Positions 1 to 64,000 of a stretch of 64,000 bases of DNA are shown here, one piece after another. Each line of letters begins with the position of its first letter. Position 1 is the stretch's first letter. Source of the DNA: a virus (taxonomy: Duplodnaviria; Caudoviricetes); IMG/VR virus record IMGVR_UViG_3300047160_010816, positions 1-64,000 of that record. The stretch is one strand, 5' to 3'. Made by a program: the position numbers and the translations under genes. The notes under the pieces were generated by a model. The model made no database searches, was not told where the DNA came from, and saw only the letters and a list, made by a program, of their open reading frames with translations.

Positions 1-211
1 CTTCCCCCGTCGTGGCCCGCGCTGGGGCGGCGGCTGGTGGGGTCCGTGGAACTTCGGGCGGGGGTTCGTCCGTGGCTTCGAGCGTGGACGGTGGGGCTGG
101 TGAGGGACTTCCTCTCCTGCCTCTACCTGGCCGCGACGGTGGCGGCTATCTCCATAACTTCTGCCGTCCTGACCTTCTTTCTCTTCCGATTGATCTTTGA
201 CTAAGGAGTAA

Positions 212-448
212 ATGATGAAGCGACTGTTCCTGTTCGGTCTGCTGGCCCTGCTGGCGGCCGACGCCTTTTCCAGCGACGCCCAGGCCCTGGGTCGGCGGCG
301 TCGCCGCAACCAGGTCAATGTCCAGGTCATCAACGCTGCCCCACCGGCGGTGATTGCCGTGGCCCGGCCGGTGCCCGTCCCCGTGGCGGTGCCCAGGCCG
401 GTGCCCGTGCCAGTGGCCGTCCCGCTCGCCCCGGTGCCGTCGAGGTGA
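212..448 (+). CDS. Small secreted or membrane Pro/Val-rich protein
   Basis: RBS AAGGAG before ATG; basic N-terminus, hydrophobic stretch and AxA-type cleavage site; Arg cluster and PVPVAV repeats. Confidence 0.65.
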   Translation: MMKRLFLFGLLALLAADAFSSDAQALGRRRRRNQVNVQVINAAPPAVIAVARPVPVPVAVPRPVPVPVAVPLAPVPSR

Positions 449-454
449 TATGCC

Positions 455-874
455 GTGGGCCGCAGGCAGGTCTTCCAGGGAGGGTGGCGGGAGGAGCGGC
501 CCGAGCTGCGCCGCCCGCCACCCCCGCTGGTCTACGGCGACGGCCTGGCCCGCCTCATCACCTTGCTCCCCGAGGTCTCGCCCGGCCCCTGGTACACCGG
601 CTACGACGGCACGACCAACATCCTGTTCCGCTGGGAGCACGGGAAAAAGAAGCAGGGGACCGACATCTTCCGCTGCGTCTCCCCGGACGTGGTGAGCACC
701 AAGGACGCAGAGGCCATCGCCCTGGCGATGAGCCTCCTGCCCGAACTGCTGGCCCGGACCGGGGCCGCCTTGATACTTAGCGACGGGATTCACCTCCCGG
801 AGCCCCACAACCTTACCCCGAGAGGAGACTGCACGTGTCCATCCGACTCGCCGATAACGAACAGGTCACCCTGA
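455..874 (+). CDS. Hypothetical phage protein
   Basis: Tightly packed ORF with GAGG RBS and GC3-biased codons. Confidence 0.55.
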   Translation: MGRRQVFQGGWREERPELRRPPPPLVYGDGLARLITLLPEVSPGPWYTGYDGTTNILFRWEHGKKKQGTDIFRCVSPDVVSTKDAEAIALAMSLLPELLARTGAALILSDGIHLPEPHNLTPRGDCTCPSDSPITNRSP

Positions 875-1344
875 CCCTGACCGATGACAACGGCAACCCA
901 CCAACTGGTGGGACCGGCGACCCTGAGTGGCTCGTCGATAACGACCAGGTCCTGACCCTGGAGCCCGCCGGCCTCGACTGCGTCGTCAAGGCGGTGGGGC
1001 CGCTGACTACCCCCGGCACCTTTGCCACCGTCACGGCCAACATCAAGGACGCCGACGGTAACAACGCCGAGTCCTCCAAGTACCACTTCTCGGTCGTGTC
1101 CTCGGCCAAGAAGTCACTGGCCATGAGGTCCAGTGAGCCCATCCTCCAGAGTGCTGCCGCCAAGGAGGGAAAGGGCGGGAAGGAGGGAAAAGCACAAGCG
1201 GCGGGGTCCAAATCGGCTCCCGCCCACCCCGCCAGCTCCTCCGGCTCGGGCCATTCCCAGACCTCCCACTCCCAGCCCCCTAGCCACACGACCGGCCACA
1301 CCGCCTACCACGAGCCGCCCCATAGCAAGCCGAAGGGTAAGTGA
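835..1344 (+). CDS. Ig-like virion (decoration-type) protein with low-complexity C-terminus
   Basis: Beta-rich VTLTLTDDNGNP...VVKAVG...ATVTA pattern; lies just upstream of head-completion genes. Confidence 0.5.
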   Translation: MSIRLADNEQVTLTLTDDNGNPPTGGTGDPEWLVDNDQVLTLEPAGLDCVVKAVGPLTTPGTFATVTANIKDADGNNAESSKYHFSVVSSAKKSLAMRSSEPILQSAAAKEGKGGKEGKAQAAGSKSAPAHPASSSGSGHSQTSHSQPPSHTTGHTAYHEPPHSKPKGK

Positions 1345-1371
1345 GGGAGCAACAAGGAGGGGAGGTGGCCG

Positions 1372-1794
1372 ATGGCCCGCACGCAAGCACCGCTGGTCCG
1401 CGGAGTCCTCGACAGGGACTACGATCTGGCCAACATGCCGGACCTGTCGCCGTACATCGATACGGCGTCCATGCTCATTGACCAGGTCGCGGTCTGCGCC
1501 TCGAAGAAGGGCATCGTCTACACGGGCAAGCAGCTGGAGCTGCTGGAGCGGTGGGTGTCGGCCTACTGCTACACCCGGATGGACCCGATCTACCAGTCGA
1601 AGAGTACCGAGGGGGCCAGCGGCCAGTTCGTGACGGAGCCCAATCCCGACATCGGCCCGGAGCGGTACAAGGCGATGGCAATTCAGCTGGACTACTCCGG
1701 CTGTCTCAACGCCCTCTTCAACCGCAAGAGTACGCAGAATTACTGGTTAGGGAAACCGCCCTCTCAGCAGATACCGATATGGCAAAGGGACTAG
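1372..1794 (+). CDS. Head-tail adaptor/connector protein
   Basis: 140 aa; DLxPYIxxA, LELLERWxxA and SxSxxGASxxF pattern typical of connectors; synteny. Confidence 0.65.
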   Translation: MARTQAPLVRGVLDRDYDLANMPDLSPYIDTASMLIDQVAVCASKKGIVYTGKQLELLERWVSAYCYTRMDPIYQSKSTEGASGQFVTEPNPDIGPERYKAMAIQLDYSGCLNALFNRKSTQNYWLGKPPSQQIPIWQRD

Positions 1795-1811
1795 GAAGAG
1801 GGAGCAAGACG

Positions 1812-1973
1812 ATGGAGATGAAGATCTGCCCCAACTGTGGCGGCTACGGCCACGTCAAGGGAGAGGACGAAGTCGGCCGGCCGACGAAGGAGCAGTGTGA
1901 GAGCTGCAAGGGCACCGGCCTGGTCAATGACGAGGATGAGGACGGCAAGGCCGAGACCAAGGAAGGGAGCTAG
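1812..1973 (+). CDS. Small DnaJ-type zinc-finger protein
   Basis: CPNCGGYG and CESCKGTG (CxxCxGxG x2); GGAGCAAG RBS. Confidence 0.65.
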   Translation: MEMKICPNCGGYGHVKGEDEVGRPTKEQCESCKGTGLVNDEDEDGKAETKEGS

Positions 1974-1976
1974 TAG

Positions 1977-2369
1977 GTGCCCAGCATCGAGTACGTGGAT
2001 CGCTGGCAGACGGCGGTCCTGTGGCTGAAGGCCGGCACCGACCGTTACGGCGAGCCGATGCTCGGGGCACCCATCGAGCTGGCCCCGCCGGTCCACGGCG
2101 TCCGCTGGCTCGACAAGCGGAGGGACGCACTCGATGCCCAGGGCAACAAGGTCCAGATAGACGGGACGGTGATCGTGGATCGCTTCATACCCGTGGGGAG
2201 CAACATGTGGCTGGGGACCCTCGACCAGTGGTACGCCCTCGGCTCCGGCAATATCCCGAGCCGTCTCTGCTGGGTGGTCTCCTTCGACGGGGCACCCGAC
2301 CTCAAGAACAGGGCGACCCGGCGGACGGTCACGGTCAAGCGCTTTAAGGACGAGAACATAGATGGCTGA
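1977..2369 (+). CDS. Head closure / head-tail joining protein
   Basis: DRYGEP motif, size and position. Confidence 0.6.
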   Translation: MPSIEYVDRWQTAVLWLKAGTDRYGEPMLGAPIELAPPVHGVRWLDKRRDALDAQGNKVQIDGTVIVDRFIPVGSNMWLGTLDQWYALGSGNIPSRLCWVVSFDGAPDLKNRATRRTVTVKRFKDENIDG

Positions 2370-2610
2370 GTACGAACGCAAATACATAGCCCTCCCCAAG
2401 TCTGGTCCGGAGCAACTAGTGGAGGAGCTGAACGCTCCGGACTTACGCGGCTGGCGGCTCGTGTCGGTGGTCAAGGATGATTACGCCTGCCTTGCCTTCT
2501 TCGAGCGTGAGTTACCGGTCATCTACCAGACCCGTTCCCCCTACGGCAGCCCGCCCATCTGGCCGCCGACCTCAGTGGACCGGAGTCTGACGGAGGGGGG
2601 AGGGGGCTGA
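2362..2610 (+). CDS. DUF4177-like small protein
   Basis: EYxxKY...LNxxxxxGWRLVSV pattern. Confidence 0.5.
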   Translation: MAEYERKYIALPKSGPEQLVEELNAPDLRGWRLVSVVKDDYACLAFFERELPVIYQTRSPYGSPPIWPPTSVDRSLTEGGGG

Positions 2611-3005
2611 TGGCCAAGATCCAAAAACTGAGCGGGCTCGTGCAGAAGCTGAACAGGCGGATGCAGAAGGCGGCGGAGAACGAGGCCAGCGTCTCCGTCG
2701 GCTACACGGCCAGGTACGCCATCTTCGTCCACGAGAACATGGAGATGAAGCTGGAGGGCAAGCCGCGCCCCTCGGGCCTCGGCGTTTACTGGGGACCGGC
2801 CGGCTCCTCGAAGTTCCTGGAGGGGCCGGCGCGGGAGTACCGCCCGCAGATGGCCGGCATCGTCAGCAAGTCCCTCCGGTCGAAGCAGCCGATGGGCCAG
2901 GCCCTCCTGACCGCCGGGAAGTTCCTCCAGCGCGTCAGCCAGCAGCGCGTGCCGGTCGAGTACGGTCTGCTCCGCGCCTCGGCCTACACCCGCCTCAACC
3001 AGTGA
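2610..3005 (+). CDS. HK97 gp10-like neck/tail-completion protein
   Basis: VGYTARYAIFVHE, KFLEGPA and PVEYGLLRAS motifs. Confidence 0.7.
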   Translation: MAKIQKLSGLVQKLNRRMQKAAENEASVSVGYTARYAIFVHENMEMKLEGKPRPSGLGVYWGPAGSSKFLEGPAREYRPQMAGIVSKSLRSKQPMGQALLTAGKFLQRVSQQRVPVEYGLLRASAYTRLNQ

Positions 3006-3016
3006 GTAAAGGAGCA

Positions 3017-3790
3017 ATGACCGCAATGCGGCCGAAGTTCATCGCCTGCTGCACGCCGACCCTCGGCTCCACCTCGGTGGAGTGGGCGTCCATCCTCCGT
3101 GCGATGGCCTGGCCCATGAACATCGGCTATACGAACTTCTTCGTCCGCGACGAGGTGGGCCGCGAGATCGCGGAGGCCCGCAACCGCTGCGTCCAGCTGG
3201 CCCTGGAGTACGACAACGAGCGGCACGAGCTGTCGGAGGTCTTCTGGCTCGACGACGACGTGCTGGTCATGAACCGGCTGGCCCTGCTGGTCCTCCGCGG
3301 CCACAACCGGCCGATAGCCAGCGGCGTCTACTTCACCAAGTGCGAGCCGAGCGAGCCCTTACTCTTCCCAGGAAGGGGCTGCGGGACGGCTCCGTTCCCG
3401 GCCGAAGGAGCACACGAGATGTGGGGCCACGGTATGGGGCTGGCCCTGGTCCGCACCGAGGTCTACCGGCGGATGCTGAAGGAGCTGGACCTGGGCGTGG
3501 ATAAGTACGGCCGGCCGGCCTGGTACAGGACCACGGGGTACGAGCACGCGGAGGTGGACGGCGACGTGGTCTGGACCGGCGGCACCGAGGACCTCTACTT
3601 CCTGGAGAACGCCAGCAAACTCGGCTACAAGCCGCTGGTGGACTGCACGCGGGCGGCCTTCGGCTGGCACTACGACCGCGATAAGGATGTGGGCTTCCCG
3701 CTCAAGCAGTGGAAGCAGTGGCGCGGCGGCGAGTCGATCACCTGGGACACGGAGAAAGGAGCAGTCGAGTGGCAACGACCAAAAACCTGA
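3017..3790 (+). CDS. GT-A fold glycosyltransferase-like protein within the structural module
   Basis: IAEARNRCV, WLDDD (DxD), G(H)GMGLALV and TEDLYF motifs. Confidence 0.65.
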   Translation: MTAMRPKFIACCTPTLGSTSVEWASILRAMAWPMNIGYTNFFVRDEVGREIAEARNRCVQLALEYDNERHELSEVFWLDDDVLVMNRLALLVLRGHNRPIASGVYFTKCEPSEPLLFPGRGCGTAPFPAEGAHEMWGHGMGLALVRTEVYRRMLKELDLGVDKYGRPAWYRTTGYEHAEVDGDVVWTGGTEDLYFLENASKLGYKPLVDCTRAAFGWHYDRDKDVGFPLKQWKQWRGGESITWDTEKGAVEWQRPKT

Positions 3791-4308
3791 TCGGCTACTC
3801 CGGCAGCTCCACCATCACCTGCACCCTGCCGTCGCTGGCGGCTGGGTCGGCCCGCGAGTCGGTCATCATTGACAACCGGACCAACCTGTACGCCGACTAC
3901 GAGGTGGCGCTGACCTTCACCATCCTGTCGGGCAGCCCGGGCACGGTCGCGCCGATAGTGAACATCTACGCCAACGGCTCGGTGGACGCGGTCCTGTGGC
4001 CCATCATCCAGCTGTCCTCCGGTGCGGCGCGGGCCATGGGGCAGGGCGACACCTCAGTGGGGGCGCTGGCCAACCCGGCCAACCTCCAGCTGATCGGCTC
4101 CTTCATGCTCCAGACGACGACAAGCAGTGCGGAGCGGACCTTCCGCACCCAGCCCTTCTCCGTCGCCCAGGGCTTCCCCGGCGGGGTGCTGCCGCCGGCC
4201 TTTAGCCTGGTCATCGAGGACCAGACCGGGCTGGCCTTCAGCACGAGCACCGTCACGACGGCGGCGCTCCTGGAAGTCAACGGCGTCTACACCACTTCGG
4301 GGACCTGA
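3769..4308 (+). CDS. Putative virion structural protein
   Basis: GTG start after GGAG; beta-rich, Thr/Ser/Ala-rich; position in tail module. Confidence 0.5.
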   Translation: MATTKNLIGYSGSSTITCTLPSLAAGSARESVIIDNRTNLYADYEVALTFTILSGSPGTVAPIVNIYANGSVDAVLWPIIQLSSGAARAMGQGDTSVGALANPANLQLIGSFMLQTTTSSAERTFRTQPFSVAQGFPGGVLPPAFSLVIEDQTGLAFSTSTVTTAALLEVNGVYTTSGT

Positions 4309-4309
4309 G

Positions 4310-6283
4310 ATGACGATGGCGGCCTGTAAAGGTGGTGAGGTTTTCATGAGTCGGCACCCCGTCAACTTCGGACGGGTGGCCTGGCTTCTGGCCCACCCCT
4401 CGACCGTCAACGGTGGCAGGGTCAGGGACCTGTCCGGGTCCCAGTCCGACGGTGTGTTCCAGGGCGGCTGCGGTCTGGTCGGCAAGCCGCGCCCTGGCGG
4501 CTTCATGCGCTCCTTCGGCGGCTTCTCCCTCTCCAATGGGTTCATCAACTGCGGCCCCTCCCCGCGGCACGCCAACCTGGCCCTGAACCCGGCCATGACC
4601 GTCGCGGCCTGGGTTTACTTCACCGCCACCAATGTCAACAGCTCCGTCGTCGGCCGCGGCATCAGTTCGACGGCCGGCTGGGGCATGTTCCTGAGCTTCT
4701 CCGGCACCTGGAACCTGAACTTCGCCGCGTCCACGACCCAGGTATCCGTCAACGCGGGCTCGACCGGCCAGGCATGGTTCCGGCTGCTGTTCTCGGTCAG
4801 CACCATCAGTTACACCACCGCCCCGCAGGCGTTCCTCTACGTCAACGGCAAGCAGTTCCTGCCGACCCGGACCGCGGGCTCGGGGACCAACTCCAGCGAC
4901 GTGACGGCCAACCTCCAGATCGGCGTGGCACCCATCGGTGGCAACGCCACCAGCGGCTACATCGACGACGTGTCGGTGTGGAACCGTGCCCTGACCCCGC
5001 AGGAGGCGTACATCGACTACATGGAGACGACGGCCGGCTACCCGCGCCTCCTCCAGTACCGCTCGGTGGCCTACGCGCTGGCCCCCGGCCCCTCGACGGG
5101 CATCGCCAATGCGACGACCTTCAACGCCTCCCTGCCCTTCGCCGCCGCCATCCAGGAGATGGACGCGCACCCGTTCAACGTGTCCGCCCCTCTGGCCGGG
5201 ACGCTGACCCGCTCCTCCGCCTTCCTCCGCGGCCTGACGGGCGCATTGCCACTGGCAGGGTCGCTGGCGACCAAGACGTTCCGGGTCATCTCCCTGCCCT
5301 TCACGGCCGGGTTGTCGCTGGCGGGGACGGTGGCCGAGCGGGCGAGCAAGGTGATAGCTGCCCCCCTGACGCTGGCAGGGTCCCTGGTACGGGTCGCGGC
5401 GACCCACTACCTTCAGACCCTGACGGGAGCACTGACACTTGCAGGGGCACGGGCGGCCAAGCTGGTCGGCAAGGTCCTCAACCGGCCGCTGCCCCTGACC
5501 GGGCCGAACGTGCGGAAGGCCGACCGGGTGCCCCTCAACGTCGCCCTGCCGCTGGCCCCGGTCAAGAAGGCTCAGGCCAACAAGCGGTTCACGACCGCCA
5601 ACCTGCCGCTAGGGAGGACCTTCGCGGCCTCCAAGGCAAGGCTGCTGGTCTTCCTGGCCGCCCTGCCGCTGGGCGGTGGGTTGGCCAGCCAGGTGGGTAA
5701 GGGGTTGACGACGGGGCTGGCCCTGACCGGCGACACCATCGAGTTCGTGACCAGCATCCTCCGCCGCGGCAACATCCTGCTGACCACGACCCTTGTGAAC
5801 TCCGCCTCCAAGACCTTCACGGTCTTCCTCGGCCTGGTCGGCTTCCTGGCACCGATCCGCTCCATCGGCCTGGTCTTCGCGGCGGCGCTGGGCCTGGTCG
5901 CCCGGTCGGTGTCCACCGTCTACCAGCTGCTGAACGTGCCCCTCCCGATGCGCTGGGAGTTCATCGTCCAGCGGCGGAACCTGGGGCCGTTCCTCCAGAC
6001 CATCGTGGCCAACCTCAGCCTGAACGGCCAGCTGATGCGGTCGCAGAGCATGGGAGCAATGCAGGGGTTCCTCAGTCTGGCTGGGTCGATGACCAACACC
6101 GTCCTCCAGGGCCTGAACGTGACCCTGCCGCTGACCACCTTTATCGGACAGGCTGTGGCCGTCGTGCTGACTGCTCCTCTGGCCCTGGGCGGGGCCTTCT
6201 TCCTGGGGACGGTGGGGATGATCCTCAAGGTCTGCGGGGCGGCCTATCGGACGGTCGTGCGCGGGCGGGACGACTACAAGTGA
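4310..6283 (+). CDS. LamG/concanavalin-like domain tail or fibre protein with repeated GxLxLAGxL motifs (start 4310 or 4346)
   Basis: MTVAAWVY, LYVNG, LQIG and GYIDDVSVWNRALTPQE are LamG_3 signatures; C-terminal amphipathic repeats. Confidence 0.65.
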   Translation: MTMAACKGGEVFMSRHPVNFGRVAWLLAHPSTVNGGRVRDLSGSQSDGVFQGGCGLVGKPRPGGFMRSFGGFSLSNGFINCGPSPRHANLALNPAMTVAAWVYFTATNVNSSVVGRGISSTAGWGMFLSFSGTWNLNFAASTTQVSVNAGSTGQAWFRLLFSVSTISYTTAPQAFLYVNGKQFLPTRTAGSGTNSSDVTANLQIGVAPIGGNATSGYIDDVSVWNRALTPQEAYIDYMETTAGYPRLLQYRSVAYALAPGPSTGIANATTFNASLPFAAAIQEMDAHPFNVSAPLAGTLTRSSAFLRGLTGALPLAGSLATKTFRVISLPFTAGLSLAGTVAERASKVIAAPLTLAGSLVRVAATHYLQTLTGALTLAGARAAKLVGKVLNRPLPLTGPNVRKADRVPLNVALPLAPVKKAQANKRFTTANLPLGRTFAASKARLLVFLAALPLGGGLASQVGKGLTTGLALTGDTIEFVTSILRRGNILLTTTLVNSASKTFTVFLGLVGFLAPIRSIGLVFAAALGLVARSVSTVYQLLNVPLPMRWEFIVQRRNLGPFLQTIVANLSLNGQLMRSQSMGAMQGFLSLAGSMTNTVLQGLNVTLPLTTFIGQAVAVVLTAPLALGGAFFLGTVGMILKVCGAAYRTVVRGRDDYK

Positions 6284-6305
6284 CAACCGGAACAGAGGAG
6301 AGGCT

Positions 6306-7007
6306 ATGTCTGTCATCCAACGCAAAATGAGCCTGAAGGGCCGGCTGACCCTGAAGAAGGAGACCAGCCTCCGCAAAAGGGCCTGGTACAACTGCAAGGA
6401 CATCTTCCTCTGGAAGGTCCGCCACGCGCTCCAGTACCGCTGGAGGGAGTGGCCGCTGGAGGTCGTGCTCCTCTGGTGCCGGCTCCTCAAGCTGCTCGTG
6501 CCGGGACTGCTGGTCCCCATGCACGGCAGGCTGTACATCCAGGTGACGCGGCCCCACTTCTCCGACGGCAGTGGGCCGGCCGAGCTGTGGGACTACGGCA
6601 TGGTGGGGGTCCACCTCATCACCACGGCCGGCAAGAACGCCGCCACCGGCTACTGGAACGCCAGCACGACCGCGGGGCTGTTCAAGTTCCACGGCTACGG
6701 GATCGGCGTGACGGCGGCGGCCCTGGGCGACATCGCCCTCCAGAGCGAGTTGACTGTCCAGTACGCCACCGACAACACGCGGCCGACGGGCAGTCAGGTC
6801 GTCTCCACCAACGTCTACACGACGGTGGCCAGCCTCGCGCCCGACGTGGCCGGCACCGGCGGCGTGGTCTCCGTGACCGAGTGGGGGCTGTTCTCCCAGG
6901 CGGCCAACAGCGGCGGGACGCTGTTCGACCACCAGGTTTTTAGCGTGATCTCCTTGAACCCGAACGCGGACAGCCTCCAGACGACTTACAACCTGACGGT
7001 GGGTTGA
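6306..7007 (+). CDS. Tail collar/fibre-type structural protein
   Basis: GxGxTAAALGDxALQSEL and VTEWGLF motifs. Confidence 0.55.
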   Translation: MSVIQRKMSLKGRLTLKKETSLRKRAWYNCKDIFLWKVRHALQYRWREWPLEVVLLWCRLLKLLVPGLLVPMHGRLYIQVTRPHFSDGSGPAELWDYGMVGVHLITTAGKNAATGYWNASTTAGLFKFHGYGIGVTAAALGDIALQSELTVQYATDNTRPTGSQVVSTNVYTTVASLAPDVAGTGGVVSVTEWGLFSQAANSGGTLFDHQVFSVISLNPNADSLQTTYNLTVG

Positions 7008-7219
7008 TGTTCATTGGGTCCTACTTCCACCCCGGTTACTTCGGAGCGGCGTATTTCGCCGTCGGAGGCAAGAAGGACCTTGGGTTCGTGGTGCTCGGGT
7101 CGGCCGAACACTGGGTCGTCAAGTCCGACCCGCGGCCGGGGGAGGACTGTAGTGCCGTGGGCGGAGGAGCACCCGCCGGCGGTGTCAGAAAGGTGACGGG
7201 CCATGCCGGTTGTCGGTGA
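7007..7219 (+). CDS. Small hypothetical protein
   Basis: Overlapping stop/start; YF repeats. Confidence 0.35.
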   Translation: MFIGSYFHPGYFGAAYFAVGGKKDLGFVVLGSAEHWVVKSDPRPGEDCSAVGGGAPAGGVRKVTGHAGCR

Positions 7220-7535
7220 CATTGATATCTACCGGGGGGAGGACGTGCCCATCGACATGGACGTGCCCAACTCCACGGTCACGGGCGGCACCTACGTCAT
7301 GACGGTGCGGCCGACGGTGTCCTTCACCACGCCGGACGGCACGCCGGACCCCGACCCTCTGTTCGTGGTCCAGGGTGTCGTCCAGGGGCCGAACGACGTG
7401 ATCTTCGTCCTGACCAGCGATCTGACCGACGGGCTCGCCCCCGGTCCTTACGAGTACGACATGTGGCGGACCGACACCGGTAACAAGACGGAGTACCGGC
7501 GTGGCCGCCTCAATGTTCAGCAGAGAGTGTCGTGA
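7203..7535 (+). CDS. BppU-N-like Ig-fold tail/baseplate protein
   Basis: IYRGED, LTxxxTxxL and YEYDMW...RGRLNV pattern. Confidence 0.55.
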   Translation: MPVVGDIDIYRGEDVPIDMDVPNSTVTGGTYVMTVRPTVSFTTPDGTPDPDPLFVVQGVVQGPNDVIFVLTSDLTDGLAPGPYEYDMWRTDTGNKTEYRRGRLNVQQRVS

Positions 7536-8339
7536 GTGAGCATCGTCCTCCTACACAGCCCGGCCGACATCCTGGGCCAGCTGCTGGTAGACCTCGGCGC
7601 GGCCACCGATCCGGAGGGGAGTCCCCTCGGGGAGTGGCCGTGCTACGTCTCGCGGGAGCCGGACAGCCCCGACGAGGTGATGACCATCTACAACACCTCC
7701 CCGGTCGGCGAGGGCCGGGCGATGGTGGAAGGGGAGGTCCAGCAGCACTACGGCCTGACCGTCCGGGTCCGCGGCCGAACCGACAAGCGGGCCGAGGCGC
7801 GTGCCTACCTGGTCGCCTGGTACCTGGCCGAGGTCGTCAAGCAGAGCCTGGTCGGCCGGGAGGGGACGGTCTACCAGGTCCATGCCGCGGCCCAGATCCA
7901 GGTCGTGACCGCCTATATGGAGCCGACGGTCAGCAAGCGGACCATCTGCAACGTCAACTTCACGGCGGCCATCACCTCCCTGGGGACCACGACCCAGACC
8001 ACCACGGGGAGCACGACCAGTACGACGACGCCCACGACCACGACGCCGGCCCCGACCACGACCAGTACCTCCAGCAGCAGCACGAGCAGCAGCTCCTCGA
8101 CGAGCAGCAGCAGTACCTCCAGCAGCAGCAGTACGAGCAGCAGCAGCAGTACGAGCAGCAGCAGCAGTACGAGCAGCAGCTCCTCCACCAGCACGAGCAG
8201 CAGCAGTTCGACCAGTACCAGTACCTCGACCAGTACCAGTACGACCACCAGTACCAGCACCAGCACGACGACGACCGGGCCGCCCGGGCCGCAGATGACC
8301 ATAACCATCGTGCTGAACTCCACGACCACACCCATGTGA
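7536..8339 (+). CDS. Tail terminator-like protein with long Ser/Thr-rich C-terminal tail
   Basis: N-terminal ~140 aa typical of tail terminators; directly upstream of tail tube gene; ~100-aa poly-S/T extension. Confidence 0.6.
   Translation: MSIVLLHSPADILGQLLVDLGAATDPEGSPLGEWPCYVSREPDSPDEVMTIYNTSPVGEGRAMVEGEVQQHYGLTVRVRGRTDKRAEARAYLVAWYLAEVVKQSLVGREGTVYQVHAAAQIQVVTAYMEPTVSKRTICNVNFTAAITSLGTTTQTTTGSTTSTTTPTTTTPAPTTTSTSSSSTSSSSSTSSSSTSSSSSTSSSSSTSSSSSTSSSSSTSTSSSSSTSTSTSTSTSTTTSTSTSTTTTGPPGPQMTITIVLNSTTTPM
7985..8275 (+). repeat. Coding low-complexity repeat (AGC runs and 18-nt TSSSSS units)
   Basis: Repeated cagcagcagcagtacgag units. Confidence 0.85.
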
Positions 8340-8361
8340 TAACCAACAGAGGAGAGAAACT

Positions 8362-8838
8362 ATGGCAGCCCCTGTGACGACCACCCGTGGGTCACCCGCG
8401 GGTCAGAAGCTGAAGGACGGCTTCAGCACGAAGATCGCCTTCGCCAGTAACCCGACCATCGAGTTCTGGGAAAAGACAGTCCAGCCGGCCGGCATGGACG
8501 GTGGCGAGCCCATCGACCAGACGACCATGCACAACATCGCCTGGCGCTTCACCCGCCCCCGCGCCCTGAAGACGCTGACCGTGCATACCACGAAGGCGGC
8601 CTACGACCCCGACTTCATCCCGGATATTTTCGCCCTTATCAACCGGGAGGACTCGGTCACCGACATCTTCCCGGACGGCAGCACACTGGCCTTCTACGGC
8701 TTCCTCCAGAAGATCGAGTTCGACCAGAACGAGGAAGGCAAGCAGCCCGAGTGCACCGTGACCATCGTGCCCACCAACTACGACTACGTCAACAACGTCG
8801 AGGCGGCCCCGGTGTTCGTCCCGGCCGCCGGCACCTAA
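8362..8838 (+). CDS. Major tail tube protein
   Basis: 158 aa; IDQTTM, FPDGSTLAFYGF and ECTVTI motifs; precedes chaperone and tape measure genes. Confidence 0.7.
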   Translation: MAAPVTTTRGSPAGQKLKDGFSTKIAFASNPTIEFWEKTVQPAGMDGGEPIDQTTMHNIAWRFTRPRALKTLTVHTTKAAYDPDFIPDIFALINREDSVTDIFPDGSTLAFYGFLQKIEFDQNEEGKQPECTVTIVPTNYDYVNNVEAAPVFVPAAGT

Positions 8839-8946
8839 ACCACGCCCCTCCCCCGTTTCTACGACGAGCGAATCGTCAGTCGGAGCGGGCCGGAACAGGT
8901 TCGGGGGGAGGGGCACCTTTAACCTTCGGAGAGCAAGGAGCAAGAA

Positions 8947-9462
8947 ATGTCCGACATGGCAACACTGACGCAGGAGATGGTCTTCGAGGACCTGGAGCCA
9001 ATCCGGGTCCCCGTCCGCATCGCGGGCAAGTCCTACTTCCTCCAGGAGCCCACCGCCGACGCCGTCCTCAAGTTCCGCGGGGCCACCACCCGCGGGGCCA
9101 GGATGATCGACGGCCGGGTCGAGGTCCCCATTGACGGGGTGCGGGAGGCCGAGCCACTGCTCGTCTCCCTCTGCCTCTGCGAGACGGATAAGGAGGGGAA
9201 GGTCCGCCTCGATACCGGCCAGAACCCCGTCACCGTCCCCATCCAGAAGGTCCGCATGTGGCCGCACAAGGTCGTCAGCAAGCTCTTCGACCGCTGCGTC
9301 GAGATGTGCCCCGACCTGGTCCCCCAGGCCACCAAGGAGGCCCTGGAAAAACAGCTCAGGGACGTACAGGAGAAGCTCAAGAAGTTCGGCCCCAACGGGG
9401 ACGCCACGGCGGAGGACCTCGCAAAAAACGAGCACGGGCCTACGACGCCTTCCTCCGCCTAG
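8947..9462 (+). CDS. Tail assembly chaperone (gpG-like)
   Basis: Between tail tube and tape measure genes; slippery site near the 3' end. Confidence 0.75.
   Translation: MSDMATLTQEMVFEDLEPIRVPVRIAGKSYFLQEPTADAVLKFRGATTRGARMIDGRVEVPIDGVREAEPLLVSLCLCETDKEGKVRLDTGQNPVTVPIQKVRMWPHKVVSKLFDRCVEMCPDLVPQATKEALEKQLRDVQEKLKKFGPNGDATAEDLAKNEHGPTTPSSA
9423..9429 (+). other. Programmed -1 ribosomal frameshift heptamer A AAA AAC
   Basis: In phase (gcA AAA AAC); the -1 frame stays open to 9812. Confidence 0.8.
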
Positions 9463-9812
9463 GGGAGCGTCTGGGCAAGCACCTTCATGAGGTCATGGGC
9501 TGGCCCGGCCCGCTGACCTGGCGGCAGTTCACGGCCTGGCGGGCCTGGTCCGCGGAGGAGTGGAACCGGCCCGACCGCCACGACCACTACCTGATGCAGG
9601 CGGCGGCGGCCTTCGGCGGCGGCCAGATCGACAAGTACCGGCTGAAGTTCCGCTCCGCCGGGGACAAGCCCCCCGTGACGGACGTGAAGACGGCGACGCG
9701 CATGGCCCAGTCCCGGATGCTGTCCACATTCCGGCGGGGTAACGTCCACGTCGCCGGTCTGGAGGACGCTCTACGGGGCGGCCGAGCCGAGCCGGGGGAG
9801 GCGGGAGAGTAA
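9423..9812 (+). CDS. gpT-like C-terminal part of the G-T frameshift product
   Basis: -1 frame ORF KKRARAYDAFLRLGERLG...; ends 5 nt before the tape measure gene. Confidence 0.7.
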   Translation, partial: KKRARAYDAFLRLGERLGKHLHEVMGWPGPLTWRQFTAWRAWSAEEWNRPDRHDHYLMQAAAAFGGGQIDKYRLKFRSAGDKPPVTDVKTATRMAQSRMLSTFRRGNVHVAGLEDALRGGRAEPGEAGE

Positions 9813-9816
9813 GCGA

Positions 9817-12800
9817 GTGGCGACCACGACCGAGCTTGAGAACCTGCTCGTCCGCCTGACCGGTGACGGCTCTTCCTACCAGCGCATGCTGGAGCAAGCC
9901 CAGGAGAGCACCGTCCGGACCGGTGCCACCATCGAGTCCGAGACGCGGCGGATCGAGGGATTCATGTCCTCCCTCCAGTCCTTCGGGCAGGGGGTGGCCC
10001 AGTCGCTGGCCTTCCTCGGCATCGCCACCGCCCTGACCGGGGCGCTGCACGCCTTCGAGGATTTCGAGAAGGGGCAGATACGCCTCCGGGCCATCATCGA
10101 CGACGGCAGGCGGTCCGTGAACGCCACGATGGAGAGCTACCGCCAGTTCGTTGATTCCATCACCGACGTGACCTCCGCCACCAAGGAGCAGGTCACGCAC
10201 ATGTTGACCCAGCTGGAGATCTACGGCAAGACGGAGGACCAGGCCAAGAAGCTCGTGGCCCAGTCGCTGGCCCTGTCGGCGGCCCTCGGCATCTCGGCCG
10301 AACACGCCATGATGGCGGCGCGGGCGATGGACGAAGGGCAAATCTTCTACGCCCGCTCCATCCTCCACATGCGCGGGGTCAAGGACGCGGCCCAGGTCGT
10401 GGCCAAGTGGCAGGACGTGATCGCCAAGGGGTTCAAGATTCAGGCGGCCCTGACCGAGACGGCCAGCTTCCAGTGGGAACGACTCCAGAAGGTCACCCGT
10501 GAGCTAACGGTCCAGATGGGCGGGCTCATGGCGGAGGGGCTGGCCCCGGTCGTCAAGGCGCTGGCCAGTACCATCGACTGGTTCCGCAACCTCGACCCGA
10601 CCGTCCGCAAGGCCACCGCCGCCGTCCTGACCTTCGTGGTCGCGGCCACCGGCTTCGGCACTCTCAAGGGGCTGATGAGCACCCCGGTCGGCAGCGTCAT
10701 CAGCGCCGCCCTGGCCGGCCCCGCCACCGTCCTCCGCGGCATCCTGGGCTCCATCCCGAGCCTATGGTCAACCATCGGCACCACCGCGTCGGTGGCCGCC
10801 CGGACTGCCGCCTCGGCCCTCCTGTTCGTCATCAACCCGGTCCGGGTCCTGTCGGCCCTCCTGTCGGGTCTGCTCCTAACCACGCGGACACTGGCCACCC
10901 TGGTCGGCTTCGCCTTCAGCCCCGTCACTGTGGGAGCAATAGCCGCCGGCGTGGCCCTGGCCGGGCTGGTCAAGCAGGCCGGCGGTCTGGCGGAGGTCTG
11001 GAAGGGCATCAAGGACGCCGGCACCGCCGCCTGGGAGTGGTTGGCCCCCGTCCGGGCCGCCCTTGCCCAGCTGTTCGGCACGCTCAAGGACCTCGGCTCG
11101 ACCGCCTTCTCCGCCCTCGGCGACGCCGCCGGCAAGGTCTGGTCGGCCCTCTCGGGTGGGGGTAAGCTCGACCTCTCGACCGTCCAGCGCTCACTAGTCA
11201 TGGCCATCCTGACCGTGGAGAACTGGGTCAAGCAGGCCGCCGCCGCCCTTGCTCCTCTGTGGCAGGCCGTGGCCGACGGGGCGGTCAAGGCGGCCACCGT
11301 GGTCCGGCAGACCTGGGACGCCGTCTGGCCACAGATCGTCGCCGCCGCCAAGGCTGCCATCCCCTACCTGGTCGGCATCTGGGACAGCATCAAGCTGGCC
11401 GCCTCTGCCCTGTGGGACTGGGTAACGGCCACCGCGCCGATCGTCTGGAACGCGGTCGCGGACGCCGTCAACATGGCCACCGCCGCCGTCGGCGGTTTCC
11501 TGGACAAGAACGAAGGAGCAATCGCCTCCCTGGTCAAGCTGACCGTGGCCGCCGCGGGGGTCTACGCCGCCTTCAAGATCGCCCAGGCGGCCGTGGCCGG
11601 GGTCGTCTTCGTCTTCGGCCTGCTGGAGGCCGCCTACACGGCCCTCCACGTCCAGCAGGTCATCAGCACCATCGCCTGGGCCGCCTGGACCGCGGCCGTG
11701 GGCATCGCCGAAGGGGTCGTGCTCCTCTTCAATATCCAGCTGGCCATCTGGAAGGGCCTGTTCGCCGCCGGCATCTTCCTCATGGGGCTGTGGACGGGGG
11801 CCTCCGTGACCGCCTCCCTCGCCACGGCCGGACTGACCGGGGCCATCGCCCTGCTGGAGGCGGTCCTGACCCCGGCCGTTGTTATCGGCTTCGCCGCCGC
11901 CGTGCTCGCCTTCGCCGGTACGCTGGCCGCGGCCGGGATCGCCGCCGGGGCACTCTACGTCGCCCTCAAGGTCGTCTGGGATACCGCCCAGAACCTCCGC
12001 GCCGCCTTCTCCGGACTGACGGAAGCCGGGGGAGCGATGGATCGTATCACGGGGGTCCTGGCCGAGTGGTGGGCCATCATCCAGGAAGTGGTCAAGGCCC
12101 TGTCGGTGGATGCCTCGCTCGCCTGGGAACTGTTTGCGGCCGGGGCGCGGCTGGCCCTGTCCCAGATAGCCGACCTGTGGCCGCCCGTCTGGAATCTCAT
12201 CAAGGTCGGCTTTGAGCAAGCCTGGAACGTGGTCTGGGCCACGGCCAGGGAGTCCGCCATCGAAGGCATGGCCCAGGTCGGGGCCGCCATCGTCAACGCC
12301 CATACCTGGGCCTTCCGCCAGGTGCTGGACGCCACGGTCAAGTTCTACAACATGCTCGGCCGCGGCATCGGCGACCTCGGCACCGCACTCGGCAAGGCGT
12401 TCAAACTCCCGTTCACCATAACCCTGGCCGACATCCAGAAGGCGGTCACCGAGAACTTCGCCGACACCCTCGACAACATCCTGAGCATCGCGGAGAAAGC
12501 CCTGTTGTTCATCAACCCGGCGATGGCCGTGACCCTCATGGGGGCGAGATCGGCAGCCAAGAATGCCGCCAGTGCCGCCGCGGCGGTCTACGACGATGCG
12601 ATCAAGGCCGCCCAGGACAAGGACCTTAACGCCCTCGGCAAGGCCGTCAGGATAGCCCTGGCCCCGGCCTACGCTGCACTGAACGAGGTGGACAAGGCGA
12701 CCGCCGACTGGCTGAGTGGGGTGTCAGACAGGTCGAGGGAGGCCCAGGCAAAAGTCGTCAAGTCGGCCAGTGATGCCATCAACGAGGCCCTCCGCGGCGT

Positions 12801-13311
12801 CGCCAACGTGCCCGAGAGTGAAGCCACCAAGCAGGCGCGGAAGGACCTGGAGCACCTCCGGGCTGTCGTTGACCAGGTCCAGAACGCTATCGCCTCCGGA
12901 CTGGGGGACAAGGAAATACTACCCAAGCTCGACATCGAGAAGTGGATGAAGCAGATACGCGAGGCCCTCGATAAGGCCGGCCTCAAGGCGGAGGACTGGG
13001 CCAAGAAGGGCGGGGAGGCGGCCAAGGCGTTCGGTCGCGGCATGCACGGTGCGAAGATCGAGGCGGCCGAGTCCCTGTCGGCGGAGGCCATTACCCGCAT
13101 GGAGCATCAGGCGGCGGCCTTTCGCATGGAGACGGGGGAGGGCGGAGGACCGCCGGGAGGTGTCCAGGCGGCCGAGTCCGGCAAAGCGGAGGCGATCCAG
13201 AGGCAGGAGAAGCAGCAGGCCGCCCTCGACAAAATGGTGGCCCGTCTGGACACCCTGGTTGACCAGGGTAAGGGGGCGAAACTGGAAGTGGCACCGGCGA
13301 TGTTGGTCTGA
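9817..13311 (+). CDS. Tape measure protein
   Basis: 1164 aa, Ala-rich, periodic Trp/Phe repeats; N-terminal LLVRLTGDGSSY. Confidence 0.9.
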   Translation: MATTTELENLLVRLTGDGSSYQRMLEQAQESTVRTGATIESETRRIEGFMSSLQSFGQGVAQSLAFLGIATALTGALHAFEDFEKGQIRLRAIIDDGRRSVNATMESYRQFVDSITDVTSATKEQVTHMLTQLEIYGKTEDQAKKLVAQSLALSAALGISAEHAMMAARAMDEGQIFYARSILHMRGVKDAAQVVAKWQDVIAKGFKIQAALTETASFQWERLQKVTRELTVQMGGLMAEGLAPVVKALASTIDWFRNLDPTVRKATAAVLTFVVAATGFGTLKGLMSTPVGSVISAALAGPATVLRGILGSIPSLWSTIGTTASVAARTAASALLFVINPVRVLSALLSGLLLTTRTLATLVGFAFSPVTVGAIAAGVALAGLVKQAGGLAEVWKGIKDAGTAAWEWLAPVRAALAQLFGTLKDLGSTAFSALGDAAGKVWSALSGGGKLDLSTVQRSLVMAILTVENWVKQAAAALAPLWQAVADGAVKAATVVRQTWDAVWPQIVAAAKAAIPYLVGIWDSIKLAASALWDWVTATAPIVWNAVADAVNMATAAVGGFLDKNEGAIASLVKLTVAAAGVYAAFKIAQAAVAGVVFVFGLLEAAYTALHVQQVISTIAWAAWTAAVGIAEGVVLLFNIQLAIWKGLFAAGIFLMGLWTGASVTASLATAGLTGAIALLEAVLTPAVVIGFAAAVLAFAGTLAAAGIAAGALYVALKVVWDTAQNLRAAFSGLTEAGGAMDRITGVLAEWWAIIQEVVKALSVDASLAWELFAAGARLALSQIADLWPPVWNLIKVGFEQAWNVVWATARESAIEGMAQVGAAIVNAHTWAFRQVLDATVKFYNMLGRGIGDLGTALGKAFKLPFTITLADIQKAVTENFADTLDNILSIAEKALLFINPAMAVTLMGARSAAKNAASAAAAVYDDAIKAAQDKDLNALGKAVRIALAPAYAALNEVDKATADWLSGVSDRSREAQAKVVKSASDAINEALRGVANVPESEATKQARKDLEHLRAVVDQVQNAIASGLGDKEILPKLDIEKWMKQIREALDKAGLKAEDWAKKGGEAAKAFGRGMHGAKIEAAESLSAEAITRMEHQAAAFRMETGEGGGPPGGVQAAESGKAEAIQRQEKQQAALDKMVARLDTLVDQGKGAKLEVAPAMLV

Positions 13312-13331
13312 CGGGGATAGGTAGGAGGAGA

Positions 13332-13394
13332 GGGCGGGGGGCCAGCAGTCTATTACACGGTCTCACGTAGCAAAGCGCCGGCTGCTCCCCGCCC
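13332..13394 (-). ncRNA. Solo TIGR-like guide unit U1, antisense to the tail operon
   Basis: Minus strand AGCCGGCG-ctttgctacg-TGAGACCG-tgtaatagac-TGCTGGCC within an outer GGGCGGGG/CCCCGCCC stem. Confidence 0.8.
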
Positions 13395-13400
13395 GACTCT

Positions 13401-13430
13401 ATTATACCGTACCGGAGGGGTATGTCGCAA
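13401..13430 (-). promoter_or_regulatory. Sigma70-like promoter for U1
   Basis: TTGCGA-18-TATAAT on the minus strand; the -10 box ends 6 nt before the outer stem. Confidence 0.6.
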
Positions 13431-14836
13431 TGACCACAGCATTAGCAGGTCCCAGGACCTGGTCGATGGAGCGCGACGACGGCTCGAACCGCGAGTATAA
13501 ATTGATGCTGCGCGTCATTTCCGACTCGCCCTACGACGGTCCGGCCACCGTCCTCCAGACGCCGGGGCTGCCGACCTGGGGAGCAATCTGGGCAGTAGAC
13601 GATGATCTCGATGAATGGGCGTGGTGTCGCTGGAATGCTTCGATTAAGCCCGTCATTACAGGAGAGCCCAACTACCAATGGGACTGCGAATTTACCTTCT
13701 CCACGAAACCTCCTGATCTGAAATATTGTAAGGACTCACAAATTGAAGACCCGCTCCTCATCCCCCCGCGAGTGTCGGGCAACTTCAGCAAGGAAAAGGA
13801 AGAAGCAGTCTACGACCGTTTCGGCAAGCGCATCAAGAACAGTGCCTTCGAGCAGATACGAGGAGCAAAGGTAGAGTTCGACAAAAATAACTGGGCCGTA
13901 AAAATTGAAATGAACGTCGCCCTGCTCGACCTCTCTCTCATTACCTCAATGAAGGACTGCGTCAACAAATACCCGATGTGGGATTTACCGCCGCGGACCA
14001 TCAAGTTCGCCACCTTCTCGTGGGAACGAAAATTCTACGGCCTCTGCTATGTCTACTACGTGGTGAACTACGAATTTGAGATACGGTTCGACCCGGACAA
14101 CAAGAAGGGGACCGTCTCCGGCTGGGACAAGGATTTAATGGACGAGGGTCACAAGGTCCTTAACGGCCACTGGGGCGTCAAGACCCGGCTCCTCCCGGGT
14201 AGCACTACAGATTTCGAGCGGCAGGACCAGTGGTACATCGACGACATCGGGGATGGCATCAAGGCCATCCCGAGTAACCCGCGCCACTTCATCGAGTTCA
14301 TCGACCGCCAGGGCAACAAAGGCAGCGTAATCCTGAAGAACGGTAAACCGGCCGGGGCGCTGGTCCAGGGGGCCACCACCTTCATCACACAAGAGGGGTA
14401 CAACCCCGTCGTCGGTAATACCTTCCTGCCCATCCTTAACCAGCCGCCCCTGCCGACCGACCCGACCTCCCCGTACTCCGCCAGCGGCGGGCTCCCGCTG
14501 GAGATCATCTTCCAGGACCCGAACATGATCACAACGGATGGGTTCGTCCTCATCAAGGGCCTGGACGAGAAGGGGGTGCCGGCCACCGAGGGCCTGGTCC
14601 TGGCCGATAACACGACTGGGGTGCCGATGTCCAATGCCCCCCTCGACTGGGAGACAGAGACCCTCTTTTCCCACGTGGATTCAATCGAGGTCGTAGGCTT
14701 TGACTTTGAGGGGGTCGCGACATTGCCGGTCCTGTGGGTCCAGACTCCCTACCGATTCGAGGACGCCGGCAACATCCACGTGGAGAAGTATGACGAGGCC
14801 GACTTCACCCTGCTGGGGATACCCCTCGACTTCTAA
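13430..14836 (+). CDS. Distal tail/hub-like protein (hypothetical)
   Basis: 468 aa immediately after the tape measure gene. Confidence 0.5.
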   Translation: MTTALAGPRTWSMERDDGSNREYKLMLRVISDSPYDGPATVLQTPGLPTWGAIWAVDDDLDEWAWCRWNASIKPVITGEPNYQWDCEFTFSTKPPDLKYCKDSQIEDPLLIPPRVSGNFSKEKEEAVYDRFGKRIKNSAFEQIRGAKVEFDKNNWAVKIEMNVALLDLSLITSMKDCVNKYPMWDLPPRTIKFATFSWERKFYGLCYVYYVVNYEFEIRFDPDNKKGTVSGWDKDLMDEGHKVLNGHWGVKTRLLPGSTTDFERQDQWYIDDIGDGIKAIPSNPRHFIEFIDRQGNKGSVILKNGKPAGALVQGATTFITQEGYNPVVGNTFLPILNQPPLPTDPTSPYSASGGLPLEIIFQDPNMITTDGFVLIKGLDEKGVPATEGLVLADNTTGVPMSNAPLDWETETLFSHVDSIEVVGFDFEGVATLPVLWVQTPYRFEDAGNIHVEKYDEADFTLLGIPLDF

Positions 14837-14850
14837 GGAGGAGCAAAGCC

Positions 14851-15288
14851 ATGTCCAGAGAAGCGAACGTGCAGTCGGGCCTCCAGATCCGTAAGGGGGC
14901 GCTCCTCTACCAGGGCCAGCCCACGGGCGGGTCGGTGGACGTGGTCACGGCCACACCGATGGGGCCGACGCCTGGATCGGTCCTGGTCGCCACCACGGGG
15001 ACCAACATCAGCCTGACCCAGCTGACCGCGATGGGAGGGCTGTGTCGCATCCAGAACCAGGACTCCAACAACCCGGTCAGCTGGGGCATCCACGACCCCG
15101 GCACCGGCGACACCTTCATGGTCGGCGACTGCCTGCCCGGCGATCCGCCGTTCGTCTTCCGGCTGAGCCGGTTCCTCGGTCAGTACTTCCCCTCGGTCGG
15201 CACCGGCCCGGCCGGCTCGGGGGCCGCCCTGCGGTTCTACGCCACCGACTCGCCGTGCAAGGTCCTGGTGGAGGCATTCGATCCGTAA
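14851..15288 (+). CDS. Hypothetical tail-module protein
   Basis: GGAGCAA RBS; beta-rich. Confidence 0.55.
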   Translation: MSREANVQSGLQIRKGALLYQGQPTGGSVDVVTATPMGPTPGSVLVATTGTNISLTQLTAMGGLCRIQNQDSNNPVSWGIHDPGTGDTFMVGDCLPGDPPFVFRLSRFLGQYFPSVGTGPAGSGAALRFYATDSPCKVLVEAFDP

Positions 15289-15335
15289 CAGCAACGCCCG
15301 ACCCTGTCCAACCTTCTGCCCTGGAGGAGCAAGAC

Positions 15336-15887
15336 ATGGCAGAGCACGACCCCTATGAAGAAATACCCCGACTGGAGCCCACCCCGCCGCCGCGCATCAA
15401 CGGACCCCCGCCCAAGGTGCTCCTCCATAAGCCGTCGTCGCGGATAACGGTGGTGGAGACCGTCTACCACCAGCAGTCCGGCGGCCAGCCGACCGCGGTC
15501 GTCAACCGCCACGGCCGCCCCCTCGACACCGACGAGGCCCCCTACACCCGCCAGGTCAACCTGACGGAGGAGTGGCAGGCCCTCGACCTCGGCTGGCTGG
15601 AGGGCAACGTCGGCATGCTGGTCCTGTCCAACGAGGAAGGCAAGGGCTACACGGTCAACCCGCCCAGGTCCGAGCTGGAGGACGTGCGCCGGCGGATCGT
15701 CGAGGTCACCTACGAGTGGCCGTCCGGACCCCGCGACATGCACAGCCCGCCCAAGGTGGCGTTGGCCCCCGAGTGGTACGTCTTCCCGGGGGAGAGTATG
15801 CGGGCGACGCCGGCCCACGCCGACCTCCTGCGGTTGCGTAGCCAACACGTCAAGGCCAGGGTGCTGCTGACCCTCTTCCCCAGGTGA
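15336..15887 (+). CDS. Hypothetical tail-module protein
   Basis: GAGGAGCAAGAC-ATG start; GC3-biased codons. Confidence 0.55.
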   Translation: MAEHDPYEEIPRLEPTPPPRINGPPPKVLLHKPSSRITVVETVYHQQSGGQPTAVVNRHGRPLDTDEAPYTRQVNLTEEWQALDLGWLEGNVGMLVLSNEEGKGYTVNPPRSELEDVRRRIVEVTYEWPSGPRDMHSPPKVALAPEWYVFPGESMRATPAHADLLRLRSQHVKARVLLTLFPR

Positions 15888-15906
15888 GTACGGAGACGGA
15901 GTAGCG

Positions 15907-18105
15907 ATGAGCAAGGGCTACTACCTGACCGAAGCGGACGTTGCCGCGGTCAAGGAACTCCTGAAGCAGAGCCGCGATAGGCAGCTGCGGACTCTGCGCC
16001 GGCCGGATGTGCCCGACGAGAAGGGGCCGGCTGCCGACATCTACATCGCCCTGACGCCGGACAGCGGCATCCCGGCCCTGGCCCACGGCGGCCCCAACGC
16101 CATCGGCACCGGCAGCGCCGACCAGCCCGGCTCGGCCCTGTGCTACATCGCCCGTATCATCGTTGACAGTCAGACCGGTAAGCCCGGCCTCCACCCCCTC
16201 GACCCGGCATTCCGGGAGGTCTATAACCTCACTGACAGGATAGTGCCCGGCTCCTGCTGGATACTGGTCGAGCGCGACAACTTCGGCTACTGGATCTTCG
16301 CCCAGCTGGGGGCCTGCCTCCCCACGACCACCACGCATACGACCGGCACCACCGTCACCCGCTGCGCCGGCCAGTGCCAGTGGCTGTGCGTGGATGACGG
16401 CTCGGGTAACGGCACCCGCGAGTGGATGCTCCAGGCCGACGGCTGCTTCGAGGAGGCGGGGACCTCCCCAATAGTCGGCACCGGCAGCGAGGTCACCCTC
16501 TGCCAGTGCAACGAACCGACCTACTGCTGCGGGACGTGCGGCAACCCCGACGAGATCACCTTCACCTCCTGCACGACCGGCGACCCCATCGGTCAGCCCG
16601 ATTGCTCGGGGACCACGGCGACGACGGGGAGCACCGAATCGACCGGCTCAACTGCCTCCACCTCCGAGACTACTCCGACCTCGTCCGCTGACTGCCCTGG
16701 CTGCCACTGGCTGTGCACCCTCTGCTACTCTGCTACTGGGTTCTGCTGGATACGCGACCCGGCCTACGCCATCGGGATAAACAGCACGTTCATCGACGGC
16801 TGTAACCTCAACGGTGTCATCCCTCCGCCGTGCGATCCTTGCCGGGTTCCGCTATCGAGCTGCACCGGACCGTCCGATTGTGGCAACAAGGCGTATACCT
16901 CGTGCGCCGTGACGGTCACGACTCAGACTACGATATTCTGCCTCAATCAGTGCACCTGGATATGGGACCCGTTCGCAACGCCGACGCCGCGGTGGTACAT
17001 CACGCCACCGATCTACCCGTGCAACCCCCCGAACATAGCGCCAACTTTCTGCGCCTGCGACTACCCTTCGGTGGACGGTGCGGTCTGCGCCCAGCTGACT
17101 ATAACGCCGTGCGTCTTCCATATCTCGACTACGGCCAGCACGGGTAGCACCGGCTCGACCGGACCGACTAGCCCCACGACCGGTTACACGACGGGGACCG
17201 TCATCGGCTGCACCGGCCACTGTCGCTGGTCCTGGAGCGTGGAGCTGGACGACTGGACCCTGGTCTGCACCGATTGCCCGGCCTACTGCGTCTGCCCCAG
17301 CGCGCCCCTGACCGATGGCCTGGTGGACGGCCAGACTCAGCTGATGCCGTGCGCCACGAGCGGGTCATCCACTTCCAGCAGTAGCTCCTCCTCGTCGACC
17401 ACCACCGGCTCGACCAGCGCGACCACGACCTCGACCCCATGCGGGACGTGCACCTGGATGTGCGTCGGCAGCCCCCTCCACTGGGTCGTCGCCGGCGGCA
17501 CCTGTTCGGGGACGTGCATCTGTATCCCGCCCACGGTGGCCTGCTCCTTCACCGACCAGTCCGCCACCGTCCCCTGCGGGCACACGACCGGTACGACGGC
17601 CAGCACGACCGCCTCGACGCCGACCACCTGCGGCACGACCACCTGCACGGCCACGCTGACCTCCCACACCGGAACCGACTGCGGGGTCTGCTTCTACCAG
17701 GCATGCGGCGTTACTCTGGTTAACTGCGTGGTCACCGGCTCCTGGAGCCTACTGGCCGCCGGCTGCCTTGACCTGACCAACTGCTCGTGCAGTTACCCGC
17801 CGTGTCCGCCGCCCTTGACCAACGAGGGAGCACCCTGCGTCGGCACGAATACCCTCTGCGCCGGCACGCCGAGCACGTCCACGCCGACCACGGCCAGCAC
17901 GAGCAGCAGTACGACGACATCCCTGAACACCAGCTGCACGTGTCTGTGGTTCTGCCACTTCCTAGGCGGCAGCAGTTACGGCTGGGTAGTGAACCAGGAC
18001 TATTGCAGTTCGTTTCCCGTCTGCGGTGGCCCGTGCGCCTTTCCCAGCGGCTCGTGCGGTTCGGGTCAGGTGGGGCAATTCGAGACCACGGGGTGCATCA
18101 TGTAA
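15907..18105 (+). CDS. Cys-rich modular protein with Thr/Ser linkers (candidate tail fibre or receptor-binding protein)
   Basis: About 7 C-x-(G)-x-C-x-W...W...C...CxC..P modules separated by T/S-rich linkers; last gene of the tail module. Confidence 0.7.
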   Translation: MSKGYYLTEADVAAVKELLKQSRDRQLRTLRRPDVPDEKGPAADIYIALTPDSGIPALAHGGPNAIGTGSADQPGSALCYIARIIVDSQTGKPGLHPLDPAFREVYNLTDRIVPGSCWILVERDNFGYWIFAQLGACLPTTTTHTTGTTVTRCAGQCQWLCVDDGSGNGTREWMLQADGCFEEAGTSPIVGTGSEVTLCQCNEPTYCCGTCGNPDEITFTSCTTGDPIGQPDCSGTTATTGSTESTGSTASTSETTPTSSADCPGCHWLCTLCYSATGFCWIRDPAYAIGINSTFIDGCNLNGVIPPPCDPCRVPLSSCTGPSDCGNKAYTSCAVTVTTQTTIFCLNQCTWIWDPFATPTPRWYITPPIYPCNPPNIAPTFCACDYPSVDGAVCAQLTITPCVFHISTTASTGSTGSTGPTSPTTGYTTGTVIGCTGHCRWSWSVELDDWTLVCTDCPAYCVCPSAPLTDGLVDGQTQLMPCATSGSSTSSSSSSSSTTTGSTSATTTSTPCGTCTWMCVGSPLHWVVAGGTCSGTCICIPPTVACSFTDQSATVPCGHTTGTTASTTASTPTTCGTTTCTATLTSHTGTDCGVCFYQACGVTLVNCVVTGSWSLLAAGCLDLTNCSCSYPPCPPPLTNEGAPCVGTNTLCAGTPSTSTPTTASTSSSTTTSLNTSCTCLWFCHFLGGSSYGWVVNQDYCSSFPVCGGPCAFPSGSCGSGQVGQFETTGCIM

Positions 18106-18141
18106 CTTCGCCCTTATCCTTAGGAGCAAGAGGAAGGAGCT

Positions 18142-20157
18142 ATGACAAGACCGAGACTGACCATAGGAATGGCCACCAACAACGACTTCGACGGCGTCTT
18201 CTTCACCGTCCAAGCCTTGCGGATGTACCACGCCGACGTAATGAGGGAGTCGGAACTGGTCATCGTCAACAACGGTGACCCCGACAGCCCGGCCAGCAAG
18301 GAGCTGCGGGCCACCGCCGGCTGGTGGTATGGCCAGACCCGCGAGGCCAAGACGAGGGAGGGGGCCGGCGCTCCGCACACGCTCGGGCATTTCCAGTACC
18401 ACGAGCTGAAGTACCCGAAGGGGACGGCGGCACCGCGGGACATGGTCTTCCGGGTGGCCCAGGGGGAATTCGTCCTATGCATGGACTGCCACGTGCTCCT
18501 CTGGGAAGGCTCACTCAACCGGTTGCTTAGGGGGTACCCCAACTACGGCGACGACCTCATCACCGGCCCCCTGACCTACTACGGTCTGGAGACGTTCAGC
18601 ACTCACTTCGACGACGTGTGGCGTGACCAGATGTGGGGGACGTGGAACGTGGCCTGGGAGTGCCCCGATTGTGGGATGCTGTTCTCCTCTCTCCAGCGGC
18701 CGGAGGGGAAGATGGTCCTGACTCAGCTAATGTCCAAGCACCCGATGGCATCCTTCAACCGTTGTCGCTGTGGCAGGATGCTGCCATCCAACATCGACTG
18801 GGCTCGCCACGAGGACGCCCTGAAGCGGGCCGGCCTGAAGTGCGTGGCCGAGGATATGGACCACCAGCCCATTGAGATACCGGCCCAGGGCCTCGGCCTC
18901 TTCGGGGCGCGGCGGGACAGCTGGCTCGGGTTCAACGACAAGTTCCGCGGCTTCGGCGGGGAGGAGTGGTACATCCACGAGAAGTACCGCCGGGCCGGGC
19001 GAAGGTGCCTCTGCCTGCCCTACCTCCGCTGGATGCACCGCTTCGGCTACGTCGGCACCCCGCCCTACGCGCCGCGGCTGTGGGATAAGGCCAGGAACTA
19101 CTGGATCGGCCACCACGAGCTGGGCATCCCCCAGGACCGTATGCGTGAGAACCTGTCCAAGGCCCTGCCGCCCGGCGATGCCATGTTCCAGATACTGGAC
19201 ACCTTCGATCCCAAGGACCCGCCGGAGATGCCACCGCCGGAGCGGATCACCCCGGCCAAGACCCTGCCGCCGGGGATGAAAGTCGCCAACGTCGTGCCGG
19301 CCGAGTCCTGGCAGGGGACACCCCAAGTCTACGAGGAGCAAATCGTGCACACCACACCCCCGCCGGCCCAGCAGCCGGTACCCGCCCAGCCTCAACCCCA
19401 GTTCGCCGGCTTCGGTCCGGGTACAGAGATGAAGAAGCTCCTCCACTCGCTCGGCATTGACCCCGGCCCCAACTGCGATTGCAACGCCCGCGCCTCCATG
19501 ATGGACCATTGGGGCGTCAAGGGCTGCCGCGAGCATTTCCAGGAGATCGTGGGCTGGCTGAAGGACGGCCAGGCCCGCTGGGGCTGGAAGGAGAAGCTGG
19601 CAGCGGCGACCAAGGCCGTGACGACCGGGCTGGCCTTCAAGTTGAATCCTCTGGACCCCTTCCCTGGCATCGTTGAGGAGTCAATCTGCCGGGCCGAGAA
19701 GAGGGCCAAGGAAGTTCTGGAGAGCATGCCGGCCGGCGACGTGCCGCTGCACACCATGCGGCCGGTCTCCCTGTCGGCCCTCGGCTACGACCCCGCCCAC
19801 CGGCCGGTCATCCTGGGGATGGAGCACCCGCATAGTTTCCAGCTCCACCCCTTCCCCGGCGGACCGTCCACGGCCGTGTGGGAGGTCGGCGGTCGGTACA
19901 AGCGGCTGGCGGGGGCCGTGGCCATCGACGACCGGGCCAACGGCGGGGCCGGACCCGATACGCCGTTGGTCTTCTCCGTGCTCGTGGACGGCACCGAGGT
20001 CTGGAAGTCCCAACCGGCCAAGCGGCCCAAGCAGATCCAGGAGTTCTCGGTCGGCCTGGAGGGCAGGAGTCAGATCGAACTGCGGGTGGACTGCCCCGGC
20101 TCCAACTACTGCGCCCACGCCGTCTGGGTCGCCCCGCGACTGGAGGTGGGACCGTGA
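18142..20157 (+). CDS. GT2 glycosyltransferase fused to a CxC domain and a C-terminal NPCBM/NEW2 carbohydrate-binding module
   Basis: LCMDCH (DxH) and FRGFGGEE GT2 motifs; C-terminal AVAIDD...FSVLVDG...ELRV...HAVW. Confidence 0.75.
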   Translation: MTRPRLTIGMATNNDFDGVFFTVQALRMYHADVMRESELVIVNNGDPDSPASKELRATAGWWYGQTREAKTREGAGAPHTLGHFQYHELKYPKGTAAPRDMVFRVAQGEFVLCMDCHVLLWEGSLNRLLRGYPNYGDDLITGPLTYYGLETFSTHFDDVWRDQMWGTWNVAWECPDCGMLFSSLQRPEGKMVLTQLMSKHPMASFNRCRCGRMLPSNIDWARHEDALKRAGLKCVAEDMDHQPIEIPAQGLGLFGARRDSWLGFNDKFRGFGGEEWYIHEKYRRAGRRCLCLPYLRWMHRFGYVGTPPYAPRLWDKARNYWIGHHELGIPQDRMRENLSKALPPGDAMFQILDTFDPKDPPEMPPPERITPAKTLPPGMKVANVVPAESWQGTPQVYEEQIVHTTPPPAQQPVPAQPQPQFAGFGPGTEMKKLLHSLGIDPGPNCDCNARASMMDHWGVKGCREHFQEIVGWLKDGQARWGWKEKLAAATKAVTTGLAFKLNPLDPFPGIVEESICRAEKRAKEVLESMPAGDVPLHTMRPVSLSALGYDPAHRPVILGMEHPHSFQLHPFPGGPSTAVWEVGGRYKRLAGAVAIDDRANGGAGPDTPLVFSVLVDGTEVWKSQPAKRPKQIQEFSVGLEGRSQIELRVDCPGSNYCAHAVWVAPRLEVGP

Positions 20158-20966
20158 ACGTCAACGACGACTGGGTCTGGGACTACGGGAAGGAGCAGTG
20201 GAAGACCCTCCCCGGAGTCACCTGCCTGTGCCCGACCTACGGCCGCCCGCCGGACCGGCTCCACGTCCTGGAGGAAGCTATCGAGAGTTTCCTCCGCCAG
20301 GACTACCCCGGCCCCAGGCAGTTGCTCATCCTGAACGACGCCGTCCGCCAGTGGCTCGACTTCGAGGGCGGGAAGGTGCCGCCGGGGACCTACCTGGTCA
20401 ACGCCGACCACCGCTTCCCGTCCGTAGGAGCAAAGATGAACTGGCTGTGCGAGAACGCGAAGTACGACCTGCTCCTCCCCTGGGACGATGACGACATCAG
20501 TCTGCCCGACCGCATCAGTCAGGCGGTCTTCCGACTGGGCAACGGCCCCTACTGGAATCCCGGCTTTCACTGGCACCTCGATTTCGACGACCTCCAGTAT
20601 CTGCCTGAGCAGTCGGTCTGCGGCCACGCCGCCAGCATCTTCCGCAAGGATGCGTGGAAGAAGGCCGGCAAGTACCCCGCTGACAGCAGCAACGGCTACG
20701 ACCAGGAGCTGAACGGTCGGCTGTGGGCGCTGGAGCGGCTGCCGTCCCTAAGGAAGGAGCACCCGGAGGAATGGAAGTACGTCTGCTGCTGGGCGGGCAG
20801 GAGCCCCACCCACATCAGCGGCTACGGCCTCAAGGCCGACGCCGCCTACCACAACGAGGTCGCCGAGCGCGGCAGGGTCAAGGGCGTCTGGAGGCTCCGA
20901 CCGCACTGGGGCCGCGACTACCCGGCGATGGTCGCCCGCAAACTGGAGGAGCTGGGCCGTGCATAA
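20154..20966 (+). CDS. GT2 glycosyltransferase
   Basis: CLCPTYGR, ILND, GAKMN and PWDDDD motifs. Confidence 0.8.
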   Translation: MNVNDDWVWDYGKEQWKTLPGVTCLCPTYGRPPDRLHVLEEAIESFLRQDYPGPRQLLILNDAVRQWLDFEGGKVPPGTYLVNADHRFPSVGAKMNWLCENAKYDLLLPWDDDDISLPDRISQAVFRLGNGPYWNPGFHWHLDFDDLQYLPEQSVCGHAASIFRKDAWKKAGKYPADSSNGYDQELNGRLWALERLPSLRKEHPEEWKYVCCWAGRSPTHISGYGLKADAAYHNEVAERGRVKGVWRLRPHWGRDYPAMVARKLEELGRA

Positions 20967-21732
20967 ACCCAAGTGGGCCTACGGGATAACGACGGTGCCG
21001 GGGCGGGCCGACCAGTTGCTCCCCCGCACCATCAAGTCCCTCGACCGGGCCGGCTTCGGCAGCCCCCGGCTGTTCGTGGATGGGATCAACGGGACGGAGG
21101 GGGAGTGGATGGCCGGCCAGTTCGGGCTGGAGGTGACGGCCCGCTACCCGGCCGTCCGGACCTTCGGCAACTGGGCGTTGGCCCTGTGGGAGCTGTACCT
21201 CCGCGACCCCGAGGCCGACCGCTACGCCCTCTTCCAGGATGACCTGGTAACCTACCGCCACCTGCGCGACTACCTGAACACAGTAGAGCTGAAGGAGCGG
21301 ACCTACTGGAACCTGCTGACCTTCCCCATGAACGAGAAGATGGCCCGGCCCGGAGTCATCGGCTTCTACCCTTCCAACCAGAAGGGGCTGGGAGCACTGG
21401 CCCTGGTCTTCAGCCGCCAGGGGGTCCAGGACCTGCTGACGGCCCGCTCCTTCGTCCAGAAGTGTGTGGATGCCCACCGCGGCTACCGCAACCTCGACGG
21501 GGCGATCCAGAACGCCCTGGTCGGCCCGGAGATCCTCAATAATGAGCCGCCGCGACCCGGCTACTACACCGAGCTGGTCCACAACCCCTCCCTGGTCCAG
21601 CACACCGGCAACGGTGCGACCACCCTGCCCCTCCAGAAGCCGCACCCGCTCAGCAGCACCTTTCGGGGAGAGGACTTTGACGCGAGGGAGATGATATGCT
21701 CGGTGACGCCGTCGCCCGCGCCCTGTCGCTAG
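20959..21732 (+). CDS. Glycosyltransferase-like protein
   Basis: LFQDD, GALALVF and PSLVQHTG (GT25-like tail motif). Confidence 0.65.
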   Translation: MHKPKWAYGITTVPGRADQLLPRTIKSLDRAGFGSPRLFVDGINGTEGEWMAGQFGLEVTARYPAVRTFGNWALALWELYLRDPEADRYALFQDDLVTYRHLRDYLNTVELKERTYWNLLTFPMNEKMARPGVIGFYPSNQKGLGALALVFSRQGVQDLLTARSFVQKCVDAHRGYRNLDGAIQNALVGPEILNNEPPRPGYYTELVHNPSLVQHTGNGATTLPLQKPHPLSSTFRGEDFDAREMICSVTPSPAPCR

Positions 21733-21896
21733 TCGGGGTGACGGAAAATAGGGTAGAATGGTGGCTCGGCCAACCGTGCTCCTGCGCCGAGAGGAAGGCT
21801 AAACTAAACGCCCTCGACGCCTGGGCACGGCGTATAATAGCGGGTCGGCTAGAAAAAGCCGAGGAATACCTGGACCGAATCCTAGGAGGGGAATGA
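21696..21896 (+). CDS. Small CxC-motif phage protein
   Basis: LGDxV...CSCAERKAKLN; similar to the CDC segment in 18142-20157. Confidence 0.55.
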   Translation: MLGDAVARALSLVGVTENRVEWWLGQPCSCAERKAKLNALDAWARRIIAGRLEKAEEYLDRILGGE

Positions 21897-21897
21897 G

Positions 21898-22113
21898 ATG
21901 AGTGCAGAGGAGCAACCACGGTGCCGCCGCTGTGCCGCGCCGGTCAAGATCACGGGGGACCTCTGCGAGGACTGCCTCGTGGAGTCGTGGTTTCGTATGG
22001 GGCTGGGGAACCCCGGAGAAATCGGCTGGGTCAAGCAACGGGGGGCCTGGGCCAGAGTCAACCGAGCCCCCACCACCCACCGGGTCGTCAGGAAACAGCT
22101 GACGGCCATCTAA
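21898..22113 (+). CDS. Small zinc-finger-like hypothetical protein
   Basis: CRRC and CEDC pairs; RBS GGAGG. Confidence 0.5.
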   Translation: MSAEEQPRCRRCAAPVKITGDLCEDCLVESWFRMGLGNPGEIGWVKQRGAWARVNRAPTTHRVVRKQLTAI

Positions 22114-22133
22114 CGAGGAAGGGAGCAAGAACG

Positions 22134-22496
22134 ATGGGACTATTTGTCACGGGAGACTTTACCCTCCACAGCGGGGCCAAGTCCCGGTGGAAGATCGACT
22201 GCGACGTGCTAACCGATGACGATTGGGACACGCTGGCGGTCATCGCCCTGGAGCGGCTGCCGCCGTTCCGCATAACTGTCGGCATACCCCAGGGCGGCAT
22301 GAAGTTCGCCCGCGCCCTCCAGAGGTACGCCACCAACCGGGAGGACGATCCCATCCTCCTGTGCGACGACGTGCTAACCACCGGCCGGTCCTTCTACGAC
22401 GCCAGGAACGGCGGCGCGGAGTACAAGGTCATCGGCGTGGCTGCCTTTGGACGGGGCTACCCGCCGGCCTGGGTGAAGGTCATCTTCCAGATGTAA
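22134..22496 (+). CDS. Type I phosphoribosyltransferase (OPRT-like)
   Basis: FTLHSGxxSxWKID and PRPP-binding LLCDDVLTTGRS. Confidence 0.75.
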   Translation: MGLFVTGDFTLHSGAKSRWKIDCDVLTDDDWDTLAVIALERLPPFRITVGIPQGGMKFARALQRYATNREDDPILLCDDVLTTGRSFYDARNGGAEYKVIGVAAFGRGYPPAWVKVIFQM

Positions 22497-22515
22497 CCGA
22501 CGAAGGGAGCAAGAC

Positions 22516-23025
22516 ATGAAAGTGGGTACTATCAACCGCCTGTCACCATTGAAACTGAGATTCTGGCACCGGGTACACAAGGACGGACCGATCTATTCAG
22601 GACTAGGGCCATGCTGGATTTACCAGGGCTATACAGAGGATTTCGGCTACGGGGTCCTCCACGGTGACGGACGGAGGTGGAGGTCACACCAGCTTAGCTG
22701 GGTCTATGCCTATGGACCGATTCCCAAAGGGATGTGTGTTCTCCACAGATGTGACAATCCTCCCTGTGTCAACCCAGAGCACCTGTTCCTTGGCACACGG
22801 CGCGACAACAACCTGGATAGGGATGAGAAGGGTAGACTAGGGGATAAGGTGGGAGAGGCAAACGGCCACGACATTCTGACCGAGGGTCAAGTCCTAGAGA
22901 TTCGTCGGAGACATAAGAGGGGGGACAGACGGAACGGAACAAGAGGCTTGGCGGCAGAATTCGGGGTCTGCCCGTCTACTATTTCAGCAATCGTCAACCG
23001 AAGGAATTGGAGCCACCTACCATGA
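22516..23025 (+). CDS. HNH homing endonuclease
   Basis: VLHRCDNPPCVNPEHLFLGTxxDN; lower GC than its flanks. Confidence 0.9.
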   Translation: MKVGTINRLSPLKLRFWHRVHKDGPIYSGLGPCWIYQGYTEDFGYGVLHGDGRRWRSHQLSWVYAYGPIPKGMCVLHRCDNPPCVNPEHLFLGTRRDNNLDRDEKGRLGDKVGEANGHDILTEGQVLEIRRRHKRGDRRNGTRGLAAEFGVCPSTISAIVNRRNWSHLP

Positions 23026-24050
23026 GGACTGGGTCTCTTGTGTATGCTGTGGATCGAGGTCTAGGTCATCTGGCCAAAGCGTTTTATGACCACGGCATTG
23101 TCACGAACGTAATGATAATCGAGCACGCATCTATTCGACCGACACGAACGGAGTGGTATCCCGAAGGAACCCCGGTCATACCGATCCGTCGGCTATCCGA
23201 AGGTCGCGAAGCAATCCAGAACTTCCTGAAGGGGCTGGATATCTTTTTAGCGTTCGAAACTCCTTATCTTTGGGATAACTTTGATTTCTGTAGGGAGCAC
23301 CACGTAACGTCGGTTCTGGAAGTGATGCTGGAGTGTACCCCCGAGATGCACAGCCAACCCGACTACTATCTCTGCCCCAGCTTATGGGAGCTGGACTATT
23401 TCATGAAGAAGAGGCTGAAGGGGGCCTACCTACCAGTACCCATCGACACCAGGCTGACGCCGTGGCGTAAGAGGGAGGTGGCCCACCACTTTGTTCACAA
23501 CGGCGGCTACCTCGGCCTTCGCGGTCGGGAGGGAACAGCCATCCTGGCCGAGGCGCTGAAGTACGTCAAGAGCCCGGCCATCTTTACCGTCCGGGTCCAG
23601 GAGCGGCCCACCGACTCCGTGGAGGAGTTGTTCAAGCATGACCCCCGCGTGACCTACATCCACGGTAACACGCCCTACGCCGAGCTATTCGCCGGCGGTG
23701 ACGTGTACGTCGCTCCTCAGAAGTTCAACGGGCTATCGCTCCCCCTCCAGGAGGCTCACGCCAGCGGGATGGCCGTATTGACCACCGACCGCTTCCCCAT
23801 GAACAAGTGGCTGCCGCCCCGGCCTCTGGTCAAGCCGCGGACCACGGTGCCGGGGGTGAAGGTCGGCGGCCCGTACATCCCCTTCGAGGAGTCGCTGGTC
23901 CACCCGGAGGACCTGGCGGCCAAGATCGACGAGCTGTACGGGACCGACATCACCGTGCTGTCCGACCTGGGCCGCAAGTTTGCCGAGCGGACCTCGTGGG
24001 AGCAGCTGAAACCCGAGTACCTTGCCCTGCTGGAGGGACTGAGGAAGTGA
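23022..24050 (+). CDS. GT-B (GT4-like) glycosyltransferase
   Basis: DVYVAP...GLSLPLQEAHASGMAVLTTD. Confidence 0.8.
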   Translation: MRTGSLVYAVDRGLGHLAKAFYDHGIVTNVMIIEHASIRPTRTEWYPEGTPVIPIRRLSEGREAIQNFLKGLDIFLAFETPYLWDNFDFCREHHVTSVLEVMLECTPEMHSQPDYYLCPSLWELDYFMKKRLKGAYLPVPIDTRLTPWRKREVAHHFVHNGGYLGLRGREGTAILAEALKYVKSPAIFTVRVQERPTDSVEELFKHDPRVTYIHGNTPYAELFAGGDVYVAPQKFNGLSLPLQEAHASGMAVLTTDRFPMNKWLPPRPLVKPRTTVPGVKVGGPYIPFEESLVHPEDLAAKIDELYGTDITVLSDLGRKFAERTSWEQLKPEYLALLEGLRK

Positions 24051-24379
24051 CCAATTACCTCCACCTGGCGGAGTTGTTGGAGAAGGCGGCCAAGGCTCTA
24101 CGGGAGGCCGATGAAGTGCTGAAGGGGGTACCGCAGGTCCGGACCGTTACCATCCCCAATCTACGGCTATCCGTGCGCTGTTTGAAGGTCCTGAACCGGA
24201 AAGACATCAGGACGATAGACCGTCTGCTCGACACGACCCCGGAGGAACTCCTGGAATCGCACAACTTCGGGATGACCAGCCTTAGCGAACTGAGGGAAAA
24301 ACTGGCAGAGTACGGCCTACATCTAAAGGACGATGACCACTATGCACGTAATCTACGTAGCCAACCACCGGCCACATGA
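24047..24379 (+). CDS. Stand-alone RNA polymerase alpha-subunit C-terminal domain protein
   Basis: IxxLxLSVRxxxxLxxxxIxTIxxLLxxTPEELLxxxNFGxxSLxELxEKL matches the RpoA CTD consensus. Confidence 0.8.
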   Translation: MTNYLHLAELLEKAAKALREADEVLKGVPQVRTVTIPNLRLSVRCLKVLNRKDIRTIDRLLDTTPEELLESHNFGMTSLSELREKLAEYGLHLKDDDHYARNLRSQPPAT

Positions 24380-25250
24380 CAACCTCGACGAAGAGGCCAT
24401 CGCCTGGAGCCTGATGAAGCTGGGCCACACCGTCACCCCGATCCGAGAGGACGGGGCCAAGTTCGTCGGCGTAGACAAGCTGGACGCCGATTTCCTCCTG
24501 TTCCACAAGTGGGAGGACTACGACGTGATGGCCAAGGTTCGGATACCGATGGTGGGGTGGTACTTTGATCTCATCAGCAACCGCGACGACCCGACGCTGG
24601 CCAGGCGGATGGACGTGCGCCGGAAGTGGTTCAGCAAGGTGCTCCCCCACTGCAAGCTGATGTTCTTCACCGACGGCGACTGGGTGGACGCCGATACGAC
24701 CGGCAAGCTCCGGTTCCTGCCCCAGGGCTGTGACGAGCGGGTGGCCGGCTTCGGCAAGGCACCGAAGAGTGACCGGGGCCGGCCGCCGATCCTGTTCACC
24801 GGCATGGTCAACCACGGCCGCAAGCGGACTGAGCACATCGAACGCCTCCAGGCCCGCTACGGCAACATGTTCGAGGTGTTCGGCGACCGTTTCGGCCCGA
24901 ACTACCGCGTCCACGGCCGCTGCCTGGCCGACCTGATGGCCGACCGTATCGTGATCGCCCCCGACGGTCCCGGCACCGACCGCTACTGGTCGAACCGGGT
25001 CTGGCTGACGCTCAGCCTCGGCGGCTTCCTTCTTCACCCCTATTGCTCCGGCCTGAAAGCCTACTACACCGAGGAGCAGCTGGTTACTTACCACGACCGC
25101 GACCAACTGGAGGCCCTCATCGACCACAATCTCCAGCACCCCGAGGCCAGGGTCGAGGCGGTCCGCAAAGGCTACGACCGGACCCTGAAGGAACATACCT
25201 ACAAGCAGAGGTGCAAGGAGCTGGTCAACACTGTGAAGGGAGTCCTATGA
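24333..25250 (+). CDS. CgeB/YkvP-family glycosyltransferase
   Basis: YWSNRVWLTLSLGGFLL and HTYxQRCxxL motifs. Confidence 0.75.
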   Translation: MTTMHVIYVANHRPHDNLDEEAIAWSLMKLGHTVTPIREDGAKFVGVDKLDADFLLFHKWEDYDVMAKVRIPMVGWYFDLISNRDDPTLARRMDVRRKWFSKVLPHCKLMFFTDGDWVDADTTGKLRFLPQGCDERVAGFGKAPKSDRGRPPILFTGMVNHGRKRTEHIERLQARYGNMFEVFGDRFGPNYRVHGRCLADLMADRIVIAPDGPGTDRYWSNRVWLTLSLGGFLLHPYCSGLKAYYTEEQLVTYHDRDQLEALIDHNLQHPEARVEAVRKGYDRTLKEHTYKQRCKELVNTVKGVL

Positions 25251-25540
25251 AGTTCGACAGCCGCGCGCCCTACAATCACCTGGGCCACGTCTACGACGCC
25301 AACGGAATGCTGGTGAAGCACCCTCAGGCGAACGCCCGAATCAAGGGTCCCGTCTTCGGTGACACGGAGACGGGGGTAGTCGCCTTCCGGGCCTGCAATC
25401 CGGACGGCAGCCCGACCGAGGGTGACGACAAGGGGCAGGACTACATCTTCGAGACCCTGCCAGCCCCGCTCCTCCTCAAGGCTACCCCTGGCTCCGAGGA
25501 CTGGTTCCCCAGGACGGGGGAGGAGAAGTTTCCACCATGA
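25247..25540 (+). CDS. Hypothetical protein
   Basis: ATGA overlap and AAGGGAG RBS. Confidence 0.5.
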   Translation: MKFDSRAPYNHLGHVYDANGMLVKHPQANARIKGPVFGDTETGVVAFRACNPDGSPTEGDDKGQDYIFETLPAPLLLKATPGSEDWFPRTGEEKFPP

Positions 25541-26391
25541 AAGTCTACTTCCCCGACTTCTACACCGAGTGCCACCGCACCGCCGCCGACGGCCTCCGCC
25601 TGGCCAACCTGCTGGCGGGGGAGGGGATAACGTGCAGCACCGACAGGGCCGGCTGCTCCCTCACCCTGTGCGGCTCGATCTTCGTCCTCCACAAGGCGGT
25701 CGGGGCCGGCCTCCCCACCGTCTACTACAACTGGGACCTCTACCCCTGGCAGGTGAAGGCCCCGCGGCCCACGCTCCCCTGGCGGGCCTACGTCCATGCC
25801 CTGCGGACGGCCAGGGAGATATGGGTGCCCAACAGAGGAACGGCGGTCCGGACGGCAGAGTTCACCGAGCGCGACTCGGTGATCATCAAGCCCTGCTACC
25901 GGCCGTGGGAGCCGGCTTCCGGCCCCGGCGGCTGCGTCGTGGACGTGATGCGGCCTTACACCCAGGACCCCTGCTACGGCTGGGTGAAGCGAGCCTGCGA
26001 CGATCTGGGGCTGCCGTGCGTCGAGACCAGGTGCTCCCTGCCGTGGGACCAGTACCGGGCCGCCGTCGGCGGGGCGCGACTGCTGGTCTCGGCCTACCAC
26101 GAGGCCAGCACCGGCGGTCTTTCCCTGCTGGAGGGCTACCACCACGGGGCGCATGTCCTGGTCAACGACAGTCCCTTCCAGGGGGCCAACGACCTGTTCG
26201 GAGGCCGAGTCTGGACCTTCAAGGACGGTGACTTCGATGACTTGAAACGGGTGCTGAAGCAGCTGTGGGACGTGACGGTCCTGCCCACGCCGAGTCGCCT
26301 GGAGGAGCGGCGGGAGTGGCTAACTGAGAACTACTCGGAGACCACCTTTGCCAAGCGAGTGGCTGCCCGACTGAAGGAGATCGCGGCGTGA
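25537..26391 (+). CDS. GT-B glycosyltransferase-like protein
   Basis: YxEASTGGLSLLEG donor-binding motif. Confidence 0.7.
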   Translation: MKVYFPDFYTECHRTAADGLRLANLLAGEGITCSTDRAGCSLTLCGSIFVLHKAVGAGLPTVYYNWDLYPWQVKAPRPTLPWRAYVHALRTAREIWVPNRGTAVRTAEFTERDSVIIKPCYRPWEPASGPGGCVVDVMRPYTQDPCYGWVKRACDDLGLPCVETRCSLPWDQYRAAVGGARLLVSAYHEASTGGLSLLEGYHHGAHVLVNDSPFQGANDLFGGRVWTFKDGDFDDLKRVLKQLWDVTVLPTPSRLEERREWLTENYSETTFAKRVAARLKEIAA

Positions 26392-26741
26392 AAGAGAACG
26401 GCTTCAACTATGCTAAGCACGTCCTGCCCTTTACGTCAGTCCACTACCACGAGGGGCCGGAGGGCTATATCGTTTGGCGGCTCGGTACCGGGGAGAACGT
26501 GGAGCTGCTCCATATCAGGGGCAACGGCTTCGCCCTGCTGAAGGTCATGCTCCTCCGACTGAAGGACCGGCCCCCCTACCACACGGTGTTCGGCTTCACC
26601 CGGACGGGCAACTGGGACGCTCTCTACTTCTACAAGCGAGCCGGCTTCCAACCGTCCAACGTGGACGGTGTCTACAAGGACGGGGTCGCCACCATCTTCT
26701 CCGCCCCCTACGAGGAGCTATGCAAGAGGTACCTGTCATGA
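26388..26741 (+). CDS. GNAT-like acetyltransferase
   Basis: GxGxxLL and NxxAxxFYKRxGF motifs. Confidence 0.6.
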   Translation: MKENGFNYAKHVLPFTSVHYHEGPEGYIVWRLGTGENVELLHIRGNGFALLKVMLLRLKDRPPYHTVFGFTRTGNWDALYFYKRAGFQPSNVDGVYKDGVATIFSAPYEELCKRYLS

Positions 26742-27439
26742 AGCTACTGGCCACTGCGGTCTGGACCAGCTGCTCCCGTGCCCCCTTCCTGTTGGAAGAG
26801 TCGGCGCTGCGTTGGGGGATACCACTTCACCCTGTCCACAGAGATAAGCCGTGGGCCGGGTTCTATCAGAGTAAGGTAGTCAACTTCTGGTGGGAGGCAT
26901 CCACCCAGGAGTGGGATGTGCTCCTCCACTGCGACGGCGGCGACGCCTTCTTCACCGGCCCGGATGCTCTGGAAAGGACTGAGGCCGCTCTGGATTCCTG
27001 CGGAAAGGACATACTCGTATCGGGGGAGGGGAACTGCTTCCCGTGGCCGAAGCGGCATGGGGACCGGTTCACCGACCCCCGCCCCTACCGCTACCCCAAC
27101 TCCGGGATCTGGGTCGGGCGGCGGGAAGCCCTGACAGACCTGTTCGCCAGGTTCATTGCATCAGCCGAGAATGATGACGGCTATCAGGAAAGCGGGTGGG
27201 GCCGCTCGAACATGGACCAGGTCCACTGGTGTGAGGCCGCCCTGGATGGTCTGGTTGCCGTGGACGCGGGCAACGACTGGTGCCTCAACCTTTACGGGCG
27301 CTCCGACGCGGAGGCCCGTTCGGCGGTCCTGACCCGGGGGACAATAGCCCCCTTCGTCCACTGGTCGAGCGAGGAGAACGAGAACAAGGTACGCAATCTC
27401 TACAGAGCACATGTTGACGGGAGGAGCCGATGGCTATAA
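26738..27439 (+). CDS. PLOD/LH3-type glycosyltransferase-like protein
   Basis: HCDGGD, SGEGNCFP, YRYPNSGxWVG and MDQ resemble the PLOD GT domain (FTDxYD, AExxCWP, LNSGxxIG, DDQ). Confidence 0.6.
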   Translation: MKLLATAVWTSCSRAPFLLEESALRWGIPLHPVHRDKPWAGFYQSKVVNFWWEASTQEWDVLLHCDGGDAFFTGPDALERTEAALDSCGKDILVSGEGNCFPWPKRHGDRFTDPRPYRYPNSGIWVGRREALTDLFARFIASAENDDGYQESGWGRSNMDQVHWCEAALDGLVAVDAGNDWCLNLYGRSDAEARSAVLTRGTIAPFVHWSSEENENKVRNLYRAHVDGRSRWL

Positions 27440-28146
27440 ACAACTACTGCGCCTGCACACCGGTCTGTGAAGAAGACGCGGTGCGGTGGCTCGACCAGTA
27501 CCTGGCGGAGGTGGAGCGTCTACAATGCTTCTTCGCCCTCCACTTCGACCACTGCTCCCACAGGACCAAAGAGAAGGCCCGTCGCCACCCTGCCTTCCTG
27601 GGGGCCACCTCCAATGATGACCCGCAGACGCCACATGCCGAGAGGCACCGGGCCGGCCCGTACGGAGTGGCTAAGGGACACTTCTGCGTGGCCGCCCTGA
27701 CCTGGGACATCGACGAGACGTGGGAGAAGGACGCGCCGGCCAAGTTTGATGCCGTCCTGAACAACGGCCTCCATTGGGATGCCGCCAAGGTCCACTGGAT
27801 CAATCTATGGGGTGACGAGCGGCACATCCGGACCGACAACCCGAGCAACGCCTACAGGGATCGGCTCCTCCGCCTGGACAGCGGCATACGCTGGCACTGG
27901 AGGGGTCCCATCATCGTGGACCCCTACGCTGACAAATGCTGGGAATCCGTCCGGGTATTGAAGACCGATCTCGTCTGCCTCCACCATGGCCTGATGACCC
28001 GTGAGCTACGCCTCCAGCACAAGAAACGTTGGGACCGGGTCTACGGCCACTTCACGAGCGACGGCAAGAACCCCTACGGTTATTGGGACTACATCCTCGA
28101 CGAGGAAGCCCACCCGCCCGTGATAGAGGAGAACAAGTACCGATGA
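27430..28146 (+). CDS. GT2-like glycosyltransferase
   Basis: WDIDE motif, NLWG and C-terminal HHG. Confidence 0.55.
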   Translation: MAINNYCACTPVCEEDAVRWLDQYLAEVERLQCFFALHFDHCSHRTKEKARRHPAFLGATSNDDPQTPHAERHRAGPYGVAKGHFCVAALTWDIDETWEKDAPAKFDAVLNNGLHWDAAKVHWINLWGDERHIRTDNPSNAYRDRLLRLDSGIRWHWRGPIIVDPYADKCWESVRVLKTDLVCLHHGLMTRELRLQHKKRWDRVYGHFTSDGKNPYGYWDYILDEEAHPPVIEENKYR

Positions 28147-28646
28147 ATGAGCACCTGCTGCAACCGAGCTACTGGGGTGAGCGGTTGAGGGCGGCCCGGA
28201 TCGTGGACCGGCTCCACGAGTCCGTCTTCCGCGGCGTGGACCCCGAGTGGTGGAAGCGGATGACCGACTACCGGCGGAAGAAGCTGGCGGAGGTCGTCAA
28301 ACCAGAGGACAGTGTCCTCGACGCCGGCTGCTGCTGGGGCTGGCTCCTCGACATCCTGCCCGACGGTTGGAAGGGCGACTACCTCGGGGTGGACCTGTCA
28401 CCCGACTTCGTGGCCCTGGCCCGTCAGAGGTACCCCGGCAGGGCCTTCGTGGTCGGTGATCTCCTGAAGCCGGAGACCATCGACCTCGGGGGCCGCCACT
28501 TCACCTGGGCCTACGTCGGCTCGGTCAAGAGCATGTTCACCAATCAGATCGGCGGCGACTCGTGGGAGCGGATCGAGGCGTTCCTCCGCTCGGTGGCCGA
28601 CGACCTGATCGTCTACGAGTACCAGGATTGGGTCTACGGGACATAA
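28143..28646 (+). CDS. Class I SAM-dependent methyltransferase
   Basis: VLDAGCCWG and YLGVDLS motifs. Confidence 0.8.
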   Translation: MNEHLLQPSYWGERLRAARIVDRLHESVFRGVDPEWWKRMTDYRRKKLAEVVKPEDSVLDAGCCWGWLLDILPDGWKGDYLGVDLSPDFVALARQRYPGRAFVVGDLLKPETIDLGGRHFTWAYVGSVKSMFTNQIGGDSWERIEAFLRSVADDLIVYEYQDWVYGT

Positions 28647-28652
28647 CCAACC

Positions 28653-29177
28653 ATGACACAGCCAATTTTCGAGACGAAGTTCTGGCAGGAGCGGCTGGGG
28701 CAGGCCGTGGCGCGGGGGGAGGTCCACCGGGCCATCTTCGAGTGCCACCTGTCCCTGTGGGAGCAGATAACCAACCGACACAAGTACATCCTGTCCAACC
28801 GCTTCTTCGGCCGGCCGAAGGACTCGGTCCTCGACCTGGGCTGCGGTTGGGGCCGGTTGCTATCGCTGATGCCGGAGAACTGGGAGGGGGACTACCTCGG
28901 CATCGACCTGTCGCCGGAGTTCCTGGCCCTGGCCCGCGCCGCCTACAAGGACCGGATGTTCCTCCAGCTGGACCTGCGGAGGTATGGTACCACCGGCATG
29001 GAGCGGATCTACGATTGGGCCGTCCTCGTCTCCATCCGGGATATGCTCCTCTCGGACGCCGGCGGGGAGGTTTGGGAGAAGGTCGAGGCCAACCTGAAGA
29101 AGTGTTGCCGGCGAATCCTCATCCTGGAGTATTCTGAGACCGATCAGGGGGAAATTATCGAGGGGGAAGTGACATGA
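28653..29177 (+). CDS. Class I SAM-dependent methyltransferase (paralog of the upstream gene)
   Basis: VLDLGCGWG and YLGIDLS motifs. Confidence 0.8.
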   Translation: MTQPIFETKFWQERLGQAVARGEVHRAIFECHLSLWEQITNRHKYILSNRFFGRPKDSVLDLGCGWGRLLSLMPENWEGDYLGIDLSPEFLALARAAYKDRMFLQLDLRRYGTTGMERIYDWAVLVSIRDMLLSDAGGEVWEKVEANLKKCCRRILILEYSETDQGEIIEGEVT

Positions 29178-29227
29178 GCAAGAGACGCGCCGACCTATTC
29201 CGATGGTCCACACGTTAGGAGGTCAAT

Positions 29228-30241
29228 ATGAGAGAGGTAAGGAACTGCAATGTATGTGTCACCGGCGGGGCAGGATTTCTTGGCTCCCATCTCGTGGACT
29301 ATCTAATCCAGGACCGTGAGTGTAGGGTTGTGGTCATCGATAACCTGTGCGCCGGCCGTCGGGAGTTCGTTCATCCACAAGCGACCTTCGTCCACCACGA
29401 TATAACTGGGTCGGAAGAGTTTATGCGTAAGCTCTTTCAACAACGTAACGTGGAATATGTTTTTTCCTATGCCGCCCACCCATATGTCCCCGATTCCTTT
29501 GACCGCCCCATCCATGTGGCGATGGTCAACCACATCGGGGCTCTGCGGGTCATCAACGCCGCCCAGGAGGCCGGCTGCAAGGGCGTCCTCCAGGTATCCT
29601 CCGCGGAGGTGTACGGGGATTCGGCCTCCTACAATGGTCGGAACAGGATCACGGAGGATGATTATATCGAACCGCACTCCAGCTACGGGGCGGCCAAAGC
29701 GGCGGTGGACGCCATGATACCGATACGGTGGAGGGAGGCGAAGACCCCCGTCATCGGCCTGCGTCAGTTCAACTGCCTGGGCGAGAGGGATGTGCTCCAT
29801 CCTTACGTGGTTGTGGAGATCGCCCGGCAGCTCCACGAGGTCAAGGACCGTGCTGGTAAGTTCGTCCCCAACACGACGCCGGTCATCATGCTCGGCAACA
29901 ACAGCACCAGGGACTTCATGTACGCCGGCGATGCGGTCAAGGCGGCCGTGGAGCTGATGGAGAAAGGCGAATTTGGGCAGGTCTACAACCTGGGGTCAGA
30001 GGAGTCAGTCAAAGTGTACTTCCTGGCGGGAGTCATCGGTGCGGTTATGGGGTTCAAGGACGTGAAGGTCGAGCAGGACCCGTGTCGGGTGCGGCCGTGG
30101 GAGATCTGGCACCTGCAATCGGACAACAGCAAGCTGTACGAGGCCCTGGGGCACCGGACCCACTTCATGCCGCTAGTTGAATCCGTGCGGCGGACCATTG
30201 GATATTACGAGGAGACAGGGTGGGTGTTCCCGTGGAAGTGA
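29228..30241 (+). CDS. NAD-dependent nucleotide-sugar epimerase/dehydratase (GDP-mannose or dTDP-glucose 4,6-dehydratase-like)
   Basis: TGGAGFLGS, SSAEVYG and YGAAK motifs. Confidence 0.9.
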   Translation: MREVRNCNVCVTGGAGFLGSHLVDYLIQDRECRVVVIDNLCAGRREFVHPQATFVHHDITGSEEFMRKLFQQRNVEYVFSYAAHPYVPDSFDRPIHVAMVNHIGALRVINAAQEAGCKGVLQVSSAEVYGDSASYNGRNRITEDDYIEPHSSYGAAKAAVDAMIPIRWREAKTPVIGLRQFNCLGERDVLHPYVVVEIARQLHEVKDRAGKFVPNTTPVIMLGNNSTRDFMYAGDAVKAAVELMEKGEFGQVYNLGSEESVKVYFLAGVIGAVMGFKDVKVEQDPCRVRPWEIWHLQSDNSKLYEALGHRTHFMPLVESVRRTIGYYEETGWVFPWK

Positions 30242-30411
30242 ACGAGGCGATGGCCTGGCGCTACTGGGCCATCAAGGGGTGGCAAGGGTTTTTGAACCGG
30301 CTCGACCGGTTCACGAGCACCAGCCCGCTGACCGACTGGGAGCGGAAGGAACTGGAAGTGGCCGTGCGGCGGTTACAGGAGATACTGACCAGGGGGCAGA
30401 AAGGAGACTAG
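30220..30411 (+). CDS. Small hypothetical protein
   Basis: Fills the gap between two operon genes. Confidence 0.4.
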   Translation: MGVPVEVNEAMAWRYWAIKGWQGFLNRLDRFTSTSPLTDWERKELEVAVRRLQEILTRGQKGD

Positions 30412-30412
30412 G

Positions 30413-31750
30413 GTGGGAGGAGCAAGAGTAGTCTTCTGTACAACATGTAAAAATCGGCTGGACCACCTGGCCAAGACACTACCGAAGAACGTCAGTGACA
30501 ATCCGTCGGCCCGGACGGTACTCCTGGACTACAACAGCCAGGACGGCTTGGAGGACTGGGTCAAGACGTACAACGGCCGGCGAGACCTGCTGGGCGGTAA
30601 CCTGGTCGTCTACAAGTTCACCGAACCGTCACCCTTCAGAATGGCCCACGCCAAGAACCTGGCCCACCGGCTGGGTATCCTGGAGGGAGGGGAGGTGCTG
30701 GTCAACCTCGACGCCGACAACTACGCAGGCCACCGCTTCGACTTGTACCTGGGGGAGCAGTTCGAGGCTCCCGACGTGTTCCTGTGGTCGCGGATGGTTA
30801 AGGGCGAGATGAGGCGGGGCATTAGCGGCCGGATAGCCGTCACCAGGGACGCCTTCCTCCTGTCGGGGGGCTACGACGAGGTGTTCGCCAAGTGGGGGCC
30901 GGACGACAAAGATTTCAACGTCCGCCTCCGTCGGCTCGGCTTCGAGGGCAAGGAGATCGACCCTAAGTTCCTGGAGGCCCTGACCCACAACGACAAGATG
31001 AGGTTCAGGGAGTACCCGGAGGTGCGAACCCTGGTCAAGGACGGTGTCTACCACGAGGGCTTTAACCTGGAGAGCCGGGCCGACGTGACCGTGGCCAACG
31101 CCGGCAAGGTCGGCTGCGGGGTCGTCTACCGCAACTACGAGGGTGGGCCGGTCGAGGTCGGTCCGCTTCCCTCCAGGGTGTTCGGGGTGGGGATGCACAA
31201 GACGGCGACGGTGTCCCTGCATAAGGCGTTCGAGGCGCTGGGCATCCGCAGCGCCCACTGGCCCTCCGCCCACTGGGCCAAGGCCGTCTACCGTGAGATG
31301 AACGAGGTCGGGCGGTCGGCCACGCTGGAGAAGGTCTACGCCGCCTGCGACCTGCCGCTGACGCTGCTGTACCAGCAGCTGGACAAAGCCTACCCCGGTT
31401 CCAAGTTCGTCTTAACAGTCCGCGACGAGGACAAATGGGTCGAGAGCGTCCGCAAGCACTGGAACCCGGCCACCAACCCGTTCCGCGACCAGTGGGACAC
31501 CGACCCCTTTACCCACCGCGTCCACCAGGTCCTCTACGGTCGCCAGGACTTCGACGCCGAAACGATGCTGGCCCGCTACCGGCGGCATAACCAGGAGGTC
31601 CGGGACTACTTCCGCGGCAGGCCCCAGGACCTGCTGGTCATGGACTTCGACCAGGGGGCCGGCTGGTACGAGCTGTGCGGCTTCCTGAAGCTGCCGTTAC
31701 CCAAACCCAAGCGACCTTTCCCTAGGGAGAACAGGAGTAAAGAAACATGA
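30413..31750 (+). CDS. Glycosyltransferase (GT2/GT7C-like) fused to a sulfotransferase-family domain
   Basis: NLDAD and GGYDE..xxWGxDD in the N-half; GVGMHKTAT (PAPS loop), DLP and KFVLTVRD in the C-half. Confidence 0.8.
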   Translation: MGGARVVFCTTCKNRLDHLAKTLPKNVSDNPSARTVLLDYNSQDGLEDWVKTYNGRRDLLGGNLVVYKFTEPSPFRMAHAKNLAHRLGILEGGEVLVNLDADNYAGHRFDLYLGEQFEAPDVFLWSRMVKGEMRRGISGRIAVTRDAFLLSGGYDEVFAKWGPDDKDFNVRLRRLGFEGKEIDPKFLEALTHNDKMRFREYPEVRTLVKDGVYHEGFNLESRADVTVANAGKVGCGVVYRNYEGGPVEVGPLPSRVFGVGMHKTATVSLHKAFEALGIRSAHWPSAHWAKAVYREMNEVGRSATLEKVYAACDLPLTLLYQQLDKAYPGSKFVLTVRDEDKWVESVRKHWNPATNPFRDQWDTDPFTHRVHQVLYGRQDFDAETMLARYRRHNQEVRDYFRGRPQDLLVMDFDQGAGWYELCGFLKLPLPKPKRPFPRENRSKET

Positions 31751-31992
31751 GCGACACCGAGATCACCATCGAGCAGTCAGTCACTCTGGCGCGGCAATTC
31801 TGCGTCGAGTACGAGAAGAACCCGGACCCCGACAACCTCGGCTGGTACTGGCTGGCCAAGCACTTCCTGGAACTCTACCAGGAGAACAAGGCCCTGCGCC
31901 ACGTGGTCCAGACGGTGCGGAAACGGAAGAGGAAGCGGAAGGGGAGATGGAACGGCGGCGACCAGCCGACCCTGTATAGGAGGAAGAGATGA
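31747..31992 (+). CDS. Small hypothetical protein
   Basis: Overlapping starts and stops. Confidence 0.45.
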   Translation: MSDTEITIEQSVTLARQFCVEYEKNPDPDNLGWYWLAKHFLELYQENKALRHVVQTVRKRKRKRKGRWNGGDQPTLYRRKR

Positions 31993-33008
31993 GAGCGCAC
32001 GAACGATTAGAGAGGGAGTTCGGCGATTGGGTCCACGACGGCCGCCACTACGTCGCCTGCTCCTCCGGCACGGCAGCCCTCCATCTGGCCCTGGAGGCGC
32101 TGCGCCTGCCGCCGGGCTCGACGGTGCTGGTGCCCGACTTCACGATGGTAGCCTGCGCCCGTGCCGTGGTGCTGGCAGGGCTGACGCCAGCCTTCGTGGA
32201 CTGCGGGGAAGACCTTAACATGGACGAGACGGCCTTGAAAGAGGCCCTTCGTGGGAGAAGAGAGCTAGTGAACTGGGAGGAATACGAGGCCGGGGCCGCG
32301 ATGTACGTTCACGTCTATGGTCGTCGGTGCCCAATAGAACCAACCTCCCATCGGGAAGATCAATTTATTATCGAGGACCTCGCCGAGGCCCACGGTATCA
32401 AGCCCCACGAGGCCACCGACGCCGCCTGCTGGAGCTTCTACCACAATAAAATCATCGCCGGGGAAGAGGGGGGCATGGTCGCCTTCAAGAACCCGGCCCA
32501 CGCCGACCTGGCCCGCTCTCTCCGCAACGTCGGCTTCGGCCCCGCCCACGACTTCATCCACGTTCCGCGCGGACACAACTACCGTCTGGCGGACTGTCTG
32601 GCGGAGAAGGTCCTCATCAGTCTCTGCCGCTACTACGACAACATGCACCACCGGCGCGAGGCGGTGATGTGGTACGACCGCTCTCTGCCCCACGGGGAAT
32701 GGCGGATAGGGCCGCGGGCCGCCCCGTGGACCTACGACCTACGGGTACCAGGGCTGAAGCGGTCGGGGCAGGCGCGGATCGTGGCCGCCCTGAACAAGGA
32801 GGGGATAGCGGCACGGATGGGCTTCTACCCTCTCTCCCTCCAGGAAGAGTTCAGGGGCTGCAAGCGGTTCGGCAACCAGAAATCCTACTCGGCCTCTCAG
32901 GAGGTTTTCTATCTACCGCTGACGCCGGGGGAGGTGACCGAGGGGACGGCCCGGCTGGCGATGGACACGATCAAGAGGGTACTGGAGGAGCACCGCGCCC
33001 CCCGCTGA
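31989..33008 (+). CDS. DegT/DnrJ/EryC1/StrS sugar aminotransferase (perosamine synthase-like)
   Basis: SSGTAALHLAL, IIEDxAEA and SFYHNKIIAGEEGG (PLP lysine). Confidence 0.9.
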   Translation: MRAHERLEREFGDWVHDGRHYVACSSGTAALHLALEALRLPPGSTVLVPDFTMVACARAVVLAGLTPAFVDCGEDLNMDETALKEALRGRRELVNWEEYEAGAAMYVHVYGRRCPIEPTSHREDQFIIEDLAEAHGIKPHEATDAACWSFYHNKIIAGEEGGMVAFKNPAHADLARSLRNVGFGPAHDFIHVPRGHNYRLADCLAEKVLISLCRYYDNMHHRREAVMWYDRSLPHGEWRIGPRAAPWTYDLRVPGLKRSGQARIVAALNKEGIAARMGFYPLSLQEEFRGCKRFGNQKSYSASQEVFYLPLTPGEVTEGTARLAMDTIKRVLEEHRAPR

Positions 33009-33081
33009 AGAACCTTGTGCTTCTTGCTCCACACGGGACTGAGGCGGGGGGATGCGGTTACTACGATTATACCAGCGCACG

Positions 33082-33122
33082 AAAAAACCCCGCCCCCCGC
33101 GGCCGGAGCCGGGAGGACGGGG
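33082..33122 (-). terminator. Probable intrinsic terminator of the leftward early operon
   Basis: GC-rich imperfect hairpin followed by T6 on the minus strand, just past the stop at 33139. Confidence 0.45.
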
Positions 33123-33138
33123 TCAGGAAGGAGGACGG

Positions 33139-33459
33139 TCAGACGGCGGCTGCGATCTTCTCCGCCACGTACTTCACGAAGTCGTCAGTGCTCATCTGGG
33201 GCAGGACGACCTGGGCGACGTAGGCCACCTGCACCTTATCGGCGTCGGGGTCGGGGAGCATCCTCTCGATCACGGCCAGGGTCATGAGCGCCAGGATGCT
33301 GGTGACTCTCTTCGGCCCCAGCCCGCTCCGGGCCGCCCCCTGCCACACGTCGGCGGGGACGGGTAGGTCGCCACCGCCGCGGAGCGCCTCGTGGAAGGCG
33401 ACGGCATCAGCCGCTCCGGGGAAGGTCGCGGCGATGTAGCTTTCAGTCATGGTTGTCAT
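33139..33459 (-). CDS. Hypothetical protein
   Basis: AAAGGAGCAAG RBS. Confidence 0.6.
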   Translation of the reverse strand: MTTMTESYIAATFPGAADAVAFHEALRGGGDLPVPADVWQGAARSGLGPKRVTSILALMTLAVIERMLPDPDADKVQVAYVAQVVLPQMSTDDFVKYVAEKIAAAV

Positions 33460-33474
33460 CTGTCTTGCTCCTTT

Positions 33475-36462
33475 CTAGCTGACGTAGACCAGCTCACCAA
33501 CAGCCCGTGTAATCGCCACGTAGCGTAGGTTCAGCTCCTGTTCATGCTGCCACGCCGACCGGGCCATCGGGTGGGGCACCGTCGCCCCCTCGGGCTCCAG
33601 CAGGAAGACGCGGTGGGCCTCCAGGCCCTTGGCCTTGTGGATGGAGCTGAGCTTCACCCCTGGGGCGTTCTTGTCATCCGTGAACATATCCTGGATTTTC
33701 CGGACCACGTCCCCGGACGTGGGCGACCCCTCGGTGAAGCAGACCAGGCAGTCATAGCGGTCCTGGATGGCGATCAGCTTCGCCTCGTTGGGATTCCGCT
33801 TGGCGTTCTCCTTGCCGCGCTCCTGCTCCAGCCAGTCATCCAGGGCGCGGACCAGCTCGACCACCGGGGTCAGGGCATTGTCCTTGCCCACCAGTTTGTG
33901 GACGGTCGAGACCAGACCTGCTCCTACGTCCCGGCCCTGGATATTGGCCTTGCGGCCGGCCTTCAGGAACCGGAAGCACTCGGCCACCAGAGGAGCGTTG
34001 ACCCGGCAGAGGACCATGTCCCCGTGGCCGGCCCGGTCGTTGTAGAGGCGGTAGGTCGGCGGCGTCCGTACCGTGCCGTCCTTCCCCCGCGTGACCATCT
34101 CCAGGGAGTAGACGAGACCCTCCGGGTTGTCTTCGTGGGCGCTGAAGTCGGGGACGATCTCGTTGGCCTCCGCCACGATGGCCCTGCCGCAACGGCGGGT
34201 CACGGTCAGGGGGAGCACTTCACAGCCGCCGTCCTCACGCAGCTCTTCGGTCATGCGGTCCATGCTCTTGCAGTCGGCCCCGGCAAACCCGTAAATTGAA
34301 TTGTGAGAGACTAGACCATTGGCCAGATAGAGACGCAAACCACGCTCGGTTGGCTCCACGGTGATTCCATATACCGGACCTTTGTACTCCTTTCTAGCTA
34401 TCCGAGCGGTCTGCCACCGACCTGTCAGGCTACCCTCATCCACGCGAAACTGAAAACAGCCGTCGATGAGATTCGCCGCATAGGCGATGAACCCTTTCGT
34501 AACGGATAGGTAATTATGCCCTTTATCCCCCTTTCTCTCCCAGATGGGTAAGTTGATATCACGGCCGAACTCTTGTAGGCACTTCTCAGCACGGTCGAGG
34601 TTCTCTCCCAGTTGAGAGTAAACCGCGTCAATGAAGTCCTGGCTCGGAGTAGTTCCTCCTCGGTTTCTGAAAACCAGTTGAGGCAACCCGTGTTGAACGG
34701 CAACCAGCTCCTCGGAGATCCTAGCCTCTATGGACGTGTCAAAGACCTGGAGAATCCAAGCTCGGTCAGCATCCTCAGACCTTGCACGAGCTGACACTCC
34801 CATGCCACAAGAATACTGCATCTGGCAGATACCTACCCGAAACTGTCCCTCCCGCTCCATCAGGTAGAGGCAGAACTTGTCTTTGCACTCGGGGGCAAAC
34901 CGGACCCACCACTTGTGGTTGAGAGTACAGCCCACGGGACCATCCGAGCCTCCTGCGTCAATTTCCACGATCTCCCCGTCATGCTGATGCTCGTGGAATT
35001 TCTCAACCTTTCTCCCCTGAGACATCCGACCGGAGAACCTACCGGCGTTTGGGTTGTAAGTCACAACCTTATGGTGGTCCATCTCAGCCCACAGCTTCTC
35101 GATAGGGAGCTTCGACCCTCCTTCCATTGTTACTTTGGTTCCTGGTAGTAAGCACTGCTTCGGGTCGCCACACAGGACCAGCCGCTTCCCCGCCTTCCTG
35201 GCCAGCGCCTGCTGGCAGCGGTTGAGGTCCTGGGCCTCATCCACGAGGAGCAAGTCGTTCTTGAACACGGGTAGGTCCAGTACGACCGGCAGCCAGATCA
35301 TGTCGTTGTAATCGATGCGGCCCTGCGGCTTCTTGCACAGGTCGAGGACTTCGGGGACCAGGCCGAAAATCTCCTCGCGGTAGGAAGTGCCGGCGCTGTA
35401 GTCGGCAATCCCTCTGCCGTAGCGGTTTCCTTCCTCGGCCAGCTCGACGTCGTAGTAGTCGGCCAGATAGGCAAGGTTCTCCGGGGTCGGCTCCATCAGG
35501 TTCACCTTGCACAGCCCGACCAGCTCGGCCACGGCCTTCAGCACGACCGGCTTGGCCTGACGGAGGGTGCGCACGTCCACACCGAGAAGGGCGGAGATGT
35601 GGTCCACGACCACGTACTCCGAGACCTCCAGCCGGCCGAAGGCCCACGTCACCGACCGGAAGCCCATCGAGTGCATGGTCATGGCCTCGCAGCCGGCCGG
35701 GACGCGCCGCTGCAACTCGGTGGCGATGGACTTGTTAAAGGCCACGAAGCAGACGGAACGGGCGCTTCTGCTCCTCGCCACCGCGTCCCAGATGGCCTTC
35801 TGCTGCGGGGACGGCGTGATGGTCTTCCGGACCGGCGGGCCGCCCTTCGGGTCGGGGACCAGAGTGTAGGGGGTCTCTCCCTTCAGCACCTGGAGGGCGC
35901 AGACCAGGGTGGTCGTCTTCCCCGTGCCGGCGCGGGCCTCGACGACGAGGTGGGGCGGCTGCCCCGGCCCGCGCCCGGCCGGCGTCATCGGGTTAGCAGC
36001 CAACTGCCCCGCCAGGGAGACCGCGGCGGAGGTCGGCGTAGTAGGCGTCCCTTTGTCGCCAGGCGAAGCTGCCGCCACAGGAGCCACAGTCGGCCTGTCC
36101 CGTGGGGTCGTTGGCATCGACACAGGTGTCGAGGCAGTGGGGACAAAAGGGCGCGGCACGGTCCCCCCGCAGTGCGAGCATTGCTCCCCCGCACTGTCAC
36201 CGGCTTCGAGGCAACCGGCCGACCGCTCACAGACGGTCCCCTCGACTTCGGGGACCTCGGGAGCGGCCTTCTCTTCCTTGGCCGGGCTGCGGAACTTGGC
36301 GGCTGACTTGAACGTGGTTTTCCTGCCGGTCAGGACGTTGACCACGACGAAGTGAGGCAATCCCTCGAACTTCTCCACGACCTCAAGCACCTTGACGGTG
36401 GCGTGCCGGCCGTTGACCTTGGCAACGTAGAAGTTGCCTACGCGGATTTCGTTAGCGTGCAT
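33475..36462 (-). CDS. UvrD/Rep-like SF1 helicase containing an intein
   Basis: ARAGTGKTT, LVDEAQD, GDPKQ/SIYGF, TRRC, SSIHKAKGLE and YVAITRA motifs. Confidence 0.9.
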   Translation of the reverse strand: MHANEIRVGNFYVAKVNGRHATVKVLEVVEKFEGLPHFVVVNVLTGRKTTFKSAAKFRSPAKEEKAAPEVPEVEGTVCERSAGCLEAGDSAGEQCSHCGGTVPRPFVPTASTPVSMPTTPRDRPTVAPVAAASPGDKGTPTTPTSAAVSLAGQLAANPMTPAGRGPGQPPHLVVEARAGTGKTTTLVCALQVLKGETPYTLVPDPKGGPPVRKTITPSPQQKAIWDAVARSRSARSVCFVAFNKSIATELQRRVPAGCEAMTMHSMGFRSVTWAFGRLEVSEYVVVDHISALLGVDVRTLRQAKPVVLKAVAELVGLCKVNLMEPTPENLAYLADYYDVELAEEGNRYGRGIADYSAGTSYREEIFGLVPEVLDLCKKPQGRIDYNDMIWLPVVLDLPVFKNDLLLVDEAQDLNRCQQALARKAGKRLVLCGDPKQCLLPGTKVTMEGGSKLPIEKLWAEMDHHKVVTYNPNAGRFSGRMSQGRKVEKFHEHQHDGEIVEIDAGGSDGPVGCTLNHKWWVRFAPECKDKFCLYLMEREGQFRVGICQMQYSCGMGVSARARSEDADRAWILQVFDTSIEARISEELVAVQHGLPQLVFRNRGGTTPSQDFIDAVYSQLGENLDRAEKCLQEFGRDINLPIWERKGDKGHNYLSVTKGFIAYAANLIDGCFQFRVDEGSLTGRWQTARIARKEYKGPVYGITVEPTERGLRLYLANGLVSHNSIYGFAGADCKSMDRMTEELREDGGCEVLPLTVTRRCGRAIVAEANEIVPDFSAHEDNPEGLVYSLEMVTRGKDGTVRTPPTYRLYNDRAGHGDMVLCRVNAPLVAECFRFLKAGRKANIQGRDVGAGLVSTVHKLVGKDNALTPVVELVRALDDWLEQERGKENAKRNPNEAKLIAIQDRYDCLVCFTEGSPTSGDVVRKIQDMFTDDKNAPGVKLSSIHKAKGLEAHRVFLLEPEGATVPHPMARSAWQHEQELNLRYVAITRAVGELVYVS
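34300..35154 (-). mobile_element. Intein, 285 aa, inserted in helicase motif III (GDPKQ|SIYGF)
   Basis: Begins CLLPGT, ends ANGLVSHN, +1 Ser; lower GC. Confidence 0.9.
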
Positions 36463-36631
36463 TGTCTTCCTCTCTCTTTGGTTGAGAATCCCGCCTCTGC
36501 GTTGACCGGACTTGGCAACCGGCACCGGGCACACGCTCGGTGGTCGCATTAAGGAAAAGAGGGGAGGGCCGGCATCGGTTCCTACGGTATCACCCCGTGG
36601 CACGCCGGTTCCTCCCCCTGTCTCTCACTGG

Positions 36632-38194
36632 TCACTGTTGGGACGCGGCGAGTTCTGCGTCCGCCTTCCGTGCCGCCTCGGTCTGGGACGCCTCGACCTC
36701 TGCCCGCGGGGACCGAGCCGGCTTCTTGAGGCGGGGGGTCGGCGGCTTCCCGTCCGCGTCCCCGGCCTTGCCCACGTTTGAAGGAGCACCGTCCTCCCCG
36801 CCGGACACGACCGCCGCGCCCGTGCCCTTCCTGGCGGCCCGCTCGGTCATCCGGTGCTGGGCCAGCTTCCGGTCGGCGTCATTGTGGTCGCCGTTGCCGT
36901 TGGCCCTCTCCTCGTCCACGGCCGCCTTCCGCTCCTCGATGGTGTCACTGTCCCCCTCTTCGTCGCCCTTCCAGGGGCCGCGGTCGATCCCCGGCATCGA
37001 CGGCCACTCGTCCAGGTCGGCCGAGATGACCAGGCCGTTCTCGTTGCGCTTGGTCTCGTAGTGCAGGTGCAGCTCCGGCTCCATGAACTTCTCCCCGGCC
37101 ACGAACTTGAGCCACGCCTTGACGAGTGTGCCCATCTTCTCGTCTGTGGTGCCAGCGTCGCGGCCGTCGGCCGTGAACACCTTGCCGGTCGCCCGCCGGT
37201 CATCCCCTTCCGTGGGGCGGCGCGCCTTGCGGATCGGATCGAACGAAGGGTCGTTCGAGCAGAGCAGACGCCAGAACTCGCACGCCTGCTCGTGGTGCGA
37301 CCACTTGAAGCCGCGCGACTCCGAGTATTCCTCTGTGAAGCCGTCCTTGCGGCCTGGGCCGCGGCCGTAGTAGCGGTCGGGATCGGAGTCGTGGGCGGAC
37401 ATGAGATAAAGGAGGGCGGACGCATGGCCGGGGTTCAGCCAGCGGGACACCAGCTTATCCTTATCCTCTTCCCAAACGTGGCGGACGCACTTCACCACCC
37501 GCGGGTGGCGGTCCAGGAACTCCAGGGACTCCGACGGGGTCTGGATCGACACGTAGGCATTGCGGTCGATCCGCAGTCGGACCCAGAGCACCCTGATGCA
37601 CCACTTGAGCATGTGGGTCAGCTTCACGAGGTCCACTTCTGAGAACACCTTCCGCTCGAACAGCTCGGACTGAGTGTAGAAGATATCCTCCAGGGACCTG
37701 GGGAGGACGTTGTCGTAGGTGCGGAGCACGTCCGCATCATCGCTGGCACCGAAGCAGACGACCGATTCGATGTACGGCTCGACCGGCCACTTCTGGAGCC
37801 AGTAGCTCCGCTGGTCCCCTCCCCAGCGCTGGCCGGCCCGGACTAGACCGACGAGGCGGTGGACGGCGCTGTTGATGTGGCCGTGGTGGTCGATGACCAG
37901 CGACTCCATGTTGAACTTGTAGCGGCGGTTCAGAATCTCCTGTTCGTACATCATGCTCCGCCGCGGGTTGAACCTACGGTTGTGCACGTTGTTGCGGAGC
38001 CAGACCTTCTGGTTCTCCGCGTCAATCAAGTGGAAGGGGCCGTCGGTGACAACCGTCCAGCCGAGGAGCTTCTTGGCCATGTCTACGGTAACGGGTCCGA
38101 TCCCGTCCACGCGGTAGATCTCCGCCCGCGGCTCGGGGTAGATGATCTCGGGGGTGTCACCACCGTTGTTGGCCTTGCTCTTCTTCTGCGGCAT
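36632..38194 (-). CDS. Hypothetical protein with a ParB/Srx-like N-terminal segment
   Basis: NRRF...Y...MESLVIDHHGHINSAVHRL resembles the NR..NGE..G.L.DGQHRL family; AAGGAGCAAG RBS. Confidence 0.5.
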   Translation of the reverse strand: MPQKKSKANNGGDTPEIIYPEPRAEIYRVDGIGPVTVDMAKKLLGWTVVTDGPFHLIDAENQKVWLRNNVHNRRFNPRRSMMYEQEILNRRYKFNMESLVIDHHGHINSAVHRLVGLVRAGQRWGGDQRSYWLQKWPVEPYIESVVCFGASDDADVLRTYDNVLPRSLEDIFYTQSELFERKVFSEVDLVKLTHMLKWCIRVLWVRLRIDRNAYVSIQTPSESLEFLDRHPRVVKCVRHVWEEDKDKLVSRWLNPGHASALLYLMSAHDSDPDRYYGRGPGRKDGFTEEYSESRGFKWSHHEQACEFWRLLCSNDPSFDPIRKARRPTEGDDRRATGKVFTADGRDAGTTDEKMGTLVKAWLKFVAGEKFMEPELHLHYETKRNENGLVISADLDEWPSMPGIDRGPWKGDEEGDSDTIEERKAAVDEERANGNGDHNDADRKLAQHRMTERAARKGTGAAVVSGGEDGAPSNVGKAGDADGKPPTPRLKKPARSPRAEVEASQTEAARKADAELAASQQ

Positions 38195-38260
38195 AGCTTG
38201 CTCCTTCATATGAGGATGAGTGAAACGAGTACGACGAATTGGTCGGGTCGGCTGCCGGGA

Positions 38261-38617
38261 CTACGTGCCCCGGCGGCCCCTCTGCATTTTCTGTTCGGCG
38301 ATCAGTATCTCCTGACGCCGTTCCGGGCTGACGGTCGGCCGGCCGGCGGGGATGACCTCCGGCCTGGAGGACAGGTCGGGCGGCGGGGCTGCCGGCGGCC
38401 CCTTCCTGCCCTTACCAGGTGGTAGGGGGAGCAGACGTGGTAGGCGGGCGTCCCGGACGGCCTCCAGACTGAGCCCGCGGTCCAGGTCCCGGCGGCAGTC
38501 GTGGCAGACGGGGTACTCCCTGGCGATCTGCCTCCCCCCCGTCCGGTACTCCGTGTGCCGGACGAGAGACTGGCCCTCTGGGACCAGGGCCGTGCAAACA
38601 CCACAGCGGTAAGACAT
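38261..38617 (-). CDS. Zinc-finger hypothetical protein
   Basis: CGVC and CHDC pairs; AAGGAGG RBS. Confidence 0.55.
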   Translation of the reverse strand: MSYRCGVCTALVPEGQSLVRHTEYRTGGRQIAREYPVCHDCRRDLDRGLSLEAVRDARLPRLLPLPPGKGRKGPPAAPPPDLSSRPEVIPAGRPTVSPERRQEILIAEQKMQRGRRGT

Positions 38618-38702
38618 AACAACCTCCTTCCTCCGGCCCGTCGTGAGCCGGCAACAAACACAGAAAGGCCGGGAGAGGCGTACCCCCCCCGGCCGCGGCA
38701 CC

Positions 38703-38894
38703 TTAGTCTCTGGGCACGTGGGGCAGGCGGCGACGGCCCCCGCCGCATTTCTGGTAGCGGGTGAACTGCTCGCGTGCCTCATGCTCCTTCAGCAGGTTCT
38801 TGTAGGACGGGGCGGCGGCGTAGTCCCCCGAACGGTGGAAGCCGCCCTTACCCTGCTGGAGGAACCGCTCCAACGCATCGCGTTGCGTAGACAT
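38703..38894 (-). CDS. Small early protein
   Basis: AAAGGAG RBS within a repeated leader. Confidence 0.5.
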   Translation of the reverse strand: MSTQRDALERFLQQGKGGFHRSGDYAAAPSYKNLLKEHEAREQFTRYQKCGGGRRRLPHVPRD

Positions 38895-39012
38895 ACCGAA
38901 CTCCTTTGCGTGGGCGATGGTGAGTAGTGAGAGTCATCTAACGTAAGACGGCCGCTCAGTCTACCCTCCGGGGCCGGGAGGGTAGTAGGAGGGGTCGGCT
39001 CACTTGCTCCTT

Positions 39013-39180
39013 TCACTTCCAGAACATTTTCACGGCACACCAGATAACCAGCCCGAGCCACCAAAGGAAGGTGAGCTGTCCCTCCCACCGGTCTGCGTAA
39101 CAGGTCAGACAGAGACCGTCGTGGAGGTCATCCTCATCGTCCACCGGTTTGTTGCACTTGCGACAGAGTAGGGTGCTCAC
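39013..39180 (-). CDS. Small Cys-containing membrane-anchored protein
   Basis: CRKC and CLTC pairs plus a hydrophobic C-terminus; GGAGG RBS. Confidence 0.45.
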   Translation of the reverse strand: MSTLLCRKCNKPVDDEDDLHDGLCLTCYADRWEGQLTFLWWLGLVIWCAVKMFWK

Positions 39181-39263
39181 GGGGCACCTCCCTCCTGGGC
39201 GGGGCGGAAGGCCGAGATGCCGGCCTTCTGATTGAGGTAGTTGATGGTTCTGAGGTCCCACAT
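39177..39263 (-). CDS. 28-aa early peptide (MWDLRTINYLNQKAG...)
   Basis: Strong promoter and AAAGGAG RBS upstream; stop overlaps the next GTG. Confidence 0.4.
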   Translation of the reverse strand: MWDLRTINYLNQKAGISAFRPAQEGGAP

Positions 39264-39296
39264 GATCGAACTCCTTTGGCTGAAATGGTGAGTAAG

Positions 39297-39325
39297 AGTA
39301 TAAGGGCGAAGGGGCGCGGTGTCTA
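39297..39325 (-). promoter_or_regulatory. Sigma70-like early promoter
   Basis: TAGACA-17-TATACT. Confidence 0.7.
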
Positions 39326-39544
39326 CCACCGCGCCCACTCGGGCAGACGGTGGTACAGGTAATCGCAGACGGCCTCGGTGTCGGTGGCCGTCCGAACGTC
39401 CCCGCTCATACGCAGTCGCATGGCGGACGCCTTGTGCTCGGCGTAGACGGACAGGGCGCGGAGGACGCGGGCGGCCTCGTCGAGGTCGGCGGGGTCCACC
39501 GACAGGTCGTCGAGGTTCGGCGATTCAAACAACGGTTCGGACAT
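39323..39544 (-). CDS. Hypothetical early protein
   Basis: RBS GGGAG; coherent 73-aa ORF. Confidence 0.6.
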   Translation of the reverse strand: MSEPLFESPNLDDLSVDPADLDEAARVLRALSVYAEHKASAMRLRMSGDVRTATDTEAVCDYLYHRLPEWARW

Positions 39545-39830
39545 GGTGCTCTCCCTTCGGGCGATGGTATAAGCGCCGGGAGCCGGGGTGGGGTCTTTCA
39601 GTCGGCGACTCTGGGTGGGTACGTCCCGTTTTGCGGGCTAGCAGCTCGGTCAGGGCCTAGCTACCCTGCCGCCCCACCCGCCCGTATTCACGGTCCAGGC
39701 CACCCTTCCTAGTCTCCCCCACATTGCTACATCCACGGCCCCCTGACCCCGTAGATCAGGCGGGGTGTCTTCCTCAGAAGTGGCCGGGGGGTCTGCGACC
39801 TCCCCCGGTACGCAACGGCCACGGGCGATG

Positions 39831-40274
39831 TTACGGTACTTCGGTCAGCGGCACCAGCCGCTCGGGTGCCATGATGACCGCCTCCTGGGTCATGTAGTCG
39901 AAGACGTGGTACGCTCCCGCGCCGGCCTTCGCCACCGCGTTACGGATGCGGCGGCTGCCGCCGTCGGTGACCTTGACCTTCGTGCCCTGGTCACCCCTGC
40001 GGACGCCGACGCGGAACCTCTTCACCTCCACGTCGTAGGACACGACCACATCGGCCGGATCGGTGATGATCCGGATGACGCGGCCGGCGGCGTAGTGCGG
40101 TTTCGGGGCGGGCCGGCCGTCGGGGCCGTTGACCGATGCCGTCCAAGTCACCCCTGGGTTAGACAGGTCCACGCACTCCCAGATGGCCAGGCCGTTGCGC
40201 TCCGCCAGCCAGCGGCGGATCAGGGCGACGTTCTCGGCCTTGATGGTGTGCTTGCCTACGTGGGTCGCGGTCAT
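39831..40274 (-). CDS. Hypothetical early protein
   Basis: AAAGGAGCAA RBS. Confidence 0.6.
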   Translation of the reverse strand: MTATHVGKHTIKAENVALIRRWLAERNGLAIWECVDLSNPGVTWTASVNGPDGRPAPKPHYAAGRVIRIITDPADVVVSYDVEVKRFRVGVRRGDQGTKVKVTDGGSRRIRNAVAKAGAGAYHVFDYMTQEAVIMAPERLVPLTEVP

Positions 40275-40275
40275 T

Positions 40276-40881
40276 TCATTGCTCCTTTACGTGGGTGAAG
40301 GTGAGACTCGTGCCGCCGTCGGCCGCGGACAGGAAGCCCCTGACGGTCTTGCCGTTCAGACGGGCGCGGGCCGGCACGCTGAAATAAGTGTCCGGGACGG
40401 AGCAGCGGACTACCCGCCGGACCCCGTCGGGAAACCGGGCAAGGGCGCGGCGGTGGAAGCCGCCGTGGGGGTAAGTGAACTCCTCCCCCTCCATCCAGGT
40501 TCCGTCCTGGTAGTCGTGGCTCTGGATCGGCATGCCGTAGTAGGTACCGGTCCGCGGCCGGGCCGAGCTGTGGCGGCGAGCGAGGCGGGCGTCCTCGTCG
40601 GCCAGCAACTTCTCCAGGACCCAGCCGGCCCCGACGGTGATGTGGCGGGTGCTGCGAACGTAGACCATGTTGCGCCGACCCTTCTTGGCGTAGGCACCGG
40701 GGTGCCTGATCCACGTCCCGTTTTTCGTCTCGAAGTGCCAGCTGCTGCCGCCGACCCGCGGTTCCTCGAACCCATCCACGTAGACGATGGGGGAGGAGGT
40801 CCCCCGGTCGAGGGCGGCGGCGCGCACCAGGCGGGAGGCCCGGCGCAGGTTGGCTTTGTTGAAGTACAACATGGTAGTCAT
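40276..40881 (-). CDS. Hypothetical early protein
   Basis: AAAGGA RBS; abuts the next gene. Confidence 0.55.
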   Translation of the reverse strand: MTTMLYFNKANLRRASRLVRAAALDRGTSSPIVYVDGFEEPRVGGSSWHFETKNGTWIRHPGAYAKKGRRNMVYVRSTRHITVGAGWVLEKLLADEDARLARRHSSARPRTGTYYGMPIQSHDYQDGTWMEGEEFTYPHGGFHRRALARFPDGVRRVVRCSVPDTYFSVPARARLNGKTVRGFLSAADGGTSLTFTHVKEQ

Positions 40882-40971
40882 CCTTTCGTGTTAGAGCGAC
40901 CGGGCGAAGAAAGCGGCCGGCGGGAGCGCGACTCCCCGCGGTATCGCTCCGGCCGAAGGGCGGAGGAGCGA

Positions 40972-41517
40972 TTACATATCGCCGGTGTAGATCGGAGTCG
41001 TTGCCGTATAACGGTCCTTCTCCTGACCGGGGGCATCGGCGAACGCCGCGGCCTCTCTCTCCCATTTGTCCAGGCAGTCCTGGCAGCGGGCATAGGTCTT
41101 CAGGGTCGGCTTCTTGCAGCCGCGGCAGGGGACCGGGATCTGGACGAGACCCCAGACAGAATCCACACAGAAGTCGGTATCTGTCCCTGCCGGCCCCTGG
41201 ACCACGAAGCCGGCGTAGCCGGGTAGAATGCCATCGTCCCAAATCTCGTCGCGGTAGATGCCACCCTCTTCGTAGGACCCACTGAGCCAGTCTCCGTCCC
41301 CGAAGGAGCGAAGGGCGCGGTCGTAGACGATCTCACGGACCGACTCGACTTGTTCCCTGGTCAGAACGACCGGGACGCAACGGAGACCCCAGGACTCACA
41401 GTAGCGGCTGCCGCCACCTCCCTTTGTCAGGGCGTCGCGCTCGGCCTCGACCAGGGCCAGCTTCTCCTCTAGCTCCTTTACCTTCCGTTCCAGGTCTCGT
41501 TTCAGCATCTTGGTCAT
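40972..41517 (-). CDS. Hypothetical early protein with an N-terminal coiled coil
   Basis: Overlaps the upstream stop; Cys pairs. Confidence 0.55.
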   Translation of the reverse strand: MTKMLKRDLERKVKELEEKLALVEAERDALTKGGGGSRYCESWGLRCVPVVLTREQVESVREIVYDRALRSFGDGDWLSGSYEEGGIYRDEIWDDGILPGYAGFVVQGPAGTDTDFCVDSVWGLVQIPVPCRGCKKPTLKTYARCQDCLDKWEREAAAFADAPGQEKDRYTATTPIYTGDM

Positions 41518-41816
41518 GGTAGCAGTCCTTTCTTAGCTAGGGCGACCAGGGCGGAATTGTGCTTGCACTTCTTCCACCTGCGCCACCCGGGGCAGGTGCA
41601 GGCCCCGTCCACCTCGTTGACGCGGTACTCGGTCCCCCCGACGGGGACGTACCGGCAGACGCGCCGCCAGCCGTCCACCCCCGGATCGCCGAACTGGTAC
41701 ATCTCGATCCTCCCGTCCGTATGAGTGATACGGAAGCTGCCGAAGCGGTACTGCCAGCCTCGGCCATTGGGCAGGGACAGGAGGGCGACGGTGCGGTTCT
41801 CATTCTTCTTCATCAT
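41514..41816 (-). CDS. SWIM zinc-finger protein
   Basis: CTCPGWRRWKKCKH (CxC-xn-CxH). Confidence 0.7.
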   Translation of the reverse strand: MMKKNENRTVALLSLPNGRGWQYRFGSFRITHTDGRIEMYQFGDPGVDGWRRVCRYVPVGGTEYRVNEVDGACTCPGWRRWKKCKHNSALVALAKKGLLP

Positions 41817-42066
41817 TGTCGTTGTCCTCCTCTTCCTCGACGAGTGAGCAGCCGGCGTAGTGGGTAAAGCCGTCGGCGTCGGGGCAGCCACACTCCCCAC
41901 AGCAGTCACAGCAGGGGCAGTACACCGTGTACCGACCCGTCGAGGCGAGATGCTCCCCGCACTCGACACATTCGCCCAAACAACGGCCGTGGTAATCATA
42001 ACCAGGGCACTCGCTATAGGTCAGTTTGCAAGAGTGGCCGTATGAGCTGATTTTGGGAAGAGACAT
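41800..42066 (-). CDS. Small Cys-rich protein
   Basis: GAGGAG RBS; multiple CxxC. Confidence 0.5.
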   Translation of the reverse strand: MSLPKISSYGHSCKLTYSECPGYDYHGRCLGECVECGEHLASTGRYTVYCPCCDCCGECGCPDADGFTHYAGCSLVEEEEDNDNDEEE

Positions 42067-42490
42067 GATGTGCTCCTCTATGGGCGTGCGGTTTCGGCCC
42101 CTTACCGGGGGCCATCGTCGGCGGAGGCGAAGAAGCCTCCGGACCGCGTTGGGCGTGGGCGAGCGGTTCTACCGGAGAAGCCAGGGCCACGTGAGCCGTC
42201 CTTGCGTTCCTTCCACTCCCGCTCCTCCGCCCTGCCCGCCCGACTACTGGGAAAACGCCGGTGGGGTCATAGGGCCGGGTCGGTGGGGTGTCCACCTGGC
42301 TGTCCGTCGTCCTTCCCTTACTTCCCCTGGGGTGGAGTCCCGGAGTTACCTGGGTCAGGTTTAGGTCCACTGACCAGCCCCCGGGGCATCGTCCCTTGGT
42401 TTTGGGGGGAGGACCGAGTTTTCAAAGACCCTGGAAGGTGGGGGCGGTTCCCCGATTCCCTTCCTCTCTTCTCTCTCCTGGGCTAGAGTT

Positions 42491-42518
42491 ATTATACAGA
42501 ACCAGGCAAGAGTGGCAA
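42491..42518 (-). promoter_or_regulatory. Sigma70-like leftward promoter
   Basis: TTGCCA-16-TATAAT. Confidence 0.6.
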
Positions 42519-42721
42519 GGGAGCAGCCCCGAAAAGTGCCGCTTCCCACCCGCCTAAGCCCTTCCTGGTAGAGGGGTTAGGGAAATCTGGGAAAAAATGA
42601 TTCGGGAGAAGGGGTCACTTTTCCAGGGCGATAGTTAGTAACAGCTGGCGGAGGCTCGGCCGCCCTACTATCAGGGGAACTAATGGTGCAGAAATCCTCG
42701 GAATTCCGGGGGATTTTCCCC

Positions 42722-42748
42722 TTGACGCCGCCGGGAAACTGGTATACT
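42722..42748 (+). promoter_or_regulatory. Rightward extended -10 promoter
   Basis: TTGACG-15-TATACT with TGG upstream of the -10 box. Confidence 0.5.
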
Positions 42749-43132
42749 GGTGGGGACCTGTTTGGTCACCCGAGGTGGGGGCCGGCTTCAAAGGTCGCCG
42801 GCCACGGTCCTGAGTTCACCGGGCAACGGAAGCTGTGTATGTGGGACGTAGTCCGAAGCCGCGAGGTCAGGGCGAAGCCCGATACCCCTGCCCAGGGGGT
42901 AGTGATGCTTGATCCCCCCTACGCCCCGGTCCGGGTGAGGCGCAAGCCGAGCCAACCACCACCAAAAGATCCGAGGTAAAGCCGCCTGCCCTTAGGGCAG
43001 CCCGGCAAATCGGTACTTTACAGGACCCGATCCCATACTCAGCTCCTCCTGCCCCCTCTTCTTTTATAGTAGGGGGGAGGGGTAGGGGAAGGGGGGGATT
43101 TTCGGAATTCCAGGACGATTCCAGGATGCACC

Positions 43133-43552
43133 ATGCCAACCCGGTACCCCGAACGCGACGCGATCCTTCTGGAAATGGGCTTCCGGTCCTACCGCGCTTA
43201 CCAGGCCAGCGACCTCTGGAAGAGGATTAAAGCGGATGCCGCCCTCTGCCACGGCGATCATTGCTTTCTCTGCCGGCGTAAAGGTGAATCCTTCCACCAC
43301 CTGGACTACAACCGGGAAACGCTAGAGGGGTCGGCCGTCGATAAGGTCATCCCGCTCTGTCGCCGGTGTCACAGCAAGGTAGAAAGGAAAGGCGACGGCC
43401 TACGCAGCCCGGAAGAGGTAGGTAGTGAGTACGCCCGGCGGCGGGAGAGGTCAGTACGGTCCGACCTCCTCGGCTCGGGACCGACCTTCTGCCAAAAGTG
43501 CGGGAGGAAGATTAAGAGAGGAGCACGACGCGGGCTGGACCTTTGTCCGTGA
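43133..43552 (+). CDS. HNH endonuclease
   Basis: CFLC, HHLDY and LCRRCH motifs. Confidence 0.75.
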   Translation: MPTRYPERDAILLEMGFRSYRAYQASDLWKRIKADAALCHGDHCFLCRRKGESFHHLDYNRETLEGSAVDKVIPLCRRCHSKVERKGDGLRSPEEVGSEYARRRERSVRSDLLGSGPTFCQKCGRKIKRGARRGLDLCP

Positions 43553-43632
43553 CACCGTCCGAAGAGACCTGTGGTATGATAGTATTAGTAAGCAACGAAG
43601 TCGCCCCTACCTACTACGATGAGGAGACCACC

Positions 43633-43908
43633 ATGCCATCGAAAACGACCACCACCTGCTCCTCCCCCGAGCCCAAGCGCCGGGGGCGGGGAGTCCCCTA
43701 CCCGTGGCACGCCTGGTTCGACCTGGCCCGGCCACCCTCGCGGGGCATCCGTCTGGTCCGGGGCAAGCACTTCACCGCCCGCGCCTACGCCATGGCGCAG
43801 CAACTACGGAACGCCGCCTACACCGGCAAGGGCGGTTACACCGGCCCCGTCAGTGTCACCGTGTCCCAGGATGAGCAAGAGGTCACCATGTCCATTCCCC
43901 AGGAGTGA
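43633..43908 (+). CDS. Small DNA-binding-like protein
   Basis: GAGGAG RBS; upstream TGG-TATGAT. Confidence 0.5.
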   Translation: MPSKTTTTCSSPEPKRRGRGVPYPWHAWFDLARPPSRGIRLVRGKHFTARAYAMAQQLRNAAYTGKGGYTGPVSVTVSQDEQEVTMSIPQE

Positions 43909-43972
43909 AGGAGCAACTGTCGTCACCGGGGGTGTGGCCTGTGCCCCTTCCTCTCCTCTTACCAGGAAACCC

Positions 43973-44452
43973 ATGACCACTCACGTCGGCATCGACCCCG
44001 GCGTCTCGGGGGGGATCGTCGCCCTCCGGCCGGTCGAGGGCCGCCCGCTGCTCGTCACCGGCTACAAGATGCCCAGGGACGAGCGGGGGACCCTCGACCT
44101 CCTGCGGGTTCTTGCTCCTCCGGGCCGGCAGGTCTTCGCCACTCTGGAGGTCATCACGCCCTTTCACCAGGGCACGGGCAAGGCGAGCATGGCGAAGCTC
44201 TATGGCCACTACCGGGCGCTGCGGATGGCCTTGACCGCTATACCCATTCCCTTCCAGGAAGTGGGTGCGGCCCGCTGGCACCGCGTCCTCGCTATTCCAC
44301 CCAGGGAGAAGAGGGAAGGGCGGACCGAGTGGAAGCGCCGGCTGCGGAAGTTCGCGGAGGAGCTGTTCCCCGACGAGATCGTCACGCTGGCAATCGCCGA
44401 CGCTCTCCTGCTGGCCGAGTACGGTCGCAGGTGCGAAGAGTGGTATCTATAA
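43973..44452 (+). CDS. RuvC-like Holliday junction resolvase
   Basis: GIDPG, LEVI and ADALLLA catalytic motifs. Confidence 0.8.
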   Translation: MTTHVGIDPGVSGGIVALRPVEGRPLLVTGYKMPRDERGTLDLLRVLAPPGRQVFATLEVITPFHQGTGKASMAKLYGHYRALRMALTAIPIPFQEVGAARWHRVLAIPPREKREGRTEWKRRLRKFAEELFPDEIVTLAIADALLLAEYGRRCEEWYL

Positions 44453-44485
44453 CAAGGGAAGAGATTTTTATCCGTTTGCGAGTGG

Positions 44486-44512
44486 TTGACAGGGCGGGGA
44501 CTATGGTATGCT
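44486..44512 (+). promoter_or_regulatory. Promoter immediately upstream of guide unit U2
   Basis: TTGACA-15-TATGCT with extended -10 TGG; the unit starts ~9 nt downstream. Confidence 0.6.
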
Positions 44513-44521
44513 AGGACCAGT

Positions 44522-44627
44522 GGCCGGCGTCACAAATTTTGAGAACGTAGGAAGGGTTGCCGGCCCTTGCCCGTTGACACTCTGGCCGGCGTTTAGCGGA
44601 GTGAGATCGTCGGTGCTCTTGCCGGCC
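44522..44627 (+). ncRNA. TIGR-like guide units U2 (44522-44565) and U3 (44584-44627)
   Basis: GGCCGGCG-tcacaaattt-TGAGAACG-taggaagggt-TGCCGGCC and GGCCGGCG-tttagcggag-TGAGATCG-tcggtgctct-TGCCGGCC. Confidence 0.8.
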
Positions 44628-44647
44628 TATAGCCAAGGAGGAAAACG

Positions 44648-45250
44648 ATGCCCCTTCTACCTACCCAGACCCCGTTGCAGTGTCACCTCAAGCGCTGGCG
44701 ACTCGGCTGCGGTGCCCCCGAGTGCCAGGAAGCGTTCAAGCGGGTCTTGTGCAAGGGGACCGTCCCCTGCCAGGTGCTCTTCATCGGCCAGGCACCGGGC
44801 AAGACGGAGAACGTGGTCGGCAAACCCTTCGAGGGCCAGGCCGGCCGGCTCCTCGACCGCATCGTCCACGCCGCCCTCGGGGCGCGTGAGCCGCCGGTGA
44901 CGTGGGCGATGACGAACCTGGTCTGTTGCTTCCCCGGCGCGGGGGAGGACGGCAAGGACCTCCAGCCGGACCCGGAGCAGATCGAGAGCTGCTCCTCCAG
45001 ACTGGTGGAGTTCGTGGCCCTCTGCGACCCCCTGCTGCTCGTCTGCGTCGGCAGTATGGCCCGCGACTGGACCGACCCGCTTCTGAAGTTCTCGGTGAAG
45101 TTCCACCGCAACATCCCGAGCATCGACATCCGCCACCCCGCCTCGTTCCTCCACGCCAAGGTGCCGGAGTCCCAGCTCCAGCAGGGCATCCGCAGGGCGA
45201 CCGCCGCGGTCCGCACCGCCCTGGAGGAAGTGTTAGCCAGAACCGTATAG
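44648..45250 (+). CDS. Uracil-DNA glycosylase family 4
   Basis: LFIGQAPG, GKPFEGQAG, TNLVCCFP and HPA motifs; Cys for an Fe-S cluster. Confidence 0.85.
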   Translation: MPLLPTQTPLQCHLKRWRLGCGAPECQEAFKRVLCKGTVPCQVLFIGQAPGKTENVVGKPFEGQAGRLLDRIVHAALGAREPPVTWAMTNLVCCFPGAGEDGKDLQPDPEQIESCSSRLVEFVALCDPLLLVCVGSMARDWTDPLLKFSVKFHRNIPSIDIRHPASFLHAKVPESQLQQGIRRATAAVRTALEEVLARTV

Positions 45251-45258
45251 TGTTCTAT

Positions 45259-45302
45259 GGCCGGCGTTAGGGTGCGTGAGACCGTGGGTTTTGCTGCCGG
45301 CC
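45259..45302 (+). ncRNA. TIGR-like guide unit U4
   Basis: GGCCGGCG-ttagggtgcg-TGAGACCG-tgggttttgc-TGCCGGCC; TATAGT at 45246-45251 upstream and a T-run downstream. Confidence 0.8.
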
Positions 45303-45394
45303 TTTTTAACTCGTGGGGAGGAGCAGGCGTGGGCGAAAGTGATACCGATGCCGGCCTTGCCAGCCCTCCCCACCCTTTCAAGGAGAACCGCGTT

Positions 45395-45967
45395 ATGGTT
45401 GATGTACCCAAGAAAGTGTCCGACCTCTGCAAGGAGGCGGTCAAAGAATTTCCGAATGACATAGACAAAGCCACCCAGAAGGTCTGGGGTGCCGTCCGCA
45501 AGATGAAGGACCGGGATGAGCTGACGCTCCTCCTGGCCGAGCACGGGTGTCAGGAACTCGTTTATGACGCCCGCCATTGTAACAACGCCACCATCAAGAG
45601 GGATGTTGGCTATTACAAAGACGTGAAGCCCAAGGTCAACGGCGTGTCGGGGGAGACCCTGCGCGTGTTCAAGAATTGCTTCGAGTACCTCATCGGCGGC
45701 CGCCGCCTCGGCAGCATCCCCGGCGAGGACCTGCTGCCCCTGGCGGACAAAGAGTTGGCGTTAGCCAACGGCCACCATGCCAATGAAGACTTGCTCCGGT
45801 GGCTACACCCGAAGGTCCCCAGCGGCCGGACCGTGGAGGAGGCCGTCAAGGCCCGAGCCCTGGGCCAGGCCATGCGCCGGTTCGAACAGAAGTACCAGAA
45901 GAGCGCCGCCCGCGTCACCGGCGAGGACGAGGAGAAGGATAAGGACGAGGAAGAGGATAAGGAGTAA
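45395..45967 (+). CDS. Hypothetical protein inside the TIGR-Tas locus
   Basis: AAGGAG RBS; flanked by U4 and the U5-U8 array. Confidence 0.65.
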   Translation: MVDVPKKVSDLCKEAVKEFPNDIDKATQKVWGAVRKMKDRDELTLLLAEHGCQELVYDARHCNNATIKRDVGYYKDVKPKVNGVSGETLRVFKNCFEYLIGGRRLGSIPGEDLLPLADKELALANGHHANEDLLRWLHPKVPSGRTVEEAVKARALGQAMRRFEQKYQKSAARVTGEDEEKDKDEEEDKE

Positions 45968-45978
45968 GGGGGCACTCG

Positions 45979-46152
45979 GCCCGGCGTATAGGTTTCTGAG
46001 ACCGACAAGAGAGGTGCCGGGCGTTACTACCAGTGAGACCGTAGCAGGCTTTGCCCGGCGCTCTGCCCTCTGAGACCGTTACGACCGTTGCCGGGCTGAT
46101 TGACTTACCGCCGGCGCGTCATGGGGTGTGACCGCAAGAACTTTTGCCAGCG
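45979..46152 (+). ncRNA. TIGR-like array, units U5-U8, directly upstream of the Tas gene
   Basis: Alternating edge (TGCC(C/G)GGCG) and loop (TG(A/T)GACCG) repeats with unique 10-nt spacers; 37-nt period. Confidence 0.85.
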
Positions 46153-46180
46153 GACTACCTAACCGAAAGGAACCAGAACC

Positions 46181-47284
46181 ATGCCACCTGTAAAGAACCG
46201 CCCCAGTGGAAACGCCAACGGAACTAATGCCCCGGCGAACGATCAGCTGAGACCGAGAAGTCCGGTACCGGGGCCATCTCCCTCCAGGAATGGGAAGGGC
46301 CGCAGGCCAGTCCCGGCCCGGGTCGATGCAGACCTGATTAAACAACTCCAGAACTCGCAGCGGCTGCGGCAGCAGGTAATCAAGAGTCGCAACATGCAGG
46401 CCAACCGGCTGAAGGCCATCGTGGCCGGTACGATGGGCTACCGGTCGGGGCTAGAGAAGAAGGAGCGGCTGGCCCTGTTCAAGGCCGCCTCGGCCCGCAT
46501 TGAGCAGATCGTCCGTGGCGAGTTACCGGGCGATGAGATGGAGGACCTGGTCAAGACCACCCGAATCGGCATCGACGCCTTTGACCTGATGGAGGGCAAC
46601 CTCAAGGCCACGCTGGAGGACCTGGCCAAACGGCTGCCGCCCTCCATCGTCGAGTGGGTCGGCAAGCCGGAACAGATGGGCTTCTCCTGGCTCTCCCTGG
46701 CGCAAATCGTGGGCGAGGCAGGGGACCTCTGGAACTATCCCACCCACAGTCACCTGTGGCGGCGGATGGGCTGCGCCCCGTGGGAGTGGAACGGGGAGAC
46801 ACATATGGGCTCGACCTGGCGCTACCTGAAAAAGCTGCCGTCGGATCAATGGGAGCAATATGGCTACCCGCCGCGACGGAGGAGCATCGGATACGTGATT
46901 GGCGAGAATCTGATGCGGGGCAACATGCTCCGCGAGAGGAAGGGTAAAAAGGAGGCGGAGGCCGGCGTACCCCGTGCTGAGTCCGTTGTGAATGGTGCCG
47001 ACCCCGCCTCCGATTCCTCCGACCCGGTGGAGGACCCGAAGGTGAGGGTCCTGTGGAAAGGCCCATATCGTCTCCATTATGAGCAGAAACGAGCCGAGTT
47101 CCTCCAGGCCCACCCCGACGCCCGCAAGGGGCACCAGCACCTCCACGGCATGCTCCTCGCCTTCAAGCTGCTATTGAAGCAGCTCTGGTGCCAGTGGCAC
47201 GGAGTCAACAATCCGCCCCGCTTCCGACCCGAGCGGGATGCCCGGAGGCGGGCCAAGTTCCAGGGCCGGCGCAGCCAGAAATGA
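46181..47284 (+). CDS. Nop/IS110-C-terminal-domain RNA-binding protein without a nuclease domain (TasA-like)
   Basis: Coiled-coil N-half; LAQIVGEAGDLWNYPTHSHLWRRMGCAP, GPYRLHYEQKRAEF and HxHLHGMLLAFKLLLKQLW parallel Transposase_20/Nop motifs; no DEDD RuvC or HNH motif seen; next to a dual-spacer array. Confidence 0.8.
   Translation: MPPVKNRPSGNANGTNAPANDQLRPRSPVPGPSPSRNGKGRRPVPARVDADLIKQLQNSQRLRQQVIKSRNMQANRLKAIVAGTMGYRSGLEKKERLALFKAASARIEQIVRGELPGDEMEDLVKTTRIGIDAFDLMEGNLKATLEDLAKRLPPSIVEWVGKPEQMGFSWLSLAQIVGEAGDLWNYPTHSHLWRRMGCAPWEWNGETHMGSTWRYLKKLPSDQWEQYGYPPRRRSIGYVIGENLMRGNMLRERKGKKEAEAGVPRAESVVNGADPASDSSDPVEDPKVRVLWKGPYRLHYEQKRAEFLQAHPDARKGHQHLHGMLLAFKLLLKQLWCQWHGVNNPPRFRPERDARRRAKFQGRRSQK
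46229..46274 (+). ncRNA. Guide unit U9 embedded in the Tas CDS
   Basis: GCCCCGGCG-aacgatcagc-TGAGACCG-agaagtccgg-TACCGGGGC. Confidence 0.65.
46960..47003 (+). ncRNA. Guide unit U10 embedded in the Tas CDS
   Basis: GGCCGGCG-taccccgtgc-TGAGTCCG-ttgtgaatgg-TGCCGACC. Confidence 0.65.
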
Positions 47285-47347
47285 CCCCCGGATGGCCTTC
47301 GACGAGCTGGCGGAGAAGTTCGGCCTGAAGCGGCTGGAGTTCGAGGA

Positions 47348-47653
47348 GTGCAACGTGCCGGAGTACGGAGGATGAATCCCTACCTCTTCGTTATCCTACG
47401 CGACCTCTGTCCCATAGTCCTGGGTGACACCAAATATAGTCCAATGGGGTGCATCTACAATGGGGAAAGGATTCTGGAGTTCCACGGGCGGGTCCGTATC
47501 CGTGGACCCGCTGTCAGTGCCGAGCCTTACGCGGAGGAGCTGCCGGCTGCGGAGACGGAGCGGCTGAAGGCCGCCCTGCTGACCCAGAAGGGGCGCGGGT
47601 TGAAAAGGAGCTACCTTAGATTACTGGACCTACTGGAGAAAATGAAGGACTAG
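47348..47653 (+). CDS. Hypothetical protein (start 47348 or 47372)
   Basis: Coherent ORF in the operon. Confidence 0.45.
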   Translation: MQRAGVRRMNPYLFVILRDLCPIVLGDTKYSPMGCIYNGERILEFHGRVRIRGPAVSAEPYAEELPAAETERLKAALLTQKGRGLKRSYLRLLDLLEKMKD

Positions 47654-47668
47654 AAAGGAGCAAGAATT

Positions 47669-47812
47669 ATGAGCCATGCGAGTTTAATCGTCGCCCTGTC
47701 ACCGGAGGACCTGGAAAAGGTCGGGGGTAACGTAGAGATGGCTGTCGGTTACCAGACGGGCCACGCCGAGGCGCTGGCCCTGGTCAAGAAGTACGTCGCA
47801 TCCAAGAACTGA
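47669..47812 (+). CDS. 47-aa hypothetical protein
   Basis: AAAGGAGCAAG RBS. Confidence 0.5.
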   Translation: MSHASLIVALSPEDLEKVGGNVEMAVGYQTGHAEALALVKKYVASKN

Positions 47813-47827
47813 TGAAAGGAGCAACAT

Positions 47828-48049
47828 ATGAACCTTGACAAGGAAAACGCCCTGAAGGCCCTTGACGTGTACAACCGGCTGATCGGCCGGACCAAGGGCG
47901 AGGAGCTGACCAAGGCCGAGATCGACTTCGTCATTGAATTCCTCGGCCTAGCGGCCAAGCAGCTGCCGGCCGTCGGTATGAGCGGGGAGCTGACTACGAA
48001 GGTGACACGTGGGAAGAGTAAGGAGGTGAAGAGTGCTGAAACGACTTGA
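47828..48049 (+). CDS. Hypothetical protein
   Basis: AAAGGAGCAA RBS. Confidence 0.55.
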   Translation: MNLDKENALKALDVYNRLIGRTKGEELTKAEIDFVIEFLGLAAKQLPAVGMSGELTTKVTRGKSKEVKSAETT

Positions 48050-48251
48050 GGCGGCGGAGCCGGCCAGCTGCTGGAACAAGGCGAAGGACGAAGAGTTGGT
48101 CTTCGTCCTCCTCGGCCGGGACAGGGCGTCCCCTGTCGCCATCCGGGCCTGGTGCGAGGAGCGGATACGTTTGGGCAAGAACCAGCCCAATGACCCACAG
48201 ATTGTAGAGGCCCTTGACCTGATCCGGGCAATGGAGGGACTGGCAACATGA
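48033..48251 (+). CDS. Conserved small phage protein
   Basis: KAKDEELVFVLLGRD motif. Confidence 0.55.
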   Translation: MLKRLEAAEPASCWNKAKDEELVFVLLGRDRASPVAIRAWCEERIRLGKNQPNDPQIVEALDLIRAMEGLAT

Positions 48252-49405
48252 ACCTGGCCGACCGTCTGAAGAACGAGAAGATTGTCCTCAAGCCGCCGCG
48301 GCAGGGTCCCCTGTGGGCCGGGCCGGAGGACAGCGGCCCCCTCGGCGGGGTGACCCAATCCATGTTAGGCCACTTTCTGGTGGACCGGGAGCGGTTCCGC
48401 CTCCGCTACATCGAGGGGCTGAAGCCGGCCGAGAAGTTCAGCCACCGGATGCACTACGGCGAGATGTGGCACAAGTGTGAGGAGGCATTGGCTGGCACAG
48501 CAGCCTTCGACCCGGGTATGGTCGAGCCCTTCCGTACCGAGTGGGAGGGGCCGCTAAAGGAATACGCCGCCGGCTTGTGCAAGCAGTTCCCCACCAGCCA
48601 GCAGCAGGTGGACCACTGGTACAATGTCTGCAAGACCCAGTTCCCCATCTACGTCGGCCACTGGCGGAGGCACCCCGACGTCAAGGCCCGCAAGCCGCTC
48701 CTCCAGGAGCAGGTATTTAGCGTGCCGATCAAGCTACCCTCCGGTCGCACCGTTTATGTCAAGGGCAAGTGGGACAGCGTGGACCTCGTCAGCAAGGAAA
48801 TATGGCTGGCCGAGAACAAGACCAAGGGGGACATCAACGAGGCCCAGCTCCAGCGGCAACTAAAGTTCGACCTCCAGACCATGCTGTATCTGGTGACCCT
48901 CCAGGAGTATCAGAAGGTAGGCGGGAACGGGGAGGACTCTTTGAAGTGGTCGGAGGGTAATACCAAGGTCGCCGGCGTCCGCTACAACGTCGTGCGCCGG
49001 CCTCTCTCCGGCGGCAAGGGCAGCATCGTCCGCCACAAAGCCACCAAGACCAAGCCGGAGGAGAGCAAGGAGGCTTTCTACCAACGGGTGGCGGATATCA
49101 TCAGGGCCGAGCCGGAGACCTACTTCATGCGCTGGAACGTGGAGGTGTCCACGGTCGACCTCGACAAGTTCCGCCGCCAGTGCCTCGACCCGGTCCTGGA
49201 GCAACTATGTCTATGGTATGCTGTCATTGCGAGGAAGGAGAAGCCCTGGGCTCTGCCGGAGTGGGCCGTTAGCTGGAGAACACCTTATGGGTTGTGGATG
49301 CCCCAGCTGGAGGGGACCGTGGACGACCTCGACTATTTTCTCGATGAAGGAAGCATGGGTGGCCTACGTAGGGTGGACACGCTGTTCGGGGAACTGGAGG
49401 GGTAA
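48248..49405 (+). CDS. PD-(D/E)XK exonuclease (RecB/Cas4-like)
   Basis: G..WH...E, GKWD..D, ENKT and QTMLY motifs. Confidence 0.8.
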   Translation: MNLADRLKNEKIVLKPPRQGPLWAGPEDSGPLGGVTQSMLGHFLVDRERFRLRYIEGLKPAEKFSHRMHYGEMWHKCEEALAGTAAFDPGMVEPFRTEWEGPLKEYAAGLCKQFPTSQQQVDHWYNVCKTQFPIYVGHWRRHPDVKARKPLLQEQVFSVPIKLPSGRTVYVKGKWDSVDLVSKEIWLAENKTKGDINEAQLQRQLKFDLQTMLYLVTLQEYQKVGGNGEDSLKWSEGNTKVAGVRYNVVRRPLSGGKGSIVRHKATKTKPEESKEAFYQRVADIIRAEPETYFMRWNVEVSTVDLDKFRRQCLDPVLEQLCLWYAVIARKEKPWALPEWAVSWRTPYGLWMPQLEGTVDDLDYFLDEGSMGGLRRVDTLFGELEG

Positions 49406-49407
49406 TA

Positions 49408-51081
49408 ATGAGTAGAACATGTACTGCGCCGGGTTGCTTAGAGGAGGTTCATGCTAGGGGGTTATGTCTTAGCCACGGGTATTGGGCTAGACCTCTAACA
49501 CCTGCAACTTGTGAGTATTGCCATCGCCGGTACGAGCATCGGCAAGGGCCGAACAGTAAGCAGAGGTTCTGTTCTAAACGATGCTCTGTAAGGTCTAGGG
49601 CAAAGATTGTTCCAGAGATCATCAAGCTGTGTTTGAGGTGTGGAAATCCTATCTTCGTTGAAGGAGGTCCGACCTCGAATCGCACTTACAGGAGGCGCTT
49701 CCAAAAATACTGCTCTCACCAGTGTCAATGGCTGGATAAGAGAAATCCTCCAGGAGAGACTACCAAGATATGTAAATACTGCGGAGATCCATTTGTTATT
49801 TCTACCAACAAGTCAAGAAACAGCTACAATCAGAGAGTAGATCGCCAAGAGTATTGCTCGAAGCTGTGTGGGGTAAAGGGGGGTCGTAGAGAAGCTGCTC
49901 AACCTATCGGTACAGAAAAGGTGAGGAGACCCCCTCCTAGCACCATCCAGACACGGGGGGAAGAGCATCGCCGGCCGCTGGAGCAAATCTACATCAAGGT
50001 GGCAGAGGGGCCGAGGTGGAAAAGAAAGTCGGTGGTCTTATTGGAAGAGCTTCTGGAAAGAAGATTAACAAGCAGCGAACTACAAAGAATCGACTTTATA
50101 GATGGCAACCCTCTCAACTGTACCTTAGGGAACTTGCTTTTGGAGGACCTACCGTTTCTGCCAAGAGTGTGTCCAGTCTGTGGGGAGAGTAGGTTATGTC
50201 ACCGAACGGATAAAGCTAGGGTGTGTAGAAAATGCTACGGGGCATATTATCTGAAGGGGAGAAGGCATAACGCCCACTGCAAACTGACTACGGAGCAAGT
50301 AGCTTGTATAAGAGCACTTCTTTGGGACTACCCAATAGCTACAGGTATTTGGAGGTCCAACCCGTTCTACGGGAGTTTAACAAAGGTGTCTCGGTGGTTC
50401 CTCGTCACTGAAAGCACCATAGAAATGATTCTACGAGGGAAGACTTGGAAGGAGATCCTACCAGTGGCGCAAACGCAAGTGTGGAAAGAGCTGCTCAAGC
50501 AACACGACAAACTGGTCCGGCAATCGGGAGGTACTCTGTATGAACGGGTATCTCTCCTTGTGAGAGTCTACGAAGACCCTCACTTCGCCGCGGACATGCA
50601 GAAAGCCAGCAAGTCCCCTGTGGAAGAATTATCGGCTAGGGTCCGTGATACCTGCTGTGCGAACTTTCTGGAGCTGTTCCAGATGTTCAAGCTCTTTCCT
50701 TCTAGGAAGGAATGGGAGGGAGGAAACCTGGCTGATATGCGGCTCAAGATGCTTGAGACCCTTCGTTCCCAAAAGGACAAAGCCCAGACCAACGGTAAGA
50801 CCAAGAAGCCGGTCAAGAAGGAGCCACGGGAGACGGCTACCTTGGCGGAACTCAAGTCGATGAAGCAAACCATCGAGGTCGAAAAGGGTAAGGTCAAGGA
50901 AGCCAAGACCGAAGTGGAGCACCTTCAGGACTTGTTGAAGGAGAAGGATGCCCGAATCAAGGACCTGGAACTCAACCTAGCCCGAGCCCACGAGATGATG
51001 GAAGCTCTTCGGGGAACAATCGAAATGCTCCAAAAGGAGCGGATGCTCACGCCCGAGGAAGCCGCCGAGATGGAAGAGTAA
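49408..51081 (+). CDS. Zinc-finger/HNH-like endonuclease region fused to a C-terminal coiled-coil phage protein
   Basis: Repeated C..C and YCS..C fingers; degenerate IDFIDGNPLNCTLGNL; AT-rich 5' two-thirds. Confidence 0.6.
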   Translation: MSRTCTAPGCLEEVHARGLCLSHGYWARPLTPATCEYCHRRYEHRQGPNSKQRFCSKRCSVRSRAKIVPEIIKLCLRCGNPIFVEGGPTSNRTYRRRFQKYCSHQCQWLDKRNPPGETTKICKYCGDPFVISTNKSRNSYNQRVDRQEYCSKLCGVKGGRREAAQPIGTEKVRRPPPSTIQTRGEEHRRPLEQIYIKVAEGPRWKRKSVVLLEELLERRLTSSELQRIDFIDGNPLNCTLGNLLLEDLPFLPRVCPVCGESRLCHRTDKARVCRKCYGAYYLKGRRHNAHCKLTTEQVACIRALLWDYPIATGIWRSNPFYGSLTKVSRWFLVTESTIEMILRGKTWKEILPVAQTQVWKELLKQHDKLVRQSGGTLYERVSLLVRVYEDPHFAADMQKASKSPVEELSARVRDTCCANFLELFQMFKLFPSRKEWEGGNLADMRLKMLETLRSQKDKAQTNGKTKKPVKKEPRETATLAELKSMKQTIEVEKGKVKEAKTEVEHLQDLLKEKDARIKDLELNLARAHEMMEALRGTIEMLQKERMLTPEEAAEMEE

Positions 51082-51134
51082 GTACCAACCCCAGGGGCCG
51101 CGCCCACGGCCCCCCTCCCTCTTCCGAAGGAGGT

Positions 51135-51563
51135 ATGATGGGTAAGGGGAAGAACAAGAAGATTATCGGTACCAGGGAGGGCGAGTGGATCGTCATCGGG
51201 AACGTCAAGGTCCGTGTACTGGAGGTGTGGGGCGAGTTCGTCCGCCTGGGCTTCGCGGCCCCGAAGGACGTGCTAATCTTGCGTAAGGAATTAACCATAG
51301 GTTGGAGGAAGCGTAGATATGCCGACAATCAAGAAGCAAAGTCCAACAAACAACCAGACGGCGGCCCGGCCGGTCCAGGCGCGGACGGCCCAGCCGGCGG
51401 CAGTGGGGGAGCAGGTCAAGGGGGTGAAGCTATCGGTCTATGGCCGGTCGAAGACGGGCAAGACGAGGTTGGCGTGCAGCTTCCCGAAGCCGCTCCTCCT
51501 GATCGGGACGGAGGACGGGACCAAGAGCGTCTGCACGGGGAGGTCGGGGGAGACAAAACTTGA
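51135..51563 (+). CDS. csrA: CsrA/RsmA-like translational regulator with a C-terminal extension overlapping the next gene
   Basis: TREGEWIVIGNVKVRVLEVWGEFVRLGFAAPKDVLILRKEL aligns by eye with the CsrA consensus. Confidence 0.75.
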   Translation: MMGKGKNKKIIGTREGEWIVIGNVKVRVLEVWGEFVRLGFAAPKDVLILRKELTIGWRKRRYADNQEAKSNKQPDGGPAGPGADGPAGGSGGAGQGGEAIGLWPVEDGQDEVGVQLPEAAPPDRDGGRDQERLHGEVGGDKT

Positions 51564-52221
51564 CTGCGGCGTGTCCGTGTTCTCCCTGACCCTGCGGGGA
51601 CAGGAGCTGGGAGTGTCCTTCGCCCGCCTGACCACGTCGGCCCAGCTCGACTATCTCATCGTCTGGGCGGCCAACGAAGGTTACGCCACGGTCGCCCTCG
51701 ACCACGCCGGCGGCCTCCAGAGCATCCTGATCAAGGAAGTCGGTGGCTATGCCGATGTGCCCATCGTCCGCAACTGGGGCATGTTAAGACAGGAGCAGTG
51801 GGGAGTGGTCAACCAGCAGACCAACGAGCGACTGGCCAAGCTGTTCGCCCTGGCCGACCTCTATCAGACCAACGTCGTGGTCATCGCCCACGAGCGCGAC
51901 TTCACCAACACGAACGTCAGCGCCGAGATCCTCCAGCCGCACGTCGGGTCGGCCCTGACGCCGGGGAGCAAGGAGTTCCTCGACGGGGCCGCCGACAACA
52001 TCGGCCAGACCTTCATCCGCAAGAAGGAGATGTGGCAGGAAGTGTCGGTGGCCGGTGGCCCGCCCGAGAAGATCAAGGTGCCCACGGGGGAGACCGAGTA
52101 CTGCCTCCGCGTCGGCCGCAACCCGGTCTACCAGACCGGCTTCCGGGTGCCTCCCGACGTGGACCTCCCCGACGCCATCGTGGACCCGAACTGGTCCAAG
52201 ATCGCCGCTATTCTGGGGTAG
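51319..52221 (+). CDS. AAA_24/Sak4-like ATPase (ssDNA-annealing recombinase family)
   Basis: YGRSKTGKT Walker A; VALD; VIAHE. Confidence 0.75.
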   Translation: MPTIKKQSPTNNQTAARPVQARTAQPAAVGEQVKGVKLSVYGRSKTGKTRLACSFPKPLLLIGTEDGTKSVCTGRSGETKLDCGVSVFSLTLRGQELGVSFARLTTSAQLDYLIVWAANEGYATVALDHAGGLQSILIKEVGGYADVPIVRNWGMLRQEQWGVVNQQTNERLAKLFALADLYQTNVVVIAHERDFTNTNVSAEILQPHVGSALTPGSKEFLDGAADNIGQTFIRKKEMWQEVSVAGGPPEKIKVPTGETEYCLRVGRNPVYQTGFRVPPDVDLPDAIVDPNWSKIAAILG

Positions 52222-52244
52222 GTGCCGAGCCCTTTTAACGCGAG

Positions 52245-52270
52245 TTGACGACGCCCGAAAATGTTATAAT
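52245..52270 (+). promoter_or_regulatory. Extended -10 promoter
   Basis: TTGACG-14-TATAAT with TGT upstream of the -10 box. Confidence 0.55.
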
Positions 52271-52312
52271 CGTAGGCTGTCCAATAGTTTCCACTAACAC
52301 GAACGGAAAGGA

Positions 52313-53539
52313 ATGATCATGCCTGGACAGGTCCAACAGTCCATCAGTTTCGCCAGCCGCGCGGCCGAGATCGCCAACCTCGGCAAGACCATTCTGGCGC
52401 GCGACCCGGAGATCGGCCGGCCGCAGGTCCCGCCGGGGATTAACAACGGCATCGTCCGCCTGACCGACTGCCGCTACGCCCTCATCGACAAGGAGGGGGA
52501 GACCAAAGGCAAGCCGCAGTGGATCGCCACTGCGGTCATCCTCCTGCCCAGAACGCACGGCAATACCAAGACGGAAGGGATGACCTTCAGCCGGTCCGTG
52601 CCCCTCTACGACACGCCCCGGAGCGGGGGCAAAAGGAAGTCGTTCGGGGACCACTTCACCTTCGTCGTGGACAACCTCCGCGCCCTGGGCGTGCTCGACA
52701 AGATGATGGTCAATGAGCAGGGCCTCCTCGACGATGCCAAAATCCAGGCGGCGATGGCCATGCTCAAGAAGGCGGCCCCCTGCTTCCACTTCCGCAGCTG
52801 GCGGGGCAAGCAGCAGGACATCGAGCAGTCGGCCAACGGCAGCTGGATTCTCACCGGCGACAAAAACGACCGCTCCTGGCCCACGCGGGAAGCGGCGGAG
52901 ACGGCCAACCCCTACGCGGGCAAGGAGCGGCTCGTCAACATCGAGTGGCTGGGTCGCTGCGACGCCCCGCCCGAGGTCGAGGCCGCTGCCCACGTCGTCG
53001 ATCAGACGGGCAAGCCGAGCGGCAACGGGCTGGCCGGCGCGGGTCAGCAGACGTTCAACGAGTTCCAGGGTGGGGGTGGAGGAGCAAGCACCGTCAACAT
53101 GGATGACTACGAGGCCCTGATTGAGCTGGCCGTGCAGGAGACGGCCGCCGGGGAGGCCGCTGCCGAACGGCTGACCTCGGCCGGTCTCGCAGCGGGCATG
53201 AGCCAGAAGGAGATCCAGGAGGCCGACAGCTGGGACGCGGTCGTGCAGAGGATTCGGGCCGGCGCACCCTCTGCTCCTACAGCCTCGGCCACCCAGACTG
53301 CTGCTGCGGAGGACCAGGGGGAGCCGCCGCCCGTGCTGCGCAAGGTCTACCGCTACCGCCCGATTGACCCCAACACGGGCAAGCCGGCGGTCAACCCCAA
53401 GTCGAAGAAGCCCCTCAAGGTCGAGGCCAAGGTCACGAAGGTCAACACGGCCGACAGGACCGTCAACCTCCTCAACCAGGACGACCAGAAGACCACGTAC
53501 AAGGACGTGTCCTGGGACGCCCTGGAGGAAATGGGGTAG
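52313..53539 (+). CDS. Putative ssDNA-binding/replication protein
   Basis: Follows a Sak4-like gene; beta-rich N-terminal domain, acidic linker. Confidence 0.4.
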   Translation: MIMPGQVQQSISFASRAAEIANLGKTILARDPEIGRPQVPPGINNGIVRLTDCRYALIDKEGETKGKPQWIATAVILLPRTHGNTKTEGMTFSRSVPLYDTPRSGGKRKSFGDHFTFVVDNLRALGVLDKMMVNEQGLLDDAKIQAAMAMLKKAAPCFHFRSWRGKQQDIEQSANGSWILTGDKNDRSWPTREAAETANPYAGKERLVNIEWLGRCDAPPEVEAAAHVVDQTGKPSGNGLAGAGQQTFNEFQGGGGGASTVNMDDYEALIELAVQETAAGEAAAERLTSAGLAAGMSQKEIQEADSWDAVVQRIRAGAPSAPTASATQTAAAEDQGEPPPVLRKVYRYRPIDPNTGKPAVNPKSKKPLKVEAKVTKVNTADRTVNLLNQDDQKTTYKDVSWDALEEMG

Positions 53540-53588
53540 AGTACCTCCAGTACCCTGGGGCCGCTTTACGCGGTTTCTCGGCCCCTCC

Positions 53589-53609
53589 GCCGGGTGGGTA
53601 AAGCCCGGC
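53589..53609 (+). other. Conserved hairpin with loop TGGGTAAAG, copy 1
   Basis: GCCGGG-tgggtaaag-CCCGGC, 9 nt upstream of U11. Confidence 0.6.
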
Positions 53610-53618
53610 ATCGTACAC

Positions 53619-53662
53619 GGCCGGCGTCTCATCGCCTGAGACCGTTGCCCTTTCTGCCGGCC
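53619..53662 (+). ncRNA. Guide unit U11
   Basis: GGCCGGCG-tctcatcgcc-TGAGACCG-ttgccctttc-TGCCGGCC. Confidence 0.8.
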
Positions 53663-53686
53663 CCACTTACACGAAAGGATCCTACT

Positions 53687-53953
53687 GTGGCCCGACAACT
53701 GAAGCAACGACTACGAAGATTGGAGCGCGCCCTCGACCGCGTGGCCGTCCGCGACTCCAGCCGCGCCGAGGAGGCCGTCGATGAACTGGTCAAAGTCTGC
53801 CTCGATTGCCCGGCCCGGCAGAGCAGCGATGAGGATACGGAGGACTCCCTCTATGATTACATCTCGTGGGGGGAGAATGTGGTGAAGGCGGCCGAGGAGG
53901 TCCGCCGGCTCCTGGCCCTGGAGGCCGCCGGTGCTCCCGTGGTCCGGCGCTGA
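53687..53953 (+). CDS. Hypothetical protein bracketed by U11 and U12
   Basis: AAAGGA RBS, GTG start. Confidence 0.55.
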   Translation: MARQLKQRLRRLERALDRVAVRDSSRAEEAVDELVKVCLDCPARQSSDEDTEDSLYDYISWGENVVKAAEEVRRLLALEAAGAPVVRR

Positions 53954-53960
53954 TGCTATT

Positions 53961-54004
53961 GGCCGGCGTACACCCACCTGAGACCGCTTCGCATGGTGCC
54001 GGCC
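53961..54004 (+). ncRNA. Guide unit U12
   Basis: GGCCGGCG-tacacccacc-TGAGACCG-cttcgcatgg-TGCCGGCC. Confidence 0.8.
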
Positions 54005-54067
54005 CTATTATCCCTGGACGCTCCAAAATCATTTCCCCTCTGGGCGAATGCTGGAGATGTGTCCTCC

Positions 54068-54090
54068 GCGGCAGTGGGTAAAGCTGCCGC
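54068..54090 (+). other. Conserved hairpin with loop TGGGTAAAG, copy 2
   Basis: GCGGCAG-tgggtaaag-CTGCCGC, 10 nt upstream of U13. Confidence 0.6.
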
Positions 54091-54100
54091 ACAACCTACT

Positions 54101-54213
54101 GGCCGGCGTGGTATCCCGTGAGACCGTAGCTCCTGGTGCCGGCCCTTTGACAACTTAACTGCTCCTCTGGGCCGGCGTGATTGACACTGGGACCGTTGCA
54201 TTCCGTGCCGGCC
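54101..54213 (+). ncRNA. Guide units U13 (54101-54144) and U14 (54170-54213)
   Basis: GGCCGGCG-tggtatcccg-TGAGACCG-tagctcctgg-TGCCGGCC and GGCCGGCG-tgattgacac-TGGGACCG-ttgcattccg-TGCCGGCC. Confidence 0.8.
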
Positions 54214-54237
54214 CCCTCTTCCCCCAGGAATAGACGT

Positions 54238-64000: not shown

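What the first reader, a model, noticed from the sequence alone, without database searches (positions are those of the whole stretch)
13332..13430. Antisense solo guide gene with its own sigma70 promoter inside the late tail operon
Seen: the only minus-strand unit (U1) fills the gap between the tape measure gene and the next tail gene. It has an extra 8-bp outer stem (GGGCGGGG/CCCCGCCC) and a TTGCGA-18-TATAAT promoter whose -10 box ends 6 nt before the stem. U2 (TTGACA/TATGCT at 44486-44512) and U4 (TATAGT at 45246, T-run after the unit) also have adjacent promoter elements. Inference: these units are true ncRNA genes, and U1 can be expressed early, independently of late transcription.
Basis: partly seen in the sequence, partly recalled or inferred. 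Interest (0 to 1): 0.7.

Follow-up and report, generated by a model that had tools for sequence, protein, structure and literature searches.

The report
Solo antisense TIGR guide-RNA minigene
The 118-base gap between a phage's tape-measure gene and the next tail gene holds one backwards-facing copy of the phage's two-spacer TIGR guide-RNA unit with a strong bacterial-type promoter of its own, a new layout of a system first described in 2025.

Summary
U1 (13340-13383, minus strand) is a real member of a family of at least 55 units (edge TGCCGGCG, 9-nt spacer, loop TGAGACCG, 9-nt spacer). A model built without U1 finds it at E 5e-4, and U1 keeps all ten invariant columns.

- **Anatomy:** the 8-bp outer stem is there. 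So is TTGCGA-18-TATAAT, whose -10 box ends 6 nt before the stem.
- **Promoter:** it is one of only five sigma70-like loci in the 77-kb genome. Local shuffles give p about 3e-4.
- **The error:** U1 is not the only minus-strand unit. A second lies at 36567-36610, inside a minus-strand gene block. U1 is the only unit antisense to its neighbours.
- **Context:** the phage encodes a nuclease-less TasA (46181-47284). Its model matches TasR and TasH at Z 10.5-11.3. In three relatives the tape-measure and tail genes abut, so U1 looks like an insertion.

Best reading (0.6): U1 is a promoter-driven stem-loop tigRNA minigene serving TasA, transcribed by host RNA polymerase independently of late transcription. 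Expression, timing and target are untested. No target exists in the phage itself.

This is a new variant of a known kind (TIGR-Tas). This scan has noted similar solo guide minigenes in other phages.

The parts
13425..13430 (-). -35 hexamer TTGCGA (4/6). It overlaps the A of the tail-gene start codon on the other strand.
   Evidence: start codon fixed
13401..13406 (-). -10 hexamer TATAAT (6/6), 18 nt after the -35. It is one of only 9 TATAAT hexamers on both strands of the 77-kb genome.
13394..13394 (-). Predicted transcription start (G, 7 nt after the -10), which is the first base of the outer stem.
   Evidence: read from the sequence; inference from sigma70 promoter geometry
13387..13394 (-). 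Outer stem, 5' arm GGGCGGGG.
13376..13383 (-). 5' edge AGCCGGCG (family consensus TGCCGGCG). It forms the inner stem with the 3' edge.
13366..13374 (-). Spacer A, TTTGCTACG (9 nt).
13358..13365 (-). Loop repeat TGAGACCG, an exact match to the consensus. The invariant TG and CG (box D-like and box C-like) are kept.
13348..13356 (-). Spacer B, GTAATAGAC (9 nt).
13340..13347 (-). 3' edge TGCTGGCC. Its C-to-T change gives a G.U pair on the minus-strand RNA and an A.C mismatch on the plus strand. Units at 64295 and 66772 carry the same variant.
13332..13339 (-). Outer stem, 3' arm CCCCGCCC.
13312..13331 (-). Pyrimidine-rich 3' tail (TCTCCTCCTACCTATCCCCG on the minus strand), like the C/U-rich tails behind other solo units and array ends. 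There is no T-run terminator.
9817..13311 (+). Tape measure gene (upstream neighbour, opposite strand).
13430..14836 (+). Next tail gene (468 aa; no named family; conserved directly after the tape measure gene in relatives).
46181..47284 (+). tasA: nuclease-less coiled-coil plus Nop-domain protein, the presumed partner of U1, 33 kb away.

Best explanation
U1 is a self-contained guide-RNA minigene of the phage's TIGR-TasA system, inserted backwards into the normally tight junction between the tape measure gene and the next tail gene.

Proposed mechanism:
1. Host sigma70-type RNA polymerase binds TTGCGA-18-TATAAT and starts at G13394.
2. The first 63 nt (13394 down to 13332) fold into a stem-loop tigRNA. 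An 8-bp outer stem and a 6-7-bp edge stem close a loop that holds spacer A, the conserved UGAGACCG element and spacer B.
3. A dimer of the nuclease-less TasA (46181-47284) binds the RNA.
4. The two 9-nt spacers pair with opposite strands of an 18-bp DNA site, and the complex blocks transcription or another DNA transaction there.
5. The target is outside the phage, in the host or a competing element.
6. Because U1 is antisense to the late operon, it cannot be produced from the late transcript. It therefore depends on its own promoter and can be made before late transcription starts.

Shown here: family membership, anatomy, non-random promoter, TasA fold, insertion at a tight junction.
Inferred: transcription, TasA loading, timing, repression, target.
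For: 1. **Family member.** A covariance model built without U1 finds it at 26.5 bits, E 5e-4, and only on the minus strand. Nothing else in 1-44 kb scores above 15 bits except the unit at 36567. U1 keeps all 10 invariant columns of the 53-unit alignment.
2. **The family is a TIGR system.**
   - Arrays are phased at 36 nt and units hold two 9-nt variable spacers.
   - The stem covaries: score 0.173 against 0.059 in shuffles, reached by 0 of 500 shuffles.
   - The TasA model has pLDDT 82. Its top ten Foldseek hits are all TasR or TasH. VIA Z is 11.3 to TasR 9mty (Nop part only), 10.5-11.0 to TasH, 8.2 to IS621 and 4.4 to Nop5.
   - TasA relatives at 40-44% identity carry the same unit geometry with variable stems.
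3. **Promoter.**
   - It scores 10/12.
   - Only 5 loci in 154 kb of both strands reach 10/12, against 1.1 expected. Four of the five lie in intergenic DNA in front of co-oriented genes or units.
   - Local shuffles give p about 3e-4.
4. **Promoter and unit go together elsewhere.**
   - -10-like hexamers lie 0-25 nt upstream of units 7 times against 0.8-1.5 expected, and 6 of these are at leading units.
   - In relative L128 the leading unit has TATAAT 7 nt before its stem.
5. **Only U1 needs a promoter.** 54 of 55 units are co-oriented with the surrounding genes. The single antisense unit is the single unit with a >=10/12 promoter.
6. **Insertion.** In three relatives the tape-measure-like gene and the tail gene are -4 to +12 nt apart. 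A fourth carries an antisense 190-aa gene at the same junction.
7. **Published function.** Stem-loop tigRNAs with extended stems bind TasA, and TasA represses transcription (PMC12045711; 10.64898/2026.09.09.750476; 10.64898/2026.08.11.744272).
Against: - There are no expression data of any kind.
- U1 is the lowest-scoring clear unit: 26.5 bits, against 30-50 for the units the model was built from and 37.4 for the other held-out unit. It could be a decaying copy.
- No intrinsic terminator follows it, so the 3' end needs processing that is not demonstrated.
- This TasA family shows no conserved C-terminal Y/H processing loop.
- No target was found. The phage itself has no site within 3 of 18 mismatches beyond control level.
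- The host is unknown, so use of sigma70-type promoters is inferred only from enrichment.
- There are no close relatives (best 41-50% protein identity), so conservation of U1 cannot be tested.
- Four bases of each spacer can pair with the other across the loop, which would have to open for TasA binding.
Confidence: 0.6

Rival explanations
1. U1 is a dead or decaying unit. A unit was copied into the gap in the wrong orientation and is not used. The promoter-like hexamers are leftovers of AT-rich cassette flanks plus the tail gene's own start region.
For: - U1 has the lowest model score of all clear units.
- Both edges depart from the consensus.
- There is no terminator.
- The -35 is made of the tail gene's start codon region, and the promoter spacer contains the reverse complement of its ribosome-binding site. 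Part of the 'promoter' therefore exists for another reason.
- There is no conservation evidence.
Against: - All 10 invariant columns are intact, and the one near-invariant change keeps pairing as G.U.
- The loop is an exact consensus match.
- A perfect TATAAT at the right distance from the stem has p about 3e-4 locally for the full promoter and 0.014 for the -10 alone.
- The same -10-to-stem arrangement recurs at other leading units and in relative L128.
Confidence: 0.2
2. The element works on the plus strand, as an RNA hairpin within the late mRNA. It could be a processing or stability site, or an attenuator that sets the tape-measure to tail-protein ratio. Alternatively it could be an 'anti-guide' complementary to a guide made elsewhere.
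For: - The plus-strand RNA folds almost as well: -33.8 against -34.3 kcal/mol, z about -3.1.
- It lies inside a transcribed late operon, so the plus-strand hairpin will certainly be made.
Against: - Every family-specific feature reads on the minus strand.
- The invariant G10.U39 pair and the G.U at column 42 become A.C mismatches on the plus strand.
- No terminator-like T-run follows on either strand.
- Relatives do without any spacer at this junction.
- No other unit shares U1's spacers, so there is nothing for an anti-guide to sponge except U1 itself.
Confidence: 0.12
3. U1 is a DNA-level site rather than a gene. It could be a landing pad or roadblock bound by TasA complexes or another protein, or a recombination scar.
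For: - The edges are palindromic (GCCGGC).
- TasA complexes bind DNA (10.64898/2026.09.09.750476).
- Three units in the strict list (63098, 71731, 71983) carry a spacer B that is the reverse complement of the loop repeat, so they could address unit-like DNA.
Against: - No unit's spacer pair matches the U1 region within 3 of 18 mismatches.
- Stem covariation (G-C to C-G flips) and the invariant G.U point to RNA pairing.
Confidence: 0.05

Closest known systems
Stem-loop TIGR arrays with nuclease-less TasA (PlTasA: Faure et al. 2025, PMC12045711, Fig. 7; Guan et al. 2026, 10.64898/2026.08.11.744272; BlTasA/MbTasA: Xu et al. 2026, 10.64898/2026.09.09.750476)
   Same: - Two 9-nt spacers are flanked by conserved two-base box motifs.
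- The 5' and 3' ends form one extended stem.
- The partner protein is coiled coil plus Nop domain with no nuclease.
- Units can lie upstream of, downstream of and inside tas.
- The protein family lacks a conserved C-terminal Y/H loop.
   Different: - U1 is a single unit 33 kb from tas, on the strand opposite to all neighbouring genes, inside the tail gene block, with its own consensus-like promoter.
- Published loci were analysed within about 5 kb of tas, and whether units have their own promoters was left open.
- No CUU follows U1's stem; the tail is UCUCCUCC.
Dual-repeat TIGR arrays (FpTasA, TaTasR, SpTasH; PMC12045711)
   Same: - The same phage has strictly 36-nt phased arrays of edge and loop repeats built from the same repeat sequences as U1.
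- Some arrays begin with a -10-like box abutting the edge, so the transcript would begin inside an edge repeat, as described for array starts.
   Different: - U1 is not in an array and has an extra outer stem.
- Processing by a Tas Y/H dyad is not supported for this protein family (inconclusive).
Phage morons (independent transcription units inserted between late genes; established knowledge from lambdoid phages)
   Same: - U1 sits between two genes that abut in relatives.
- It has its own promoter.
- It is oriented independently of the late operon.
- Relative L123 has a protein-coding antisense insert at the very same junction.
   Different: - The cargo is a 63-nt guide RNA, not a protein gene.
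- There is no recognisable terminator.
- The phage has no integrase, so prophage expression is unlikely to be the purpose.
Archaeal box C/D sRNAs and IS110 bridge RNAs
   Same: They have a bipartite guide architecture and are bound by Nop-fold proteins. The TasA model matches IS621 at Z 8.2 and Nop5 at Z 4.4.
   Different: - There are no K-turn box C/D consensus sequences, no fibrillarin or L7Ae partner, and no DEDD recombinase domain.
- There is no Rfam match.

Membership tests
TIGR-Tas system (tigRNA unit) | A Tas protein (coiled coil plus Nop domain) is encoded by the same genome. | tested here: met
   ORF 46181-47284. AF2 model pLDDT 82. The top 10 Foldseek hits are all TasR or TasH. VIA Z is 11.3 to 9mty (residues 130-303, the Nop part) and 10.5-11.0 to TasH. 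Sequence-level hits are weak (profile against 9mty, E 0.049). No Pfam hit.
TIGR-Tas system (tigRNA unit) | The unit reads edge or stem, 9-nt spacer A, conserved loop element, 9-nt spacer B, edge or stem. Arrays are phased at 36 nt. | tested here: met
   There are 55 strict units. Arrays with exact 36-nt spacing lie at 63.1, 64.0, 66.6, 70.8 and 71.8-72.0 kb. U1 has the exact 8+10+8+10+8 geometry.
TIGR-Tas system (tigRNA unit) | Conserved box C-like and box D-like nucleotides flank each spacer. | tested here: met
   Invariant columns are G10, T21, G22, C27, G28, T39 and C41 (TG starts and CG ends each repeat). U1 keeps all of them. Their identity with the published box C/D contacts was not checked structurally.
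TIGR-Tas system (tigRNA unit) | The unit's ends pair, with covariation. | tested here: met
   96% of cells are paired. Three pairs change on both sides. The covariation score is reached by 0 of 500 shuffles. U1 has a 6-7-bp edge stem with G.U plus an 8-bp outer stem.
TIGR-Tas system (tigRNA unit) | The unit is transcribed, processed and bound by Tas. | not testable with these tools
   This needs RNA-seq or pull-down. Only promoter statistics are available.
TIGR-Tas system (tigRNA unit) | A DNA target has adjacent matches to spacer A on one strand and spacer B on the other. | tested here: inconclusive
   No site in the 77-kb phage lies within 3 of 18 mismatches for U1. Over all units there were 61 hits, against 35-62 in mispaired controls. 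The host genome is unknown.
Dual-repeat TIGR subtype (Tas self-processing) | A conserved Y/H dyad sits on a C-terminal loop of the Nop domain. | tested here: inconclusive
   Proteins of this family end soon after the last helix, and their tails are unconserved. No residue-level alignment to SpTasH Y289/H296 was obtained.
Sigma70-type promoter | -35 and -10 hexamers lie 16-18 nt apart, with a purine start about 7 nt after the -10. | tested here: met
   TTGCGA-18-TATAAT scores 10/12, and G13394 lies 7 nt downstream. Local shuffle p is about 3e-4. Activity was not tested.
Intrinsic terminator | A G+C-rich hairpin with a small loop is followed by a T-run. | tested here: not met
   No terminator-like site overlaps 13312-13430 on either strand. 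The tails are TCTCCTCC (minus strand) and GACTCTAT (plus strand).
Phage moron | An independent promoter-to-terminator unit lies between genes that are adjacent in relatives. | tested here: inconclusive
   Adjacent in relatives: met. Promoter: predicted. Terminator: not found. The cargo is an RNA, not a protein.

The most novel reading that the evidence does not exclude
The antisense placement is itself the regulatory device.
- U1 is made from its own host-type promoter only until the late operon fires.
- Convergent late transcription then occludes the promoter, whose -35 overlaps the tail gene's start codon.
- The late mRNA also carries a perfect complement that titrates the remaining guide.

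One RNA-guided repression event would therefore be confined to the early phase of infection, as a guide RNA with a built-in timer. Similar solo guides that this scan noted in tail and baseplate operons of other phages would then be a general strategy.
Probability: 0.2. Interest if true: 0.75.

Novelty: new variant of a known kind. Interest (0 to 1): 0.52.

Why it matters
- **It bears on an open question.** The published TIGR-Tas work says it cannot tell whether guide units are cut out of longer transcripts or made from their own promoters, and calls for start-site mapping (10.64898/2026.09.09.750476, Discussion). U1 is a natural clean case. Being antisense to everything around it, it can only be made from its own promoter, and the predicted start coincides with the first base of the stem. 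One 5'-end mapping experiment would settle the point for this family.
- **Guides can lie far from tas.** U1 is 33 kb from tas, inside a structural operon. Tools that scan a few kb around tas would miss such guides.
- **Possible timing control.** If the timing idea holds, a phage can schedule RNA-guided repression by where and in which direction it places a guide.

Tried and rejected
- **Rfam:** no family at gathering score in the window. Only sub-threshold generic miRNA-hairpin hits over 13250-13480.
- **tRNA/tmRNA:** none in the window. None in a tRNA-like looking stretch of L128.
- **IMG/VR pattern scans:** the 15-base pattern gave only single chance hits. The 29-base two-edge pattern gave two hits. 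The one read (L121) has no array; L122 was not read. No close relative carrying the same repeats turned up.
- **Relatives of the tail protein:** none in IMG/VR or in GenBank phages. TasA also has no match in GenBank phages. The best relatives anywhere are 41-50% identical, so conservation of U1 could not be tested.
- **Whole-record search of relative L128:** The one relative that could be searched whole (L130's 73.8-kb contig) has 13 units, all next to tas and none dispersed.
- **Self-targeting:** no excess over controls.
- **Terminator reading:** not met.
- **Operator search:** the only repeat of the promoter region elsewhere is an 11-mer (13404 and 71679). About 1.5 such matches are expected by chance, so it was rejected.
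- **Sequence-level identification of TasA:** Pfam found nothing. PDB phmmer returned only a coiled-coil design.
- **Integrases:** PF00589 and PF00239 were not found.
- **Partial complementarity of U1's spacers to units at 67.7 kb:** 7-8-nt matches 54 nt apart, seen by eye. Judged to be chance.
- **My own mid-session note that tas starts near 46394:** withdrawn. The conserved N-terminal helix begins at codon 51 of the ORF, and ATG 46181 is the only upstream in-frame ATG.

Full report
**What is there.** The window is the first 64 kb of a 77,187-bp virus record with 64% G+C. Genes run on the plus strand from 1 to 33 kb: structural genes, the tape measure at 9817-13311 (PHROG tape measure, E 4e-16), tail genes and a glycan block. 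They run on the minus strand from 33.1 to 42.0 kb, and on the plus strand again from 42.7 kb to the end.

The gap 13312-13429 holds the following on the minus strand:
- TTGCGA (13430-13425), 18 nt, then TATAAT (13406-13401);
- 6 nt, then GGGCGGGG (13394-13387) and AGC;
- the unit AGCCGGCG / C TTTGCTACG / TGAGACCG / T GTAATAGAC / TGCTGGCC (13383-13340);
- CCCCGCCC (13339-13332) and a pyrimidine-rich tail.

The tail gene starts at ATG 13430, because two homologues align from residue 1. The -35 hexamer therefore overlaps that start codon, and the module fills the gap.

**Is it a member of the repeat family?** A strict scan finds 55 units of geometry 8+10+8+10+8 in the genome. Aligned, the 53 plus-strand units give the consensus TGCCGGCGT-N9-TGAGACCGT-N9-TGCCGGCG with ten invariant columns. 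The edges pair in 96% of cells, with G-C to C-G flips and an invariant G.U. The covariation score is 0.173 against 0.059 in shuffles, reached by 0 of 500 shuffles.

A covariance model built from those 53 units was searched over window 1-44000 on both strands with filters off. It gave two hits: 36565-36612(-) at 37.4 bits and U1 at 13338-13385(-) at 26.5 bits, E 5e-4. The next hit scored 15 bits. U1 keeps every invariant column. Its one departure from a near-invariant column (C to T at column 42) preserves pairing as G.U on the minus-strand RNA, and the same variant occurs in two other units. U1 is nevertheless the lowest-scoring clear unit.

U1 is not the only minus-strand unit. The unit at 36567-36610 lies between two minus-strand genes and is co-oriented with them. 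So 54 of 55 units run with local transcription, and U1 is the only antisense one.

The outer stem is also not unique. Units at 36567, 45322, 46960 and 64166 have 6-8-bp G/C-rich outer stems, for example GGGGAGG/CCTCCCC.

**What the family is.**
- The ORF 46181-47284 has about 155 homologues of unknown function.
- An AlphaFold model of its 296-residue core has pLDDT 82.
- The ten best Foldseek matches in the PDB are all TasR or TasH.
- VIA-align gives Z 11.3 to TasR 9mty (aligned to residues 130-303, the Nop part only), 10.5-11.0 to TasH, 8.2 to the IS621 recombinase and 4.4 to Nop5.
- There is no nuclease domain, so the protein is a TasA.

The unit geometry, the 36-nt phasing and the two 9-nt spacers match the published definition (PMC12045711). 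Relatives of this TasA at 40-44% identity (L128, L129, L130) carry units CG-N10-TG..ACCG-N10-TG closed by variable 5-14-bp stems and followed by C/U-rich linkers. That is the stem-loop flavour with a conserved loop, which Faure et al. describe as intermediate between the two array types. U1, with its extended stem, has that architecture. In PlTasA the RNA ends form a single extended stem, and each spacer forms nine base pairs with the DNA (10.64898/2026.08.11.744272).

**Is the promoter more than chance?**
- Genome-wide, only five loci reach 10/12 under the scan's rule: 13401(-), 39297(-), 42491(-), 62289(+) and 65777(+). A Markov model expects 1.1 +/- 1.3.
- Four of the five lie in the 11.5% of the genome that is intergenic, in front of co-oriented genes or units.
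- Shuffling the local 60 nt produced a promoter this good, ending 4-9 nt before the stem, in 60 of 200,000 trials. A -10 box alone appeared with p = 0.014.
- -10-like hexamers (at least 5/6) lie 0-25 nt upstream of units seven times, against 0.8 expected at uniform density or 1.5 at intergenic density. Six are at leading units: 13340, 45259, 63962, 66628, 68534 and 69092.
- In relative L128 the leading unit has TATAAT 7 nt before its stem.
- U1 is the only unit with a full 10/12 promoter, and it is the only unit that cannot be supplied by a sense operon transcript.

**Is it an insertion?** In three relatives of the tail gene (L124-L126) the preceding tape-measure-like gene ends between 4 nt inside and 12 nt before the tail gene's start. 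In a fourth (L123) the same junction holds an antisense 190-aa gene with a long upstream region. The junction is therefore normally tight and occasionally accepts antisense inserts. U1's module is such an insert with an RNA cargo.

**What could not be shown.**
- No terminator follows U1 on either strand.
- This TasA family has no conserved C-terminal loop that could hold the Y/H processing dyad of SpTasH (PMC13421893). The 3' end would therefore depend on host RNases, as proposed for stem-loop systems.
- No spacer pair, U1's included, has a target in the phage beyond control level.
- U1's spacers are AT-rich: 39% G+C, against 53-56% for all spacers and 64% for the genome.
- The host is unknown. 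The phage and its TasA have no relatives among GenBank phages. The only genome hit is a 73.8-kb contig binned with a Dehalococcoidia MAG, where all 13 units sit next to tas.
- No integrase was found, so expression from a prophage is an unlikely purpose.

**Mechanism proposed.** Host RNA polymerase starts at G13394. The nascent 63 nt (13394 down to 13332) fold at -34 kcal/mol, z = -3.2. TasA binds the RNA. The complex then occupies an 18-bp site outside the phage and blocks it, as shown for other TasA proteins (10.64898/2026.09.09.750476). Independence from late transcription follows from the orientation. Early timing, and shut-off by convergent late transcription, are inferences.

**Verdict.** This is a real feature of a known kind of system in a layout not described in the papers read here. 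Similar solo guide minigenes have been noted by this scan in other phages (e1-5324586, e1-5855587, e1-3415265, e1-5704773). I did not re-test those notes.

Noticed in passing
window 36567-36610 (-): A second minus-strand unit: AACCGGCG / TGATACCG / TGCCGGCC, with outer stem GGGGAGG/CCTCCCC and a TCTTTTCCTT tail. It lies between a 525-aa gene and a UvrD-like helicase gene of the minus-strand block.
   Followed up: partly
window 13340, 36567, 45322, 46960; L127:2166-2209 (genome 64166): Five solo units form a 'long-stem' subclass. They have degenerate edges and an extra 6-8-bp G/C-rich outer stem, often GGGGAGG/CCTCCCC.
   Followed up: partly
window 46230-46273 and 46960-47003: Two units lie in frame inside tasA. 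The first is in the low-complexity N-terminal 50 residues. The second maps to the low-confidence loop of the model (residues 189-204 of the 296-aa core; pLDDT below 50 at 191-206). This matches the published remark that intragenic units fall in disordered regions.
   Followed up: partly
window 63956-63969; L127:6528-6541 (genome 68528-68541): At two array or unit starts a -10-like box abuts the edge (GATAAT-C-GCCGGCG and TATAAT-C-GCCGGCG). A transcript would begin inside the edge repeat, near where mature 36-nt tigRNAs start.
   Followed up: partly
L127:3742-3777 (genome 65742-65777): The same promoter variant as U1's (TTGCGA-18-TATAAT) lies inside the 3' end of gene 64347-66023, about 850 nt upstream of the seven-unit array at 66.6 kb.
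   Followed up: no
window 47971-47991 against the unit at L127:4844-4887 (genome 66844): Spacer A plus the reverse complement of spacer B of this unit matches 47971-47991 with 1 mismatch in 18 if a 3-nt gap is allowed. About 0.05 such hits are expected over all units and geometries. It is the only near-perfect candidate self-target, inside a 73-aa ORF.
   Followed up: no
window 63098; L127:9731, 9983 (genome 71731, 71983): Three units in the strict list carry spacer B = ACGGTCTCA, the reverse complement of the loop repeat. Each has the non-consensus loop TGAAACCGA. Another note of this scan reports a fourth.
   Followed up: no
L127:5359-5402 and 5739-5782 (genome 67359, 67739); L127:2295 and 4772: Spacers are duplicated. 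Two units 380 nt apart have identical spacer pairs, and two others share spacer B (CGGCGTCAAG) together with the TGCTGGCG edge variant.
   Followed up: no
L123:1434-2500: In a relative of the tail module, the tape-measure/tail-gene junction holds an antisense 190-aa gene with a hydrophobic N-terminus and a 495-nt upstream region. It is a classical moron at the same spot as U1.
   Followed up: partly
window 13324-13328 and 13414-13418: GGAGG occurs on both sides of the U1 module, 90 nt apart. The left copy has no start codon after it. This could be a duplicated ribosome-binding site left by the insertion, or the complement of U1's pyrimidine tail.
   Followed up: no

Follow-up and report, generated by a model that had tools for sequence, protein, structure and literature searches.

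A probable stem-loop-type TIGR-TasA system in a soil phage, with guide units scattered over the genome

Introduction

TIGR-Tas systems are new, compact and PAM-free RNA-guided DNA binders. Positions 44522-47284 of the window (the whole 64-kb stretch of DNA analysed here) raise the question whether a phage protein devoid of a nuclease domain and the short repeats around its gene constitute such a system, which touches on the natural roles of TIGR-Tas, on guide biogenesis and on spacer origin. The evidence presented below argues that the phage probably carries a TIGR-TasA system of the stem-loop clade with guide-directed DNA binding in the absence of a nuclease. This type of system is already published (2025-2026) and is not a new kind; unusual in the present case are the scattered guides and a conserved gene of unknown fold beside tasA.

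Phage and genome context

The window belongs to a 77-kb contig of a soil phage, and the repeat units were mapped over the whole contig, i.e. beyond the window. The sequence-only reading had attributed the DNA to a phage, in agreement with the encoded tape measure protein, large terminase, DNA polymerase, helicase and primase and with its listing as a virus record. The large terminase has very distant matches only, and no relatives of TasA were found among 50,697 cultured-phage records. Four soil metagenome runs contain isolated 151-nt pieces only, some of them identical to the window; these show that the phage is present in soil and are silent on expression. The sole match in a genome collection, a contig of 73.8 kb from the bin of a Dehalococcoidia MAG, was judged an unreliable host clue because this contig is identical with that of an IMG/VR phage rated 100% complete by CheckV. 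A gene product labelled 'RNase E' by PHROGs (62356-63072) was considered as a processing candidate and rejected, as Pfam yields weak HTH matches and the label is unsupported.

Structure of the TasA protein

The intact open reading frame 46181-47284 (+ strand) encodes TasA, a nuclease-free Tas protein of 367 amino acids. It is predicted to consist of a disordered N-terminal segment (residues 1-49), a coiled coil (residues 50-150) with long helices at 50-84, 93-111 and 121-149 in the predicted model, and a Nop-type C-terminal domain (residues ~150-345). Conservation among homologs begins near residue 50, and the automatic gene call starting from M72 is therefore too short.

Database searches with the sequence itself were of little help: neither Pfam nor PHROGs gives a match for TasA, the single result of a PDB sequence search is a coiled-coil artefact, and a profile search returns a weak match to TasR (E 0.089). 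The identity of the protein was settled by fold search with the predicted model, which has the Tas fold; the solved structures of TasH and TasR are nearer to it than those of IS110 recombinases or of Nop5. In the structural alignments the model pairs from residue 50 onwards with TasH from residue 65 and with TasR from residue 111, thus past the nuclease domains of these two proteins (HNH in TasH, RuvC in TasR). Together with the disordered residues 1-49 and the absence of any Pfam nuclease match, this bears out the earlier statement that an N-terminal nuclease is missing. The TasA-type assignment made at the same time is likewise supported, given the Tas fold, the lack of a nuclease domain and the associated two-spacer units.

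TasA was also compared with IS110/IS621 bridge-RNA recombinases (PDB codes 8WT6, 8WT9 and 9T56) and with archaeal and eukaryotic box C/D RNPs (Nop5, Nop56/58; 3PLA and 3ID5). The model contains no folded N-terminal domain and hence no DEDD RuvC-like catalytic domain of IS110; only the C-terminal part aligns with IS621 (chain residues 124-320). Unlike in IS110/IS621, a bridge RNA and element ends are also absent, and many guides are found instead of one. With box C/D RNPs the system shares a Nop domain placed on a coiled coil, forming a dimer in the RNPs, as well as two antisense segments per guide beside C/D-type boxes.

In an alignment of 41 sequences, the helix LWxEW is the last conserved one and is followed by short, unconserved tails, and the C-terminal tail of this TasA contains no tyrosine. 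[quoted passage not shown]

Architecture of the guide units

Each unit follows the plan UGCC/GGCG-U, 9 nt, UG-AGAC-CG-U, 9 nt, with UG as box D and CG(U) as box C in edge and loop repeats alike. Read as a guide, the unit runs from box C (CG-U) through the 9-nt spacer A, the loop repeat and the 9-nt spacer B to box D (UG); the loop repeat itself comprises box D, a tetraloop-like linker (AGAC) and box C, and a helix formed by the palindromic edge GCCGGC closes each unit.

The pattern GCCGGCG-N-TGAGACCG-N-GCCGG occurs seven times in the window, always on the + strand, and not once in 100 shuffles. With a covariance model (CM) built from 34 units, most units reach E values of 4e-10 to 1e-6, and units outside the training set are recovered as well; no Rfam family was found over 42-64 kb. 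The whole 77-kb contig contains about 64 units, each with two variable segments of 9 nt. The repeat units are thus confirmed as real. The sequence-only reading had seen them as an array preceding the gene; as repeats they stand (seven matches versus none in shuffles), but they are scattered genome-wide and do not form one array.

Among the units aligned genome-wide, UG and CG of the loop are invariant (59/59), while the edge repeat is conserved at G2 (53/59), C7 (58/59) and G8 (59/59). The base after the repeat is T for 52 of 59 A spacers and 40 of 59 B spacers, which confirms the proposed parsing into a 9-nt repeat and a 9-nt spacer. It had also been remarked that the boxes end in CG(T) and not CCA; indeed both repeats have TG at the start and CG(T) at the end, the box form described by Faure et al. 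2025 (PMC12045711) being UG and CCA.

The two 9-nt segments are fixed in length and unique in nearly every unit. This bears on a second explanation, in which the units are mainly intercistronic RNA elements, namely REP-type processing or stability hairpins, bound by TasA and with spacers devoid of targeting information. In its favour, the units at about 20 sites fill the short gap from a stop codon to the following ribosome-binding site, and their terminal stems are stable; mere hairpins would however not need two fixed-length, nearly always unique 9-nt segments beside invariant UG/CG boxes, and relatives display the same plan in compact arrays beside tas. This explanation is regarded as very improbable. 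A role as REP-type hairpin and a role as guide are compatible with each other.

Location of the units in the phage genome

The units are distributed over about 20 intercistronic sites across 59 kb of the contig; two of them fall in disordered segments of tasA, and the minus strand bears two solo units. The units begin 2-12 nt past stop codons, leave 10-25 nt to the following ribosome-binding site and occupy gaps between open reading frames with a strong GC3 coding signal. Long minus-strand open reading frames can be drawn across some arrays, so that an origin as coding repeats, or by chance in a GC-rich genome, was considered as well. Against it stand the position of the units in the gaps between GC3-supported frames, an expectation of zero chance matches and the placement of all but two units on the strand of their own operon; the related loci argue likewise, and the probability of this explanation is practically negligible.

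The segment 44522-47284 contains ten units, solo units and a mini-array being interleaved with the UDG-family gene (44648-45250) and orfX (45395-45967), all of them on the + strand. Two solo units precede the UDG-family gene, at 44522-44565 (GGCCGGC/GCCGGCC stem; CM 47.0 bits, E 6e-9) and 44584-44627 (46.2 bits, E 9e-9). A third one at 45259-45302, 9 nt past the UDG stop codon (48.1 bits, E 3e-9), has a closed terminal stem in the minimum-energy fold and is followed by a degenerate, possibly decayed unit at 45322-45365 (20.8 bits, E 0.013). The mini-array at 45979-46096 comprises three tandem units that have edges of 9 nt and recur every 37 nt (E 2e-8 and 5e-8); its alternating edges TGCCGGGCG and TGCCCGGCG are mutual reverse complements, and its stem carries a compensatory change from G-C to C-G. 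Another degenerate unit (46109-46152; 23.4 bits, E 0.003) immediately precedes the ribosome-binding site of tasA.

The two remaining units of this segment lie in frame within tasA, and neither was in the CM training set. The first (46230-46273; 26.5 bits, E 5.5e-4) encodes residues 17-31 of the N-terminus, where pLDDT is below 50, and its CCCCGG/CCGGGG stem is closed in the fold. The second (46960-47003; 35.7 bits, E 3e-6) corresponds to residues 260-275 in a variable, disordered insertion, which has pLDDT values below 50 at residues 262-274 and is a gap in most homologs. Xu et al. 2026 (10.64898/2026.09.09.750476) report intragenic units in disordered tas segments, and the units within tasA match this report.

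Further downstream on the + strand, four solo units (53619, 53961, 54101 and 54170, spanning 53619-54213; E 6e-10 to 2e-8) occupy gaps ahead of the DNA polymerase gene, and a solo unit with a compensatory GCCCGGC/GCCGGGC stem is found at 57103-57146 (48.4 bits, E 3e-9). A four-unit tandem array with a 36-nt period (63062-63213) and a solo unit (63544-63587; 44.3 bits, E 3e-8) are followed by the start of an array at 63962-64000 that runs off the window. Past the window, about 40 more units extend up to contig position 72062 (contig 60001-77187 read). Guides can therefore be dispersed among the intercistronic gaps of early as well as late operons, with no single array required.

On the minus strand, the solo unit at 36567-36612 (28.5 bits, E 1.8e-4; outside the training set) is sense to a minus-strand operon and possesses an additional GGGGAGG/CCCTCCCC outer stem (fold z -2.7). 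The other one, at 13340-13383 (23.8 bits, E 0.0024), is antisense to the tail operon and has an 8-bp outer stem (fold z -3.5).

Stems, array form and assignment to a clade

Stem positions are paired in 94% of the cells, compared with 26-49% when the partner is slid. Compensatory changes from G-C to C-G occur at two stem pairs of the solo units, with a covariation score of 0.144 that was reached by none of 500 shuffles. In the loop, the G of box D pairs with the C of box C as G-C in 22 of 22 units; the corresponding edge pair (columns 12-43) is C-G in 20 of 22. Tandem arrays consist of 3-12 units in exact 36-nt phasing. Since tandem neighbours share one edge repeat, full stems are impossible in all units at once. 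As to the CUU motif expected at the stem base in the stem-loop clade, CUU, CUA or CUC comes after several arrays here but not after others, and the motif is clear in two relatives (L017 and L018).

Relatives were obtained from 24 viral contigs, whose identifiers have no match in the accessible supplementary text of Faure et al. (PMC12045711). The same unit plan is found at 21 of the 24 loci, always on the tas strand, and a reversed control pattern gave no match. Their loop is conserved as UGWAACCGA, and their palindromic stems vary between units yet stay complementary. Both repeats of the relatives carry CGA, so that the third base of box C is A there versus U in this phage; box C and box D are present in edge and loop alike and covary between the two. 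All units of the five complete or nearly complete relatives lie within 2-7 kb of tas; the relatives keep their guides within a few kb of the gene, while here about 64 units are spread over about 20 intercistronic sites and 59 kb.

For comparison with the stem-loop systems, PlTasA (from a Peromyscus leucopus gut contig), BlTasA and MbTasA were used as described in PMC12045711, 10.64898/2026.09.09.750476 and 10.64898/2026.08.11.744272. All three resemble the present system in being phage-borne, nuclease-free Tas proteins with a disordered N-terminus and no conserved C-terminal Tyr/His loop, in having two ~9-nt spacers between box C and box D in a stem-closed unit, and in the placement of units upstream, downstream and inside tas, in disordered segments. 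They differ from it in that the stem arms are uniformly GCCGGC here, the linker is lost, and tandem units share an edge of 8-9 nt and recur every 36-37 nt, as well as in the third base of box C, which is U here and A there.

The dual-repeat systems were represented by TaTasR (PDB code 9MTY), SpTasH (9W03, 9W04 and 21KL) and FpTasA. Unlike in this set, HNH and RuvC are absent here, box C is CGU and not CCA, and the nearest sequence relatives all have stem-loop arrays. The relatives from the 24 viral contigs assign this TasA to the stem-loop TIGR clade as published. The 36-37-nt arrays accordingly derive from stem-loop units by reduction of the linker to zero and are not of the classic dual-repeat form: the stem arms have turned into one palindromic edge (GCCGGC) and the linker is lost, which gives the arrays their resemblance to dual-repeat ones. 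They were not filed in the dual-repeat clade because the Tyr/His dyad is missing and all informative relatives carry stem-loop units. The phage hence provides a clear natural form between stem-loop and dual-repeat arrays.

Target searches and proposed mode of DNA binding

Published Tas work describes targeting of two strands and recognition of box C/D by a symmetric dimer. By analogy with published TasA, TasR and TasH, a TasA dimer would sit on one guide, with one protomer at the edge boxes and the other at the loop boxes; spacer A would pair with one strand of the DNA, and spacer B would pair with the opposite strand in the neighbouring stretch. Lacking a nuclease, the bound complex would block transcription or replication of the target, and we infer RNA-guided DNA binding without cutting for the present TasA. 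In Xu et al. 2026 (preprint, 10.64898/2026.09.09.750476), EMSA and reporter assays characterize TasA as a reversible RNA-guided repressor; the non-cutting DNA binder proposed by the sequence-only reading agrees with these experiments on other TasA proteins. Binding of the guides by this particular TasA is an assumption by analogy, since the third base of its box C is U and that of relatives and published systems is A.

The target search covered all 62 guides, each in four geometries; the phage genome gave only 3-mismatch matches, equally frequent in control geometries. The same was found for 0.54 Mb of related phage loci, again with 3-mismatch matches only and at control-geometry frequency. 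Exact 18-mers of two recurrent guides have 5 and 7 matches in IMG/VR, in unrelated contigs of 29-64% GC, which was judged to be about chance level. As the phage itself has no matching site, the target is most likely the DNA of the host or of a rival element.

Alternatively, the guides could address RNA, TasA pairing with host or phage transcripts and altering their translation or stability. The fold and the guide plan are common to box C/D RNPs, and the units are located within mRNAs, both of which would suit such a function. All Tas proteins characterised so far, two TasA included, nevertheless act on double-stranded DNA, and the phage's own transcripts contain no complementary site on either strand, which renders RNA targeting quite unlikely.

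Proposed processing of the guides and the conserved neighbour orfX

As the clade has no conserved Tyr/His processing loop, excision of the units would be carried out by a host RNase or another factor. In tandem arrays a cut between UGCC and GGCG would release 36-nt units.

The gene orfX (45395-45967, + strand) encodes a 190-residue helical protein of unknown fold and immediately precedes tas in all 24 relatives; guide units flank it on both sides. The protein possesses conserved His-containing motifs. Neither a Pfam match nor a match to a known nuclease fold was obtained, the ESM Atlas offers no lead, and a word-based homolog search returns 7 proteins only. An operonic partner with a ParB-like fold (TasParB) was assigned by HHpred in Faure et al. 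2025 (PMC12045711); no ParB chains are among the Foldseek or VIA-wide matches of orfX. The orfX partner is not mentioned in the accessible parts of Faure et al. (PMC12045711), Xu et al. (10.64898/2026.09.09.750476) and Guan et al. (10.64898/2026.08.11.744272).

The strict synteny of orfX with tas in all 24 relatives and its His-containing motifs would also suit a cutter assembled in trans, in which TasA and guide find the DNA and either the orfX product or a PD-(D/E)XK nuclease cleaves or modifies it. The latter is encoded 1 kb downstream of tasA (48248-49405), and such a gene occurs near tas at four distinct related loci (L007, L008, L011 and L013) as well. The orfX protein, however, does not match a known nuclease fold, and the PD-(D/E)XK gene adjoins that of a Sak4-like annealing protein, which fits a phage recombination module, and is missing from most related loci. 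Assembly of a cutter in trans is accordingly considered unlikely, and binding in the absence of a nuclease is preferred.

This TasA clade might tentatively be viewed as a two-protein system with orfX; in this phage the guide set has also spread into nearly every operon. As an obligatory partner, orfX could cut or load stem-loop tigRNAs or could be an effector recruited to bound DNA; the former role suggests itself because stem-loop tigRNAs have no Tyr/His self-processing loop and a processing factor is missing. The conserved partner gene could thus bear on the processing step of stem-loop tigRNAs, and guides in nearly every operon would couple guide supply to each stage of infection.

Proposed transcription of the units

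The units would be transcribed within long polycistronic phage mRNAs, with one unit apparently having a promoter of its own: at the unit 13340-13383, the promoter scan finds a promoter-like TTGCGA-18-TATAAT that ends 6 nt upstream of the stem. By the rules of the sigma-70 scan, the + strand has no promoter at 44.4-44.6 kb. A TTGACA/TATGCT pair with a 15-nt spacer is present upstream of the first unit.

Fold of the effector protein

ORF 46181-47284 (plus strand, 367 aa; tasA) finds no match in Pfam or PHROG. The family it falls into is large, with 1703 representative clusters (E <= 0.001), and has no functional annotation. Its best 120 homologs, drawn from metagenome and NCBI records, carry 'hypothetical protein' as their sole name. 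The AlphaFold model, calculated with a 41-sequence alignment as input, is confident (pLDDT 83, pTM 0.76), and pLDDT values below 50 are limited to residues 1-25 and 262-274. When the PDB was searched with this model using Foldseek, the top ten matches were all TIGR-Tas structures. Together with the lack of a nuclease domain, this predicted fold identifies the protein as a Tas protein of the nuclease-free type, TasA, in agreement with the effector proposed by the sequence-only reading. The conserved C-terminal Tyr/His loop, which enables dual-repeat Tas proteins to cleave their own guides, is absent from the 41-sequence alignment.

The automatic gene calls were misled by the guide units. TasA is entered with 296 aa starting at Met72, which is too short because conservation among the homologs begins near residue 50; homolog alignments place the start at 46181. 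The upstream call (45257-45967, 236 aa) runs through two units, the start according to homolog alignments being 45395. Two further units lie in frame inside tasA and coincide exactly with both stretches that the model shows as disordered, a finding also described for other TasA genes (Xu 2026, bioRxiv 10.64898/2026.09.09.750476).

Guide units and their stems

[quoted passage not shown] Column counts for 59 units give the edge TGCCGGCG and the loop TGAGACCG, with TG and CG of the loop being invariant. For the two repeats, a T follows directly in 52/59 and 40/59 units, and the nine positions after this base vary freely. As RNA, the unit reads GGCG-U, 9 nt, UG-AGAC-CG-U, 9 nt, UGCC. This follows the plan of published tigRNAs, where both repeats have box D (UG) first, box C last and a G-C pair in between (Faure 2025, PMC12045711). 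As anticipated from the repeats ending in CG(T), however, box C is CGU in this phage, whereas published systems have CCA.

Solo units have longer edges, with seven complementary pairs, and the stem is closed in minimum-energy folds. Across 22 units, 94% of the stem cells are paired, compared to 26-49% with the partner slid, and compensatory G-C to C-G changes are found at two stem pairs. When 34 intergenic units were used to train a covariance model, it also detected units outside this training set, among them both units inside tasA (E 3e-6 and 5.5e-4) and both minus-strand units (E 1.8e-4 and 2.4e-3). Spacer B often starts with UAG (T in 40/59, A in 28/59 and G in 27/59 units) and often ends with G (30/59), while spacer A shows no such bias past its first base.

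Comparison with related loci

TasA relatives are encoded on thirty viral contigs. Of the 24 loci that were informative, 21 share this unit plan, with the units on the same strand as tas: a variable complementary stem, CG-A, 9 nt, UGWAACCG-A, 9 nt, UG and the stem again. This corresponds to the stem-loop TIGR architecture of Faure 2025 and Xu 2026. One relative (L015) has stems of three pairs only (GGC/GCC) and a linker of 8-9 nt, resulting in a 45-nt period. The arrays of this phage have the same plan without the linker; the 3′ arm UGCC of each unit directly meets the following unit's 5′ arm GGCG, thus forming the 8-nt edge. The locus is therefore a stem-loop system in which the arrays now resemble dual-repeat arrays; such an intermediate is mentioned in passing in Faure 2025.

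This kind of system is already known (Faure 2025; Xu 2026; Guan 2026, bioRxiv 10.64898/2026.08.11.744272). Three traits of the locus are uncommon, namely the zero-linker arrays, the genome-wide spread of guides and the CGU box C; in addition, it carries a candidate partner gene, orfX.

Candidate partner gene and neighborhood

The candidate partner orfX (45395-45967, plus strand, 190 aa) has units on both sides, and its homolog is located directly upstream of tas in 24/24 full-length relatives. A helical structure is predicted for it with fair confidence (pLDDT 81); no Pfam match was found, and a structure search returned no solved structure above background. The operonic Tas partner named in Faure 2025 and Xu 2026 is a ParB-like protein, with no other found in the sections and keyword matches covered, and the Pfam and solved-structure comparisons give no sign of ParB-likeness for orfX. 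Guide units flank a UDG-superfamily gene (44648-45250), and 1 kb downstream of tasA there is a gene for a PD-(D/E)XK nuclease (48248-49405). Several related phage contigs (L007, L008, L011, L013) likewise have homologs of these two genes in the vicinity of tas.

Genomic layout

The source is a single contig of 77,187 bp (64% GC), catalogued as a virus record, of which the window covers the first 64 kb. Its genes for tape measure protein, virion structural protein and large terminase, along with those for DNA polymerase, helicase, primase, Sak4-like annealing protein and DNA methyltransferase, indicate a tailed phage. No close cultured relative was found among cultured-phage records or by comparison of the large terminase. 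Several soil metagenome runs contain short pieces identical to the phage sequence.

The units occupy about 20 sites, within the replication module as well as the packaging/head module around the terminase gene, starting 2-12 nt past a stop codon and ending 10-25 nt ahead of the next ribosome-binding site. For all but one, the orientation follows the surrounding operon. Instead of forming one array ahead of tasA, the units are scattered over 59 kb. This spread is unusual for the family, since five related phage genomes (83-100% complete) keep all units within 2-7 kb around tas. An antisense solo unit with an 8-bp outer stem (13340-13383, minus strand) is found in the tail operon between the gene for the tape measure protein and the tail gene that follows; a promoter-like site, TTGCGA-18-TATAAT, ends 6 nt upstream of its stem (13340-13430, minus strand). 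The long plus-strand gene run bearing the guides begins at about 42.68 kb, next to a divergent control region (41990-42680) with a strong promoter-like site, TTGCCA-16-TATAAT (42518-42491, minus strand), facing the minus-strand replication operon.

Targets and proposed function

For 62 guides, no target sites exceeding the level of control geometries were found in the phage itself or in related phage loci, and the matches of two guides in IMG/VR were judged to be at chance level. We infer the function from relatives, not from the phage itself. A TasA dimer with one guide would bind double-stranded DNA, with the two spacers pairing to opposite strands, and, because it has no nuclease, the bound complex would block transcription, as has been shown for the nuclease-free MbTasA (Xu 2026).

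Recurrent spacers and duplicated units

Four units have spacer B AACGGTCTCA in common, one at window 63098-63133 and three at L001:11623-11658, 11731-11766 and 11983-12018 (contig 71623, 71731 and 71983; L001 denotes contig 60001-77187). Its reverse complement corresponds exactly to the consensus loop repeat extended by two bases (TGAGACCGTT). Spacer A differs in each of the four, and their own loops are non-consensus, TGAAACCG in three and TGGACCCG in one. This spacer could reflect self-recognition of array DNA, internal pairing of the precursor RNA or a vestige of the process that generates spacers.

A 51-nt direct repeat, 96% identical and containing a whole guide unit, flanks a 114-aa ORF (L001:7351-7401 and 7731-7781; contig 67351-67401 and 67731-67781). 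Another recurrent element is spacer B CGGCGTCAAG combined with the variant edge TGCTGGCG, found at contig 64295 and 66772. These two observations suggest that units spread via duplication or recombination.
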